Source: a virus
Taxonomy: Duplodnaviria > Caudoviricetes
Direction: 5' to 3' (one strand)
Length of the DNA: 53,781 nucleotides
Virus record (IMG/VR): IMGVR_UViG_3300020464_000005
Coordinates: 1-53,781 of that record
Each line of letters begins with the position of its first letter. The stretch's first letter is position 1. The notes under the pieces were generated by a model, which saw nothing but the letters and a program-made list of their open reading frames with translations, searched no databases and was not told the DNA's origin. This document shows positions 1 through 53,781 of the stretch, piece by piece. The position numbers and the translations under genes were made by a program.

Positions 1-255
1 TTAAGCCCCATACGATCGCCATTAAAATGAAAGGATTTAAAATGGTTAAAATAGTATCAGATGAGTTGATCACTCAGATAAACGATCAATTAAAAACTGT
101 AGTTGAAGATGCAGTTAAAAAGTATATCGAAAATATGGATTGGTCACATGAACTAGATATATATGGTCTTGTTCAGGATGAACTATCCCAAATGGATATG
201 TTGGATTATATGGATACAACATCCCTTGAAAATAAAATTGGTGATCAAGTAGATC
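1..255. repeat. Left copy of imperfect terminal direct repeat (matches 53527-53781)
   Basis: Ungapped manual alignment: first 61 nt identical, 20 mismatches in 255 nt overall. Confidence 0.95.
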
Positions 256-293
256 ATGCAGTTTCTCAATTAACAATACAGAGAGAGGGTTAA
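42..293 (+). CDS. Acidic early protein (83 aa), hypothetical
   Basis: GAAAGGA SD before ATG 42; D/E-rich; substitutions versus the right-end copy are mostly synonymous, supporting coding. Confidence 0.8.
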   Translation: MVKIVSDELITQINDQLKTVVEDAVKKYIENMDWSHELDIYGLVQDELSQMDMLDYMDTTSLENKIGDQVDHAVSQLTIQREG

Positions 294-295
294 TT

Positions 296-541
296 ATGAA
301 CAATGATAATATGAAAAAGAAAGCATTTGATAATGTACTACAAGTGTTTCATGCAACTACAGAATTAGAAATTTTAGAAACTGATCTGACAGTTGAAGTT
401 TCTAAATTAATTCGTAAAACTTTAGAAAATTCATCATTAGATTTTATAGATGGGGATACTTTAGATATTTTAATTGATACTAATATTGATATTGAAAGTA
501 TTGTTTCAAAAGCGTTAATTTTAAATAAAGAAAGGGATTAA
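296..541 (+). CDS. Acidic early protein (81 aa), hypothetical
   Basis: GAGGG SD; tightly packed with neighbours. Confidence 0.7.
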   Translation: MNNDNMKKKAFDNVLQVFHATTELEILETDLTVEVSKLIRKTLENSSLDFIDGDTLDILIDTNIDIESIVSKALILNKERD

Positions 542-542
542 A

Positions 543-1643
543 ATGACTGATCAAATTGATATTGAAGAACTAATTGAAGAAAAAAATCAAGTAGGTGATG
601 TTATATCTTTTAAGACTAACATTCCACCAAAATGGAATGTATCATTAGATGACTGTGGATATAAACAGTTGCCCAATGGTACTGAATTTGTACATGGTGA
701 TGTACGCAATATTAGACTGTTCGAAGATGTTGGAACAGTTGAACCAGTTCCATTATTTGTAGATAAACCATTTGGCGTAGGTATGGGAACAATGCAAAAA
801 CTTGAAAAGTATCGAGGGCTTATTTCAACGCATACTGGTGATGTTTTAAACTGTCGACCTATCTCTGATACTTACAAACTTGTTAATCATTCAGAATTAT
901 TTGAAAAGCAGGGAAAGCATTTGCAGGATAACAGTGATCTACCTTTAAACAATGTTGAAGTAATTGATCGAGTTTACGAGAATGGTAGACGTGCTAGTCG
1001 CACAATTCATTTTAATGATCTTAAAATGGATGTAGGTCAAAATGATCTTGTTAAATGTCGTTTAGATGTTTTTAATTCTGTTGATATGTCTTGGGCTTTT
1101 CAAGTATTTAGTGGTGCTTATAGATCGCTATGTCGTAACACTCAGGTATTTGGTGGTGAGAAAGCTTATCAACAAAAACATTTGCATAGTAAAAATTTAA
1201 ATGTCGATGCTTTGCTTAACAATGCAAATACAAGTCTGTCAGCTTGGAATAATAATAAAGAACAGATGATAGCTTGGAAAAGGTCACCAATTTCAGATAA
1301 AGAGTTTGCAACGTTTTTAGCAAATACACTATGTCAAGTTGATCGAGGTGTTGGCAGTCGCTTGGTTGCTGATAGTGAATACAAAGTCAACAACAAGTTA
1401 TTAAACTTTTTGACGCAAGTATTTCAAAAAGAAAGTCAAGACTGTGGTCGTAATATGTGGTCGGCTTATAATGCTCTGACTTATTGGTCAACCCATACTG
1501 ATGCAGAATATGTCGATGTCGATGGTAAAAGTCAGCGTATTGGTGAAACAAAGTCAAAACACACTGTTCAAGTCCTGAGACAAAATAAAGTCAGACAATT
1601 GTTGTCATCTGATGCGTGGAATGAGTTGTCACTGGTTGCGTAA
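543..1643 (+). CDS. DUF932-family (phage/plasmid-like) protein
   Basis: Family-like motifs YKLVNH, NSVDMSWAFQV..GAYRSLCRN, WSAYNALTYWSTH. Confidence 0.75.
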   Translation: MTDQIDIEELIEEKNQVGDVISFKTNIPPKWNVSLDDCGYKQLPNGTEFVHGDVRNIRLFEDVGTVEPVPLFVDKPFGVGMGTMQKLEKYRGLISTHTGDVLNCRPISDTYKLVNHSELFEKQGKHLQDNSDLPLNNVEVIDRVYENGRRASRTIHFNDLKMDVGQNDLVKCRLDVFNSVDMSWAFQVFSGAYRSLCRNTQVFGGEKAYQQKHLHSKNLNVDALLNNANTSLSAWNNNKEQMIAWKRSPISDKEFATFLANTLCQVDRGVGSRLVADSEYKVNNKLLNFLTQVFQKESQDCGRNMWSAYNALTYWSTHTDAEYVDVDGKSQRIGETKSKHTVQVLRQNKVRQLLSSDAWNELSLVA

Positions 1644-1723
1644 TGGGTGATTTTATTTCAGCAATTTATAAGCTTGTCATAATATTTGTCCTAGTAATAA
1701 TTATATTTCAAATATTTAATTAA
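1643..1723 (+). CDS. 26-aa single-TM peptide MGDFISAIYKLVIIFVLVIIIFQIFN
   Basis: TAATG overlap with the DUF932 stop; hydrophobic stretch; below ORF-track cutoff. Confidence 0.5.
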   Translation: MGDFISAIYKLVIIFVLVIIIFQIFN

Positions 1724-1822
1724 GTTTAAAAACACAATAAAATAAAAAGGGATTGTATATTTACTTTCCCTTTTTTTTGTGTCTATACTCCTGAACAAAA
1801 TAAAAACTGAAAGGTAAATAAA

Positions 1823-2110
1823 ATGATAAAAAATAAAGAAAACACTTATGGTATTGGATATGTCAAAGTTAAAAACATAAACAACCGACCTAATCAATTT
1901 ATAATTACAACTCCAGATGCTGAATATTTTCAAAGTTATGAGAGTGTTATTGCAATGCGAACATGGAAGAAAACATATTTAGATATTAATTACTGGGATT
2001 ATTCAACAACAACTGGAAAGTATAGAAATATATTTTTAAACGAAAATAAAAAGTTGACAGAAACCAAAATAAAAAATAATACTTACTTACTGGCTAATTT
2101 AAACCAGTAA
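1823..2110 (+). CDS. Phage early hypothetical protein
   Basis: GAAAGG SD; FQSYESVIA and WDYSTTTGKYRNIFL resemble a recurrent phage early family. Confidence 0.7.
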   Translation: MIKNKENTYGIGYVKVKNINNRPNQFIITTPDAEYFQSYESVIAMRTWKKTYLDINYWDYSTTTGKYRNIFLNENKKLTETKIKNNTYLLANLNQ

Positions 2111-2143
2111 TTTAAACTTTAATAACTTTGAAAGGGTTAAAAA

Positions 2144-2389
2144 ATGCAAAAATTAATTAAAGTAAATAAAGACTATATGGATAATATGGTTGTAGCTGAA
2201 TATAAAGATTTAAATTTAATTGCTCAGCAAGTTCGAGCAGTTAAAATGCAAATTGACGCTTTAACAGAATTATTAGAGCATCAAGGCATTACTTGTTATG
2301 GTTCATCTAATAAACAAGTTAAATTAAAAGATTATCAATTAGACGACAAAGATAATTTCATTGTTAAAACTACTGAAAGGCAGTATTAA
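2144..2389 (+). CDS. Hypothetical protein
   Basis: GAAAGGG SD; 81-aa ORF. Confidence 0.7.
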   Translation: MQKLIKVNKDYMDNMVVAEYKDLNLIAQQVRAVKMQIDALTELLEHQGITCYGSSNKQVKLKDYQLDDKDNFIVKTTERQY

Positions 2390-2390
2390 G

Positions 2391-2588
2391 ATGAATGATT
2401 TTACTCAAGATATTGTTTATTGTTCTGCTTGCAATAAAGGACAATCAAGATATTTATTTGTTCAAGAAAATAATAAATATATTTGTGTTGCGTGTTGGTT
2501 GCGTGATGCAAACAATTATAGAGCAGATAAAAAGGTAGAAGATAAAGTTGATGTTTATAGAAGTAACTACTTTTCATCTAATAGCTAA
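2391..2588 (+). CDS. Small Zn-finger protein
   Basis: CSAC...CVAC pairs; ATG 2391 after GAAAGG. Confidence 0.6.
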   Translation: MNDFTQDIVYCSACNKGQSRYLFVQENNKYICVACWLRDANNYRADKKVEDKVDVYRSNYFSSNS

Positions 2589-2613
2589 ATAATTAAAAAG
2601 TTCTCCCAAACTT

Positions 2614-2644
2614 GCCCTCTAGTTTATTCTAGGGGGCTTTTTTT
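2614..2644 (+). terminator. Intrinsic terminator ending the early block
   Basis: GCCCTCTAG-TTTATT-CTAGGGGGC followed by T7. Confidence 0.85.
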
Positions 2645-2999
2645 ATGTCTAAAATAAATAATAATTATGTGATTGTATTTATTACATTGTATGTTTTAAA
2701 TGCTATTTTTGCACACACTGAAAGACACTATTAATAATAAAATGTATTGAAAATATAAATGTCAATGCAAGTTTGCACACACACACACGCAAAAAAGACT
2801 ATTATTACAAGCTTTACTTGTTGCAAATCTTTTATATTGTCTCAAAGTTTGTCTTGCTATGGTTATAATAAGTTTTTTACTCTATATGGTACAAAGGGTC
2901 ACTGGGGGTACTCTAGCATTTGCTAGCAATCTAGGGATATTTTTTATATTTTAGGGTTTTATGTATGGGAAACTTTGCAACTCTTTAAGTATACTCAAT

Positions 3000-3029
3000 A
3001 AAAAAGCCCCATATGCAACGCATTGGGGC
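3000..3029 (-). terminator. Intrinsic terminator on the minus strand
   Basis: Minus strand GCCCCAATGC-GTT-GCATATGGGGC followed by T6. Confidence 0.7.
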
Positions 3030-3067
3030 AACTTATTAGGTATACTATATATTTCCTCGGCAGGTTC
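3000..3067 (-). ncRNA. Candidate ~68-nt small RNA
   Basis: Bounded by a TTGACG-17-TACAAT promoter and an intrinsic terminator; no credible ORF. Confidence 0.5.
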
Positions 3068-3073
3068 AACTGC

Positions 3074-3102
3074 ATTGTACAGTCTGAAACGACTTTCGTC
3101 AA
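3074..3102 (-). promoter_or_regulatory. Sigma70-type promoter, leftward
   Basis: TTGACG (3102-3097), 17 nt, TACAAT (3079-3074). Confidence 0.65.
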
Positions 3103-3107
3103 CCCCC

Positions 3108-3136
3108 TTGACAAATTTTTTTTAAATTATTATTAT
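3108..3136 (+). promoter_or_regulatory. Sigma70-type promoter for the packaging/late operon
   Basis: TTGACA (3108-3113), 17 nt, TATTAT (3131-3136). Confidence 0.75.
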
Positions 3137-3234
3137 ATATATATATTATAGGTGCAAGATGTCACATTGGCTCACTTTAAGGCTTAATTTGCATCCAGTA
3201 CGTAGACCTACGCACCATAATTACCGAGTTTATA

Positions 3235-3636
3235 ATGAATTTACTACCAGAAAAAAGAAAATCTACAAAGATTTCTGAAAAAGAAGAACTATTTCTACAG
3301 AATTTGTTTGAAAATGGCGGCCATGTGGTTGCTGCAGCAGAAAATGCTGGGTACACAAAGGGTTCTGCAGGATATTTACGTAGTAAACTAGCCGATGAGA
3401 TCATAAAACGATCAAAAAACCTACTCGCTAGTGCTTCTGTGAAGGCTACCAACAGGTTAATCAGCATGATTGACAGCCCACAGATAGAAAGAGGGGATGA
3501 TGTGCGTTTAAAAGCCGCAGAGTCGTTGTTAAACAGAGTTGGGTTAGGCAGAGAAGAAACACATAACCATAATGTACAGGCATTACATGGAGTAGTGCTG
3601 TTACCAGCGAAGAAGGGAATAGAAGTAAATGGCTAA
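3235..3636 (+). CDS. terS: Terminase small subunit
   Basis: HTH-like AAENAGY, LKAAESLLNRVG; lies upstream of TerL. Confidence 0.75.
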   Translation: MNLLPEKRKSTKISEKEELFLQNLFENGGHVVAAAENAGYTKGSAGYLRSKLADEIIKRSKNLLASASVKATNRLISMIDSPQIERGDDVRLKAAESLLNRVGLGREETHNHNVQALHGVVLLPAKKGIEVNG

Positions 3637-3883
3637 TACAGCAGGACCAAAGGGGTATACACGTAAACCTTATCAACAACCACGTGGAGCAGATAATAGT
3701 TTAGATAGTTATAGAGATAGAGTGTTTCTTGGGAAATCTCCTGTTGAAAGAGCAGGACCAAAAAGATTTATTAATAAATTTGATAAAAAGCAAGAAGGTA
3801 TGTTGACTTTTGGTGAATATAGAAATGGGGATTATATAACTGGAAGAATACATATGAAAGATTTGCCAAAAAGCACAGACTAA
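3629..3883 (+). CDS. Hypothetical protein
   Basis: 84-aa ORF overlapping both the terS stop and the terL start. Confidence 0.6.
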   Translation: MANTAGPKGYTRKPYQQPRGADNSLDSYRDRVFLGKSPVERAGPKRFINKFDKKQEGMLTFGEYRNGDYITGRIHMKDLPKSTD

Positions 3884-5547
3884 TGCCCTCACGTGGCCGC
3901 CCAAAGAAAGATCCAAATGCTCCGAAACAATCTTACAATGTTTCATCATTAGAACGAGCTAAGAGAGCAACTCGTAAAAAACTTGCAGCCGAAAGAAAAC
4001 AAGCAGAGAAGGCGGCAAAGAAAGTACAGAAACACAGACAAAATGCGAAACGTATTGAAAACACTGCAAAGAACCTTACTAACGGAACTTCAAAAGTTGT
4101 GGACTTGGGTGATGAACTCAATTCGTTACAACCTGTATCTGATCTGGTCGAAGATCAGGAAGTTATATTTAGACCTAACAATGGTCCTCAAGAAGAATTT
4201 CTATCTTCCTCTGAAGAAGATGTGTTATACGGTGGGGCTGCAGGAGGGGGCAAGTCTTTCGCTTTGCTTGTTGATCCTCTTCGTTATTGCCATAACCCTA
4301 ATCATCGTGGTCTTCTCCTAAGAAGAACTCTTGATGAACTGACAGAACTGATTGACAAGTCAAGACAGTTATATGTAAAGGCTTTTCCAAAAGCAATATT
4401 CAGAGAATCAAAATCTACATGGGTGTTCCCATCAGGAGCAACGATGTGGTTTACATATCTAGATAGAGATAAAGATGTTACACGATTTCAAGGACAGGCT
4501 TTTAACTGGATTGGGATTGATGAGATAACACAATACCCTACACCATATGTGTGGGATTACCTACGTTCCAGACTGCGTACAACAGATGATGAGCTAAGAC
4601 CCTATATGTCTATGCGTTGTACTGGAAACCCCGGAGGAGTTGGGGGGTGGTGGATTAAGAAGATGTATGTTGATCCACATCCTTCAAATGAAGCTTTCCC
4701 AGCTACGGATATAGAAACTAATAGACAATTACTATATCCAGAGGGTCACGAGAAAGCAAGGCAACCGTTGTTCTACCGTAAATTTATTCCAGCACGGTTG
4801 ACTGATAATCCCTATCTGATGCAAGATGGTCGATACGAAGCCATGCTCAGATCGCTCCCAGAAGTTGAACGGAAGAGACTTCTTGAAGGGGATTGGGATG
4901 TGGCAGAGGGAGCCGCCTTCCCAGAGTTCTCAAAAGTAAAGCACGTTGTTGATCCATTTGAAATGCCAACTAACTGGCCCAGAATACGTGCAGCAGACTA
5001 TGGATACGCAAGTCCATCATGTGTCTTGTGGGGGGCAATAGATTGGGATAACAATATATGGATCTATCGAGAACTCTACGTAAAACAACACACAGCAGAA
5101 CAATTAGCTGATAGAATATCGGAACTAGAGCAACTTGATCCGAAACCACATTATACAGTTCTCGACTCATCGTGTTGGAACAAAACAGGCTTTGGTCCTT
5201 CGATTGCAGAGACTATGATGCGTTTAGGAGTGCGTTGGACACCTTCGGATAGAAACAGGTTGCAGGGTAAAATGGAAATACATAGACGACTTGCAGATAA
5301 CCCATTGACAAAGTTACCAAGAATCCGTATATTTAATACATGTAACAACACTATTCGACAACTAGCAGGGATACCGTTGTCTAAAAGTAATTCAGAAGAT
5401 GTTGACACAAAAGCAGAGGATCATGCATATGATGCCCTGCGTTATCTCGTTATGACAAGAATGAGTGGTCATGCATCAATACATAAAAGTTTACAACACA
5501 TAAAAGAACAAACATATCAACCAATGAATAGTACGTTTGGATACTAA
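3883..5547 (+). CDS. terL: Terminase large subunit with basic N-terminal extension
   Basis: Walker A GGAAGGGKS, Walker B IGIDE, motif III TGNPGG, nuclease ADYG and DHAYDALRY. Confidence 0.95.
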   Translation: MPSRGRPKKDPNAPKQSYNVSSLERAKRATRKKLAAERKQAEKAAKKVQKHRQNAKRIENTAKNLTNGTSKVVDLGDELNSLQPVSDLVEDQEVIFRPNNGPQEEFLSSSEEDVLYGGAAGGGKSFALLVDPLRYCHNPNHRGLLLRRTLDELTELIDKSRQLYVKAFPKAIFRESKSTWVFPSGATMWFTYLDRDKDVTRFQGQAFNWIGIDEITQYPTPYVWDYLRSRLRTTDDELRPYMSMRCTGNPGGVGGWWIKKMYVDPHPSNEAFPATDIETNRQLLYPEGHEKARQPLFYRKFIPARLTDNPYLMQDGRYEAMLRSLPEVERKRLLEGDWDVAEGAAFPEFSKVKHVVDPFEMPTNWPRIRAADYGYASPSCVLWGAIDWDNNIWIYRELYVKQHTAEQLADRISELEQLDPKPHYTVLDSSCWNKTGFGPSIAETMMRLGVRWTPSDRNRLQGKMEIHRRLADNPLTKLPRIRIFNTCNNTIRQLAGIPLSKSNSEDVDTKAEDHAYDALRYLVMTRMSGHASIHKSLQHIKEQTYQPMNSTFGY

Positions 5548-7337
5548 TGGCAGTTTTTAACGAAAATTTTGAAAAGAAAATATCAGAATCTGGTGAATTA
5601 CGAAAAGATTTTCTAAACAATACATCTTTGGGTGAATTGATTGATAGCACGACACGAAAAGATGCACCTAAAGTAAAAAATATTTTAACGGAATTGGGAA
5701 TTTCTGATTTAACTTTAGGTCAGATAAACACCGATAAAAAAATAACACAAGAATTTGTAAATGTTTTAAAAGGTCGCACATTAGATGATGGAAGTGATGC
5801 GTTTGTAAAACCACTTATTCAATCTTTTGGTGAAATATTTAAAGAAGCAGGGTATATACCACCCAAAGGAACAAATCCTGTTCGTAATCTAATAAAAGAA
5901 GTTTTGGGTGAAAGCCAAGCAAAAGAATTATTTGATGTATCTATTACAAGAAAAAATCCTTTAGCTTATAAAACTCTTGAACCATACAAAGCTCTTAAAA
6001 AAGTTGCAACTAACTTAGTAAAGTCTGATCCTAACGCTGGGTATCATCTATTAACAATGATACAAGGTGGATATAGACCATCAGATTTTAAATCATTGCG
6101 AATAGAAAATATAGATTTTGAAACTGGGGAAGTAGTAGGTTTAGAAATAAAAGATGAATTAGCTAGAGCTAAAAAAGAAAATAGACTCCCAAAACTTAAA
6201 GCTGGGTATTTTCCACAAGATGTTTTAGATATTTTAAAACAAGCTATTGGTGGTAGAACCGAAGGTTTGGTTTTTGAAAATATTTCTGCAAATTCAAAAA
6301 TTATTAATAAGGCTCTTAAAAGAGAAAATATTCAAGTTAAGTATTCTGTTGAGGGGGTTAAAAAAGAAGGCACATTAACAATAGAAGATGTTCGCAAAAT
6401 GCACGAGTCAAATCTTGATGCACAAGGTGTAGAACGAGGTAGTGTTATGAGAAATGCCTTAACATTAAGAGGGGATAAAACTGTAGTTGGTGGGTATGTT
6501 GCTACAGCAGGAAACATAATAAAAATGGAAAAAGCCCATCTAAAAGCTTTTTCTGTTCAAGCAATAGCAAATGGTAATTCTACTATTGCACAGTATTTAG
6601 CAGATGTCGGTATACCAGAAGAAGCTATTAGCTCACGAACCAAAAAATATAAAGTTACAAAAAAAGTTTTTGAAAATATACCACCATATCTTCAAGAAAG
6701 AATTATAAATGAGAATCCAGATTTACAAGGAGTAGAACTTGCTGATAAATCTGTTTCTACCACTGAGTTTACAGTAGATTCTACTCAAGCTGAAAAATAC
6801 CAAGACCTGTCGTCAAAAAAATTAGAGACACAGATAATGGATGAAACCATTACACAAGCAGGTAGACAAGATGAATTTCTTGCAGCTCAAAAAAAATTAC
6901 AAGAGGGTAAAGAATTACAGAAAGCCGAAAAAGCAAAACAAATTTTGGAAACTGCTAAAACAGGAACTAAAGAAGCTCTTAAAACAGCATCAAATTTTTT
7001 TAAGGGCAAATATGGATCACGAACTTTAAAAAGTCTTACTGTTCCTGTAGCAGGTGCTGTTGGAGTAGAAGCGTTAAGACAGATGGGTCCTATCGGAGCA
7101 TATTTTTCTGGGGCTGAAGCTAGTGAGTATATTCAGGAAAAAACAGGAATGCCTTCAGAAATAGCTACACCGTTAGGCTATGCTTCTGAAGCATTTAGTC
7201 CAGTAGCACCTACAGATATAAAAATGGCAGAACAAGTAGGTAAAGCTGCTTCTTTACCAGTTGCACAAGCAGCATCACAATATAAAGAATCTTTTTTAGA
7301 TCGAATACGAAACCAATTATCACAATTACAAAACTAA
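5547..7337 (+). CDS. Tyrosine recombinase/integrase-fold protein with Ala-rich C-terminal extension
   Basis: GYRPSDFKSLRIENIDF (box I R177), K202, TIEDVRK (R283), GGY317 in canonical order. Confidence 0.65.
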   Translation: MAVFNENFEKKISESGELRKDFLNNTSLGELIDSTTRKDAPKVKNILTELGISDLTLGQINTDKKITQEFVNVLKGRTLDDGSDAFVKPLIQSFGEIFKEAGYIPPKGTNPVRNLIKEVLGESQAKELFDVSITRKNPLAYKTLEPYKALKKVATNLVKSDPNAGYHLLTMIQGGYRPSDFKSLRIENIDFETGEVVGLEIKDELARAKKENRLPKLKAGYFPQDVLDILKQAIGGRTEGLVFENISANSKIINKALKRENIQVKYSVEGVKKEGTLTIEDVRKMHESNLDAQGVERGSVMRNALTLRGDKTVVGGYVATAGNIIKMEKAHLKAFSVQAIANGNSTIAQYLADVGIPEEAISSRTKKYKVTKKVFENIPPYLQERIINENPDLQGVELADKSVSTTEFTVDSTQAEKYQDLSSKKLETQIMDETITQAGRQDEFLAAQKKLQEGKELQKAEKAKQILETAKTGTKEALKTASNFFKGKYGSRTLKSLTVPVAGAVGVEALRQMGPIGAYFSGAEASEYIQEKTGMPSEIATPLGYASEAFSPVAPTDIKMAEQVGKAASLPVAQAASQYKESFLDRIRNQLSQLQN

Positions 7338-7349
7338 AGGGAGGGCAAT

Positions 7350-7568
7350 ATGCCACAAGGTAACTACAACTATGATGCAGGGTACATTATGAACTCAGAT
7401 AAAACATCTGTCGATGACCCAATGGGATCAAACCAGTTGACTCGTGAAGGATTGCAATTTGATACAAGAGCATCTCAAGATGTTCTTACTCAAGATGCAC
7501 CAAAGCAACAGTCAAAGCCGACAGTTGAAGCTTCATTGTTTGCAATGGCAGAACAGAGAGACTACTAA
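7350..7568 (+). CDS. Hypothetical protein upstream of portal
   Basis: GGGAGG SD; 72 aa. Confidence 0.7.
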   Translation: MPQGNYNYDAGYIMNSDKTSVDDPMGSNQLTREGLQFDTRASQDVLTQDAPKQQSKPTVEASLFAMAEQRDY

Positions 7569-7574
7569 TACACA

Positions 7575-9698
7575 ATGTCTGATAACTTTCTTGAACCAGC
7601 CGATGACGAGCAGGTAGTTGTTGCGACCCCAGAGGATCAACTGCCCGGTCTTGTTGGATATATAAAAGAAAAATTTGATGGGGCTGAGAATGGGAGATAC
7701 ACCCATGAACAGCGTTGGCTGACTTCGTTCAAGAACTTTAGAGGTATCTATGATTCTAGTACAACTTACAGAGAGTCAGAACGATCTCAAGTTTTTATAA
7801 AAATTACAAAGACAAAAGTATTAGCGGCCTATGGTCAAATCGTAGATATACTGTTTGGGTCAAAGAAGTTTCCAATTACGATTGAACCCACACCTGTTCC
7901 TGAAGGAATAGCTGAATATGCACATAAGAAAACTCCTCTTGATGATCTTCAAAAACCTCAAGATCCTTTTGGATATGAGGGTGATGGTCGAGAAGTTCTT
8001 CCCGGTGCAATGGAAGCAACTCCTAAAAATAATGCATTAGGTGGTCTTTCTGACAAGTATGAAGGAATACCCCTTGTTGAGGGTGCTTCCAAGATTGGTG
8101 AAGTACAAATATCTCCTGCAATGGAATCAGCGTTAGTTCTTGAGAAACAAATACAAGATCAGTTGCTTGATACTCGTGCTGTAAATACAATGAGAGCTGC
8201 CATATTTGAAATGGCTATGTTGGGTACAGGGGTTGTAAAAGGACCTTTTAATTTTTACAAGCGTGTTCATAAGTGGACAAAGGGTGATGGTGGAGAAAAA
8301 CAATACACACCTTACGAAAAAACTGTTCCACGTATGGAGCATGTATCTTGTTGGGATTTCTTTCCTGATCCAACAGCAACATCTATTGAAGATGCAGAAT
8401 ATGTAATACAAAGACATAGACTTAACAAGTCTCAGTTTCGTGCATTAATTAATCTTCCATTCTTTGATGCTGTAGCTATTGAAAATTGTGTAGCTAAAGG
8501 TCCTAATTATGAAGACAAGTATTACGAAGATACAATAAGAGAAGACGAAACAGAAGCAAACTACCAAGAAAATCGTTTTGAAGTATTAGAATACTGGGGT
8601 GTTTTAGATGCCCAACTTGCTAGAGCAACAGGTCTTGACATAGCTGATTCAATGTCTGATCTAGAACAAGTACAGATAAATGCTTGGATTTGTAATGGCA
8701 TGGTGTTACGTTGTGTATTAAATCCATTTACACCTGCAAGAATACCATATCAAGTTGTTCCATATGAAGTAAATCCTTACCAGATGTTTGGTATTGGAGT
8801 TGCAGAAAATATGGAAGACTCGCAGATGCTAATGAATGGTCACGTAAGAATGGCTATTGATAACTTAGCACTTGCAGGTAATCTTGTATTTGATGTAGAC
8901 GAAGCAAGTTTAGTTCCGGGACAGAACATGGATGTGTTTCCGGGCAAGATATTTAGAAGACAATCTGGGGTAACAGGAACAGCTATCAATGGACTAAAGT
9001 TTCCAAACACAGCACCAGAAAACTTACAGATGTATCAGATAAGCCGACAACTGGCTGACGAACAAACTGGTATACCTTCTATACTACACGGACAAACAGG
9101 TGTAACAGGAACAGGAAGAACTGCTGCAGGGCTATCTATGTTGATGGGTGGAGCAAACCTGTCGATGAAAACTGTTATAAAAAATATAGATGATTATATG
9201 CTTAAGCCATTAGGTGAAGCATACTTTCAGTGGAACATGCAGTTCAATGACACCACACCTGAAATACAGGGTGACTTAGAAATAAAGCCCGGTGGTACAA
9301 ACTCAATAATGCAGAAAGAAGTACGAAGTCAAAGACTGACAGCGTTGTTGCAAACTGTATCCAATCCAATGTTAGCACCATTTATTAAGTTGCCAAACTT
9401 AATGAGAGAGTTAGCTATCGCACAGGACATTGATCCTGACAGCTTAGTAAATAATTTAAACGAAGCACAACTATATGCAGAACTATTAAAGGGGTTACAA
9501 AATGCTCAACAAACAGCAAGCCAGCAAACTCAGCCCACTGGTCAACAACCAACAGGCATGGGTGGCACTGGAGGAACACCTCCAGCACCTAACAGAAATG
9601 ACGGTGCAAGCGTTGATGGCAGCCCCACTGGAGTCGGAGCTACGCCAACTGCAGGGGAAGCTTCGTTTACTGGAAACCCTCAAAGGGTTGAAGAGTGA
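7575..9698 (+). CDS. Portal protein
   Basis: Size and position; GTGVVKGP, WDFFPDP, YVIQRH, FGIGVAE, RTAAGLSMLM typical of podoviral portals. Confidence 0.9.
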   Translation: MSDNFLEPADDEQVVVATPEDQLPGLVGYIKEKFDGAENGRYTHEQRWLTSFKNFRGIYDSSTTYRESERSQVFIKITKTKVLAAYGQIVDILFGSKKFPITIEPTPVPEGIAEYAHKKTPLDDLQKPQDPFGYEGDGREVLPGAMEATPKNNALGGLSDKYEGIPLVEGASKIGEVQISPAMESALVLEKQIQDQLLDTRAVNTMRAAIFEMAMLGTGVVKGPFNFYKRVHKWTKGDGGEKQYTPYEKTVPRMEHVSCWDFFPDPTATSIEDAEYVIQRHRLNKSQFRALINLPFFDAVAIENCVAKGPNYEDKYYEDTIREDETEANYQENRFEVLEYWGVLDAQLARATGLDIADSMSDLEQVQINAWICNGMVLRCVLNPFTPARIPYQVVPYEVNPYQMFGIGVAENMEDSQMLMNGHVRMAIDNLALAGNLVFDVDEASLVPGQNMDVFPGKIFRRQSGVTGTAINGLKFPNTAPENLQMYQISRQLADEQTGIPSILHGQTGVTGTGRTAAGLSMLMGGANLSMKTVIKNIDDYMLKPLGEAYFQWNMQFNDTTPEIQGDLEIKPGGTNSIMQKEVRSQRLTALLQTVSNPMLAPFIKLPNLMRELAIAQDIDPDSLVNNLNEAQLYAELLKGLQNAQQTASQQTQPTGQQPTGMGGTGGTPPAPNRNDGASVDGSPTGVGATPTAGEASFTGNPQRVEE

Positions 9699-9732
9699 GT
9701 ATATGGCCGCACAAAATTTAAAGGATAACTAA
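9502..9732 (+). CDS. Small helical post-portal protein overlapping the portal 3' end
   Basis: AAGGGG SD; ELRQLQGKLRLLETLK resembles small post-portal proteins; stop coupled to the next ATG. Confidence 0.65.
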   Translation: MLNKQQASKLSPLVNNQQAWVALEEHLQHLTEMTVQALMAAPLESELRQLQGKLRLLETLKGLKSEYMAAQNLKDN

Positions 9733-11900
9733 TGATAGACGCACCTGTTTTTCCAATAATTAACAACCCCAATGAGTATAGGCGAGGAAAGTTTAGTTTC
9801 TTTCATACGTATTTTAAGTCTTTATATCCTAGCATGTATAATGATATGTTAAAAAATATGGGGCAAGACACAGAACCTACACCAGATCCTGCACCACAAC
9901 CTACAGATCCTATAATGATGCAACCTCAAAGACAAGAAAAATCTGCTGAAGAAATTGCCGCAGCAAATAAAATAAGGATGCAGGATAGACTTGCAGGTAA
10001 GTATACAATTCAAGGACAAGTTGTAGGGCAACAATTACCAGAGTTCACAGGGGATGAAAAAGGAATTAATCCTGTAGTTAATAAATGGATAACAGGAAAA
10101 GAATCAGATGATGTTTTTGAAGGGTTAGGTAAATTAGGAAAAGTAAGTATATTTAGGGGATTAAGTAAACTTAATAATCCAGCTCACGAAAAAAATATTC
10201 AACAAATGATACAGAGTAAAGGCGAAATGGGTGGTGCTGCAATGTTGTACGATCCATCAACAAATAGTTATGTTGGTGTTAGCTTAAATGAACAAGATTT
10301 AGGAGAACAAACAGCTTCACTTATTAAAGGTATCACAGGTATTGATTCAAATAAACGATATAATTTTGTTGGTAATTTACCCCCTGTTGCAGTATTTGGT
10401 GGTGAGGTCTACGATACGACAAATGCAAAAGATAGACAAAACTTAATATTGGCTATTAAGAGTGAAGCTCCAAAACAATTTAATGAGTATATTAATAGAG
10501 TTGAGACAAATGTAACAGGAACAGAACAATCATTAGATGTCTTTCAAAAAGATACTAGAGAACAAACATCTACAGATGAAACGGTATATAGTTCTGCAGG
10601 GTTAGACGATGCGGCAAAACAACGTGCATTAGATGCAGCACGTGATGATAGAGAGCGAGAAAGAGCAGAAGCTCAAGGTAAAGCAGATGCAGTAAAAATT
10701 TCTGACAAGGTAATTCAAGATCAATTTAAAGCTGAATATGACCTTAGAGAATTTAACACTGGTGGCTTTATAGGTGGAATGAACCCAGATCAGGTAACAG
10801 ATGCACAAACTGTAGCTGATGATTACCCAATAGATTCTGATGATGGCGACTTTATGATTAATGCCGCAGCGATAGAAAAAGATCCACAAAGATTTAATGA
10901 GATTATATCTGCAGGATTACAAAAGGCACGAGAAAAAGGTATTGAAGTTGGAGATATTTCAGGAGTTGGTATGGATGAGTCTGGAGATGTATTAGCATCT
11001 AAAGGTGAGTTTCTTGTTAAAAAACCTCTTGCTGAAACTATTGGATACGACACATTAAATCAATTTAATGATCAAGGCAAATCAGAAGTTGACAGACGAG
11101 TTGCAGCATCAGGTGGGTTTTTAGATGGATACGCAAATGGGGGAGAAGTTGACCTTCCTGCTACTCGACCTAGTGCTGGGTTGCTTAATTTATATGATGC
11201 AATAAAAGAAAGATTTCCCGGAGGACTTGAACCTGCAAGAAAAACAACAAAAGAGTTTTTAAATCAAATGTCTGATGAAGAAGCTTTAGCTTTAACAGCT
11301 ATTACAGAAGCCAGTATCTTAGGTGAAAAAGGACTTGAGAGTGTAATGCATGTTGTAAACAACAGAATAAACTCTGACTATCAAGATTTTAAAAGCCAGT
11401 TTAATGTAAAAGATGTATTGAACAGACAAACTGCTGGTGGTGCATTTCAATTTACAGGGCTTGAGATAAAAGGTGACAAAAACTTTGCTGATCTACGAAC
11501 ACACGTAACCGAACTTGTAACAAACCCAAAAGCATACAGAAATTATATGAAAACTGTTGACATAGCAAGAGATGTGTTAGCAGGAAAAAGAAAAGATTTT
11601 ACAGGTGGAGCATTGTTTTATTATAATCCAAAAGCTTCTACCTCAGAAGATTTCAAAAATAAAGTAGCAGATAGAACTTATGTGCCTATATATTATATGA
11701 GAGGAAAAGGATCACAACATATTTATTTTTCTCCTCAAGATATATATAGACCTGAGTTACCTGTATCTAAACCAGAAACTCCTGCTAAAAGGATACAGAA
11801 GAAATTTGCACAACCCAGTTTTTTAGACGATAAAGTTGATTTAAGTGGACAAGGTATGTTTGGAACATACTTACAAAATAGACCTTCTTTACAATATTAA
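9732..11900 (+). CDS. Putative virion protein with C-terminal SleB-like (Hydrolase_2) cell-wall hydrolase
   Basis: ALTAITEA (E526), VMHVVNNR, FQFT, TGGALFYYNP, HIYF; central FNTGG...YANGG module. Confidence 0.75.
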   Translation: MIDAPVFPIINNPNEYRRGKFSFFHTYFKSLYPSMYNDMLKNMGQDTEPTPDPAPQPTDPIMMQPQRQEKSAEEIAAANKIRMQDRLAGKYTIQGQVVGQQLPEFTGDEKGINPVVNKWITGKESDDVFEGLGKLGKVSIFRGLSKLNNPAHEKNIQQMIQSKGEMGGAAMLYDPSTNSYVGVSLNEQDLGEQTASLIKGITGIDSNKRYNFVGNLPPVAVFGGEVYDTTNAKDRQNLILAIKSEAPKQFNEYINRVETNVTGTEQSLDVFQKDTREQTSTDETVYSSAGLDDAAKQRALDAARDDRERERAEAQGKADAVKISDKVIQDQFKAEYDLREFNTGGFIGGMNPDQVTDAQTVADDYPIDSDDGDFMINAAAIEKDPQRFNEIISAGLQKAREKGIEVGDISGVGMDESGDVLASKGEFLVKKPLAETIGYDTLNQFNDQGKSEVDRRVAASGGFLDGYANGGEVDLPATRPSAGLLNLYDAIKERFPGGLEPARKTTKEFLNQMSDEEALALTAITEASILGEKGLESVMHVVNNRINSDYQDFKSQFNVKDVLNRQTAGGAFQFTGLEIKGDKNFADLRTHVTELVTNPKAYRNYMKTVDIARDVLAGKRKDFTGGALFYYNPKASTSEDFKNKVADRTYVPIYYMRGKGSQHIYFSPQDIYRPELPVSKPETPAKRIQKKFAQPSFLDDKVDLSGQGMFGTYLQNRPSLQY

Positions 11901-11917
11901 CTCCGTTTAAAACTAAC

Positions 11918-11982
11918 GTAGCTACCTGCAATAATGCAGCCCTACATAACCGAGCAGCCACCCCAAGCCATGTGGCACTGCT
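11918..11982 (+). promoter_or_regulatory. Tandem structured RNA leader of the scaffold gene
   Basis: Two hairpins, each with a CYAC/CM internal loop, directly before the AAGGAG SD. Confidence 0.45.
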
Positions 11983-11997
11983 AGAAGGAGAATTATC

Positions 11998-12876
11998 ATG
12001 GCAAAAAAACCAAGCGGCCACAGAGCTAATAAAAACAATGATTCCTTTGGAACTATAAATAACGAAAACCTGTACAGAAACGCATATCGTAAAGACGTTT
12101 ACAAAGATGATGAAGAACAGGAAGTAGAAACACCCCCTGCTGAAGAAGCAGCCACGGTAAAAGAAAATACAAGTTTCGTTGAGTCAAAACAAGCTGACGA
12201 AGTTGACTTTAAAAAAAGATATGATGATTTAAAAAAGCATTATGATCAAAAACTTGAGACATGGAAGACTGAAAAAAGCGAATTAGAAAACGCAATAAAA
12301 GAATCCGTAGCTCAAAAAACTAATGTTCAGATGCCAAAAACTCCAGAGGAGTTAGAAGAATTTAAAACAGCATATCCAGATGTGTACGCAGTTGTACAGA
12401 CTGTTGCTCATCAACAAGCCGAAGAAAAATCAAAAGAACTTCATCAAGAGTTGGAAACAATTCGTGAACGTGAAAAGAATTTGGTTGTTCAGAAAGCTTA
12501 TGAAGAACTACTGAGAAAGCATCCTGATTTTGATGACATTAGAAAAGACAAGAAGTTTCTTGATTGGTTAGAGACACAACCTGCATCTTTAGCAGATGGT
12601 ATATATAAAAACAACACAGATGCTTTATGGGCATCTAGAGTTATAGACCTCTACAAAGCAGATGCTGGCATAGTTAAAAAACCAAAAGCAGTAAAACCAA
12701 CTGCAGCATCAGCAATAACTCCTGCAAAAGCAAGAGAGGTAACTGTTGATTCTAACGCTGGTAAACGCATATGGAAAGCTTCTGAGATTTCTAGACTCAA
12801 AGCACAGGAGTTTGAACGTTTTGAAAAAGACATTGATTTAGCTAGAATAGAAGGTCGTATTGATTTTAATTCTTAA
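11998..12876 (+). CDS. Capsid scaffolding protein
   Basis: Directly upstream of MCP; FKKRYDDLK, HPDFDDI, C-terminal ARIEGRI; charged and helical. Confidence 0.85.
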   Translation: MAKKPSGHRANKNNDSFGTINNENLYRNAYRKDVYKDDEEQEVETPPAEEAATVKENTSFVESKQADEVDFKKRYDDLKKHYDQKLETWKTEKSELENAIKESVAQKTNVQMPKTPEELEEFKTAYPDVYAVVQTVAHQQAEEKSKELHQELETIREREKNLVVQKAYEELLRKHPDFDDIRKDKKFLDWLETQPASLADGIYKNNTDALWASRVIDLYKADAGIVKKPKAVKPTAASAITPAKAREVTVDSNAGKRIWKASEISRLKAQEFERFEKDIDLARIEGRIDFNS

Positions 12877-12904
12877 TTTTAACAACTTTTAAAGGGGAAA
12901 AGCG

Positions 12905-13879
12905 ATGGCTTTTGATACATCAGCAGGTTATGCTAACCTGCCTAGTGGTAATTTTACACCGTCTATTTTTAGCCAAAAAGTTCTTAAATTCTTTCGCAGA
13001 GCATCGGTTGTAGAAGATATAACTAATACAGACTATGCTGGCGAAATTGAGAACTTTGGCGATACGGTTAATATTATCAAAGAACCGACAATCACAGTTT
13101 CATCTTATACAAGAGGTGCTGTGGTTAACACTCAAGACTTGGCAGACGACCAAATTACTATGGTTGTTGACCAAGCAAACGCATTTGCGTTTAAGATTGA
13201 TGACATTGAAGAACGTCAATCACACGTTAACTTTGAAGCATTGGCTACATCATCTGGTGCATACTCTCTCAAGAGAAAGTATGATGCGAATGTTTTAGAT
13301 TTAATGGCAACCAACGCAGGTCTAAACGGAGAATCAGGTGCGACTACAAAACAAATTTCAGGTATCGGAACATTAGGTTCTGCTCTTGATATTGGTGGTG
13401 CAACTACTCCGGGAGATACTGCTGTAAATACAATGCTTGTAATGGCAAGTGCATTAGACGATCAATCTGTTCCAGAAGAAAACAGATGGTTTGTTGCACC
13501 ACCATTATTCTATAAGCATCTATTCTCAGCAGGTGCAAAATTTGCCGAAGTTCAAGTAACAGGCGATCAGACATCACCATTAAGAAATGGTCTTGTGTCT
13601 CTTGGTAACATTGCAGGATTTTCATGCTACAAGACTACAGCATTAAATTCAACTGCTGGTACTGATGAGGTAACAATATCAGGTCTTGCTACTGATGGTT
13701 CTGAAAACGTTCTATTAGCTGGACATATGTCATCAACTGCTACTGCATCTCATATTGCAAAGACTGAAGTAGTTCGATCAACAGAAAGTTTCTCTGACGT
13801 AGTTAGAGGACTTCACGTGTTTGGTCGAAAGGTACTCAGACCTGAAGCAATGTGTCGTGCTGTCGTTAGCTTAGATTAA
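12905..13879 (+). CDS. Major capsid protein
   Basis: NFTPSIFSQKVLKFF, DYAGEI..GDTV, LDDQSVPEENRW, RGLHVFGRKVLRPEA. Confidence 0.93.
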   Translation: MAFDTSAGYANLPSGNFTPSIFSQKVLKFFRRASVVEDITNTDYAGEIENFGDTVNIIKEPTITVSSYTRGAVVNTQDLADDQITMVVDQANAFAFKIDDIEERQSHVNFEALATSSGAYSLKRKYDANVLDLMATNAGLNGESGATTKQISGIGTLGSALDIGGATTPGDTAVNTMLVMASALDDQSVPEENRWFVAPPLFYKHLFSAGAKFAEVQVTGDQTSPLRNGLVSLGNIAGFSCYKTTALNSTAGTDEVTISGLATDGSENVLLAGHMSSTATASHIAKTEVVRSTESFSDVVRGLHVFGRKVLRPEAMCRAVVSLD

Positions 13880-13894
13880 GGGGGGGATTAACTT

Positions 13895-14371
13895 ATGGCT
13901 ACATATAATAACACCATTACTGGTGGTGGCACTACAGGTCACATATCTGACGCTGCTAAAGCTTACGTTAGAACTTCTAAAGTTTGGGATACTGCTGATG
14001 GTGGTACAGGTGGAGATGTTGTTCAAATGATGGACATCCCTGCCGACACTATGATTATCGGTGGATGCCTTGAAGTTCTTGAAGCTAGAGGTAACGGACA
14101 GATAACTTTGGATCTAGGGTATACTGGTGGAGATGTTGATACATTTATTGATGGATCAGCATGTGCTGCTGGGTTTTCACCTTTCCTAAACGCTGCAGTT
14201 GGAGCATCTGGGGCAAACCCAAAAATGCTTACTTCTGCAGATACTATTGATGCACTCATCCTTGATGGTGGGTCATCTGGGGAAAGTGCGTTACGTTTTC
14301 GTATTCACGTTGTAATGTGTGACGTTTCTAAAAACCCAGTAGAATCTGCAACAGTTTCAACTGGAACTTAA
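13895..14371 (+). CDS. Putative capsid decoration/minor capsid protein
   Basis: Follows MCP before a hairpin; GDVVQMMDIPADT, beta-rich. Confidence 0.6.
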   Translation: MATYNNTITGGGTTGHISDAAKAYVRTSKVWDTADGGTGGDVVQMMDIPADTMIIGGCLEVLEARGNGQITLDLGYTGGDVDTFIDGSACAAGFSPFLNAAVGASGANPKMLTSADTIDALILDGGSSGESALRFRIHVVMCDVSKNPVESATVSTGT

Positions 14372-14381
14372 TACTTTTTAT

Positions 14382-14414
14382 GAGGGGGCAGGGTAACTTG
14401 CCCCTTCTAACTTT
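14382..14414 (+). terminator. Terminator-like hairpin after the capsid genes
   Basis: GAGGGGGCAGG-GTAA-CTTGCCCCTTC followed by TAACTTT. Confidence 0.65.
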
Positions 14415-14428
14415 AACAAGGAAGTTAA

Positions 14429-15058
14429 ATGTTACTTCAATTACTAACTCCAGAAGAGGTAGACTTCTGTGTCAAAAATACCTGCCAAATGGAAGATGGC
14501 TCAAAATCTAAGCCACTCACAGGATCAAAAAATAATGAAGAATCAACAAACATGCCTGATAAGGTACGTGAATTAATAACACAAAGAATATACAATAATC
14601 CATTTGTTGATGCAGTAATAAACCCTACAAAAGTATCGGTAAATTTTTATAACCAATACAATGAAGGGGGGCATTATGATAAACATATAGATAACTTCAA
14701 AGCTGAACCCAAAATAAATAATACATATTTTGACTATGGATTTTCTATATGCTTAAATAGTGATTACGATGGTGGAGAATTTATTGTTGATAATGAAATA
14801 GGTCAGATACCCTATAAGTTACAAGCAGGACAAGTTCTTTTCTTTCCTATAATATATGCTCATACAGTCGCACCAATTAAAAAAGGAGTGCGAAAAGCAA
14901 TTATAGGTTGGATGTCTACTAACATAACATATGAACAAACCTATATACTGCGTAACATATATGATGTTAATATGCATTTTGTAAAAGAAAATAATAATGA
15001 AATGGCTGTAAAGTCTACTTTAACACAAAACTATTTAAAAAAGTTATGGGGAAAATAA
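14429..15058 (+). CDS. 2OG-Fe(II) oxygenase, PKHD/PiuC-like
   Basis: YDKHID (HxD), YDGGEF, H-T-V..R-K-A-I-I-G-W. Confidence 0.85.
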   Translation: MLLQLLTPEEVDFCVKNTCQMEDGSKSKPLTGSKNNEESTNMPDKVRELITQRIYNNPFVDAVINPTKVSVNFYNQYNEGGHYDKHIDNFKAEPKINNTYFDYGFSICLNSDYDGGEFIVDNEIGQIPYKLQAGQVLFFPIIYAHTVAPIKKGVRKAIIGWMSTNITYEQTYILRNIYDVNMHFVKENNNEMAVKSTLTQNYLKKLWGK

Positions 15059-15064
15059 CTTAAA

Positions 15065-15247
15065 TTGATCTGGATTCTAATAGTATTTTTAATAGGAACA
15101 GACGTAAAAGAAGAAATATATTTTCAAGATTTAAATATTTGTTTAGAATATTCTAATAAAGTACAAAACCAAAACAACCATCAAAGAGTTGCAGGGGATA
15201 AAATATACATTAAAGCATACTGTATCCCAAAGAAAGAGAATAAATAA
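15065..15247 (+). CDS. Small protein with hydrophobic N-terminus and Cys pair
   Basis: TTG start; WILIVFL; C...YCIP. Confidence 0.5.
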   Translation: MIWILIVFLIGTDVKEEIYFQDLNICLEYSNKVQNQNNHQRVAGDKIYIKAYCIPKKENK

Positions 15248-15537
15248 TGGCATCTAAAAAAGGCGATATGAAAGGTCACACTATAAAGGGTGGACACAAG
15301 CGACCCACTAAAGCAGGTGCTGGAATGACTAAGAAAGGTGTTGCAAAATACCGAAGAGATAACCCCGGAAGTAAACTTAAAACAGCCGTTACAGGTAAAG
15401 TTAAAAAGGGAAGTAAAGATGCAAAGCGTAGGAAATCATATTGTGCTAGATCTGCAGGACAAATGAAAAAGTTTCCTAAAGCAGCAAAAAATCCAAACAG
15501 TCGATTACGACAAGCAAGGAGAAGGTGGAAATGTTAA
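15247..15537 (+). CDS. Highly basic phage protein
   Basis: K/R-rich; RRKSYCARS and SRLRQARRRWKC resemble a recurrent phage family. Confidence 0.75.
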   Translation: MASKKGDMKGHTIKGGHKRPTKAGAGMTKKGVAKYRRDNPGSKLKTAVTGKVKKGSKDAKRRKSYCARSAGQMKKFPKAAKNPNSRLRQARRRWKC

Positions 15538-15782
15538 AAGGGGGTCAAAAAAAATTAGATAAGAATAAAGATGGCAAAATTAGTGGTGCTGACTTTAAGC
15601 TTATGAAAAAAGGTGGAAAGAAAAAATCCACTAAAAAGAAAAAAGGTGCAACACCTAAAAATAAAGCTTTATATGCAAGAGTAAAAGCTGAAGCAAAAAG
15701 AAAATTTAAAGTATACCCATCAGCATATGCAAATGCGTGGTTAGTGCGTACGTATAAGAAAAGGGGTGGAACTTACGCATAA
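15531..15782 (+). CDS. Basic protein with EF-hand-like loop and MxxGG motifs
   Basis: LDKNKDGKISGADF; MLKGG, MKKGG; YPSAYAN. Confidence 0.7.
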   Translation: MLKGGQKKLDKNKDGKISGADFKLMKKGGKKKSTKKKKGATPKNKALYARVKAEAKRKFKVYPSAYANAWLVRTYKKRGGTYA

Positions 15783-16027
15783 TGGCTAAACCCAAAGGTG
15801 GACTAACAAAATGGTTCAAAGAAGATTGGCGAGATGTTAAAACTGGCAAGAAGTGTGGCAGATCTGGTAAGGAAAAGAAATCTAGACCGTATCCTGCGTG
15901 TCGCCCTAAATCTGTAGCGAAAAGGATAAGCAAAGCAGAAGCACGTAAGAAAACAGGACCTAAAGCTGTAAAATGGTCTGTAACTGCTTCTGGGAGAAAA
16001 CGCAAAAAAACAAGGAGAAAAGCGTAG
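15782..16027 (+). CDS. Basic protein (DUF5872-like)
   Basis: GGLTKWFKEDW, CGR, YPACRP. Confidence 0.65.
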   Translation: MAKPKGGLTKWFKEDWRDVKTGKKCGRSGKEKKSRPYPACRPKSVAKRISKAEARKKTGPKAVKWSVTASGRKRKKTRRKA

Positions 16028-16236
16028 TGTGGATTCCAGTAATTACAATTTTATGGGCATTGGGGGATAATGCAACATGGGTAAACTTTCCAATGGTTAA
16101 TTTTCCATTTACTTCATCAGATAATTGTTACAAGTATGTAGCAAAGGTAAGATCTAGTATAACACAAGATCCTCAATATTTAAACGGATATAGCACTTGC
16201 GTATACATTGGTAAACCAACAGGAGAAAACACATAA
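16027..16236 (+). CDS. Small protein with hydrophobic N-terminus and Cys pair
   Basis: GTG coupled to previous stop; AGGAG SD. Confidence 0.55.
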   Translation: MWIPVITILWALGDNATWVNFPMVNFPFTSSDNCYKYVAKVRSSITQDPQYLNGYSTCVYIGKPTGENT

Positions 16237-16625
16237 TGTTTCAAGCATTGTTAGGACCGATAAGTGAACTTGCAGGATCATTCATGCAAGGACAGATAGA
16301 GAAACAGAAAGCTAAAGCAACATTAGCACAAACCAAAGCTGCAGCAGAAGCAGAGATTATGAAGACTGCGGCAACCCATGATTCAAAGTGGGAAATAATA
16401 ATGGCACAGGGTACTCAAAACTCGTGGAAAGATGAAGTGATTACAATCGTGGTGTTGATTCCAACAATTTTAGTATTCATTCCCGGTATGGAAGATGTGG
16501 TTAAAAACGGATTTCAACGACTTAATGAATTACCAGAGTGGTATACGTATCTTTTATTCTTAACAGTTTCTGCTGGATTAGGAATAAAAGGAATAGATAA
16601 ATTTAAAAATATGAGGAGTAAATAA
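16236..16625 (+). CDS. Putative holin-like membrane protein
   Basis: SWKDE followed by two hydrophobic segments, LPEWY; near lysozyme. Confidence 0.6.
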   Translation: MFQALLGPISELAGSFMQGQIEKQKAKATLAQTKAAAEAEIMKTAATHDSKWEIIMAQGTQNSWKDEVITIVVLIPTILVFIPGMEDVVKNGFQRLNELPEWYTYLLFLTVSAGLGIKGIDKFKNMRSK

Positions 16626-16801
16626 TGGCTGGAATGAAGAAGTCTAAAGCAATGGCTAGAGGTGGTAAAAAATCTAAGGCTATGGCAAAAGGGGGTATTG
16701 CAAAAGGCATAGCTAAAATTAAAGGTAAGAATGGTGCTAAAACAAAAATGAAGTATGGTGGCAAGAAATCTAAAGCTATGGCTAGAGGTGGCAAGAGATA
16801 A
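16625..16801 (+). CDS. 58-aa basic repeat peptide (KKSKAMA[RK]GG x3, MKYGG)
   Basis: GAGGAG SD; TAATG coupling; repeats conserved as protein with synonymous DNA changes; missed by ORF track. Confidence 0.8.
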   Translation: MAGMKKSKAMARGGKKSKAMAKGGIAKGIAKIKGKNGAKTKMKYGGKKSKAMARGGKR

Positions 16802-16804
16802 TTA

Positions 16805-17482
16805 GTGTCATACCTTATAAGTAACGTACCCCATTTTCATTGTTGGGTACGTAAAGAGTTTACTTGCAATCATCAAAGGTATCATGGCGAATTTCTACAC
16901 GCTATGGTTATTGCAGTAAACACTATCCCAGACCGATCACTAAGTTTTCAAGTTGTATTTACAGGATGTGAATCAGATTTAGAAGACGGTATGGAAAATA
17001 TACATGGGGGAGCAATGTGGGCTAGGATGCCAATACAAGCTTTGGTAGCCGACATTCCTGTAGATGAATGGCCCACTCCCATGCAAGATCATTTAGCACA
17101 ACCTTGGGATTGTGAATCAAGACATCATAGCGTTATTGTGATGGATAGAGTAAGTTCTAGTCCGTGGTTATGCAAGATAGATAACGAGTTTTACAAAGGT
17201 AAATACCTATTCACTGTAGACTACACAGATAGTGATATAGCTGATGATCCTGCACAACACAAACAAAGTCATGTGTTATATCTTACAGATGCAGGAGAGT
17301 GGACAGGTAATTTAGTTGCATTACCAAATAACAGAGTTCGTGCAACAAGTCCTGCTTTATGGAGAACAGGTGAAGGTCCTCCAGACTTTGCACCATCTCA
17401 GTGGACACACTCTGCTGAACAACATGAAAGTTATTTAGATCCACATATTACATTTAATAATTTGTATCAGGAGAGTGATTAA
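16805..17482 (+). CDS. Conserved hypothetical phage protein (WDC / HKxSH / PNNR); candidate protease
   Basis: 225-aa globular-looking ORF; the protease role is inference only. Confidence 0.75.
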   Translation: MSYLISNVPHFHCWVRKEFTCNHQRYHGEFLHAMVIAVNTIPDRSLSFQVVFTGCESDLEDGMENIHGGAMWARMPIQALVADIPVDEWPTPMQDHLAQPWDCESRHHSVIVMDRVSSSPWLCKIDNEFYKGKYLFTVDYTDSDIADDPAQHKQSHVLYLTDAGEWTGNLVALPNNRVRATSPALWRTGEGPPDFAPSQWTHSAEQHESYLDPHITFNNLYQESD

Positions 17483-17733
17483 TGGCTTGTAAATGTGGAA
17501 AAGAAGTATGTAGTTGTTCACAAGATTTAATTCCTGATAAAATGGCATACCAAGTAAATAAAAGGAGAATGGCTTGGGTTTTAATTATTCTTATGGGTAT
17601 TACCACTATCCTAACTTTAGCATTTCCAAACAGACTTGCAGAAGCAGAGAGTATCCTTATGACACAATACATAAGTATGTGTGGTTTAGTAGGGGCATAT
17701 TTTGGTTTTAGTGCAATTAGTGGAAGAAAATAA
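17482..17733 (+). CDS. Two-TM membrane protein (holin-like)
   Basis: RRMAW followed by two hydrophobic segments, VGAYFG. Confidence 0.6.
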   Translation: MACKCGKEVCSCSQDLIPDKMAYQVNKRRMAWVLIILMGITTILTLAFPNRLAEAESILMTQYISMCGLVGAYFGFSAISGRK

Positions 17734-17739
17734 TGGTTT

Positions 17740-17985
17740 ATGGAAGGAATTTTACAATACTGGGAGCAACTAATATTTTTTCTCGGTGCTTTAGTTGTAG
17801 CTGTTAAGTTGCATACTGAAGTAACTACATTAAGAAAGGATGTAGATAAGCTGGAAGAAGATTGTAAAAGTGCTAATGAAAAAATACAAACTAATTTTGT
17901 AAGTTCGGTAAGAACCGAAAGTGCAGTTAAAGAAACAGAAAAAAAAATAGAATCTTTATTTATATTACATAATAAAAAGGAATAA
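17740..17985 (+). CDS. TM plus coiled-coil protein
   Basis: N-terminal hydrophobic helix followed by heptad-like region. Confidence 0.6.
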   Translation: MEGILQYWEQLIFFLGALVVAVKLHTEVTTLRKDVDKLEEDCKSANEKIQTNFVSSVRTESAVKETEKKIESLFILHNKKE

Positions 17986-17987
17986 TA

Positions 17988-18446
17988 GTGGAAACAATAA
18001 TAGATAGACTACGTGTAGAATTAGAACAAGATGAAGGTTGCAAGTACCACATATATTTAGATCATTTAGGACTAGCCACAGGAGGGATAGGGCATTTGAT
18101 TAAAGAGTCTGATCCAGAGCATAGTAAACCTGTAGGTACAGTTATAAGTAAAGAACGAGTTGATGAATGGTTTGAACAGGACATTATGACTACAATACAT
18201 GACTGTAAAAAAGTATTTGATGATTGGAATGCTATGGATGAACAAGTAAAACTAATCATGGCAAATATGATGTTTAATCTCGGATACCCAAGATTTTGCA
18301 AATTTAAACTAATGATACAGGCTGTAAGAGATGGCGACCACATCGAAGCCGCAAATCAAATGAAACAGAGCAGATGGTACAAACAGGTAACAAACAGAGC
18401 AGAAAGACTGATAAGCCGAATGAAAGGTGTCGATTTACACAAATAG
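17988..18446 (+). CDS. Endolysin, T4-type lysozyme (GH24)
   Basis: DEG..IYLDHLG..TGGIGH (E-D-T triad), NMMFNLG, SRWYKQV.NRA. Confidence 0.9.
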   Translation: METIIDRLRVELEQDEGCKYHIYLDHLGLATGGIGHLIKESDPEHSKPVGTVISKERVDEWFEQDIMTTIHDCKKVFDDWNAMDEQVKLIMANMMFNLGYPRFCKFKLMIQAVRDGDHIEAANQMKQSRWYKQVTNRAERLISRMKGVDLHK

Positions 18447-18536
18447 AACTTATCAAGCAACAAGACAGGGAAAAACATAAGCTAACCTTGTCTCAATATT
18501 TTAAACCTAGAGACAGGGAATTTAAAGGATATAAAC

Positions 18537-19016
18537 ATGCTTGACCCAATCACCCTATCTGCCGCTGTTAGTGGGGCAACAGCCGCATATAATGGCATAA
18601 AAAAAGCCATTATGATGGGTAAGGAAATTGAAGATTTAGGATCTCAATTGTCCACATGGATGTCGGCTGTAAGTGATGTAGATAACATTCACAAAAATGC
18701 AAACAGTCCTTCAACGTTTGATAAACTATTTAATGGCTCAATTGAACAAGTTGCAATAGAGTCTTTCGCAAGTAAAAAGAAACTTGCAAAGCAAAGAGAA
18801 GAACTTAAAAATTTTTTAGTGGCACATTACGGAACAAAGGCATGGGATGATTTGATCCGTGAAGAAGGTCGTATAAGACGAGCTAGAAAGGAAGCTGTGT
18901 ATGCTAGGGAAGAAAAAAACAGACAGATACGAGACTATACCATCATAGGCATTGCATCACTCATAGGATGTGGAGCATTGGGATGGATGGTATGGATAAT
19001 AACTCTTTCCGTTTAG
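18537..19016 (+). CDS. Hypothetical protein with C-terminal TM
   Basis: AAGGA SD; 159 aa; C-terminal hydrophobic helix. Confidence 0.7.
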   Translation: MLDPITLSAAVSGATAAYNGIKKAIMMGKEIEDLGSQLSTWMSAVSDVDNIHKNANSPSTFDKLFNGSIEQVAIESFASKKKLAKQREELKNFLVAHYGTKAWDDLIREEGRIRRARKEAVYAREEKNRQIRDYTIIGIASLIGCGALGWMVWIITLSV

Positions 19017-19285
19017 CTTTACTCACATTAGCTTTTGTTATTTATATCCTGTTAGGGATAAGTGAAGCAAGAGGTGAAATGACGACTTGTAGATTAGCAA
19101 GTCAAATACTGGGGAACAAACAACGTGTGTGTGTATTTATTGGAGCAAACAATACTCAATATCGAGAATACCTTCCGTATGATGCTGGAGAGTGTCCAAG
19201 AGAGTATCAATGCCCTTATAGACCGAATGAAGAACCCTTTGACATAAAAAGTGTAATAAAAAGCATAAAAGACCAATTTAAATGA
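18992..19285 (+). CDS. Putative secreted Cys-rich protein
   Basis: Signal-like N-terminus; TCRL, VCVF, CPREYQC; start uncertain. Confidence 0.6.
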   Translation: MDNNSFRLALLTLAFVIYILLGISEARGEMTTCRLASQILGNKQRVCVFIGANNTQYREYLPYDAGECPREYQCPYRPNEEPFDIKSVIKSIKDQFK

Positions 19286-19291
19286 TAAAGG

Positions 19292-19320
19292 TTGCAATTT
19301 ATTTCGTATACATATATACT
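19292..19320 (+). promoter_or_regulatory. Internal sigma70-type promoter for tail genes
   Basis: TTGCAA, 17 nt, TATACT. Confidence 0.55.
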
Positions 19321-19325
19321 AGAAT

Positions 19326-19484
19326 ATGAAGCAGTTGTGTAAAGAAGCGTTTGAGTTTGCTATGAAAAAAGCAACTACCGAACAACAAAAAGATCAAATC
19401 ATAAAAAACTTTAAAGAAGTTTACAAATTAATTTATAAATTAGAGAAACAAGATGGCAAGCACGTATCTGACACTCGTAAATAA
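19326..19484 (+). CDS. 52-aa putative leaderless ORF
   Basis: ATG begins 6 nt after the -10 box; no SD; overlaps the next gene. Confidence 0.4.
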   Translation: MKQLCKEAFEFAMKKATTEQQKDQIIKNFKEVYKLIYKLEKQDGKHVSDTRK

Positions 19485-20520
19485 TGTGTTGAGAGATGTT
19501 AATGAAGTTGAACTAACCAGTTCTAATTTTGGTAGTTCAAGGGGTATACAAACATCTGTAAAAGATTTTGTGAATAGATCTATATCAGATATAATTAACT
19601 CTGAACTTAACTGGCCCTTTACACGATCAGAAGGTTCACTAGATCTTACATCTGGAAAACAACTATATGCATTTGCTACTGTTTCATCTTCTTTAAAATA
19701 TCTTGATTATGATACTGTATTTTTACAACCAAAAGATTATATTACAAACGGTGATTACGAAGTTTCTGGATCGGCATCAATAACTGGCTGGACAACTGTA
19801 TCAGGTAGCCCTGCAGCTAGTTCTAAATTTGGCAACACACTTAAATTAACAAGTGCATCTGCTACACAAGAAATATCAGATCTTGTTGTGGGTAAAGCAT
19901 ACGAAGTTATAGTTAAATTATCTGGTGCAACAATAGTTGCTACTATTGGAACATCTTCTGGGGGTTCGCAAACTAAATCTCAAACCATAACAATAAGTAA
20001 TGCAAATGAATCATCTTATACAAGTTTTACATTTACTGCAACGGCTGTAACTCATTTTGTTACATTAACAGAAAGTTCAGGGTCTAACGCTTTTGTAGGA
20101 TTTATTAGCCTTACAGAAGATGACGTAAACCCAAAACGATTAAAATATTTAACATATGAAGAATGGAATGATAACTTTAGAGAAAAAGACTCTGCAGCAT
20201 CTACTGATAAACTTGGTGAGCCAGAATATGTTTACACCACATACAATGATGAAGTAGGATTGAGTCCTGTACCAGATACAGATAATTTATCAATAAAATT
20301 TGATTATTATATTACACATACAGATTTATCTGGGGCTACAGACACTTCTATTATACCAACAAGATTTGAACCAGTAATAATTGCACGATCTAGATACTAT
20401 GCTTTTATGTTGCGTTCTGATTTACAAAACGCACAGTTTGCAAACAAAGAATATCAAGATGGTGTTAAAAGAATGAGAGTTGAACTCATTAACAGAAAAA
20501 ACTATGTGAGGGCTGTGTAG
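19453..20520 (+). CDS. Head-tail adaptor/tail tubular protein A-like, with inserted beta domain
   Basis: TYLTLVNNVLR, WPF, P.PD, IPTRFEPVI; S/T-rich insert. Confidence 0.7.
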   Translation: MASTYLTLVNNVLRDVNEVELTSSNFGSSRGIQTSVKDFVNRSISDIINSELNWPFTRSEGSLDLTSGKQLYAFATVSSSLKYLDYDTVFLQPKDYITNGDYEVSGSASITGWTTVSGSPAASSKFGNTLKLTSASATQEISDLVVGKAYEVIVKLSGATIVATIGTSSGGSQTKSQTITISNANESSYTSFTFTATAVTHFVTLTESSGSNAFVGFISLTEDDVNPKRLKYLTYEEWNDNFREKDSAASTDKLGEPEYVYTTYNDEVGLSPVPDTDNLSIKFDYYITHTDLSGATDTSIIPTRFEPVIIARSRYYAFMLRSDLQNAQFANKEYQDGVKRMRVELINRKNYVRAV

Positions 20521-22269
20521 ATGCCTGATCTGTCTCAAACTCAACCTTTTGCATTTACCTGTGAGGGTGGACTTGTTAAAAACAGATCTACATTTATTAT
20601 GCAACCCGGACAAGCGTTAGAGTTGTTAAATTTTGAACCTGATATAAAAGGTGGGTATAGAAGAATAAATGGGTTTAAAAACTACGTAAACCAAATAGTA
20701 CCTCAAACATCTGCTAGTTCAGAAAAAGTTTTGATGTCTGCGTTGTTTAACAATAACATTGTTGCGGCCAGAGGAGAAAAGATATTTACTTCAGCATCTA
20801 CTGAGTTAGGAACATTAAGCACTAATGCTATAGCTGCCGATACTTCAATGACAGGTTCTAGCACAATTACAGTTAAAAGCACATCAGGGTTTAGTTCAAG
20901 TGGAACATTACAAATTAATTCAGAACAATTTACATACACTGGAAAAACGGCAACAACATTTACAGGAGTTACTAGAGCAGTTAATAGTACAACAGCTGCA
21001 GCTCACTCAGCAAGTGGAGAAACTGCTCAAACAGTTGTATCCGAAAGTTGGACAGTAAGAGATACTGGAAGAACAAACGCTGGGAAATATACGTTTGAAA
21101 GATTTAATTTTGACGGAAATGAAAAATTAATTGTTACTGATGGAGTTAATGATCCAACAGTTTTTAACACATCTTTTTCAGCAACAGATGTTACTGAATC
21201 AAGTGTAGAAGGTGCAAAATTTGTAACAGCATTTAGAGAACATATGTTCTATGCTGGTATGTCTAGTACACCACAAGAAATAATATTTAGTCAACCTTTT
21301 GATGAAGATGCTTTTAATACAGGCAGTGGTGCAGGATCTGTAAAAGTTGATGATACCGTTGTTGGATTAAAAGTTTTCCGTGAAAATTTATTTATATTTT
21401 GTGAAAACAGAATATTTAAATTAACAGGAAGTTCATCAACAGATTTTGCAATAGCTCCTGTTACAAGAGATATAGGATGTATAAATGGAGATACAATACA
21501 AGAATTTGCAGGTGACTTAATATTCTTAGGACCTGATGGATTAAGAACAGTTGCTGGTACTGCAAAAATTGGTGACGTTGCATTGGGTACAGTTAGTTCT
21601 AATGTACAATCTTTGTTTGATGAAAATATTATAGATTCTAATTTATTTGATTCTGTAGTTATAGCTGACAAAACACAGTATAGAATTTTTTTTACAAAAG
21701 ATGATTCGGCTGAGTCTTTTACAGATGGTGTTATTTGTGTAATGAAAGGACAAAACTTTGAATTTTCAGAAATACGTGGGATAAAACCATCATGCACAGA
21801 TACATTTGTTGAAACAGGTGATATATTAGTTGTTCATGGAGGATTTGATGGATATGTTTATAGACAAGAAAAAGGCAATGATTTTAATGGAGTTTCAATA
21901 AAAGGTAGGTATAGAAGTCCAGATTTAACATTTGGTGATCCGGGCATACGAAAACATATGCATCGTGTTATTTTAAACTATGCACCAGAATCGTCTATTA
22001 ATGCTGATATGTTTGTAAGATATGATTACGAAGGTAAGGATTCAGCTAGACCTGCAGCTTATCCACTAGATTCTACAGACATCGTTGCAATATACGGAAC
22101 ATCAAGTTATGGAACACCTACATATGGTGGTGCATCACAACCACTTATAAGGCAACCAGTAGAAGGTTCAGGATTTGCAGTAGCATTAAGAGTAAACGAC
22201 AACGCAACAACAGCACCATATTCATTGAAAGGATTTGGTCTAGAATATCAAGTAGGGGCAAGAAGGTAA
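20521..22269 (+). CDS. Tail tubular protein B/nozzle-like
   Basis: Position; NFEPDIKGGYRRINGF; propeller-like repeats; IFLGPDGLR. Confidence 0.7.
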   Translation: MPDLSQTQPFAFTCEGGLVKNRSTFIMQPGQALELLNFEPDIKGGYRRINGFKNYVNQIVPQTSASSEKVLMSALFNNNIVAARGEKIFTSASTELGTLSTNAIAADTSMTGSSTITVKSTSGFSSSGTLQINSEQFTYTGKTATTFTGVTRAVNSTTAAAHSASGETAQTVVSESWTVRDTGRTNAGKYTFERFNFDGNEKLIVTDGVNDPTVFNTSFSATDVTESSVEGAKFVTAFREHMFYAGMSSTPQEIIFSQPFDEDAFNTGSGAGSVKVDDTVVGLKVFRENLFIFCENRIFKLTGSSSTDFAIAPVTRDIGCINGDTIQEFAGDLIFLGPDGLRTVAGTAKIGDVALGTVSSNVQSLFDENIIDSNLFDSVVIADKTQYRIFFTKDDSAESFTDGVICVMKGQNFEFSEIRGIKPSCTDTFVETGDILVVHGGFDGYVYRQEKGNDFNGVSIKGRYRSPDLTFGDPGIRKHMHRVILNYAPESSINADMFVRYDYEGKDSARPAAYPLDSTDIVAIYGTSSYGTPTYGGASQPLIRQPVEGSGFAVALRVNDNATTAPYSLKGFGLEYQVGARR

Positions 22270-25200
22270 ATGGGAGCAACATATACACGACAGTCATCTT
22301 ATACTGACGGTGACGTAATCACAGCAGCACATACCAATGATGAGTTTGACCAACTATTAGCAGCTTTTCAAGCAAGCACAGGACACACTCACGATGGCAC
22401 TGCAAATGAAGGTGGGGCTATAACTAAGTTATTAGGTAACACATTAACCTTTGGTGCAGGAACTGCAGGAACAGACATTGCAATTACATTTGATGGAGAG
22501 AGCAATGATGGTGTGCTTACATGGATGGAAGACGAAGACTATTTTAAGTTTTCAGATGATATATTAATTATAGATGATGAACAATTAATATTTGGTTCAG
22601 ATTCAAATGTTGCAATTAGTTATGATGAAACTACAACTGATTCTCTAAAAATAGCTGCAACTGAAGGTGCAGGTTTAGCTATTACATTAATGGCTGACGA
22701 AGGGGATGATGCAGGAGATGAATGGAAATTAAATATAGCTGATGGTGGCACACTAACATTAGGTAATGATATAGCGAGTGCAGGAAGTTATGTAACACAT
22801 CTTACTTTAACTCCTAATTCTACAGTAGCTAACTCTACATTAGCTGTAGCAGGTAACTTAACTGTAGGTGGAACATTAACACTAGGTTCAGGTGCAGAGT
22901 TAGCTGAAGCTGAATTAGAAATGCTTGATGGCATTACTGCAGGTACTGTTGCTGCTAGTAAGGCTATGGTTGTAGATGCTAATAAAGATATAGGAACAGT
23001 TCGTAACCTAACCATAGATGGTACATTTTCCGATGGCAACTATACTTTTGATACAAGTGGTAATGTTAGTGGTTTAGGAACTATATCTTCAGGTGCTATA
23101 ACAACATCAGGTGTTCTTGATATAACAAATACTACTGATTCTAGTGATGCTACAGGAGATACAGGAGCATTAAGAACTGAAGGTGGTGCAAGTATAGCCA
23201 AAAAGCTATATGTAGGTACAGATTTAGATGTAGATGGTACAACTAATTTAGATGCTGTTGACATTGATGGTGCAGTTCAGATTGACTCAACTGTAACTAT
23301 TGGTGCAGATGACCAAGGCTATGACATCATTTTCTATGGGGATACAGCTTCTGCTAATATGACTTGGGATACATCTGCTGATGATTTAATATTTAACGGT
23401 GCAGCACGACTTGTTGTTCCTGAAGGACAATTAGTATTAGGAAGTACAGCCGTATCTTCAACAGCTACAGAGTTAAACTTGCTTGATGGTGTATCAGGAT
23501 TAGTACAAGCCGATTTTACTAAACTTGCCGCTGTTGATTCGACAGCAGGTGAACTTAATATTATAGATGGTGATACAAGTGCAACATCAACGACATTAGC
23601 AGACGCTGATAGAGTTGTAGTAAATGACAACGGAACAATGGTTCAGGTTGCTCTAACTGACTTTGAAACATACTTTGAGTCAGCTTTAGATACACTTTCT
23701 AATGTAACTACTGTAGGTGCGTTAAATAGTGGTTCAATAACAAGTGGCTTTGGTGCTATTGACAATGGCTCAAGTGCTATAACAACTACAGGCACTATAA
23801 CAGGTGGTTCTTTAGATATATCAGGTAATGCAGATATTGATGGAGTAACCAATTTAGATAATACAGACATAGACGGTACGCTTGTTGTTGATGGTTCTAA
23901 TATATCATTAGACAGTACATCTACTTTAAACATAGATAACTCTAATACATCTAACGGAATAACAATCGGAACAGCAACGTCAAGTGTTCCAATATCTATA
24001 GGGCATACTACATCTGAAGTAACAGTTAATGATAACCTTACAGTTACAGGTGACTTAACAGTATCAGGCACAACAACTACTGTAAACTCAACAACCGTAA
24101 ACTTAAATGACCACAATATTGTACTTGACAGTGGTAACAGTACATCTGCTGTAATTAATGGTGCAGGTATTACAATAGAAGGTGGTTCAGGTGATGATGC
24201 CACATTTAGCTACAACACAACAGGCCCTAAGTTTGAACTAAAATTAGGTTCTAGTTACGAAACCTTACAAGTTGACCAACTTATTGCAGATTCATTAGAT
24301 ATAGAGGGCAATATAGATGTCAATGGTACAACTAATTTAGATGCAGTTGATATAGATGGTGCTGTTGATATGGCAACAACTCTTGGTGTAACTGGTAATT
24401 TAACATTAGGTGCTAAATTAATTATGCCTGATGTAACAAATGCTAAAATATTAGTATCAGATGGAACAAGTTATGAAGAAGTAGCAGTATCAGGTGACGT
24501 TACAATAGCTAACACAGGTGCTGTAACAATCGCTAGTGGTGCAGTTGAAACTGCCATGATTGCTGGAGATGCAATAACAGAAGCTAAAATTGCTGATGAT
24601 GCTGTTGAAAGTGAACATCTAAATAACAACGTAATATCTGGTCAAACAGAAATCACCAGTGGTTTAGCTGATGCAGATGAGTTGCTTTATTCTGATGCTG
24701 GAACACTTAAAAAAGTTGGGATGGATACTCTCAAAACTTATTTTTCTGCTGTTGCAGGAAGTAGTTCTATTGTCACAACTGGTGCATTAGATAGTGGTAG
24801 CATCACAAGTAATTTTGGAAGTATTAATAACGGCTCATCTGCCATTACAACCACAGGAACAGTTACCTACGGCAGTCTTAGTGACGGTTCAATAACGATT
24901 ACAGCGTTTGTTGATGAAGACGATATGAATAGTAACAGTGCTACTTTAGTTCCTACCCAACAATCTGTTAAGGCTTATGTTGATGACAATTCTGGGGGTA
25001 TGAGTAGCTTTGTTATTGAAGATGGAGATACAACAGAAGTTAGTATAACTAATGGCAAAGAAATTAAGTTTGTTGAAGGTGGTGGTATTAACATTAACTG
25101 GACAGACACTTCAACTGGTTCAGATGCTGACCCTTATGATTTAACATTTACCATAAATGCAGCACAGACAGATATTACTTCAATTCATGCAACTGATTTA

Positions 25201-25845
25201 ATTATAGGTGAAGATTCACAAACTGCTGTTGATTTTGGAACAGCAAATGAAATAGATTTTAAAGTTGATAATGCAGTAAGATTAACATTAACAACAGGGG
25301 CTTTACGACCTGAAACTAATAATCAAATAGACTTAGGAACTTCTAGTTTAGAATTTAAAGATGCTTTCTTTGATGGAACAGTAACTTCTGATGCTTTTGC
25401 TGGACCTTTGACAGGTGATGTAACAGGTAATGCAGATACAGCTACAGCGTTAGCTACAGGTAGAACTATTGCAATGACAGGAGATGTTGCGTGGACATCT
25501 GCTAGTTTTGATGGGTCAGGTAATGTAACAGGCAGTGCTACAATACAGGCTGATGCAGTAGAACAATCTATGATAGCTGATGATGCTGTAGGTGCAGACC
25601 AATTAGCATCAAATGCTGTAGTCAACGCAAGTGTAGCATCAGGTGCAGCGATAGCCTTTAGCAAGATGGCAAACCTTACAACTGGAAGAGCTTTGGTGTC
25701 TGATGGTAGTGGAGATGTTTCAGTAAGTGCTGTTACTTCAACAGAAGTAGGATATTTAGATGGTGTATCATCTAATATTCAAACACAATTAAATGCAAAA
25801 GCAACAACAGATGATGCGACAGCATTAGCAATAGCACTAGGATAA
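22270..25845 (+). CDS. Tail fibre protein
   Basis: 1191 aa G/T/D-rich; internal repeats DG[TV]TNLD x3 and GALxSGSITSxFG x2; C-terminal ALAIALG. Confidence 0.8.
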   Translation: MGATYTRQSSYTDGDVITAAHTNDEFDQLLAAFQASTGHTHDGTANEGGAITKLLGNTLTFGAGTAGTDIAITFDGESNDGVLTWMEDEDYFKFSDDILIIDDEQLIFGSDSNVAISYDETTTDSLKIAATEGAGLAITLMADEGDDAGDEWKLNIADGGTLTLGNDIASAGSYVTHLTLTPNSTVANSTLAVAGNLTVGGTLTLGSGAELAEAELEMLDGITAGTVAASKAMVVDANKDIGTVRNLTIDGTFSDGNYTFDTSGNVSGLGTISSGAITTSGVLDITNTTDSSDATGDTGALRTEGGASIAKKLYVGTDLDVDGTTNLDAVDIDGAVQIDSTVTIGADDQGYDIIFYGDTASANMTWDTSADDLIFNGAARLVVPEGQLVLGSTAVSSTATELNLLDGVSGLVQADFTKLAAVDSTAGELNIIDGDTSATSTTLADADRVVVNDNGTMVQVALTDFETYFESALDTLSNVTTVGALNSGSITSGFGAIDNGSSAITTTGTITGGSLDISGNADIDGVTNLDNTDIDGTLVVDGSNISLDSTSTLNIDNSNTSNGITIGTATSSVPISIGHTTSEVTVNDNLTVTGDLTVSGTTTTVNSTTVNLNDHNIVLDSGNSTSAVINGAGITIEGGSGDDATFSYNTTGPKFELKLGSSYETLQVDQLIADSLDIEGNIDVNGTTNLDAVDIDGAVDMATTLGVTGNLTLGAKLIMPDVTNAKILVSDGTSYEEVAVSGDVTIANTGAVTIASGAVETAMIAGDAITEAKIADDAVESEHLNNNVISGQTEITSGLADADELLYSDAGTLKKVGMDTLKTYFSAVAGSSSIVTTGALDSGSITSNFGSINNGSSAITTTGTVTYGSLSDGSITITAFVDEDDMNSNSATLVPTQQSVKAYVDDNSGGMSSFVIEDGDTTEVSITNGKEIKFVEGGGININWTDTSTGSDADPYDLTFTINAAQTDITSIHATDLIIGEDSQTAVDFGTANEIDFKVDNAVRLTLTTGALRPETNNQIDLGTSSLEFKDAFFDGTVTSDAFAGPLTGDVTGNADTATALATGRTIAMTGDVAWTSASFDGSGNVTGSATIQADAVEQSMIADDAVGADQLASNAVVNASVASGAAIAFSKMANLTTGRALVSDGSGDVSVSAVTSTEVGYLDGVSSNIQTQLNAKATTDDATALAIALG

Positions 25846-25901
25846 TTTGCTTTACAAATTACTAATTTTAGTGTTTAATTATATAAAAAGGAGAAAATAA
25901 A

Positions 25902-26351
25902 ATGGCAAATTCGGCAACAGTTAATATAACTGCAACATTGCTGCCTGACACAATATCAAAAGTTATAGAGGGCAGTACAACTATTAGTCCTGCTGATGCT
26001 AATGATAAATGGTATTATAAATTTACCAATGTATCTAATTCATCAACAGATTTAATAGCTGGATATTTTTTAGATTATGCTGGAGTAGATGATGATACAT
26101 CTCCTACAGCAGTTCATGCAAATGACAAAGTAAATTTTTTATTTATTAAAAACACTCATGCAAGTGCAGATGTTTATATTGTTATTGATGCAGGTACAGC
26201 TTCAACTTCAGTAGGTGATGGAATTAAAATAGCTGCTGGACATTCGTGGTTTGGTAATTTACCAAATACAACAGTGGCAGATGTTCATGCGATTACATCA
26301 ACAGGAACAGTTGATTGTGTAGTTGCTGCTTTATTAGATGATGTTGGTTAA
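25902..26351 (+). CDS. Tail-associated structural protein
   Basis: AAGGAG SD; beta-rich; tail module context. Confidence 0.6.
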   Translation: MANSATVNITATLLPDTISKVIEGSTTISPADANDKWYYKFTNVSNSSTDLIAGYFLDYAGVDDDTSPTAVHANDKVNFLFIKNTHASADVYIVIDAGTASTSVGDGIKIAAGHSWFGNLPNTTVADVHAITSTGTVDCVVAALLDDVG

Positions 26352-26353
26352 AT

Positions 26354-26704
26354 ATGGCAAACACATTTAAATTAAAAAGTAAATCAGGTGTAAGTACACA
26401 AGCCTTTACTTTGCAGACTTTATACACAGTTCCAAGTTCAACTACAACAATTATCTTATCCCTTAACCTTTGCAACAATCATAGTGAAGCAGTAAAGGCA
26501 ACAGTTAATATTGAAAGTAATACTTCAGATACTGAAACAAATTCAGATGTAAATATTCAGAAAGATATAGTTGTTGGTGGTGGTGGTAGTGTTGAGATGA
26601 TGACAGGAAATAAATACGTTTTACAAGCAACAGATGTTTTAAAAATTTCAAGTTCTGTTGCTGGTATGTTAGATGCTTCTTTATCAATAATGGAAATTAC
26701 GTGA
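26354..26704 (+). CDS. Tail fibre-associated protein (MANTFK type)
   Basis: MANTFK..LYTVP..KYVLQATDVL..SIMEIT. Confidence 0.65.
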   Translation: MANTFKLKSKSGVSTQAFTLQTLYTVPSSTTTIILSLNLCNNHSEAVKATVNIESNTSDTETNSDVNIQKDIVVGGGGSVEMMTGNKYVLQATDVLKISSSVAGMLDASLSIMEIT

Positions 26705-27174
26705 TAAAAACACCAAATTTTCAAGGCACTCATTTATGGAATAGACTATGTTGGGCAAAAGAAAATCTTGAGCCTGTTAAAAGTGATATTAAAGTTGTAT
26801 ATGAAGACCCAAAAGACATGGAAAATCCAGCAAAGGTGTTATCTCCTGACCCTAACTGGATGGCTTGTGCAATTCAAGGTGGTATTCTGCCACCTGTAGA
26901 AGTATATTGGGAACTAGCAAAAGATGAAGCACAACCTAACTTTGTAAAGCATACAAGAGGGTATTTATTGCATAACACTAAACCTGTTGAAGCAATGACA
27001 GAAGAACAAGCAATAGAATACTTAATCCAAAAAGATATTCCACAACGTGTATGGCGAACATGGAATGAGGGTAATAAACCAAAAATGGTTATATGCCGAG
27101 CACATCAACTGCCTAAACACCGTCAATGGCGAGATGCATGGCAAATTAGAGATGACATTAAATTAGTAGCATAG
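26701..27174 (+). CDS. Tail-associated hypothetical protein
   Basis: MTEEQAIEYL..KDIP, LP..RQWRDAW. Confidence 0.6.
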   Translation: MIKTPNFQGTHLWNRLCWAKENLEPVKSDIKVVYEDPKDMENPAKVLSPDPNWMACAIQGGILPPVEVYWELAKDEAQPNFVKHTRGYLLHNTKPVEAMTEEQAIEYLIQKDIPQRVWRTWNEGNKPKMVICRAHQLPKHRQWRDAWQIRDDIKLVA

Positions 27175-27182
27175 GAGTTAAT

Positions 27183-27554
27183 ATGACAAGTTTAATTATA
27201 GATAAAGATGGCAACCAGATTGATGCTTCAAGTGTTTCATCAAAGCCATCAGACAGACATTTTAGAAATGCTTGGGCAATATCAGGTAAAGTTATAGCTG
27301 AAGACATGACTAAGGCTAAAGAAATATTTAAAGATAAGATAAGGGAAGTAAGAAAACCTTTATTGGAAGCTGAAGATGTTGTGTATATGAAAGCAATGGA
27401 AGCAGATGATAGTTCTGCCAAGACTGCAAGTGTAAATAAGAAGAAAGCATTAAGAGATGCACCAGCTAATAGTGCAATAACAAATGCAGATACAATTACC
27501 AAGTTAAAAGCTGCTTGGGATACATCAGTGCTTGGCACTAACCCTTATGCATAG
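27183..27554 (+). CDS. Tail fibre assembly chaperone-like protein
   Basis: DRHFRNAW, IREVRKPLL..D, KKALRDAP, LKAAW. Confidence 0.6.
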   Translation: MTSLIIDKDGNQIDASSVSSKPSDRHFRNAWAISGKVIAEDMTKAKEIFKDKIREVRKPLLEAEDVVYMKAMEADDSSAKTASVNKKKALRDAPANSAITNADTITKLKAAWDTSVLGTNPYA

Positions 27555-27562
27555 GAGATAAT

Positions 27563-27751
27563 ATGTCAAATCAAACATATAAAGGTAAAAATTATGATGC
27601 TAAATCATATGAACCAGTTGTAAGAATTAATTCTCATAAAATTTTAACAAATGTTTTAATTGATACAGATGACAGGGCAGTTTCTGCTGGAGATATAACA
27701 ATAGTAGACCCTGCCAAAGTAACTGTTAAAGGACAGTGGACAATCGTATGA
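27563..27751 (+). CDS. Small tail-associated protein
   Basis: AGGAG SD; AVSAGDITI..VTVKGQWTIV. Confidence 0.55.
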   Translation: MSNQTYKGKNYDAKSYEPVVRINSHKILTNVLIDTDDRAVSAGDITIVDPAKVTVKGQWTIV

Positions 27752-28152
27752 GTAAATTATCTGTAGATGAAATTAGTGGTAGACAAACTGCTGGTAGCAT
27801 TACTCTTTCACTTGAAAATGATAACAGTCAAGTATTACAACAAGGAGTAGCTAAAGCTACTGTTTCTGCTGCTTTAGATGGAACAGTTGCAAATGCTGAT
27901 GCATCTCTTAATATAAGTGGTATAGCAGATGGTTCTACTGGATTAAATACTATAACAGTAGCAAATCCTTTTTCAGCGGCAAAAGCTGCAGTGCCTAGTG
28001 CGACTATCCATGATGGCAGTTATTCTAGAGCAATTAATGTTAATGATGCTTCAGCTTCAGCATTTATAACTAGAGCATTTGTTGCAGATAGTGGTTCTTT
28101 AACAGATGATAATGTTGATACTGCTGTAGTAATTCATGGAGATTTAGCGTAA
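27748..28152 (+). CDS. Tail fibre subunit-like protein
   Basis: MSKLSVDEI, ASLNISGIAD, ends GDLA. Confidence 0.6.
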   Translation: MSKLSVDEISGRQTAGSITLSLENDNSQVLQQGVAKATVSAALDGTVANADASLNISGIADGSTGLNTITVANPFSAAKAAVPSATIHDGSYSRAINVNDASASAFITRAFVADSGSLTDDNVDTAVVIHGDLA

Positions 28153-28586
28153 TGGCAAGTGAACTTAAAGTAGATAAATTTACAGGTGTTAGTACGGCTG
28201 ATGTGATTTCTGTCACTACAGGAAGTGCTACAACAACTTTACAAGCAGGAATGATAAAACATAGAGCACATCATCTTGCAGGTACACTCTCTTCTGGTTC
28301 TTTAAATTGTTCATCAATAACAGATAATGGAACAGGGGATTATACACATAATTTTTCTAATAATTTTTCAGATGCTCTTTATGGACATTTTGGTGCAGCT
28401 ACTTATGGTATAGGTTCAACAGTAATTATACACAATTACATGAGAGCAGATAATGATGATTCATCAACTTCTATGACATTAACAAGTTCTATTCGTTGTG
28501 AATCTGTTTATGTGTGGACAAGTGCAAATAGAACAAATTATGATTATTCCTCAGTAGATTTAATTTGTGCAGGAGATTTAGCGTAA
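28152..28586 (+). CDS. Tail fibre subunit-like protein (paralog of preceding)
   Basis: MASELKVD, SLNCSSITDNGTGDY, ends GDLA. Confidence 0.6.
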   Translation: MASELKVDKFTGVSTADVISVTTGSATTTLQAGMIKHRAHHLAGTLSSGSLNCSSITDNGTGDYTHNFSNNFSDALYGHFGAATYGIGSTVIIHNYMRADNDDSSTSMTLTSSIRCESVYVWTSANRTNYDYSSVDLICAGDLA

Positions 28587-29110
28587 TGGCAAGTATATTA
28601 AGAGTTAATTCAATTAAGACAACTGGTAATAAACCTATTTTAAATAGCACTGGCTCAGTGTTACAAGTTGTTCAAACAACAAAAACAGATACATTTACAA
28701 CAACGTCTACGTCTTTTACAGATGTTACAGGAATGTCTGTGAATATTACTCCTTCATCAACATCAAGTAAAATTCTTGTTCTAGTACAAGTAAATAATAA
28801 TGCTTCTCAAACATACACAAAGTTTTTTGATTTAGTTCGAGGTTCAACAAGTATTTTTAAAGGTGATGATGCATCAGATAATAAAAGAGAATGTACAATA
28901 TGGGGTAGAGATGAAGCTGACCTTGGAGGACAAGTTTGGAATATTACTTACTTAGATTCACCAAATTCTACAGAAGAACTTACATATAAACTTCAAGGCT
29001 CAATTCAATCTGCAGGCACTTTAACAGTAAATAGAAGTGCAAATGACGGTAACCAAACCTATTTAGGTAGAGGAACATCATCAATTACAGTAATGGAGAT
29101 AGCAGGATGA
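28586..29110 (+). CDS. Tail fibre subunit-like protein
   Basis: GSVLQVVQ, ITPSSTSSKILV, YLDSP, SSITVMEIA. Confidence 0.6.
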   Translation: MASILRVNSIKTTGNKPILNSTGSVLQVVQTTKTDTFTTTSTSFTDVTGMSVNITPSSTSSKILVLVQVNNNASQTYTKFFDLVRGSTSIFKGDDASDNKRECTIWGRDEADLGGQVWNITYLDSPNSTEELTYKLQGSIQSAGTLTVNRSANDGNQTYLGRGTSSITVMEIAG

Positions 29111-29403
29111 CTGATATTATAAGTGCAATTTTAGCAATAAAATCAGATGCAGAAGTCAGTGTAAATGCTGAAGATATAAATCAAATTACTTGGCATGATG
29201 GCAATCCAACTAATATAACAACAAAACAAATTACCGATAAACAAGCAGAACTTCAAACTGCTTACGATAATAACAAATATCAAAGAGATAGAGAAGTAGC
29301 TTATCCGTTAATTAAAGACCAACTAGATGATTTATATCACAATGGAATTGATGGTTGGAAAAAAACTATTAAAGCAGTAAAAGATAAATATCCTAAAGGT
29401 TAA
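29107..29403 (+). CDS. Tail fibre chaperone-like protein
   Basis: YQRDR..AYP..DQLDDLYH..IKAVKDKYPK. Confidence 0.6.
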   Translation: MTDIISAILAIKSDAEVSVNAEDINQITWHDGNPTNITTKQITDKQAELQTAYDNNKYQRDREVAYPLIKDQLDDLYHNGIDGWKKTIKAVKDKYPKG

Positions 29404-29405
29404 TT

Positions 29406-29636
29406 ATGGAAATAAGCCCAATACTATTTTGGAATGGTGTGCTTACACTTGTAATAGCACCTGCTATATGGATGTTTCGTAGTATGCTATCAGAAATAAA
29501 ACGTATAGATATACTTATTAACAAGACAAGAGAAGAGTACGCAAAGCGTGATGACGTAAAAGAAGATATGCATACAGTAATGGATGCACTACAGAGACTA
29601 GAAGATAAATTAGATAAGATATTAATAGGTAAGTGA
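29406..29636 (+). CDS. TM plus coiled-coil protein
   Basis: Hydrophobic N-terminus; TREE, RLEDKLD. Confidence 0.6.
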   Translation: MEISPILFWNGVLTLVIAPAIWMFRSMLSEIKRIDILINKTREEYAKRDDVKEDMHTVMDALQRLEDKLDKILIGK

Positions 29637-31297
29637 AAATGGAAGAATCACAAAACGCACCAAGTCCTTTAGACGAAGCACAATATGCAAAGATGCAGGA
29701 GTTAGCAAACTCTAATCCTGAATTATCTGTGAAAGAACTTGTTGCAAAATCTGATGAGTTTATTGGTACAGATCCTACAACCATGAAAAACTATTTAGTT
29801 AACGCAGGAGTTAATCTAGAAGCAGACACTATAAGTAATGTGGATTTAATAAAGGCAAAAGAAGCTACTCCTGCACCGATGGTTGATCCTAAACTTTCTG
29901 TTGATGATGTTGCAAAACAAAACATTGAAGCGGCACAGGGAACAGTATCTAAAGAAGTTGGTGAAGAACAAATTAATCTAAACCAAGAACAACTATTTGC
30001 AAAAGAACAAACAGGTACAGCCGAACAAATTACAGGAGACACAAAAAGAGTAGTTACAGAAGATGAAAAAGTAATTGCGGCAGTAGCTACTCCAGAAGAA
30101 TTATCCGAAATAAATATGGTTGCGGCAACGGCTGAACCATCAGATCGTGCAACTACACGTGGACAACTTGAGTTGTTGCAAAAAGACTTTGAAGGGGGCA
30201 AGATCCCACCATATGCAGCAGGACAGATAAGAGCGGCCAACGCAATTATGTTGCAACGTGGTATTGGGGCATCTTCGATTGCTGGACAAGCTATCATGCA
30301 AGCTGCCTTAGAAGGTAGCGTACAGATAGCGATGGCTGATGCAAGAGCTTTTCAAACATTTGAAATGCAAAGCCTTACAAACAAACAACAAGCTGCGGCA
30401 CTCAACGCACAGATACGTGCTAAAATATTAGGACAAGAGTTAACCAATAAACAACAGGCAGCCGTCATAAATGCGGCCAGAGTATCTGAAGCTAACAATC
30501 TTACATTTACTGCTGAACAAAGAGTCATGTTGGAAAACTCAAAAATGATGCAACAAATGCAACTTGCTAATCTTAACACTCGACAACAAACAGCGTTAGC
30601 CAATGCGGCTACATTTGCAAATCTTGAAAAGGCAAACCTTGATGCACGAATGACAGCACAAGTTACAAATGCACAAAACTTTTTAAAGATGGATATGGCA
30701 AATCTTAATAATGAACAACAAGCTCGCACTCTTGAATATCAATCAGCTATACAGGCAATATTCTCTGATCAGGCCGCAGTAAATGCAGCTGAACAGTTTA
30801 ATGCAAAAAGTCAAATGCAAGTTGATCAATTTTATACTGAATTAAATGCACAGATAGAACAAGCTAATGCGGCTAGAAAACTTAGTATGGATCAATTTAA
30901 CGTAAGTCAATCAAATGCCATGAAACAATTTAATGAACAGGCATCGTTCAATAGAGAACAATTTAACGCAAATGCACGTATGCAGATAGATCAATCAAAT
31001 GTAGAATGGCGAAGACAGATAAATACTCTAAATACGGCTGAACAGAACAATGCTAATCGAATACGTTATCAAGCGTTAATGAATCAAACAACTAACGCAC
31101 AAAACAACATGTGGAATCATTACAGAGATCAAGCTTCTTGGATGATGCAAATAGCCGAAAATAGAGAAGCACGGGCCCATAATGCATCTATTGCAGCCAT
31201 GCAAATTACAGGTAACAAAGATCTGTATCAACAGAAATTTTTAAGTAACTTAGCTTTACAAGTAGGTCAAGGCATAGGTACAATTATAGCAAGTTAG
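29633..31297 (+). CDS. Putative internal virion (ejection) protein
   Basis: Q/A/N-rich helical repeats (LxNxQQA, QFNA); position after tail genes. Confidence 0.65.
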   Translation: MKMEESQNAPSPLDEAQYAKMQELANSNPELSVKELVAKSDEFIGTDPTTMKNYLVNAGVNLEADTISNVDLIKAKEATPAPMVDPKLSVDDVAKQNIEAAQGTVSKEVGEEQINLNQEQLFAKEQTGTAEQITGDTKRVVTEDEKVIAAVATPEELSEINMVAATAEPSDRATTRGQLELLQKDFEGGKIPPYAAGQIRAANAIMLQRGIGASSIAGQAIMQAALEGSVQIAMADARAFQTFEMQSLTNKQQAAALNAQIRAKILGQELTNKQQAAVINAARVSEANNLTFTAEQRVMLENSKMMQQMQLANLNTRQQTALANAATFANLEKANLDARMTAQVTNAQNFLKMDMANLNNEQQARTLEYQSAIQAIFSDQAAVNAAEQFNAKSQMQVDQFYTELNAQIEQANAARKLSMDQFNVSQSNAMKQFNEQASFNREQFNANARMQIDQSNVEWRRQINTLNTAEQNNANRIRYQALMNQTTNAQNNMWNHYRDQASWMMQIAENREARAHNASIAAMQITGNKDLYQQKFLSNLALQVGQGIGTIIAS

Positions 31298-31307
31298 AGG
31301 TATATTT

Positions 31308-31757
31308 ATGTTTTCAGGTTTATTAAAAGCTTTCGTAGCTACAACACTTTTTGGAAACACTTCAATGGGAAAAGCAGCATTTGGAGTAGGTGCTGATCTC
31401 GTAGGGTCGTTTTTAAGTTCAAAACAAGGAGCTTCATCAGGAACGAAAACTCCGAGCATACAAGGTGCTATAGAACCTAGTGTATTTAGCTTTAAAGATA
31501 ATTTAATGTCTGATGATATTACAGTTATAGATGCTGTTGATTTAAATACAAAATTTACTTCAACTGAAACACAAAATAATTTTCCTTTAGGTAGTAAATT
31601 AGCAGATGTTGTTCTTGATCCAGCGTTTAGACGATATATGGAAAACTCTTTTAATGACAACCCTATGAAAACAGTTTCTGCTTTTAGAGATACTACTGCA
31701 ACACAAATAGAAAAAGAAATTCCAATATCCATACACAATCAAAAGCTATTAACATAG
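31308..31757 (+). CDS. Putative internal virion protein
   Basis: GAGG SD; G/A-rich hydrophobic N-terminus. Confidence 0.55.
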   Translation: MFSGLLKAFVATTLFGNTSMGKAAFGVGADLVGSFLSSKQGASSGTKTPSIQGAIEPSVFSFKDNLMSDDITVIDAVDLNTKFTSTETQNNFPLGSKLADVVLDPAFRRYMENSFNDNPMKTVSAFRDTTATQIEKEIPISIHNQKLLT

Positions 31758-31765
31758 AGTAAATA

Positions 31766-32362
31766 ATGATTAGACCTAGAATTAGTAAAAATGATATAGA
31801 CCAACAAATTTTGCAAGCTGCCCAAAGTGTTGGCACTGGTGAACCTGATCCTATTATGGCTTCATCAGCCCCACCGGGCATAGGCATGACACAACCAAAA
31901 GGGCAATGGAAATGGGAACAGCCCCCAGCTATTACAGACCCTAATCAAGCCATAGATTCTATAATTGATCAATTTGATCAAACTAAAGATAACATTGTTA
32001 AATTAATGGTGGCAGGAGTATCTGTTGAAGAAATAGTGACTACAGTTACTTTTAATGCATTTATGGAAGGACAAGTTAACCCAGATGTTGCAGAACTTAT
32101 TAAACCTGCATTAACTTTATATTTAATGAAGTTAGCTGATGATGTAGATGCACCTTTTAAATTGTATGCTGAAGATCCACAATCAAACGAAATTAGTGAT
32201 GTTGAGTTGTTTAGAACTATGAAACAAAGAAATCCAGAAATGTTTACACAATTAAAAGAAAATGTAAATCAAGGTCTTCGTATGGCAAAGGCAAAACCTG
32301 TAGAACAACCACAGCAAAGGCAACAAACCCCTCAAAACTTTTTAGAAATGGGAGATGTGTAA
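31766..32362 (+). CDS. Hypothetical virion-module protein
   Basis: PPG.GMT....WKWEQPP, PDVAELIKP. Confidence 0.6.
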   Translation: MIRPRISKNDIDQQILQAAQSVGTGEPDPIMASSAPPGIGMTQPKGQWKWEQPPAITDPNQAIDSIIDQFDQTKDNIVKLMVAGVSVEEIVTTVTFNAFMEGQVNPDVAELIKPALTLYLMKLADDVDAPFKLYAEDPQSNEISDVELFRTMKQRNPEMFTQLKENVNQGLRMAKAKPVEQPQQRQQTPQNFLEMGDV

Positions 32363-35008
32363 ATGGTATTACCGTTAGCAGCGTTATTAGGATTAGCAGT
32401 AGGTGGTGGGGCTGTAACTGGCTATGCTGGAGAAGTACAACGTAAAAAAGTAAAAGCTGAAGAAGATGCAGAATTTCTTAGAAGGTTGCAACTGCAGACT
32501 GGAGAATCAAAAAAATTAGCAGAGTTTCAATCAGGGTTAAGAATGACGGAATCAGAAGCTGAAAGTGAAGCTGAACGAAAAAAGTTAGCTTTAAGTTTAA
32601 ATTTACCTCCAGATGCAACTTATGCTGAAATAGCAACAGCACAATCTCGAAAAATTTTACTAGATGCATACAATTTAAAAAATGTTCAAGAAGCAGCTAA
32701 TGTAGGTCTTCCTATGACAGCTACTTCAGGTGCTATAACAACAAAAAAACAAGAAGCACAAGAACAAAAAATAGAAACTGAATTTGACTATAAAAAGAAA
32801 CTTGAAAAGTATAAAAAAGAAATTGAAAACACAAACAAAAGTATATTAGAAGCTGAAGCATTTACTCATACTTTTGAGGTGCCGGGAACTGGTATTAGAC
32901 AATTTAGTTTAAATGCAAACGAACAACTTGTAGGAAAAACTGTTTTAAAAAAATTTAACTTGCCTAATTTAGATTACTTAGCATCTGAAAAAAAACTAGA
33001 TGGTAAAGAACAACTTAGGGCAGGAATAAATGCTTTTAATATGAATGTCGAAGATGCTGAACAATTAATTATGCAGGGAAGTCAGCAAACAAGAAATATT
33101 TTGTTAAACAGATTACAAGAACAACTATACGCATATAAAACAGAACATTTAATTAAACAGAAACCCATAACTTTAGAAATGGGAGGTCCTCAAACTATAG
33201 AAACAACTGTCTACTCTCTTGCAAGAAATTTTCAAGGATTAGCTGAAAGTCCTATGTTTGGTCCTATTATAGCTGCAATGGATAAAGATATTCACGATGC
33301 TGAAAGTGTTGAAACATATATTGAACAATTACTTAATTTGCCAATTATTGCACAAAAAAAGAAAACAACTAAAACTTTTAGTAATGGTGAATTGGGATCA
33401 CAGAAAAAAGTAGAGTTTGAAGGATACACTTTTAAAGATGAGGATGGTCCTGCAATAACATACGATTGTACCCCTGTTGGTGCAGGTTCAAAAGAAGCTT
33501 GTAATACTTTTAGAGATATAATTAAAACGAATAAAAAAAATATATCACAAGATATGTTTGATCAACGTATGAATTATATTTTATATAAATCTCCTATAAA
33601 TAAAACAAACTTTGGAGCTAAAAATGTTTTTTTAGAAGGTAATCCAGAAGGCGATGGATACCCAATGCTTGATTTTATGCAAGAGTTAAAAGCTAAAGGT
33701 ATAAACTTAAACCCTTTACAAGAAGTAAGTCAAGTAACTGCATCAAAAACTTTAGATAAGCCAACCTATGAAAGTATTAAAGACTCATTTACGTCAAGTG
33801 TTGCTCAAAGAGGTTCATACTATCAAAGTATAATTACCGCTCATGCTGATGCAAACTTATATGATTTTACTTATTTTATTGATCTTTCACAAGCATTTGT
33901 TTCAGACTCTAGTTTTATGACGTTTGGAGATTTAAATTCAATTTATGATAATGCTGGACTTATATCAACAGCAAACGTTTCAAATAAGTATCATTCTCTT
34001 TTAAAAGTTAGATCTTTGGGGATACCATATATTGAAACTGTGCCTGATGGCGACATAGAGAATGTTGCTAATACTATGCCTAAATTTGCACATTATGCAG
34101 CAAAACATAAGCTTAAAGCTGACCCAAATGCAACAGCTTTAACTGGGGCATTTTTAAATGTTTACAAAGATTACTTTAAAGTGTTGCCAGAACAATTAAA
34201 AGAATTTTTCAAAACTGCTTTTATAGGTGATGGAAATGAAGGAGAATTTATTAGTTCGTTTATAAATGTATTTACACGAAATATTGGGGCTGAAGGTAAA
34301 GAAGGATTTAGATTTAAAGATGTTGATGTAACTTCTAAAGAACTAACCCAAATAAGAAAAGAATCATTTAAACATATTTACAATGACAAAGGTAAGTTAA
34401 TACGTAAAGAAAAATTTAAAGACAATGCAGAGTTTTTAAAATATGAAAGAATGGCTTATGATAGAAATCAAGAACGTTTAGCAGACATTCAAAAAAGAAT
34501 AACTGACGGAGTTGACATTCAAGGTGCAAGAAGAGATTTGTTAAAATTTATGATGGCTTACGAATTGGCATCTTATCTTCAAGGGGGAACTGGTGGTCGA
34601 ACAATTTCTGACCAAGACGTTGAAAACATGTTACGAGCTATCGGAGCAGATAACTGGACATCAACTGCTGCAATGGTTGGGGGTACACTAGAATTGTTGA
34701 CAAACCTTGAAGCTGATATAGATATATACACTGCTATTACTTCTACTACAGATCCATCAAGAGTTATGGCTGGCATATATGCTCGTGATAGATTTAAACC
34801 TTTGTTTAGACCTGACAAAGCTGGTAATCGTGATATTATCAATAAAATATTTTTTAAAGTTACTGAAGAAGTAGATGGGGGTAATAATCAAGAAGAAATT
34901 ATTGAACAACAACAAGAAATATATACTATTGATAGTGAAGGAAATGTAATAAAAAAGGATGATCCTCCCCCTCAAAATATAATTAACATATTAGGTAACG
35001 TAGGTTAA
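32363..35008 (+). CDS. Large putative internal virion protein (881 aa)
   Basis: Hydrophobic N-terminus; GRTISDQDVE; position. Confidence 0.6.
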   Translation: MVLPLAALLGLAVGGGAVTGYAGEVQRKKVKAEEDAEFLRRLQLQTGESKKLAEFQSGLRMTESEAESEAERKKLALSLNLPPDATYAEIATAQSRKILLDAYNLKNVQEAANVGLPMTATSGAITTKKQEAQEQKIETEFDYKKKLEKYKKEIENTNKSILEAEAFTHTFEVPGTGIRQFSLNANEQLVGKTVLKKFNLPNLDYLASEKKLDGKEQLRAGINAFNMNVEDAEQLIMQGSQQTRNILLNRLQEQLYAYKTEHLIKQKPITLEMGGPQTIETTVYSLARNFQGLAESPMFGPIIAAMDKDIHDAESVETYIEQLLNLPIIAQKKKTTKTFSNGELGSQKKVEFEGYTFKDEDGPAITYDCTPVGAGSKEACNTFRDIIKTNKKNISQDMFDQRMNYILYKSPINKTNFGAKNVFLEGNPEGDGYPMLDFMQELKAKGINLNPLQEVSQVTASKTLDKPTYESIKDSFTSSVAQRGSYYQSIITAHADANLYDFTYFIDLSQAFVSDSSFMTFGDLNSIYDNAGLISTANVSNKYHSLLKVRSLGIPYIETVPDGDIENVANTMPKFAHYAAKHKLKADPNATALTGAFLNVYKDYFKVLPEQLKEFFKTAFIGDGNEGEFISSFINVFTRNIGAEGKEGFRFKDVDVTSKELTQIRKESFKHIYNDKGKLIRKEKFKDNAEFLKYERMAYDRNQERLADIQKRITDGVDIQGARRDLLKFMMAYELASYLQGGTGGRTISDQDVENMLRAIGADNWTSTAAMVGGTLELLTNLEADIDIYTAITSTTDPSRVMAGIYARDRFKPLFRPDKAGNRDIINKIFFKVTEEVDGGNNQEEIIEQQQEIYTIDSEGNVIKKDDPPPQNIINILGNVG

Positions 35009-35009
35009 C

Positions 35010-38000
35010 ATGGTAAACTATACTCAAAAAGCTGGAGATTATTTAATTAATAATGCACGACTTGGCAAAACTAATACAAAACAATATAAGACAATTCTTG
35101 ACTTTTATAGTAAGCAACCAGACAAAGACACTTCACTGCTTAATAAAATATCTCCTGCACCTGTAAAAGAAAAACAACAGTTCAATCCTTTGCAACAAGC
35201 AATAGCAGGAAATGTTCCATTGTTTGATTCTGGAATTAAAATTACAGATAAACCTTCTGTAGACACTCCTCCTTTAACAGCATTGAGAGAAAAGACAGGA
35301 GATTTTTTTAGAGACTTTAGAGCAACAAACCCTATTATGGGAGTATTAGGACTTGATTACCCAGCTATTTCTGAAATAAGTCCTACAGGAGAAACTACGG
35401 CTGTTAAAAAATTTGTAAAACCTGCAATACAAGTAAAAGATACAGCATTGTTTTCTGGAGTTTTAAAATCAGATCAAGAGATGCAAAAATCATTTAATAA
35501 AGATTTAAGTGGATTTACAAGTAAAGATGGAAGTAGAAAATATGAATTTACTCCTAACATGTCTTTAAATAAAAAAATGGAAATGATAGACAAATTTGAT
35601 GGAAGAACTTTAGTATTTGCCGATGGACAAACACAAAACATTGAATTTGAAAAAACTAAAATTAATACTATTTTAGGAGAAAAAACATTAGATAAACCAG
35701 TATCTTTTTTAGAAGCTGAAAAAATTAAAGCAGATACAAGTTTTTTCTCAACATCAACTCCTACTGAATTACTCACATATGCATTACTTAACCCTGACAG
35801 TAAACTTTACTCAAACATTGCACCAAAATTTACCAACATACCTATTTTTGGAGATGTGTTTCCATACGGATCAAAACGTATTGACAATTTGTTAGATAGT
35901 TTAGATGAAAATTTAAAAGGTGATCCAAAAATAGCTGCGTTTTTAGCACAAGAAGTAGGTAGTGGAAGATTGGGTAGAAGAAAATTATCATCACGTTTTA
36001 CTAACTTATTACAAGCTGGAGGTTCTGGATTATTATTTTTATATGGAGAAGGAACACAATTTTTAAAAGACTCACTTAATAAATTACCCCAGTTTGAAAT
36101 TGATACTTTTGGTGGTCTTGAAACACCAGAACAACGTGAAGCATTTTTAACAAGATACTTTCCAAGTATGGCTAAAGATTTTCATATGTATATACAATCA
36201 AGGGGCATCAACGATATAAGTTTAGAAGATGCAGAAGCTATTTTATACTTTGATAACAACGTAGTCGAAAGAGCGTTGGGTATAGGAGTGGAAGGTCTTA
36301 TTCCCGGAACTGCATTAGCAAGAATAACTGCAGGTATGTCTGCGGCAACAGGCAAAGCATTTACAGGTTACTTAAAACAGTACGGAAATAAGTTTGAAAG
36401 TTTAGATGAAGCTGTTGAAGGTTTTGTAACAAATAAATTTGTAACCAACAAATATGGAGAACTTATAGGGCCACGAAAAAAATTCTTTCCAAAGTTTAGA
36501 GAAGGTCTTCAAAGAGGTAGGTTGGCAAACACTGTTCAAATGTGGCAATCAACTTTACCATTAAAAAAGAGAACAGAATATAAGAGTGCTGTACAAGCTA
36601 GAGACAGCATATTAAGTAAAATTGCATCAGAACAACCAACAGCAGGATCGCAAAGAGCAAGAGATCTTAACAGACAACTATTTCAAGCTAATGAAAAAAT
36701 TGTAGCGGCTGAAGCTTTTTCAAATGTTGCCCCATTTTTAAGAGAGTTAGGTATGGCTGAAGCAAGAGTTGTATTATATGGCGCAGCAGGTGGACAAGTC
36801 GCACAAGAGTTTAATTTTGATCCTGTATTCGGAGAGATATTTGGGGTAGTTCATGGTGGTATCATAGCACCGATAGCTGACAACATTCCATATTTAAAAC
36901 ATGCATTTATACTAAACCCTGATTCTACAGTTAAAAAAGCTTACGACATGGCTCATTATCATACATTGTATGCATTAGAAAGAATACCCGGAAGTGGATT
37001 TAGTCCGGGAGATTTATTAAGTGAATCAATTAATTTTGCAAGTCAAAAAGGTTTAGAACAATTTACAGATATTCTTGCAAGATCAGATCCAGAGTTAATT
37101 CAATCCGTAACACAAAGAGTTTCTCTTCTTAACAAATACAAAAAGCGATTAATAAGTAAAGGCATGCCTGAAAAAACTTTTAACATGACTTTAGCAAAAC
37201 TTACAGGGCTTGCTGTTTTAGAAGCATTTGATGCAACCTATGGTAACGCAATTAGTGCAGCCGAAACATTAACCGTAAAAGGTATGAATGATTTGCAGGA
37301 AGGTTCTGCAATAAGAAAAAGGTTAGTTACAGAATTAAGAACCTTGATGGATGATCTTGCTCCTCAAACAATGGACCCAGAAATGGGTAGTGATTTAGCT
37401 GTGTTTACAACTCAAATTGAGAATGGTATTAAAGCTCAAGAAACAAAAATAAAAACTATAAATGGACTTATAGCTCAAGCCGCATCAAACAAACAAGCAA
37501 TAATTATGACTAATTATTTATCTGGTATAAAGCTTGGAGACACTAAAAAACAAGATATACAAGTAATGATTGATGAACTCTATGGGTTAACTCAAGTTAA
37601 ATTAGGTCCTGATGCAACAGCCGAACAATTATATAAAGAAACATTAAGTATAAGTTATACACTAGAAAGACAAATAAAAAATGAAGTTGATGACTTAATT
37701 AAAAGTTTTAATTCAAAAGAAAACAGAGATATATTTACAAATGAATTATTTAAAATACCAAAAATACAAAAACTTTTAAAGAAAGAAATAACTAATGTAG
37801 ATTCTGCAGTAACTTCATATGCAACAAGAACACGTATAGCAAAAAATAAAATTACAAAACGAGTTGTATCAGACAGGATAAACAAATTACTTGAAGTTTC
37901 TATGGAAGCTAGACGAGGAGAGATAGCACAAAGAGGTAGTGTACCTTTTTCAAATATTAATAAAAAGTATGAAAACGCTACTGGTAATGCAACTGAATTT

Positions 38001-39878
38001 TTTATAGATATATTATCAGCAGAGTTAGATCCGTCTAGACCTCTTCAAGGTATGGTAAAAGATGGCATATCAAGTGGAGATTTAAGTAGTTTATCTAAAT
38101 CATTTAGCCGAAAAGCATCAGAACTTTTTGATGAGTATAATTTTCCAAGAGAAGCGATGCAAGCAGAGGTAAAAGGAAAAACAGGGTTTGATCCTAAAAA
38201 AGATTCTCATCTTTTGTATCATATAATGACAGATCCTAGTTCTGAATTTTACGAAGATGGAAAGGATTTAGCAGTTGAAATAAATTTTGAAGACATGTAT
38301 AAATTATCATCTGCTATATCTAGAAAAGCATTTGATTACTCTTCTACTAAAACAGGTATACCTGCAGGATCTGTATCTGCAACTTATCAAAACTTAACGG
38401 CTCGTGCAAATAACATATTTGATAACTTTGTTACACAAACTGGTGTAGACGCTAATGGACAGCCTATCTTTGAATCACTACCAGAGTTAAGAACTGATGT
38501 AGAAAATTTAAAACAATTTTATAGAGAGAATGTAGCCAATGTTCTATACTCTGAAAATAGTTTATTTATGGAATGGTTGCCAGCAGATAGATCTGCAACA
38601 CTTTCACAACTTGATCCGACAGGATTATCATACAAGAAACCTTCTTCTAGATGGATTAACATGAATGAGATTGCAGAAGGAGATGCTGACGTATTTAAAG
38701 ATAAACTATCGAGAGCGTTTGGTGAGTTGCAAGATGGAGAGTATAAAGTAGACACTTACAAATATAAAGGACTTTCTGCTGTTTTAGATTTTAAAATAAA
38801 AGAGTGGATACAAGAACAAAGAGTTGCAGGAAAAACTATTGATGAAGTTAATGATGGGATTAAAAACATAGCAAATACTTTTCATGTTAGACAAAATGAT
38901 TTTTTAGTTGATCCTAATGATTACGTAGGATCAAATGGATTTTTTAGTTTAGGTCAACAACGTTTAAGACATAAAGACATTGACATAGAAGCAAAAAAAG
39001 CTGAAACGATAATTGATGATGCTTTTAATGGTCAAATAAAACCGATAAGAGAACAAGTTGAAAGAGAAGAAAAAAATCTTTTAGCATTACGAAAATTAAT
39101 CGGTGAAGAAATGGGAGAAACAGGGAGCATAGGAACTGAAGAAGATTTCTTTAACCTTATTGTTGGAAACAAAGTTAGAGGAGAAGAAGTCCTTGAAAGA
39201 TTTAAAAATGTATTTGATGGAACACCAGAAGAATTTGAAGATGTTACAAGAAAAATACTATCTCAATATATAGGCGATCAAGTCTATAGCAAAACAGCAA
39301 TGAAAATTACAGGTATTAAAGATGCAGGAACAATAGAAGTTTTTGATATTAACTTTGATAAACTTGAAGAAATACTAACGACAAACCCTGCAACATTAGA
39401 AAAAGTTTTAGGCACAGAACACTATGAAACTTTAAAAGATATAGCATCATATATGAAATTGTACGATGCAAAGTACAACCAATCAAGAACTGCACTAACA
39501 AGTGTTCCAAGAGCTTTATCTGTTGAAAGTTGGATTAGCCGTATGTACAGTATAAATAGAGAAGTTGTATCTCCTCGATATGTTGCAACTGAAGCGGCCG
39601 TACAACAGTTTAGATTACGAAACATGAAATTACTTCAAGCTATAATTCAAGATAAAGAAGTTGCACAACTTTTTGGTGAGATGATAGAAACAGGTAGACC
39701 TCTTAGCCCTGAAAAGAATAAAAGATTTTTTAATGCTCTTTTAGTAGCGACAGCAAGGTATGGTTCACAAGAAGATTATTCAGCACCAGATCTGTACCAA
39801 ATACCTATGGAAGGAGTTAAATTTAAAGTGCAAGAAAAATACGGAAAAGAATTAAAATTTTTGGGAATAATAGATTAA
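35010..39878 (+). CDS. Very large putative internal virion protein (1622 aa)
   Basis: Last large late gene, position analogous to T7 gp16; no catalytic motif recognised. Confidence 0.6.
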   Translation: MVNYTQKAGDYLINNARLGKTNTKQYKTILDFYSKQPDKDTSLLNKISPAPVKEKQQFNPLQQAIAGNVPLFDSGIKITDKPSVDTPPLTALREKTGDFFRDFRATNPIMGVLGLDYPAISEISPTGETTAVKKFVKPAIQVKDTALFSGVLKSDQEMQKSFNKDLSGFTSKDGSRKYEFTPNMSLNKKMEMIDKFDGRTLVFADGQTQNIEFEKTKINTILGEKTLDKPVSFLEAEKIKADTSFFSTSTPTELLTYALLNPDSKLYSNIAPKFTNIPIFGDVFPYGSKRIDNLLDSLDENLKGDPKIAAFLAQEVGSGRLGRRKLSSRFTNLLQAGGSGLLFLYGEGTQFLKDSLNKLPQFEIDTFGGLETPEQREAFLTRYFPSMAKDFHMYIQSRGINDISLEDAEAILYFDNNVVERALGIGVEGLIPGTALARITAGMSAATGKAFTGYLKQYGNKFESLDEAVEGFVTNKFVTNKYGELIGPRKKFFPKFREGLQRGRLANTVQMWQSTLPLKKRTEYKSAVQARDSILSKIASEQPTAGSQRARDLNRQLFQANEKIVAAEAFSNVAPFLRELGMAEARVVLYGAAGGQVAQEFNFDPVFGEIFGVVHGGIIAPIADNIPYLKHAFILNPDSTVKKAYDMAHYHTLYALERIPGSGFSPGDLLSESINFASQKGLEQFTDILARSDPELIQSVTQRVSLLNKYKKRLISKGMPEKTFNMTLAKLTGLAVLEAFDATYGNAISAAETLTVKGMNDLQEGSAIRKRLVTELRTLMDDLAPQTMDPEMGSDLAVFTTQIENGIKAQETKIKTINGLIAQAASNKQAIIMTNYLSGIKLGDTKKQDIQVMIDELYGLTQVKLGPDATAEQLYKETLSISYTLERQIKNEVDDLIKSFNSKENRDIFTNELFKIPKIQKLLKKEITNVDSAVTSYATRTRIAKNKITKRVVSDRINKLLEVSMEARRGEIAQRGSVPFSNINKKYENATGNATEFFIDILSAELDPSRPLQGMVKDGISSGDLSSLSKSFSRKASELFDEYNFPREAMQAEVKGKTGFDPKKDSHLLYHIMTDPSSEFYEDGKDLAVEINFEDMYKLSSAISRKAFDYSSTKTGIPAGSVSATYQNLTARANNIFDNFVTQTGVDANGQPIFESLPELRTDVENLKQFYRENVANVLYSENSLFMEWLPADRSATLSQLDPTGLSYKKPSSRWINMNEIAEGDADVFKDKLSRAFGELQDGEYKVDTYKYKGLSAVLDFKIKEWIQEQRVAGKTIDEVNDGIKNIANTFHVRQNDFLVDPNDYVGSNGFFSLGQQRLRHKDIDIEAKKAETIIDDAFNGQIKPIREQVEREEKNLLALRKLIGEEMGETGSIGTEEDFFNLIVGNKVRGEEVLERFKNVFDGTPEEFEDVTRKILSQYIGDQVYSKTAMKITGIKDAGTIEVFDINFDKLEEILTTNPATLEKVLGTEHYETLKDIASYMKLYDAKYNQSRTALTSVPRALSVESWISRMYSINREVVSPRYVATEAAVQQFRLRNMKLLQAIIQDKEVAQLFGEMIETGRPLSPEKNKRFFNALLVATARYGSQEDYSAPDLYQIPMEGVKFKVQEKYGKELKFLGIID

Positions 39879-39887
39879 GGAGAACAT

Positions 39888-40073
39888 ATGAAAACATATT
39901 ACAACGGACCACGACAAAGAATGATGTATGGTGGCATGAGTATGGGAACAACTCTTGGTAGTACAATGGGGCAAAAAGATCAGATGAAATCTAATCGTAT
40001 GCGAACTACTATGGGAAACAACCCAATGATGCAACCCATGAAGTATGGTGGCAAAAAACAGAAAAAAAAGTAG
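39888..40073 (+). CDS. Met-rich basic peptide with MMYGG and MKYGG
   Basis: AAGGAG SD; 61 aa. Confidence 0.7.
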   Translation: MKTYYNGPRQRMMYGGMSMGTTLGSTMGQKDQMKSNRMRTTMGNNPMMQPMKYGGKKQKKK

Positions 40074-40101
40074 ACTTTACAAAAAAAGTCTGCGTATAAA
40101 C

Positions 40102-40175
40102 GTGCTGAGAGGGGTAGAACTATAGTCTCTAGTGTATATGTACCAGAGAAATAGCTTTACCCCTCTCAGTGTTTT
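40102..40175. other. Long imperfect hairpin between convergent operons
   Basis: CTGAGAGGGGTA (40105-40116) / TACCCCTCTCAG (40158-40169) plus inner CTAT/ATAG and TCTCT/AGAGA pairs. Confidence 0.7.
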
Positions 40176-40182
40176 AAGAACG

Positions 40183-40359
40183 TTACTGTTTAGATTTGTC
40201 TATTTTTAACTGGTCAAGTTCCTTTTTCATCTGCATATTTTCATTTAAAAGGGATGTAACCACATTTAACAACGTTACTTTCTCTTCCGAGCCTATAATC
40301 ATGGTCTTTATATCTTCATAAGTCATGCCCGGCTTCATTTCTTTTGTTTTTTCAGCCAT
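40183..40359 (-). CDS. Small coiled-coil hypothetical protein
   Basis: GAGGTG SD before ATG 40359. Confidence 0.55.
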   Translation of the reverse strand: MAEKTKEMKPGMTYEDIKTMIIGSEEKVTLLNVVTSLLNENMQMKKELDQLKIDKSKQ

Positions 40360-40366
40360 ATTCACC

Positions 40367-40591
40367 TCAATGTGTATATATTGTTGATTTGTTTAGCATC
40401 TCATCACCAGTTACTTTTAAGTAACGAACTAGAGATGCAAGTTTAAATGTGCCTTCATATTCTGGAAGACCTCTTTCCATGACCCTAATAAGTTCTTCTG
40501 GGTCTACAGATTCCATACGTATATCTACTTTACCATCTTGGTTAAGATATGCTTTAAACGAAAATAATTCGGCTAATCTATTCTGTGCCAT
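40367..40591 (-). CDS. Hypothetical protein
   Basis: 74-aa ORF packed in the operon. Confidence 0.6.
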   Translation of the reverse strand: MAQNRLAELFSFKAYLNQDGKVDIRMESVDPEELIRVMERGLPEYEGTFKLASLVRYLKVTGDEMLNKSTIYTH

Positions 40592-41063
40592 AAACTGTAT
40601 CCAACTGATGTATCTTTACGTTGTAGCAGTCAGCTTTAAATCGAAACTTATTATCAGGATCGAGTTCACCTTTCTTATGATATTTTGCTTTCTCAAAGTA
40701 TTCATCTTTCATTATTTTTCCCAATATCCAAGCTTTTGAGAAATCATTTAACACACGAACAAATACATACATATCACATTTTTGTTTTGTTCCGTGAGCT
40801 GCAATACTGCAGTCATAATTTACTTTGGGTTCAGAGTTGCAACGTTTTGTTTTAACATCGATTTTGTTGCCGACCTTATCAACTATATCATAATCATATG
40901 TGTTCTGTTCTTTTGCACCTATGTAATCCGTTACAACTATCTCTCCGATAAACCCAGCAAGGTTGCCCCCACCATTTGTAATAGAGTTTGCTATGCGACC
41001 CATATCAATAGCTTTCTTTCTTGCTCTGATAAACTGATCACCAGAAACTTCTAATTCTATCAT
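40578..41063 (-). CDS. Putative PD-(D/E)XK-fold protein
   Basis: GFIGE, YDYD, IDVKTK, DMYVFV. Confidence 0.55.
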   Translation of the reverse strand: MIELEVSGDQFIRARKKAIDMGRIANSITNGGGNLAGFIGEIVVTDYIGAKEQNTYDYDIVDKVGNKIDVKTKRCNSEPKVNYDCSIAAHGTKQKCDMYVFVRVLNDFSKAWILGKIMKDEYFEKAKYHKKGELDPDNKFRFKADCYNVKIHQLDTVYGTE

Positions 41064-42994
41064 GCAACTTCCCCAATATCTACAACTTCACATGCATCAG
41101 ATGTACATGCCAGTTCTCGACTTCCTGTTGTACCATCTTCTTTTTCATATATAGATAACTTAGTAAAGTCAATTCTTTTCGGTGTTTTTAACAATGCAGA
41201 TAAATATTCTGCTTTCGTACAATCCTGATAAGGTGCTTGCTGATAGACGTGATCATCATATGGTAGAAAAGATATACCAGATATTATATCAAAGTTTTCA
41301 TATACCCATGCACCTACATCCATCCACTCATCTTCTTTCACTGTAACAGTTATAGATGGTTTGTGTTCACACCAATGTTGTGCATATATTTTCCATAACT
41401 CTAACTGTTCAATGGCTAATATATTTTTTCGTACGATGGCATTTTTTGGTGACATTGTAGGGAATGAAAATATTGTTGTGTACTCAGGTTTTATTATATC
41501 AGGTTCGTTTATTACTCCTTCATCTTTCATAAGTTTTGTAAGAGGATCATTGTTGTCTGCTCTTACTGTTCTTATGTAATACTCACTATGTCTTGCATGT
41601 ATACCACTGGCTGAATTAGTCAGCTGCGACACAGTGCCTGAGGGTTTTACACAAGTTATCGCTGCACTCTGAGGGATACCCAGTAGTTTTGCATACTTTT
41701 GATTTGTAAGGACTGCGTGGTCTTTCATTTCTTTTAACCATCTTGTAGAATCTGTAGTTTTTGATAAAACTGGATGATCCATTATACCAGTTAATGATAC
41801 TCCTAATAATCTTTCTTCCTCTGTGTTTTGTTTCCATATCTTCCTCAAATATTTAAAGTTAGTTAATGTTGATTGAAATGTTCCTAGTATGGTAGCCATA
41901 CGAACTTTTTCTTTTAAATCTTGTAATGTGTCTTCACTACGAACAATTACCTCTGACAAGTTACAAAACTGATATGGTCTAAGTATTATTTCAGAACAAG
42001 GGTTTGTACCCCAAGCATGTCCTGTTTCTCTACGACCATTCCGTGCAACTTGTTTGTCTGATGCTTCACGGTTAAACATGCCACGTTCACCAGACTTTGA
42101 TTCGTACAGAGATACCCACTCACGCATGAATGTACCCATTTCTGGTTTATTCTTGTAGGACACACTATTATTCGCCAAAGAACGTTGTTTTTCTGTGTCA
42201 TACCAATTACCAGATTTAGCGTGTCGCATCTGGTCATCCCCTAAATTAGATAAACTGATCAGTGCTGAACGTCTAACACCACCAACTACAACAACCTGTC
42301 CGACTTTACACATAATGTCGTGACATTCTATTGGATATAGTTTGCGGCCACTAGCTTTTTTAAAAGTATTTATTGTAAAATCAAATAGTTCTACAAGAGG
42401 TTCTGGTCCTGATGCCCTGCCACCCATAACCTTTAGTTTTGCTCCTGCAGGTCTAACAGATGACACATCCCATGTGGGAATCTGCCCAGAGTATAGTAGT
42501 GCAACCAACTCTTTGTAGGACTTTGCCCATCCCATACGACTATCTGCAACTGTAATAACTGTATCGCTGCGATGAAAGTTCTCTGCAATGATTGGTAACT
42601 TATCTACATTCTCTCGCTCTACCGAGAATCCAACACCTGTACCACACATGAGGATATACATACACTCATCAAACGCTCTAGGGTGATCAACAGGAATGTA
42701 ACTACAATTATATCCACAAATATTATCTCTCTCTAATGCTTCCCCGGCAGTCATCATTGCTCTCATGGAAGGCATTACCTTTAGATCTAATATGTGTTGT
42801 CGTAATGCAGGATACAAGCCTATGTTGTGACTTTCTATATCAAAATCATACTCTTTCTTTACGTGTTCAGTAATATAATCTAAATACCTGTCAACTGTTT
42901 CATCCCAATTTTCTCGTTTCTTTTTATCTTCATTCCAACGAGCATAGCGTGATTTATGTATAAAGTCTTGATATGGTGTAGGTAGATTTTTCAT
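41060..42994 (-). CDS. nrdJ: Class II (B12-dependent) ribonucleotide reductase
   Basis: MPSMR, YNCSY, GGVRRSA, TNPCSEI, VKPSGTVSQL, C-terminal ACTSDACE; no beta subunit gene seen. Confidence 0.9.
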   Translation of the reverse strand: MKNLPTPYQDFIHKSRYARWNEDKKKRENWDETVDRYLDYITEHVKKEYDFDIESHNIGLYPALRQHILDLKVMPSMRAMMTAGEALERDNICGYNCSYIPVDHPRAFDECMYILMCGTGVGFSVERENVDKLPIIAENFHRSDTVITVADSRMGWAKSYKELVALLYSGQIPTWDVSSVRPAGAKLKVMGGRASGPEPLVELFDFTINTFKKASGRKLYPIECHDIMCKVGQVVVVGGVRRSALISLSNLGDDQMRHAKSGNWYDTEKQRSLANNSVSYKNKPEMGTFMREWVSLYESKSGERGMFNREASDKQVARNGRRETGHAWGTNPCSEIILRPYQFCNLSEVIVRSEDTLQDLKEKVRMATILGTFQSTLTNFKYLRKIWKQNTEEERLLGVSLTGIMDHPVLSKTTDSTRWLKEMKDHAVLTNQKYAKLLGIPQSAAITCVKPSGTVSQLTNSASGIHARHSEYYIRTVRADNNDPLTKLMKDEGVINEPDIIKPEYTTIFSFPTMSPKNAIVRKNILAIEQLELWKIYAQHWCEHKPSITVTVKEDEWMDVGAWVYENFDIISGISFLPYDDHVYQQAPYQDCTKAEYLSALLKTPKRIDFTKLSIYEKEDGTTGSRELACTSDACEVVDIGEVA

Positions 42995-42996
42995 GT

Positions 42997-43236
42997 TTAA
43001 TTTTTTCCTTTCAGTTCCTCTTCCATTTTTAATTCTATTAGTTTTTGTAAGTACCATTCAGCTTTACGTAAATCTTCTACAGGCTTACCTTTGTATCTAT
43101 ATCTCCATAGATATTTAATTATTACCCCCTGTAGATAATATTCAAAGCCACTGTTTGTTGCTGATTCGATAGCATCAATACATTCTACTTTATCTTGGTT
43201 ATAGTGTGGTGGTTGATTAACCATATCTTTTTTCAT
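42997..43236 (-). CDS. DUF3310 / T7 gp1.7-like protein
   Basis: VNQPPHY, ECIDAI, IKYLWRY, EDLRKAEWYL. Confidence 0.8.
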   Translation of the reverse strand: MKKDMVNQPPHYNQDKVECIDAIESATNSGFEYYLQGVIIKYLWRYRYKGKPVEDLRKAEWYLQKLIELKMEEELKGKN

Positions 43237-43526
43237 TGTTTTGCTCCAAAGTCTACTTTAATTACATTATCTTCTACAGGAATATAATCTTTATTTTTTA
43301 TTCGTATTAATCCTAATTTTAAAATTGAACTTAAATCTATTTCCATCATTTCTAATATACCTTCCTGTGTTATTGCAGCAACACAAGGAAGTTCACCTTC
43401 TTTGTATGAACTGGTTGTATCATACGCAGTCAATGTAAATGTATCATCATCCATTTTATGTAGTATTATGTAGTATCTATCTTTCAACAGTGTCAGCTTT
43501 TCTATTTCTTTTTCTTTATCACTCAT
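43233..43526 (-). CDS. Hypothetical protein
   Basis: ATGA-type overlaps; C-terminal NVIKVDFG. Confidence 0.65.
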   Translation of the reverse strand: MSDKEKEIEKLTLLKDRYYIILHKMDDDTFTLTAYDTTSSYKEGELPCVAAITQEGILEMMEIDLSSILKLGLIRIKNKDYIPVEDNVIKVDFGAKQ

Positions 43527-43884
43527 TTTTTAACCACTCCCTTGGTACAGTTTTTTCTGCCCAATCAAACCCATGCCTGTTGCACCAATCACCGTAGGTT
43601 GTTTTACTACTCTTATATAATTTATTTTTTGCATTTGCAAATACAAACCTAATATCACATTCCGGGTGTTGTTGTTTGACAAGTAACATTTTAGATCTAT
43701 CCTCACGTGTTAAATGACCTTTTGCTTCTATGTATATATTTGTTTCTGGTATATAAAAGTCTGGTGTGTAGTGTCTAACCTTTGGAACATATGGTAACTT
43801 AATTGTTTCATATTGAAACTTAGCTCCTTCTTGTACCATTTTAACGGCTACGATTTTTTCAAACTGTGATCTGTATACTGACAT
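43519..43884 (-). CDS. T7 endonuclease I-like Holliday junction resolvase
   Basis: YRSQFE, YTPDF, IEAKG, DIRFVF, TTYGDW. Confidence 0.9.
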   Translation of the reverse strand: MSVYRSQFEKIVAVKMVQEGAKFQYETIKLPYVPKVRHYTPDFYIPETNIYIEAKGHLTREDRSKMLLVKQQHPECDIRFVFANAKNKLYKSSKTTYGDWCNRHGFDWAEKTVPREWLKNE

Positions 43885-44267
43885 TACGAGAATGTCTCCC
43901 TTATGTATTCCATTCTTTTTGATAACATTTTTGCCACTTCTGGGGAACGTTTTTCTAAAATCTCTAGCTCCCTTTGAAAAGGTGAAATCGGTAGGCATAT
44001 AACAGTTTGACTCCATAAATAATCATTAATCTTTTTAAATTGTTTCAGCAACAAACTCTTATCTCGTGACTGTGTTTCTTCTCGTAGATAGCCATCATCT
44101 GTATAGTTCTCACGCAACGTTATGGGGATGCCTTTGAGATGACCTCTCAACACGGCTATCATCCTACCACCACCAAACTCTTTATGTGACTCAACATATA
44201 GAAAAGCAACATGTGGGTTTATTGTAATAAATTCTAAATCATAATCATCTGTATATACTAATGGCAT
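43884..44267 (-). CDS. Hypothetical protein
   Basis: GAGGAG SD; coupled at both ends by TAATG. Confidence 0.65.
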   Translation of the reverse strand: MPLVYTDDYDLEFITINPHVAFLYVESHKEFGGGRMIAVLRGHLKGIPITLRENYTDDGYLREETQSRDKSLLLKQFKKINDYLWSQTVICLPISPFQRELEILEKRSPEVAKMLSKRMEYIRETFS

Positions 44268-45145
44268 TATATACTCCTCTGTACATATCGTGTATACCAA
44301 ACTTGTGGTGGAGATTTTGCTTTTGATGTTACACGACTTTCAAGCCTTGCATCCTGCCAACAGTGTTTTTTATATTCACAGAAAGAACAAAGCTTTGGCA
44401 TAAGTCTATTCTTTGTACGTACAATCTCCCCATCTTTCTTGTATGTTTCCCAATCATCTTTAAGTTTTGCTTTCTTAAAGTCTGCTCTTTTAACAACTCT
44501 GATAATATCTTCAGCTTGTTGCAAAACTCTCTTTCGTTCAGATCCATCATCTTCTGGTGCATCTACAACTGCCCACTCTCCTGTTGACTTGTTGATGACA
44601 ATCCAACCACCAAAAGGAAGATTGTTTGCTTCACCATACAGATGCCCTTGTACTATATATCCAAACGCATCATCTTCTTTTATCTTATCATATCCATTGC
44701 CAAACTTATGATCAAACGAGTATGGAGATGCTGACTTTATATCCCATACTTTCTTTGTTCCGTTTTCATCAATAATTACATCAAGTGTGCCTTTTATATT
44801 TTCTTTATCTAACACAAGTGAACATGATTTTTGTTCGGCAACTACATCAATTCCTGCGGCCTTGATTACAAGCATAGCGACTGCTTCGATCAAATCACCG
44901 AACAGAAATCTCATTATGTCGTTGTAGGAACTTTCTTTAGAATACTTTTGCATCATAAGTATCTGTTGGCAAACAGGTCTACCTATGCCAGACATTCTTA
45001 AACTAACATCATCTCTACGACTAAACTGTTTTCGTATAGCCGTTTCGCATGAATCCTTGAACTCTTGAATAAGATGATCAGGGAGTTCAATTTCTCCCTG
45101 ACCAGCTTTATCTAAAAACTCCTGTATACTAACCAGTAGCAGCAT
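44267..45145 (-). CDS. Cas4-like PD-(D/E)XK exonuclease
   Basis: GTLD..WDIKS, QGHLY; Cys in GRPVC plus CSFCEYKKHC (Fe-S staple pattern). Confidence 0.8.
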   Translation of the reverse strand: MLLLVSIQEFLDKAGQGEIELPDHLIQEFKDSCETAIRKQFSRRDDVSLRMSGIGRPVCQQILMMQKYSKESSYNDIMRFLFGDLIEAVAMLVIKAAGIDVVAEQKSCSLVLDKENIKGTLDVIIDENGTKKVWDIKSASPYSFDHKFGNGYDKIKEDDAFGYIVQGHLYGEANNLPFGGWIVINKSTGEWAVVDAPEDDGSERKRVLQQAEDIIRVVKRADFKKAKLKDDWETYKKDGEIVRTKNRLMPKLCSFCEYKKHCWQDARLESRVTSKAKSPPQVWYTRYVQRSI

Positions 45146-45980
45146 CGAAGTCTTTGGAGAGATCTGAATCTTCTTGAGACACATTACCCTTCAAAGCTTC
45201 GTTATGTTGTCTTATAACATTAGCATTGGCAGCATCGATAGAGTCCTTGAACATTCGTATTAAATTTTTATCCTCATCGGATAGAGAAGTCAAAGACTTA
45301 CCTTCAGTAGGTACTGGTACAAAAAACGTAACAGAACCTTTCTTCATTTTAGAAGTTTTAAGATCAATCCAAATTCTTTGCATGATCTTTTTCTGTTTAT
45401 TCAAACCGTTAATAAAGTTGTTTATCGGCATGAATCCAGACTTTTTAAAGTAACTGATGATGGGTAGGTTATCGAGTTCTACCTCGTTACCATCTGCATC
45501 TTTCATCTTACCAGACACGACCCCATAAATTACTTGATTACATGTGACTGCTTTAGATGTAATCAAACGAGGATCATCTTCTGCAAGAGTCTCAGCTTCT
45601 TCTTTCATTAGGCGACCACATCTATTACCACCTATTGTATCAGCAAAGTCTCCAGACAAACTCGCTTTTTGGACTGAATTGCAAATAGGTCTACCCTCAT
45701 CTGCATCAAAAAGCGACCACATGAAAGACCTCATAAACACCCTCAACTTGACCTCTGGTGCGTACAAGTATCGCCCTTCATGCCAGACTCTCCAATCCCC
45801 CTTCTTCAAAGATTGTCCAGAGTCCGTTTCCGTTTCATAGTTAATAGCCAATTTAGATAACTCATCTCTGGGTTGTCCATCATCTTGACCTGTTAATGCC
45901 ATTAGAGCTTTATCATCATCATTCTCTAATGCCGTGACCATCTTATCGAACTGGTCATTAATCGTTGCTAAATTATTTAT
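45129..45980 (-). CDS. Putative ssDNA-binding protein; probable ATA start at 45980 (first ATG at 45941)
   Basis: Between PolA and exonuclease; acidic tail; AAGGAG 8 nt before an in-frame ATA. Confidence 0.65.
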   Translation of the reverse strand: MNNLATINDQFDKMVTALENDDDKALMALTGQDDGQPRDELSKLAINYETETDSGQSLKKGDWRVWHEGRYLYAPEVKLRVFMRSFMWSLFDADEGRPICNSVQKASLSGDFADTIGGNRCGRLMKEEAETLAEDDPRLITSKAVTCNQVIYGVVSGKMKDADGNEVELDNLPIISYFKKSGFMPINNFINGLNKQKKIMQRIWIDLKTSKMKKGSVTFFVPVPTEGKSLTSLSDEDKNLIRMFKDSIDAANANVIRQHNEALKGNVSQEDSDLSKDFDAATG

Positions 45981-46014
45981 TTTAATTTCTCCTTTTAAAA
46001 AGTTAGCGATAAAT

Positions 46015-47553
46015 TTATTCTACTGGATAAACAACTTCGGTGTCAAGCCAATTTTTACCTTTTTTTATTTCAATCTCAACAGGCATTAAGTATTTGATTT
46101 TATATCTTTTTTGTAGATCTGCCGCAACACCCAACATAGAAACTTTTAAAATTTCTAAAACATGTAACTCTTCATCAGGATGACAATCTATCACGATTGA
46201 GTCATGCACCGTATTACAAATAAGAGACTTATATGGTTGCAATCTTTTATCTAATTCAACCAAACAACAGGGCAATATATCTGCAGTTGCAAATCCTTGT
46301 ACAGGATAATTACATATAGCAGTACGGTTTGTTGCAGTACCCCAAGTTGTCCACTGTACATCTGGGAAACAATATCTGCGGCCAGAGGGCAACATGATCT
46401 GTTTTGTTTGAACTGCTTCTCGTTGCAACTTATCATGCCACTCTGTTACACCTTCATACTTTGCCTTAAATGCTCTGTAATATTTCTGTTGGTCTGGTGT
46501 GCCTGTTACACCACCGTACAACGGTTTGAACGTATCAGCTTTAGCAGTCTGTCTATCGCAACCAATCACAGATGCAGTATAAGCATGTACATCCACACCA
46601 TCTTTTACATCTTTATATATCTGCGAATCATTTGCCAAAAATCCTGCAACTCTAAACTCCAACTGTGAATAGTCTCCCTCAATAATCGAACCACCCTCGA
46701 ACCTGCTTTCAACCACCTTACGTATACGAAACGTAGATCCACGTGGCATGTTCTGAAAATTTGGGTTTCTTGACGATAGACGACCTGTAGCAGTAATGCA
46801 CTGCATAAACTCTGGATGTATAAAATTATTCTCATCAACATTGTTTTCCATTCCCTCTACAAATGTACTAAGGTATGTACGCAAAGCCGAGTATCTAACA
46901 TACAGTTCAACAAATTCTTTTGCAGCGCCACTAAGTGCTGGCAACATTTCTTCAAGAGTTGTCTTATCTGTTTTAAATCCTGCTTGTGCAACATCCTTTG
47001 TGTTTCTTGGCACAATACGCAACCCTGCAACTTGTTTACTTTGAGAGTAAACTACACCTGTTGCATTACAATTTTTACATAGCCTGTTAGCTTTTCCTAA
47101 TTGTCCGTTCTTTAGTTTGAAACGTACTCTTCCAACACCTTCACATGTACCACACTGATACCCTGTTGTTTTCTTAATCACTTCAGTATTGTTTCGTATT
47201 GTACGAGCAAACAACTCTTTGGACATTTTCTTTCGCATCTTTATCTTACGAGTTGCACCACGCATCTCATGCCCAATATTAAATATCCTTGTCCATGTTT
47301 CTTTGTTGTTTATCTTCCGGGAGTAAAATAACATAGACCTATCATCTGCACTGTTAAGATTAATTGGTGTGTCGCCCATGACATCACTAACAATCTGTTT
47401 CAAACGTTTGTCTATAGTAGTTAGTTCGTGTTCGTATTCATTCCGTATATCATTGAGTGTTTCAAGATTAACTTTTATTCCTGCGTGTTCTATCTTCGCA
47501 AGAACATTCGTCATATCAAGCGACAAACGCAGTGTCGGCAATAGTTTCTTCAT
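46015..47553 (-). CDS. polA: DNA polymerase A, polymerase part with DnaJ-type Zn finger
   Basis: TATGRLSS, DYSQLEFR (A), RQTAKADTFKPLYG (B), VHDS (C); CGTCEGVG and CKNCNATG; GAGGAG 10 nt before ATG 47553. Confidence 0.92.
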   Translation of the reverse strand: MKKLLPTLRLSLDMTNVLAKIEHAGIKVNLETLNDIRNEYEHELTTIDKRLKQIVSDVMGDTPINLNSADDRSMLFYSRKINNKETWTRIFNIGHEMRGATRKIKMRKKMSKELFARTIRNNTEVIKKTTGYQCGTCEGVGRVRFKLKNGQLGKANRLCKNCNATGVVYSQSKQVAGLRIVPRNTKDVAQAGFKTDKTTLEEMLPALSGAAKEFVELYVRYSALRTYLSTFVEGMENNVDENNFIHPEFMQCITATGRLSSRNPNFQNMPRGSTFRIRKVVESRFEGGSIIEGDYSQLEFRVAGFLANDSQIYKDVKDGVDVHAYTASVIGCDRQTAKADTFKPLYGGVTGTPDQQKYYRAFKAKYEGVTEWHDKLQREAVQTKQIMLPSGRRYCFPDVQWTTWGTATNRTAICNYPVQGFATADILPCCLVELDKRLQPYKSLICNTVHDSIVIDCHPDEELHVLEILKVSMLGVAADLQKRYKIKYLMPVEIEIKKGKNWLDTEVVYPVE

Positions 47554-48094
47554 CTCCAAATAACTCCTCAAATGTTGTGCCAAAGGCTTCTAATTGTTTC
47601 AATGCAACTTGTTCAGTTGCTTCAACGTCTGCTATACCATACTCTTCAATTATGTCGTATGGTATATCATAAAATGTTTTACCATCTTTTAAATATCCGT
47701 CAACAAGACTTTTCTTTTTCAATGCACCATAGCGTTCGGCTACGCTCTGTAATCCCAAACTCCAACGTCTTGAAGATGAAAGGATATACTCAGCAACCAT
47801 AGTATCATAAAGGTGATTATTATAGACAAAGCCACAATCACGCAACCAAGTAATGTCGAACTTGATATTGTGACCGATAAGGACATCAACGTTGTCCAAA
47901 GACTCCTGTAATAACTCACCACCCTTGTAGTCTGGTTTGCGAGTAGAATGATTGAAGCATAAGTAAGAGGTAAGGCTACCCATATACTTATAGCCAACGC
48001 TAACGAGCTTGTTGCCGAAATAAGGTAAGGGAGTAAATCCACCATTAGTCTTCTCCTTGTGTGTTGTTTCTACGTCTAGTGTCATGCATATCAT
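47516..48094 (-). CDS. 3'-5' proofreading exonuclease part of PolA (separate ORF)
   Basis: ExoI LDVET, ExoII GHNIKFD, YDTM, ExoIII YGIAD. Confidence 0.88.
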   Translation of the reverse strand: MICMTLDVETTHKEKTNGGFTPLPYFGNKLVSVGYKYMGSLTSYLCFNHSTRKPDYKGGELLQESLDNVDVLIGHNIKFDITWLRDCGFVYNNHLYDTMVAEYILSSSRRWSLGLQSVAERYGALKKKSLVDGYLKDGKTFYDIPYDIIEEYGIADVEATEQVALKQLEAFGTTFEELFGDEETIADTAFVA

Positions 48095-48203
48095 ATTTCT
48101 GTTGCCTTTCTTTCTTTTTGTTGTACTTCTTCTTATCAGGTATCATTCTACGTCTATCACGTGCCATCATAAGAAATCTAGCTATTGGGTTTATCTTCTG
48201 CAT
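48045..48203 (-). CDS. 52-aa basic peptide (NPIA...IPDKKKYNKK)
   Basis: Fills the gap between 48178 and 48094; below ORF-track cutoff. Confidence 0.5.
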   Translation of the reverse strand: MQKINPIARFLMMARDRRRMIPDKKKYNKKKERQQKYDMHDTRRRNNTQGED

Positions 48204-48483
48204 TAATTTTACTGTTATTAATATTGGTAATTACTACATCACTATGTGTTGGATTCATTTGATGCCCAACACCGTGACCTATATCTACTTGCTCCACATG
48301 CCCTTTTAAAAAAACAACTTCACCTATAATATCACGTATAGCCCATTTTTTCATATGTTTTATGTGACCCTCTATAGCTTTATCTAAAGTTTCTCCTTGT
48401 ATATATTCAACTCTACTGGTTGGTTCATCCATTTGAGTATCGTATCTGCCATATGCAGTATAAACAACTGTGTACTTATTCAT
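48178..48483 (-). CDS. Hypothetical protein
   Basis: Coupled to the helicase stop; GGAG SD. Confidence 0.6.
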   Translation of the reverse strand: MNKYTVVYTAYGRYDTQMDEPTSRVEYIQGETLDKAIEGHIKHMKKWAIRDIIGEVVFLKGHVEQVDIGHGVGHQMNPTHSDVVITNINNSKINAEDKPNS

Positions 48484-49712
48484 TAATAATATACTCCATG
48501 TTCGACATCAATGTTACAATTCAACATACCATGCCATCCGTTAATTTTATTTTTTGAAATACAAATGTGTCGCACAACATTCTCAACTTCACTTGATCCT
48601 GTTTTGCCTATGCCTATAATAACATCTGCTTCTCCTGCCTTACCTGTCTTACTATTGTCAAGCATTGCATAGTCAATGAAAGCACGATCATGTGCTTCAT
48701 AGCTTGCTTGAGACACTGCCCACAATAAAAGATTACCACGTTTTGCAACTTCCCTAGCAAGTATATATATTTCTTTTAGTCGTTCATCTCCACGACCAAA
48801 GTCACCTCTTACTTTAAATTTATCCAACTGATCACAGAACATTATGTCAGGCTTGTTCAACTGTGCATAGTCGTTCACCTCTTCGATAGATGTTCCAACT
48901 GAATCCATAATCCGTAAATATGGTTTAATTTCTTTTCTATACAGTTCAATATACTTTTCACGGTCTGTGTTTAGTTCTTGTTTTGTCACATTAAAGTAAC
49001 TTTGTATAATCCGTAGTTTTATGTTTACGGCAGGTTCTTCGTTTGCCCAGTAAACAACTAATCTTTTCTGTCGTATGTAACTAGCACATAAGAACGCACA
49101 AAATGTCGTCTTACCCACCTCTGGTCTGGCAAATATTATCCCAAGATTACCTCGCCACATACCCTGCAGCACATCCCCTATGATGCCCCAATCAAAAGGA
49201 AAGTCAGGTTGTCCAGCACCTTGATCAAGCAACTCTCCAAGATCCATGTCAACTTCAGTATATGTCGTTTTGTTTTCCATACGACCATCTTCAACTGTAT
49301 CCATGATACGTTGCAACTCACCAAAGTCTTCACCTTGTCCTGTAAATATAGATATAGCTTTCTCACCAATAATCCTTGCCCTGTCACGCAACCAAAAGTT
49401 CTTAACAACATCCATCTGTAAGTCGTGGTTGTTTGCATCAGGTGGTAATGACTCAACAACAAGAGATAGTTCTTTCTTCGATGAAGATGGCATGGCAGGA
49501 TGTTTGTCAACGTGCAATGCAAACAGTTCATCTTTTGTCAGATCTTTTTCATAGTTTGTATGTGCGTATGAGATACTTCTGAACAACTCTTTCAGTTGTC
49601 CTGTAAACATTTCTTCGTCTAATATGTTTTTTACTTTGTTAAAAAAGTCATGCTTCAAACAAAAGCCAATGACCTTATGATCAACCGATATGTTTTCTAA
49701 TGATTCGTTCAC
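48483..49712 (-). CDS. DnaB-like (SF4) replicative helicase
   Basis: Walker A ARPEVGKT, NEE, CDQLDK, VSQA, KAGEADVIIGIG, KNK. Confidence 0.9.
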   Translation of the reverse strand: MNESLENISVDHKVIGFCLKHDFFNKVKNILDEEMFTGQLKELFRSISYAHTNYEKDLTKDELFALHVDKHPAMPSSSKKELSLVVESLPPDANNHDLQMDVVKNFWLRDRARIIGEKAISIFTGQGEDFGELQRIMDTVEDGRMENKTTYTEVDMDLGELLDQGAGQPDFPFDWGIIGDVLQGMWRGNLGIIFARPEVGKTTFCAFLCASYIRQKRLVVYWANEEPAVNIKLRIIQSYFNVTKQELNTDREKYIELYRKEIKPYLRIMDSVGTSIEEVNDYAQLNKPDIMFCDQLDKFKVRGDFGRGDERLKEIYILAREVAKRGNLLLWAVSQASYEAHDRAFIDYAMLDNSKTGKAGEADVIIGIGKTGSSEVENVVRHICISKNKINGWHGMLNCNIDVEHGVYY

Positions 49713-50481
49713 GTTCGTTACCCTTTAAAATTTTCAGATCATCTGATAGTATTGCAACTTTGCAGTTCACATAATGTGAAATCTTTTTTGTCATCTCTAT
49801 TGCCTTGACTGTCGCATCTTTGTCAAGTGCAACTATTGCATTTTTATATTTCTTAATAATGTCAACGTGTTGTTGCAACAAACTTGTTCCCATCAATGCA
49901 ATCGATGAAACTTTGTCAGCTATACTACACGCAGATGGACAATCTTCTACGATGAAAATGTTGTCACTATCCTTATGTATGTGAAATCCAAAGTTTGTCT
50001 TTCCGTATCTGTACCACTTTGGTTTTTTGTCAGCCAACGTTCTCCCCATTGCATCAACTACCTTACCTTTGTCCTTTACAAGAAATGTCACTCTATCGAA
50101 ACGAATGTCATACATAATGTCAACACGATTGTCTAAATACGCTTGATACGAATTAACTGAGCGTACATAGTCAACAGCCTTTTGATTACGTGATAAAGGA
50201 ACAAAGGTAGTTGGTAGTTGAAATTCAAAGAAAGGAGTATGTTTTATACTTGACTCTGACTTCTTTTCAAACACCATTCGAGAATTAGTTTTTGTCAGCC
50301 GTTTGCCTGCCACACCTTTGACATCACAGTCAGCATAAAAACAATTATACATTCTCTCATAACCATTGTCAGTCACACTTAACGTGTTCTTCTTATGGCA
50401 CGATGGACAATCCATTCTTAATCGCCCATTGGGTTGCAAAGCCAAATCTTCAATAAATGTTTTCACCCAAGTATAACTCAT
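49681..50481 (-). CDS. DNA primase (Zn finger plus TOPRIM)
   Basis: CPSC...CFYADC, PKWYRY, IVED, ALMGT, ALDKDA, DLK. Confidence 0.88.
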   Translation of the reverse strand: MSYTWVKTFIEDLALQPNGRLRMDCPSCHKKNTLSVTDNGYERMYNCFYADCDVKGVAGKRLTKTNSRMVFEKKSESSIKHTPFFEFQLPTTFVPLSRNQKAVDYVRSVNSYQAYLDNRVDIMYDIRFDRVTFLVKDKGKVVDAMGRTLADKKPKWYRYGKTNFGFHIHKDSDNIFIVEDCPSACSIADKVSSIALMGTSLLQQHVDIIKKYKNAIVALDKDATVKAIEMTKKISHYVNCKVAILSDDLKILKGNERERIIRKHIG

Positions 50482-50490
50482 AGTTACATG

Positions 50491-50568
50491 ATTAGAATAT
50501 AACAAAAAGTATTGTCAAATAATTTTTTTTATTTTTTTTGTTGACAGATAGTTTTTTATACATATTAT
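50491..50568. promoter_or_regulatory. Divergent promoter region (replication leftward, early genes rightward)
   Basis: Rightward TTGACA (50541-46), 16 nt, TATTAT; leftward TTGACA (50518-13) with a weaker -10; A/T tract between. Confidence 0.6.
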
Positions 50569-50612
50569 CATAGTTCAGAGGTTCAACCCAATAGATAAAG
50601 AAAGGTAGGTCT

Positions 50613-51239
50613 ATGACCCAATATTATAGTAAAACTAAACAAGACTATGTAAACATAAATGATATGCACCATCAACACGTATGGTATGCATTTAAAAAAC
50701 TTTGTGATCGTCTAGAAGAATTAGGTATATGTGAACACATATGGGAAGATGATTATGCTTTTTGGAATCAACATAAGTTTGTTCGTAAAGATGTATACGA
50801 ATTAATGTTTGATAAAGCGACACGACAAGATAATACAATTGAACATCTTTTAAATAAGAATAGCAAACTAAAGAAAAATGCTAATTCTAAAATGGTTTTT
50901 AAATTAGAACAAGAAGTATCTAGGTTAAGAAAAGAACTTAAAAGACTAACTAAAACTAATAAAGATATGTATCATTCATATTTTAATCCTCATTTAAAAA
51001 ATAAAGGACATAGATATGTGTTTTCTAATATTCCTAATGATGATAATGGTCGATCACTTGTAAAGACAATGAGGTTTTATTTAAATAAGGACACATACAA
51101 TATGCGTGTGCGTGGTCAATATTTAGATAAGTCTAAATTAGAGAGAGGAGAAAGTTGGAGAACATACGATGATGGTCAACCATTAAGTAAGTCTAAATGT
51201 ATTCGTCTGTATATAGATAAGAAAAGGGAGAGTGCATAA
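50613..51239 (+). CDS. Early hypothetical protein (208 aa)
   Basis: GAAAGG SD; YYSKTK..INDMHHQH N-terminus, coiled-coil middle. Confidence 0.7.
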   Translation: MTQYYSKTKQDYVNINDMHHQHVWYAFKKLCDRLEELGICEHIWEDDYAFWNQHKFVRKDVYELMFDKATRQDNTIEHLLNKNSKLKKNANSKMVFKLEQEVSRLRKELKRLTKTNKDMYHSYFNPHLKNKGHRYVFSNIPNDDNGRSLVKTMRFYLNKDTYNMRVRGQYLDKSKLERGESWRTYDDGQPLSKSKCIRLYIDKKRESA

Positions 51240-51460
51240 TGGCTAGTAAAGACAGATCAACATATAGTAAAATATATATAAATCAAATTCTTGAAGAAAA
51301 CAAAGCCTTTCGTTTGCTTGTTGAGTATACAATTAAAGACTTACAAGATTTAGGATGGGATTATGATCGTATGTCTACGAGTGGTCAACAAACATATGAT
51401 CGTCTATCTAGAATGTATGCAATGAAACTAGAGGGGGAAGATAATGCCGTATCTCAATAA
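51239..51460 (+). CDS. Hypothetical protein
   Basis: Coupled start; WDYDRMSTSGQ. Confidence 0.65.
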   Translation: MASKDRSTYSKIYINQILEENKAFRLLVEYTIKDLQDLGWDYDRMSTSGQQTYDRLSRMYAMKLEGEDNAVSQ

Positions 51461-51641
51461 TCATTTTCATATATATGATCATCAATCGGAAGTATCATTT
51501 CAAATAATTGGTAAATCTAATTTTATGAGATGGTTGAATGATCATGCAAATAATGATAGGTATTCTTTTTTTTCTACCTATACAAAATTAAATTCTTATT
51601 TAAAAAATTTACAAGAAGAAAGGAAAATATATGAGTGCTAG
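51444..51641 (+). CDS. Hypothetical protein
   Basis: GGGGG/GGA SD; overlaps neighbours. Confidence 0.55.
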   Translation: MPYLNNHFHIYDHQSEVSFQIIGKSNFMRWLNDHANNDRYSFFSTYTKLNSYLKNLQEERKIYEC

Positions 51642-51846
51642 GAAAGGAAATAAGAACGCTTTGAAAAATAAGTGGTGTATCATTAAAGGTGTATCTGAAG
51701 ATGGCAAGGTGCAGTATCAAGTATCTGATGACGTTATCGATATGAGAACTATATCATACGACTTTGATACATTTGAAGATGCCGTAGATCGTTTGAAAGA
51801 GATTAAGTTGGCAATACTTAATGGAGATGATTATGCGAGTGTATAG
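51631..51846 (+). CDS. Hypothetical protein
   Basis: GAAAGGA SD; ARKGNKNA N-terminus. Confidence 0.6.
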   Translation: MSARKGNKNALKNKWCIIKGVSEDGKVQYQVSDDVIDMRTISYDFDTFEDAVDRLKEIKLAILNGDDYASV

Positions 51847-52954
51847 TGCTTTCAATGGATACAGTGGTGCTAATGTTGCTCTTGATCGAGCAGATAAAAA
51901 AGTAACTACATACTTGGCAAGTGAAACTGATAAATGGTGTAACGCAGTAACAAGATATAATTATCCTAAGACTGTATTCATAGGTGACATAACTAAAGTC
52001 AATCCAAATAGTATAAAGGACATTGATCTAATGATCGGTGGATCGCCTTGTCAAGACGTATCATTCAGTGGTAAAGGTGAAGGTTTGGTCGAGGGTAAAC
52101 GATCAAATCTATTCTTTACTTGGTTGGATCATTTGAAAACAATCAAGCCAAAATATTTCTTATTAGAAAATGTCAAGATGAAAAAGGAATATGAGAATAT
52201 GATTACTATGGCATTGGGTGTTGCCCCAATGATGATACCATCTAGTCTTGTCAGTGGACAAAAACGAGATCGTTTGTATTGGTTTAATTGGAATTGTGAT
52301 TTGCCCAAAGATAAGAATATATATCTACGAGATGTAGTTGAAGATGGAGCAGTTGATCGAGATAAGTCTTTCTGTATAGATGCAAACTATTGGAAAGGGG
52401 GTAACTTAAAATCATACTTTGTAAAGAACAGACGACAGTTAGTATTTGACGATCACAGATGTATACAAGTTGGTATCGCAGATATAAAAGGATATGATGT
52501 GATTAAACGAGTATATGCACGAGAGGGTAAAGCCCCAACTCTTACAACTATGCAAGGTGGTCACAGAGAACCAAAAGTTGTATGTGGTCAAATGGTTGGT
52601 CGTAAGATCAATCCTAAAACTGGTAAACGAGATGACTACAATCCTAACATCAAAACTGAGCAACGCATTGAGTTGAAAGGTGATGGTAAAACTGGTGCTT
52701 TGACAACTGTACAAAAGGACAATCTTGTTGTCACTGATAAGTATTGGAGAGCATTGACACCACGAGAATGTGAACGCTTACAAACACTAGCAGATGATTA
52801 TACTTTGTTTGGAGATTTTGATGAGTCAAGGTATCCATCTGATGACGACTACGATATAAAAGAAATATCCAAGACACAAAGGTACAAGATGCTTGGCAAT
52901 GGTTTCACAGTAGATGTCATTGCACATATTCTGAGGAGTATGCCAAATGGGTAG
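51833..52954 (+). CDS. C5-cytosine DNA methyltransferase
   Basis: SAFNG (I), GGSPCQ (IV), LENV (VI), QKRDRLYW (VIII), LTPRECERLQ (IX), LGNG (X). Confidence 0.92.
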   Translation: MRVYSAFNGYSGANVALDRADKKVTTYLASETDKWCNAVTRYNYPKTVFIGDITKVNPNSIKDIDLMIGGSPCQDVSFSGKGEGLVEGKRSNLFFTWLDHLKTIKPKYFLLENVKMKKEYENMITMALGVAPMMIPSSLVSGQKRDRLYWFNWNCDLPKDKNIYLRDVVEDGAVDRDKSFCIDANYWKGGNLKSYFVKNRRQLVFDDHRCIQVGIADIKGYDVIKRVYAREGKAPTLTTMQGGHREPKVVCGQMVGRKINPKTGKRDDYNPNIKTEQRIELKGDGKTGALTTVQKDNLVVTDKYWRALTPRECERLQTLADDYTLFGDFDESRYPSDDDYDIKEISKTQRYKMLGNGFTVDVIAHILRSMPNG

Positions 52955-53150
52955 ACCTAAAAAATTTAAAGAAGATGTCAAGATGTACAACATAGCATTG
53001 TCAGTGGATATGTTCAAAAAGTTGTCAGCTATATCTTTACAAGAAACACAAAATAGTTTAGAACATATAAGTATAGCCGATCTTATTAGATCAAGTATTG
53101 AAGTATTTGTTGAATGTTATGAAAAGGAGAATGTCAATGGGAAGAGTTAA
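52947..53150 (+). CDS. Putative ribbon-helix-helix DNA-binding protein
   Basis: MGRPKK, YNIAL strand, SIADLIRSSI helix. Confidence 0.55.
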   Translation: MGRPKKFKEDVKMYNIALSVDMFKKLSAISLQETQNSLEHISIADLIRSSIEVFVECYEKENVNGKS

Positions 53151-53349
53151 AGATATGTGTATGGATATGGAAGAAAAGTATATTGATCTGTCCATAGATA
53201 ATGTCAGTGATTGTGAGCATATAGAAGAGTATTTCAAAAAAATGTCAGCCCATTCGTCTTTAATCGATTGGAGAGATGATTGGAAAGAATGGTCGCACGA
53301 AATTTTGACTGATAACTGGAATGAATATTGGTCGAAATATAATCCTTAA
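53137..53349 (+). CDS. Acidic, Trp-rich early protein
   Basis: AAGGAG SD; MGRVKD..WNEYWSKY. Confidence 0.65.
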   Translation: MGRVKDMCMDMEEKYIDLSIDNVSDCEHIEEYFKKMSAHSSLIDWRDDWKEWSHEILTDNWNEYWSKYNP

Positions 53350-53387
53350 AAGAATTTTTTTATCCTTTCGCTTTTAGGGATTTACTT

Positions 53388-53424
53388 AATAGGGTTATAG
53401 AAAAATCTATAGCCCTATTTTTTT
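53388..53424 (+). terminator. Intrinsic terminator
   Basis: AATAGGGTTATAGA-AAAA-TCTATAGCCCTATT followed by a T run. Confidence 0.85.
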
Positions 53425-53426
53425 AT

Positions 53427-53454
53427 TTGACTATCTAAATGAATGTGATATTTA
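53427..53454 (+). promoter_or_regulatory. Possible promoter feeding the structured leader
   Basis: TTGACT, 16 nt, (TGA)TATTTA; the -10 is imperfect. Confidence 0.4.
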
Positions 53455-53460
53455 AGATAG

Positions 53461-53550
53461 GACAAGAGCAGTTATGTTAAAAGATCGTATGGGGTTGCTC
53501 TTGAGTTTACCTCCTATAAACTGATGTTAAGCCCCATACGATCGCCATTA
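53461..53550 (+). ncRNA. Structured RNA/leader with pseudoknot and CCUCCU-loop hairpin
   Basis: Three stems: 53463-70/53496-503, 53483-94/53532-43, 53504-09/53517-22. Confidence 0.55.
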
Positions 53551-53781
53551 AAATGAAAGGATTTAAAATGGTTAAAATAGTATCAGACGAGTTGATCACT
53601 CAGATAAATGATCAATTAAAAACTGTAGTTGAAGATGCAGTAAAAAATCATATTCAAAACATGGATTGGTCACATGAACTAGATATATATGGTTTAGTTC
53701 AAGATGAACTTTCACAAATGGATATGTTGGATTACATGGATACATCTACACTTGAAGATAAGATTGGTGATCAAGTAGATC
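53527..53781. repeat. Right copy of imperfect terminal repeat, containing a partial second allele of the first gene (ATG 53568)
   Basis: Aligns without gaps to 1-255. Confidence 0.95.

What the first reader, a model, noticed from the sequence alone, without database searches (positions are those of the whole stretch)
16625..17482. Candidate di-glycine (MxxGG) maturation system: repeat peptide plus adjacent putative Cys protease
Seen: an unannotated 58-aa peptide is built from MARGG/MAKGG/MKYGG/MARGG units. The same [MFY]-x-x-G-G motif recurs in otherwise unrelated late proteins: MLKGG and MKKGG (15531), MMYGG and MKYGG (39888), FNTGG and YANGG (9732). The next gene (225 aa) has W-D-C103, H152-K-x-S-H156 and PNNR. 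I recognise no conventional prohead protease in the genome. Established: adenovirus protease cleaves (M/L/I)xGG|x in basic core proteins and ASFV pS273R cleaves GG|x. Inference: an undescribed phage system in which a GG-specific protease processes basic core peptides and ejection proteins; alternatively the motif is a capsid-packaging tag or a ubiquitin-like conjugation end.
Basis: partly seen in the sequence, partly recalled or inferred. Interest (0 to 1): 0.82.

Follow-up and report, generated by a model that had tools for sequence, protein, structure and literature searches.

The report
Repeat basic peptide with two-barrel partner
A marine phage carries an overlooked gene for a very basic repeat peptide that is almost always next to a gene long mislabelled "PurM", whose product looks like a peptide-binding double barrel and not a protease.

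Summary
The 58-aa repeat peptide (16625-16801) and the 225-aa gene (16805-17482) are real. The window is a complete HMO-2011-type podovirus genome.

- **Coding:** codons that differ between repeat units are 14 synonymous against 2 non-synonymous.
- **Linkage:** the two genes form a strongly conserved pair in marine phage contigs. The peptide lies upstream of the gene in 76 of 80 loci found through the protein. The gene is present in 69 of 80 loci found through a peptide DNA pattern alone. It is always on the same strand, in either order.
- **Motif:** the MxxGG excess sits only in three small basic proteins. The FNTGG and YANGG sites are chance.
- **Family:** the 225-aa protein belongs to phrog_3704, labelled "PurM" or "ferredoxin" in cyanophage and pelagiphage records. 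It has no Pfam or NCBIfam match.
- **Fold:** a confident model shows two SH3/Tudor-like beta-barrels. All three PDB lists are dominated by Tudor, chromo, Agenet and SH3-type barrels.
- **Proposed catalytic residues:** Cys103 is replaced in 6 of 25 homologues and His152 varies. In the repeat unit Met sits at P5, not P4.
- **Charge:** the protein is acidic (net -17) and the peptide is +21.

Best reading (0.4): a binding or escort partner of polybasic mini-proteins, not a protease (0.12). The function is untested. Earlier notes of this scan describe the same Met-x-x-Gly-Gly joint in crAss-like phages.

The parts
16613..16618 (+). GAGGAG ribosome-binding site 6 nt before the peptide's ATG. The stop of the upstream 129-aa gene overlaps that ATG (TAATG).
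   Evidence: Read directly from the sequence.
16625..16801 (+). Gene for a 58-aa polybasic repeat peptide (net +21, pI 11.9). It has three KKSKAMA[RK]GG units, one MKYGG unit and a KGIAK spacer.
   Evidence: ORF. Between units, 14 synonymous against 2 non-synonymous codon differences. Charge. Homologous repeat peptides lie beside the family gene in related loci.
16805..17482 (+). Gene for a 225-aa acidic protein (net -17, pI 5.05) of phrog_3704, predicted as two SH3/Tudor-like beta-barrels (about residues 4-90 and 108-183). It starts at GTG, 3 nt after the peptide's stop.
   Evidence: phrog_3704 at E 6.3e-30. No Pfam or NCBIfam match. Model pLDDT 86.2, pTM 0.82. Fold lists. Conservation.
15247..15537 (+). 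96-aa very basic protein (DUF6321). This family travels with the pair in many unrelated backbones.
   Evidence: Pfam DUF6321 at E 1.7e-12. Context table. Charge.
15525..15782 (+). 85-aa basic protein. Its N-terminal part carries MLKGG, an EF-hand-like loop and MKKGG. Its C-terminal part matches DUF5872 profile positions 1-39.
   Evidence: In homologues the N-terminal part varies, and the motif is present in only some of them.
15782..16027 (+). 81-aa basic protein matching DUF5872 profile positions 51-91.
   Evidence: E 3.1e-5, below the curated cut-off. Context.
39888..40073 (+). 61-aa Met-rich basic peptide with MMYGG near its start and MKYGG followed by a lysine tail at its end. It is the last gene of the structural operon.
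   Evidence: It has 42 related loci in IMG/VR, and relatives keep several M-x-Y/M-G-G units.

Best explanation
Shown: this is a conserved two-gene module of marine phages. One gene encodes a genuinely translated, intrinsically polybasic peptide made of 3 to 11 units with consensus K-x-K-[Y/G]-M-A-K-G-G. The other encodes an acidic protein of phrog_3704 that models as two SH3/Tudor-like beta-barrels.

Inferred: the two-barrel protein is a non-proteolytic binding partner (reader, escort or chaperone) of the repeat units, and probably of the other polybasic mini-proteins encoded beside it. It would hold these polycations until they reach their target. The peptide itself would act as a multivalent polycation on nucleic acid. 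The most likely target is phage DNA in or on the way into the head, because the module sits among late genes.

Binding, the target and virion location are all inferred, not shown.
For: **The peptide is coding**
- Synonymous against non-synonymous codon differences between units are 14:2 in the window and 41:6 in locus L053.

**Linkage from the protein side**
- 76 of 80 IMG/VR loci with a homologue at 80% identity or more have the repeat peptide directly upstream.
- In a subfamily only 40% identical, 7 of 19 loci have clear MxxGG peptides. All 9 loci printed, including 8 that failed that rule, have a Lys/Met/Gly-rich peptide overlapping the gene's start.

**Linkage from the peptide side**
- 19 of 22 loci found with the peptide as query hold the gene.
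- 69 of 80 loci found by a bare DNA pattern for two MAKGG units hold it. In all 69 it is on the same strand, and in 67 of them within 410 nt. The peptide is upstream in 52 and downstream in 17.
- 7 of the 11 misses lie within 412 nt of a locus end.

**Persistence of the pair**
- The pair persists in backbones that share almost no other gene with the window.
- The gene order changed at least 5 times on a quick tree.

**Fold**
- The model has pLDDT 86.2.
- Every one of the top 50 rows of the second-look list is a Tudor, chromo, Agenet, SAWADEE, PWWP, BAH, KOW or SH3b-type barrel. The best is Z 6.6, rmsd 3.1 over 72 residues. The list includes the UHRF1 tandem Tudor bound to a polybasic peptide.

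**Charge and neighbours**
- Net charge is -17 for the protein against +21 for the peptide.
- In HTVC033P, which lacks the repeat peptide, the family gene gp43 heads a row of seven small, lysine/arginine-rich proteins.
Against: - No direct evidence of binding exists.
- The fold matches are at barrel level only (Z under 8, which the tool says may reflect a common arrangement).
- No Tudor, Agenet or SH3 sequence profile matches.
- The nearly invariant residues are mostly polar (D102, T137, D139, K153, H156, N175, N176, R177, E205). That would suit an enzyme's active site as well as a binding site.
- Family members in cyanomyophages, HTVC008M, HTVC027P and HTVC033P have no MxxGG repeat peptide. 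The family's basic function therefore does not need it.
- The loci used mix protein-first and peptide-first sampling and include near-duplicates.
Confidence: 0.4

Rival explanations
1. Protease and substrate. The 225-aa protein cuts after Gly-Gly and releases 10- to 12-residue basic peptides from the repeat precursor and from other MxxGG proteins.
For: - Tight gene linkage in both orders.
- Every unit ends in GG, and the peptides end GG plus 2 to 5 residues.
- Cys103 and His156 are both present in the window protein and in the peptide-linked homologues I aligned.
- No other protease was found in the genome.
Against: - The model is all-beta with two small barrels.
- Cys103 is replaced in 6 of 25 homologues. 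His152 is Asn in the peptide-linked 40%-identity subfamily. His156 is Asn in HTVC008M and S-SM2.
- Met is at P5 and Ala/Ser at P4, unlike the adenain rule.
- No peptidase profile matches.
Confidence: 0.12
2. Modifying enzyme and multi-core substrate (RiPP-like). The two-barrel protein chemically modifies Lys, Met or Gly in each repeat unit, and in relatives without the peptide it modifies some other substrate.
For: - A repeated core with a variable copy number of 2 to 11 units, as in multi-core precursors (recalled knowledge).
- Adjacency of the two genes.
- A cluster of nearly invariant polar residues, including PNNR.
Against: - No enzyme family matches by sequence.
- No cofactor-binding motif was recognised.
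- No leader or recognition segment is evident in the peptides.
Confidence: 0.15
3. No direct interaction. These are two independently acting late accessory genes, a polycation and an unrelated two-barrel protein, kept adjacent because they are co-expressed or translationally coupled and move together as a cassette.
For: - The family works without the peptide in myophages and three pelagiphage isolates.
- MAKGG repeats also occur in other, longer basic proteins with no family gene nearby (L162, L169, L172, L192).
- No fusion of the two was found in 0 of 218 family genes.
Against: - Adjacency survives at least 5 order changes.
- It survives divergence of the protein to 40% identity.
- It survives transfer into backbones that share almost nothing else.
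Confidence: 0.2
4. The repeat is not a protein gene but a DNA or RNA element, such as a ribosome-loading leader for the next gene.
For: - Lys-Gly-Gly codons can resemble Shine-Dalgarno sequences.
- Gene callers rarely call the peptide: only 7 proteins matched in 5.8 billion.
Against: - Strong excess of synonymous differences between units.
- The reading frame, start and stop are kept in 136 distinct peptides.
- The element also lies downstream of the gene.
- The Gly codons are not the GGA that such a signal would need.
Confidence: 0.03

Closest known systems
Adenovirus core precursors pVII and pre-Mu with adenain (peptidase C5, clan CE); ASFV pS273R
   Same: Very basic, probably DNA-associated small proteins punctuated by Gly-Gly motifs preceded by a hydrophobic residue, encoded next to a dedicated partner gene.
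   Different: - The partner models as two beta-barrels, not a clan CE fold.
- Its Cys is not conserved.
- The hydrophobic residue is at P5, not P4.
- No cleavage is known.
- The adenain rule used here is the one quoted in the finding.
Tandem Tudor / Royal-family readers, such as the UHRF1 tandem Tudor domain bound to a polybasic peptide, SETDB1, 53BP1 and SMN Tudor with RG tails
   Same: Two small five-stranded barrels in tandem. The genomic partner is a Lys/Arg-Gly-Gly-rich peptide, which resembles the basic or RG-rich ligands of these domains (ligand types are recalled, apart from the entry titles).
   Different: - Similarity is at barrel level only (best Z 6.6).
- No sequence-profile match.
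- An aromatic cage could not be checked.
- This is a phage protein with no known methylation system.
Phage T4 internal proteins IPI-III with their capsid-targeting sequence and the gp21 prohead protease
   Same: Small basic proteins encoded among late genes that may travel with the DNA. Short shared motifs could serve as tags.
   Different: - No prohead protease was found here.
- The motif is different.
- A dedicated two-barrel partner has no T4 counterpart.
- Knowledge of the T4 system is recalled.
SH3b cell-wall-targeting domains, such as the staphylococcal autolysin AtlE R2ab repeats and the lysostaphin SH3b that binds pentaglycine
   Same: SH3-like barrels, with AtlE listed at Z 5.8. By recalled knowledge there is precedent for recognition of oligoglycine. 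In the window the pair sits beside a lysozyme and membrane-protein genes.
   Different: - In most other loci the pair is not in a lysis context.
- The partner is a phage-encoded cytoplasmic peptide, not peptidoglycan.
PurM (AIR synthase), the name this family bears in cyanophage and pelagiphage records and papers
   Same: Only the label (passages read in PMC3037559, PMC6293099 and bioRxiv 10.1101/2019.12.14.876532).
   Different: - No AIRS or any other Pfam or NCBIfam match.
- All-beta two-barrel model.

Membership tests
phrog_3704 (labelled 'ferredoxin'; GenBank 'PurM') | Significant match to the family profile over most of its length | tested here: met
   E 6.3e-30, residues 1-207 against profile positions 1-195 of 223. 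tblastn finds 108 phage records, 95 of them covering at least 80% of the query.
Adenain-type GG protease (peptidase C5, clan CE) | Match to a peptidase sequence profile | tested here: not met
   No Pfam family at E up to 0.1. No NCBIfam family. The only PHROG match is phrog_3704.
Adenain-type GG protease (peptidase C5, clan CE) | Alpha/beta clan CE fold | tested here: inconclusive
   The model is all-beta with two barrels. The rows listed are barrel domains. A family that is not listed is not thereby excluded.
Adenain-type GG protease (peptidase C5, clan CE) | Invariant catalytic Cys and His | tested here: not met
   Cys103 is V, S, A or N in 6 of 25 aligned homologues, and His152 varies. The position is Ser in HTVC033P gp43. 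His156 is Asn in HTVC008M and S-SM2.
Adenain-type GG protease (peptidase C5, clan CE) | Substrate sites (M/L/I)-x-G-G with the hydrophobic residue at P4 | tested here: not met
   In 713 units from 136 distinct peptides, P4 is Ala 71% or Ser 10%, and Met (73%) or Tyr (14%) is at P5.
Adenain-type GG protease (peptidase C5, clan CE) | Cleavage after Gly-Gly | not testable with these tools
   Needs mass spectrometry of the expressed peptide or of virions.
PurM / AIR synthase | AIRS and AIRS_C domains | tested here: not met
   No Pfam or NCBIfam match at E up to 0.1. All-beta model.
Ferredoxin | Match to a ferredoxin profile | tested here: not met
   No Pfam or NCBIfam match. No Cys is invariant across the 25 aligned homologues.
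Tandem Tudor / Royal family | Five-stranded SH3-like barrels in tandem | tested here: inconclusive
   Foldseek probability up to 0.97 but E 4.6e-3 and TM about 0.2. Best VIA Z values are 6.2 and 6.6, each covering one barrel. Z under 8 may reflect only a common arrangement.
Tandem Tudor / Royal family | Aromatic cage that holds the ligand's Lys or Arg | not testable with these tools
   F48, W101 and Y134 are invariant or nearly so.
Tandem Tudor / Royal family | Match to a Tudor, Agenet, chromo or PWWP sequence profile | tested here: not met
   No Pfam match at E up to 0.1. A profile search of PDB sequences gives only two chance-level rows at E 0.056.
T4-type internal proteins with a prohead protease | A prohead protease gene in the same genome | tested here: not met
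   No protease family was found by PHROGs or Pfam in the ORFs scanned. Not every small ORF was scanned.

The most novel reading that the evidence does not exclude
Marine phages encode their own reader-and-ligand pair: a tandem Tudor/SH3-like protein that recognises Lys-Gly-Gly units on a family of modular polycationic mini-proteins. Together these would organise or condense nucleic acid, as a phage-made chromatin-like or condensate-forming system. The Met-x-Lys-Gly-Gly unit would be the portable docking tag, also borne by other phage proteins.
Probability: 0.15. Interest if true: 0.85.

Novelty: categorically new. Interest (0 to 1): 0.62.

Why it matters
**The family is very common in the sea**
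- 1,158 protein clusters at 90% identity.
- More than 600 IMG/VR stretches.
- 108 cultured-phage records.

**It is misnamed.** The literature counts it as a purine-synthesis auxiliary metabolic gene (passages read in PMC3037559, PMC6293099 and bioRxiv 10.1101/2019.12.14.876532). The results here indicate that this name is wrong, which affects metabolic readings of marine viromes.

**Its partner is overlooked.** In a large clade it is tied to a peptide gene that gene callers almost never call.

**What follows.** The pair gives a concrete, cheap experiment on what the many lysine-rich mini-proteins of marine phages do.

**Status in print.** My searches found no paper describing the pair, the fold or the motif.

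Tried and rejected
- **Complex prediction.** The 225-aa protein (alignment A1) was folded with the 58-aa peptide. The result was no verdict (score 0.00, mark 0.32), so it counts neither for nor against binding.
- **Search with another peptide.** The repeat peptide of locus L053 as query found nothing in four phage records. It also failed to find the window's own peptide, so the method is blind to this peptide. I replaced it with motif scans.
- **tblastn of the peptide** against cultured phages gave no match. The low-complexity filter may be the reason.
- **P0203 as query** in IMG/VR gave no confirmed locus.
- **The 'longer' protein search** for fusions gave one 454-aa singleton that holds only the last three quarters of the family sequence behind an unrelated N-terminus, probably a chimeric gene call. 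No peptide-protein fusion was found in 0 of 218 family genes.
- **Other libraries.** The ESM Atlas gave only scores under 0.9. PADLOC gave none. The PDB sequence profile search gave two chance-level rows.
- **Protease folds.** No protease appears in the rows listed. This does not exclude one.
- **Motif words in papers.** The search returned only surnames and noise.
- **Cys103-His distance.** It could not be measured because no coordinates reach the script box.
- One row (L110) was mis-registered and is ignored. In one search a loose composition rule flagged S-SM2 as having a basic upstream peptide, but the annotated upstream ORF is not one.
- **Tree.** The careful tree search did not finish, so only the quick tree is used.

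Full report
**What the window is.** The window is a whole IMG/VR virus record of 53,781 bases, estimated complete. It encodes a large terminase, a portal, a scaffold-like protein (phrog_13678), a major head protein and tail proteins. On the other strand it encodes class II ribonucleotide reductase, DNA polymerase and a DnaB-type helicase. Its nearest cultured relatives by DNA are HMO-2011-type phages such as Pelagibacter phage HTVC033P (the group is described in PMC9038755, of which I read passages only). Compared with HTVC033P, about 5 kb is inserted between the head gene and the tail gene, at 14429-19285. The insert holds these genes:
- a 2OG-Fe(II) oxygenase;
- several very basic small proteins;
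- membrane proteins;
- the peptide and the 225-aa gene;
- a lysozyme.

**The observation.**
- The 58-aa ORF (16625-16801) and the 225-aa ORF (16805-17482) are as described.
- The peptide is a real coding gene. Codons that differ between its three full units are 14 synonymous against 2 non-synonymous. In the five units of a relative (L053) the count is 41 against 6.
- It has a GAGGAG site 6 nt before its ATG.
- The antisense ORF at 16603-16794 is a by-product of the repeat.
- Met three residues before Gly-Gly is enriched in the proteome: 11 of 90 GG sites against 2.6 expected. All of the excess lies in three small basic proteins of 58, 85 and 61 aa. The other 68 proteins have 3 of 81 against 2.3 expected.
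Those in the 85-aa and 61-aa proteins are not.

**The pair is conserved.**
In 76 of these 80, an ATG-started ORF ending at or just before the homologue's start is a basic repeat peptide.
  - Two of the four exceptions start within 50 nt of the locus end.
  - One has the portal gene upstream.
  - One (L010) was later flagged as having the motifs with a looser start rule.
- *Searching with the peptide* gave 22 loci, 19 of them with the family gene. In seven of these (72% identity) the gene lies upstream of the peptide.
  - 69 of the 80 hold the family gene, always on the same strand. In 67 of them it lies within 410 nt.
  - The peptide is upstream in 52 and downstream in 17.
  - Seven of the 11 misses are within 412 nt of a locus end.
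  - The other four (L162, L169, L172, L192) carry MAKGG repeats inside other, longer basic proteins.
- *A subfamily only 40% identical* (query P0172, 19 loci) was scanned by the MxxGG rule. Seven loci have clear motif peptides. I printed the ORFs around the gene for 9 loci, and all 9, including 8 that failed the rule, have a Lys/Met/Gly-rich peptide whose end overlaps the gene's start.
- *Backbones differ.* Many carrier loci share with the window only the pair and DUF6321- or DUF5872-type basic proteins.
- *A quick tree* was built on 58 representatives of 218 near-full-length family genes.
  - The sampled loci fall on one side of a long, supported branch. On the other side are the five cultured-phage rows that lack the peptide.
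  - Within the first group the upstream/downstream label needs at least 5 changes across supported branches.
  - The sampling mixes protein-first and peptide-first loci, the root is a midpoint, and the careful search did not finish.

**The peptide family.** In 136 distinct peptides with 713 units, the consensus before Gly-Gly is Lys at -5 (84%), Met at -3 (73%, Tyr 14%), Ala at -2 (71%) and Lys at -1 (71%, Arg 11%). Peptides have 2 to 11 units and a median length of 77.5 residues. Copy number differs between near-identical phages. Gene callers rarely call the peptide: only 7 proteins matched in the large protein collection. The same unit occurs as a mosaic piece in other small basic proteins:
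- the 61-aa family at the end of the structural operon;
- proteins that combine the unit with an EF-hand-like loop;
- the ends of long basic proteins.

**The 225-aa protein.**
- *Family.* It belongs to phrog_3704 and has no Pfam, NCBIfam or PADLOC match.
- *Distribution.* Homologues at about 28% identity are in 108 cultured-phage records, mostly cyanomyophages, and are labelled PurM, phosphoribosylaminoimidazole synthetase or ferredoxin. Papers treat the gene as a purine auxiliary gene (passages read in PMC3037559, PMC6293099 and bioRxiv 10.1101/2019.12.14.876532).
- *Model.* A model from a 25-sequence alignment is confident (pLDDT 86.2, pTM 0.82) and all-beta.
- *Fold searches.* Foldseek against the PDB finds nothing at E 1e-3 or better, and its weak rows are tandem Tudor and Agenet proteins. 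The wide VIA search gives a best Z of 6.2, and its rows cluster on residues 4-90 and 113-183. In the second-look list all 50 rows are Tudor, chromo, Agenet, SAWADEE, PWWP, BAH, KOW or SH3b-type barrels, with a best Z of 6.6. These Z values show barrel-level likeness only.
- *Viral structures.* BFVD returns only uncharacterised phage proteins.
- *Conservation.* Cys103 is not conserved (6 of 25 homologues replace it), and His152 varies. Nearly invariant are W101, D102, Y134, T137, D139, K153, H156, P174-N-N-R177 and E205.
- *Charge.* The protein is acidic (net -17) and the peptide is +21.

**Relatives without the peptide.**
- In HTVC027P the gene follows DNA polymerase. In HTVC008M it lies between the two ribonucleotide reductase subunits. 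In S-SM2 and S-SCSM1 it precedes the baseplate genes gp25 and gp6.
- Whole-genome motif scans of HTVC027P, HTVC008M and HTVC033P found no clustered MxxGG peptide.
- HTVC027P has three single [M/F]-x-K-G-G sites in small proteins. HTVC033P has none.
- HTVC033P does hold a family member, gp43, followed by seven small lysine/arginine-rich proteins.
- RefSeq labels the S-SCSM1 homologue a virion structural protein. The paper reports 45 virion proteins by mass spectrometry, but the list is in supplements that I could not open.

**Reading.**
- The protease idea fails on the conservation of its proposed catalytic residues and on the register of the motif, and the fold gives it no support.
- The linkage, the barrel folds, the opposite charges and the company of other polybasic mini-proteins fit best a binding or escort role for the two-barrel protein towards polycationic peptides. 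I give this 0.4.
- I cannot exclude a modifying enzyme (0.15), a protease of a new kind (0.12) or mere co-carriage (0.2).
- The complex prediction gave no verdict.

**Earlier notes of this scan.** They are unchecked. They describe the same Met-x-x-Gly-Gly joint in crAss-like phages (e1-5996083, e1-6019246). Another note describes an unknown 230-aa protein with basic mini-proteins in a lambda-like marine phage (e1-3269444).

Noticed in passing
window 15525-16027: Pfam DUF5872 is split over two adjacent, overlapping ORFs. The 85-aa protein matches profile positions 1-39 and the 81-aa protein matches positions 51-91. In relatives the first half also stands alone.
   Followed up: partly
window 15525-15782 (residues 9-27): An EF-hand or dockerin-like calcium-loop motif sits between the two MxKGG sites (Pfam EF-hand_1 at E 0.0012, below the cut-off). 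The same loop recurs next to MxxGG units in other marine phage mini-proteins.
   Followed up: partly
window 16236-19285: The pair is embedded in what looks like a lysis cassette. It holds a 129-aa phrog_2524 protein, an 83-aa protein with a hydrophobic stretch, an 81-aa coiled-coil protein with a faint Rz-like match, a phage lysozyme (17988-18446), and two further small proteins with hydrophobic ends.
   Followed up: no
window 40105-40169: A 19-nt inverted repeat (89% complementary, 27-nt loop) lies just after the 61-aa peptide gene, where the two convergent gene blocks meet. It is likely a two-way terminator.
   Followed up: partly
window 9732-11900: The 722-aa protein after the portal carries a cell-wall hydrolase domain (Pfam Hydrolase_2 at E 4.7e-8, residues 532-643). 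It may be an ejected or internal virion lysin.
   Followed up: no
window 14429-15058: A 2OG-Fe(II) oxygenase gene (Pfam E 8.4e-11) lies between the head genes and the basic mini-protein cluster. It is present in some close relatives only (L103, L108).
   Followed up: no
L379 (HTVC033P 15748-17736): The family member gp43 is followed by seven small lysine/arginine-rich proteins (gp42 to gp36). These include DUF5872- and DUF6321-like ones. None has a Met-x-x-Gly-Gly repeat.
   Followed up: partly
L083 3141-3299 (HTVC027P gp12); L122-L129 upstream ORFs: A tiny Cys/His-rich protein, possibly metal-binding, lies next to the family gene in HTVC027P and in the 40%-identity subfamily.
   Followed up: no
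L021 3828-4001: In one relative the upstream peptide keeps its Lys/Met/Ala repeat but has Gly-Thr or Gly-Arg in place of Gly-Gly in all units but the last.
   Followed up: no
window 543-1643: A DUF932 protein (Pfam E 1.3e-16) sits near the left end of the genome.
   Followed up: no
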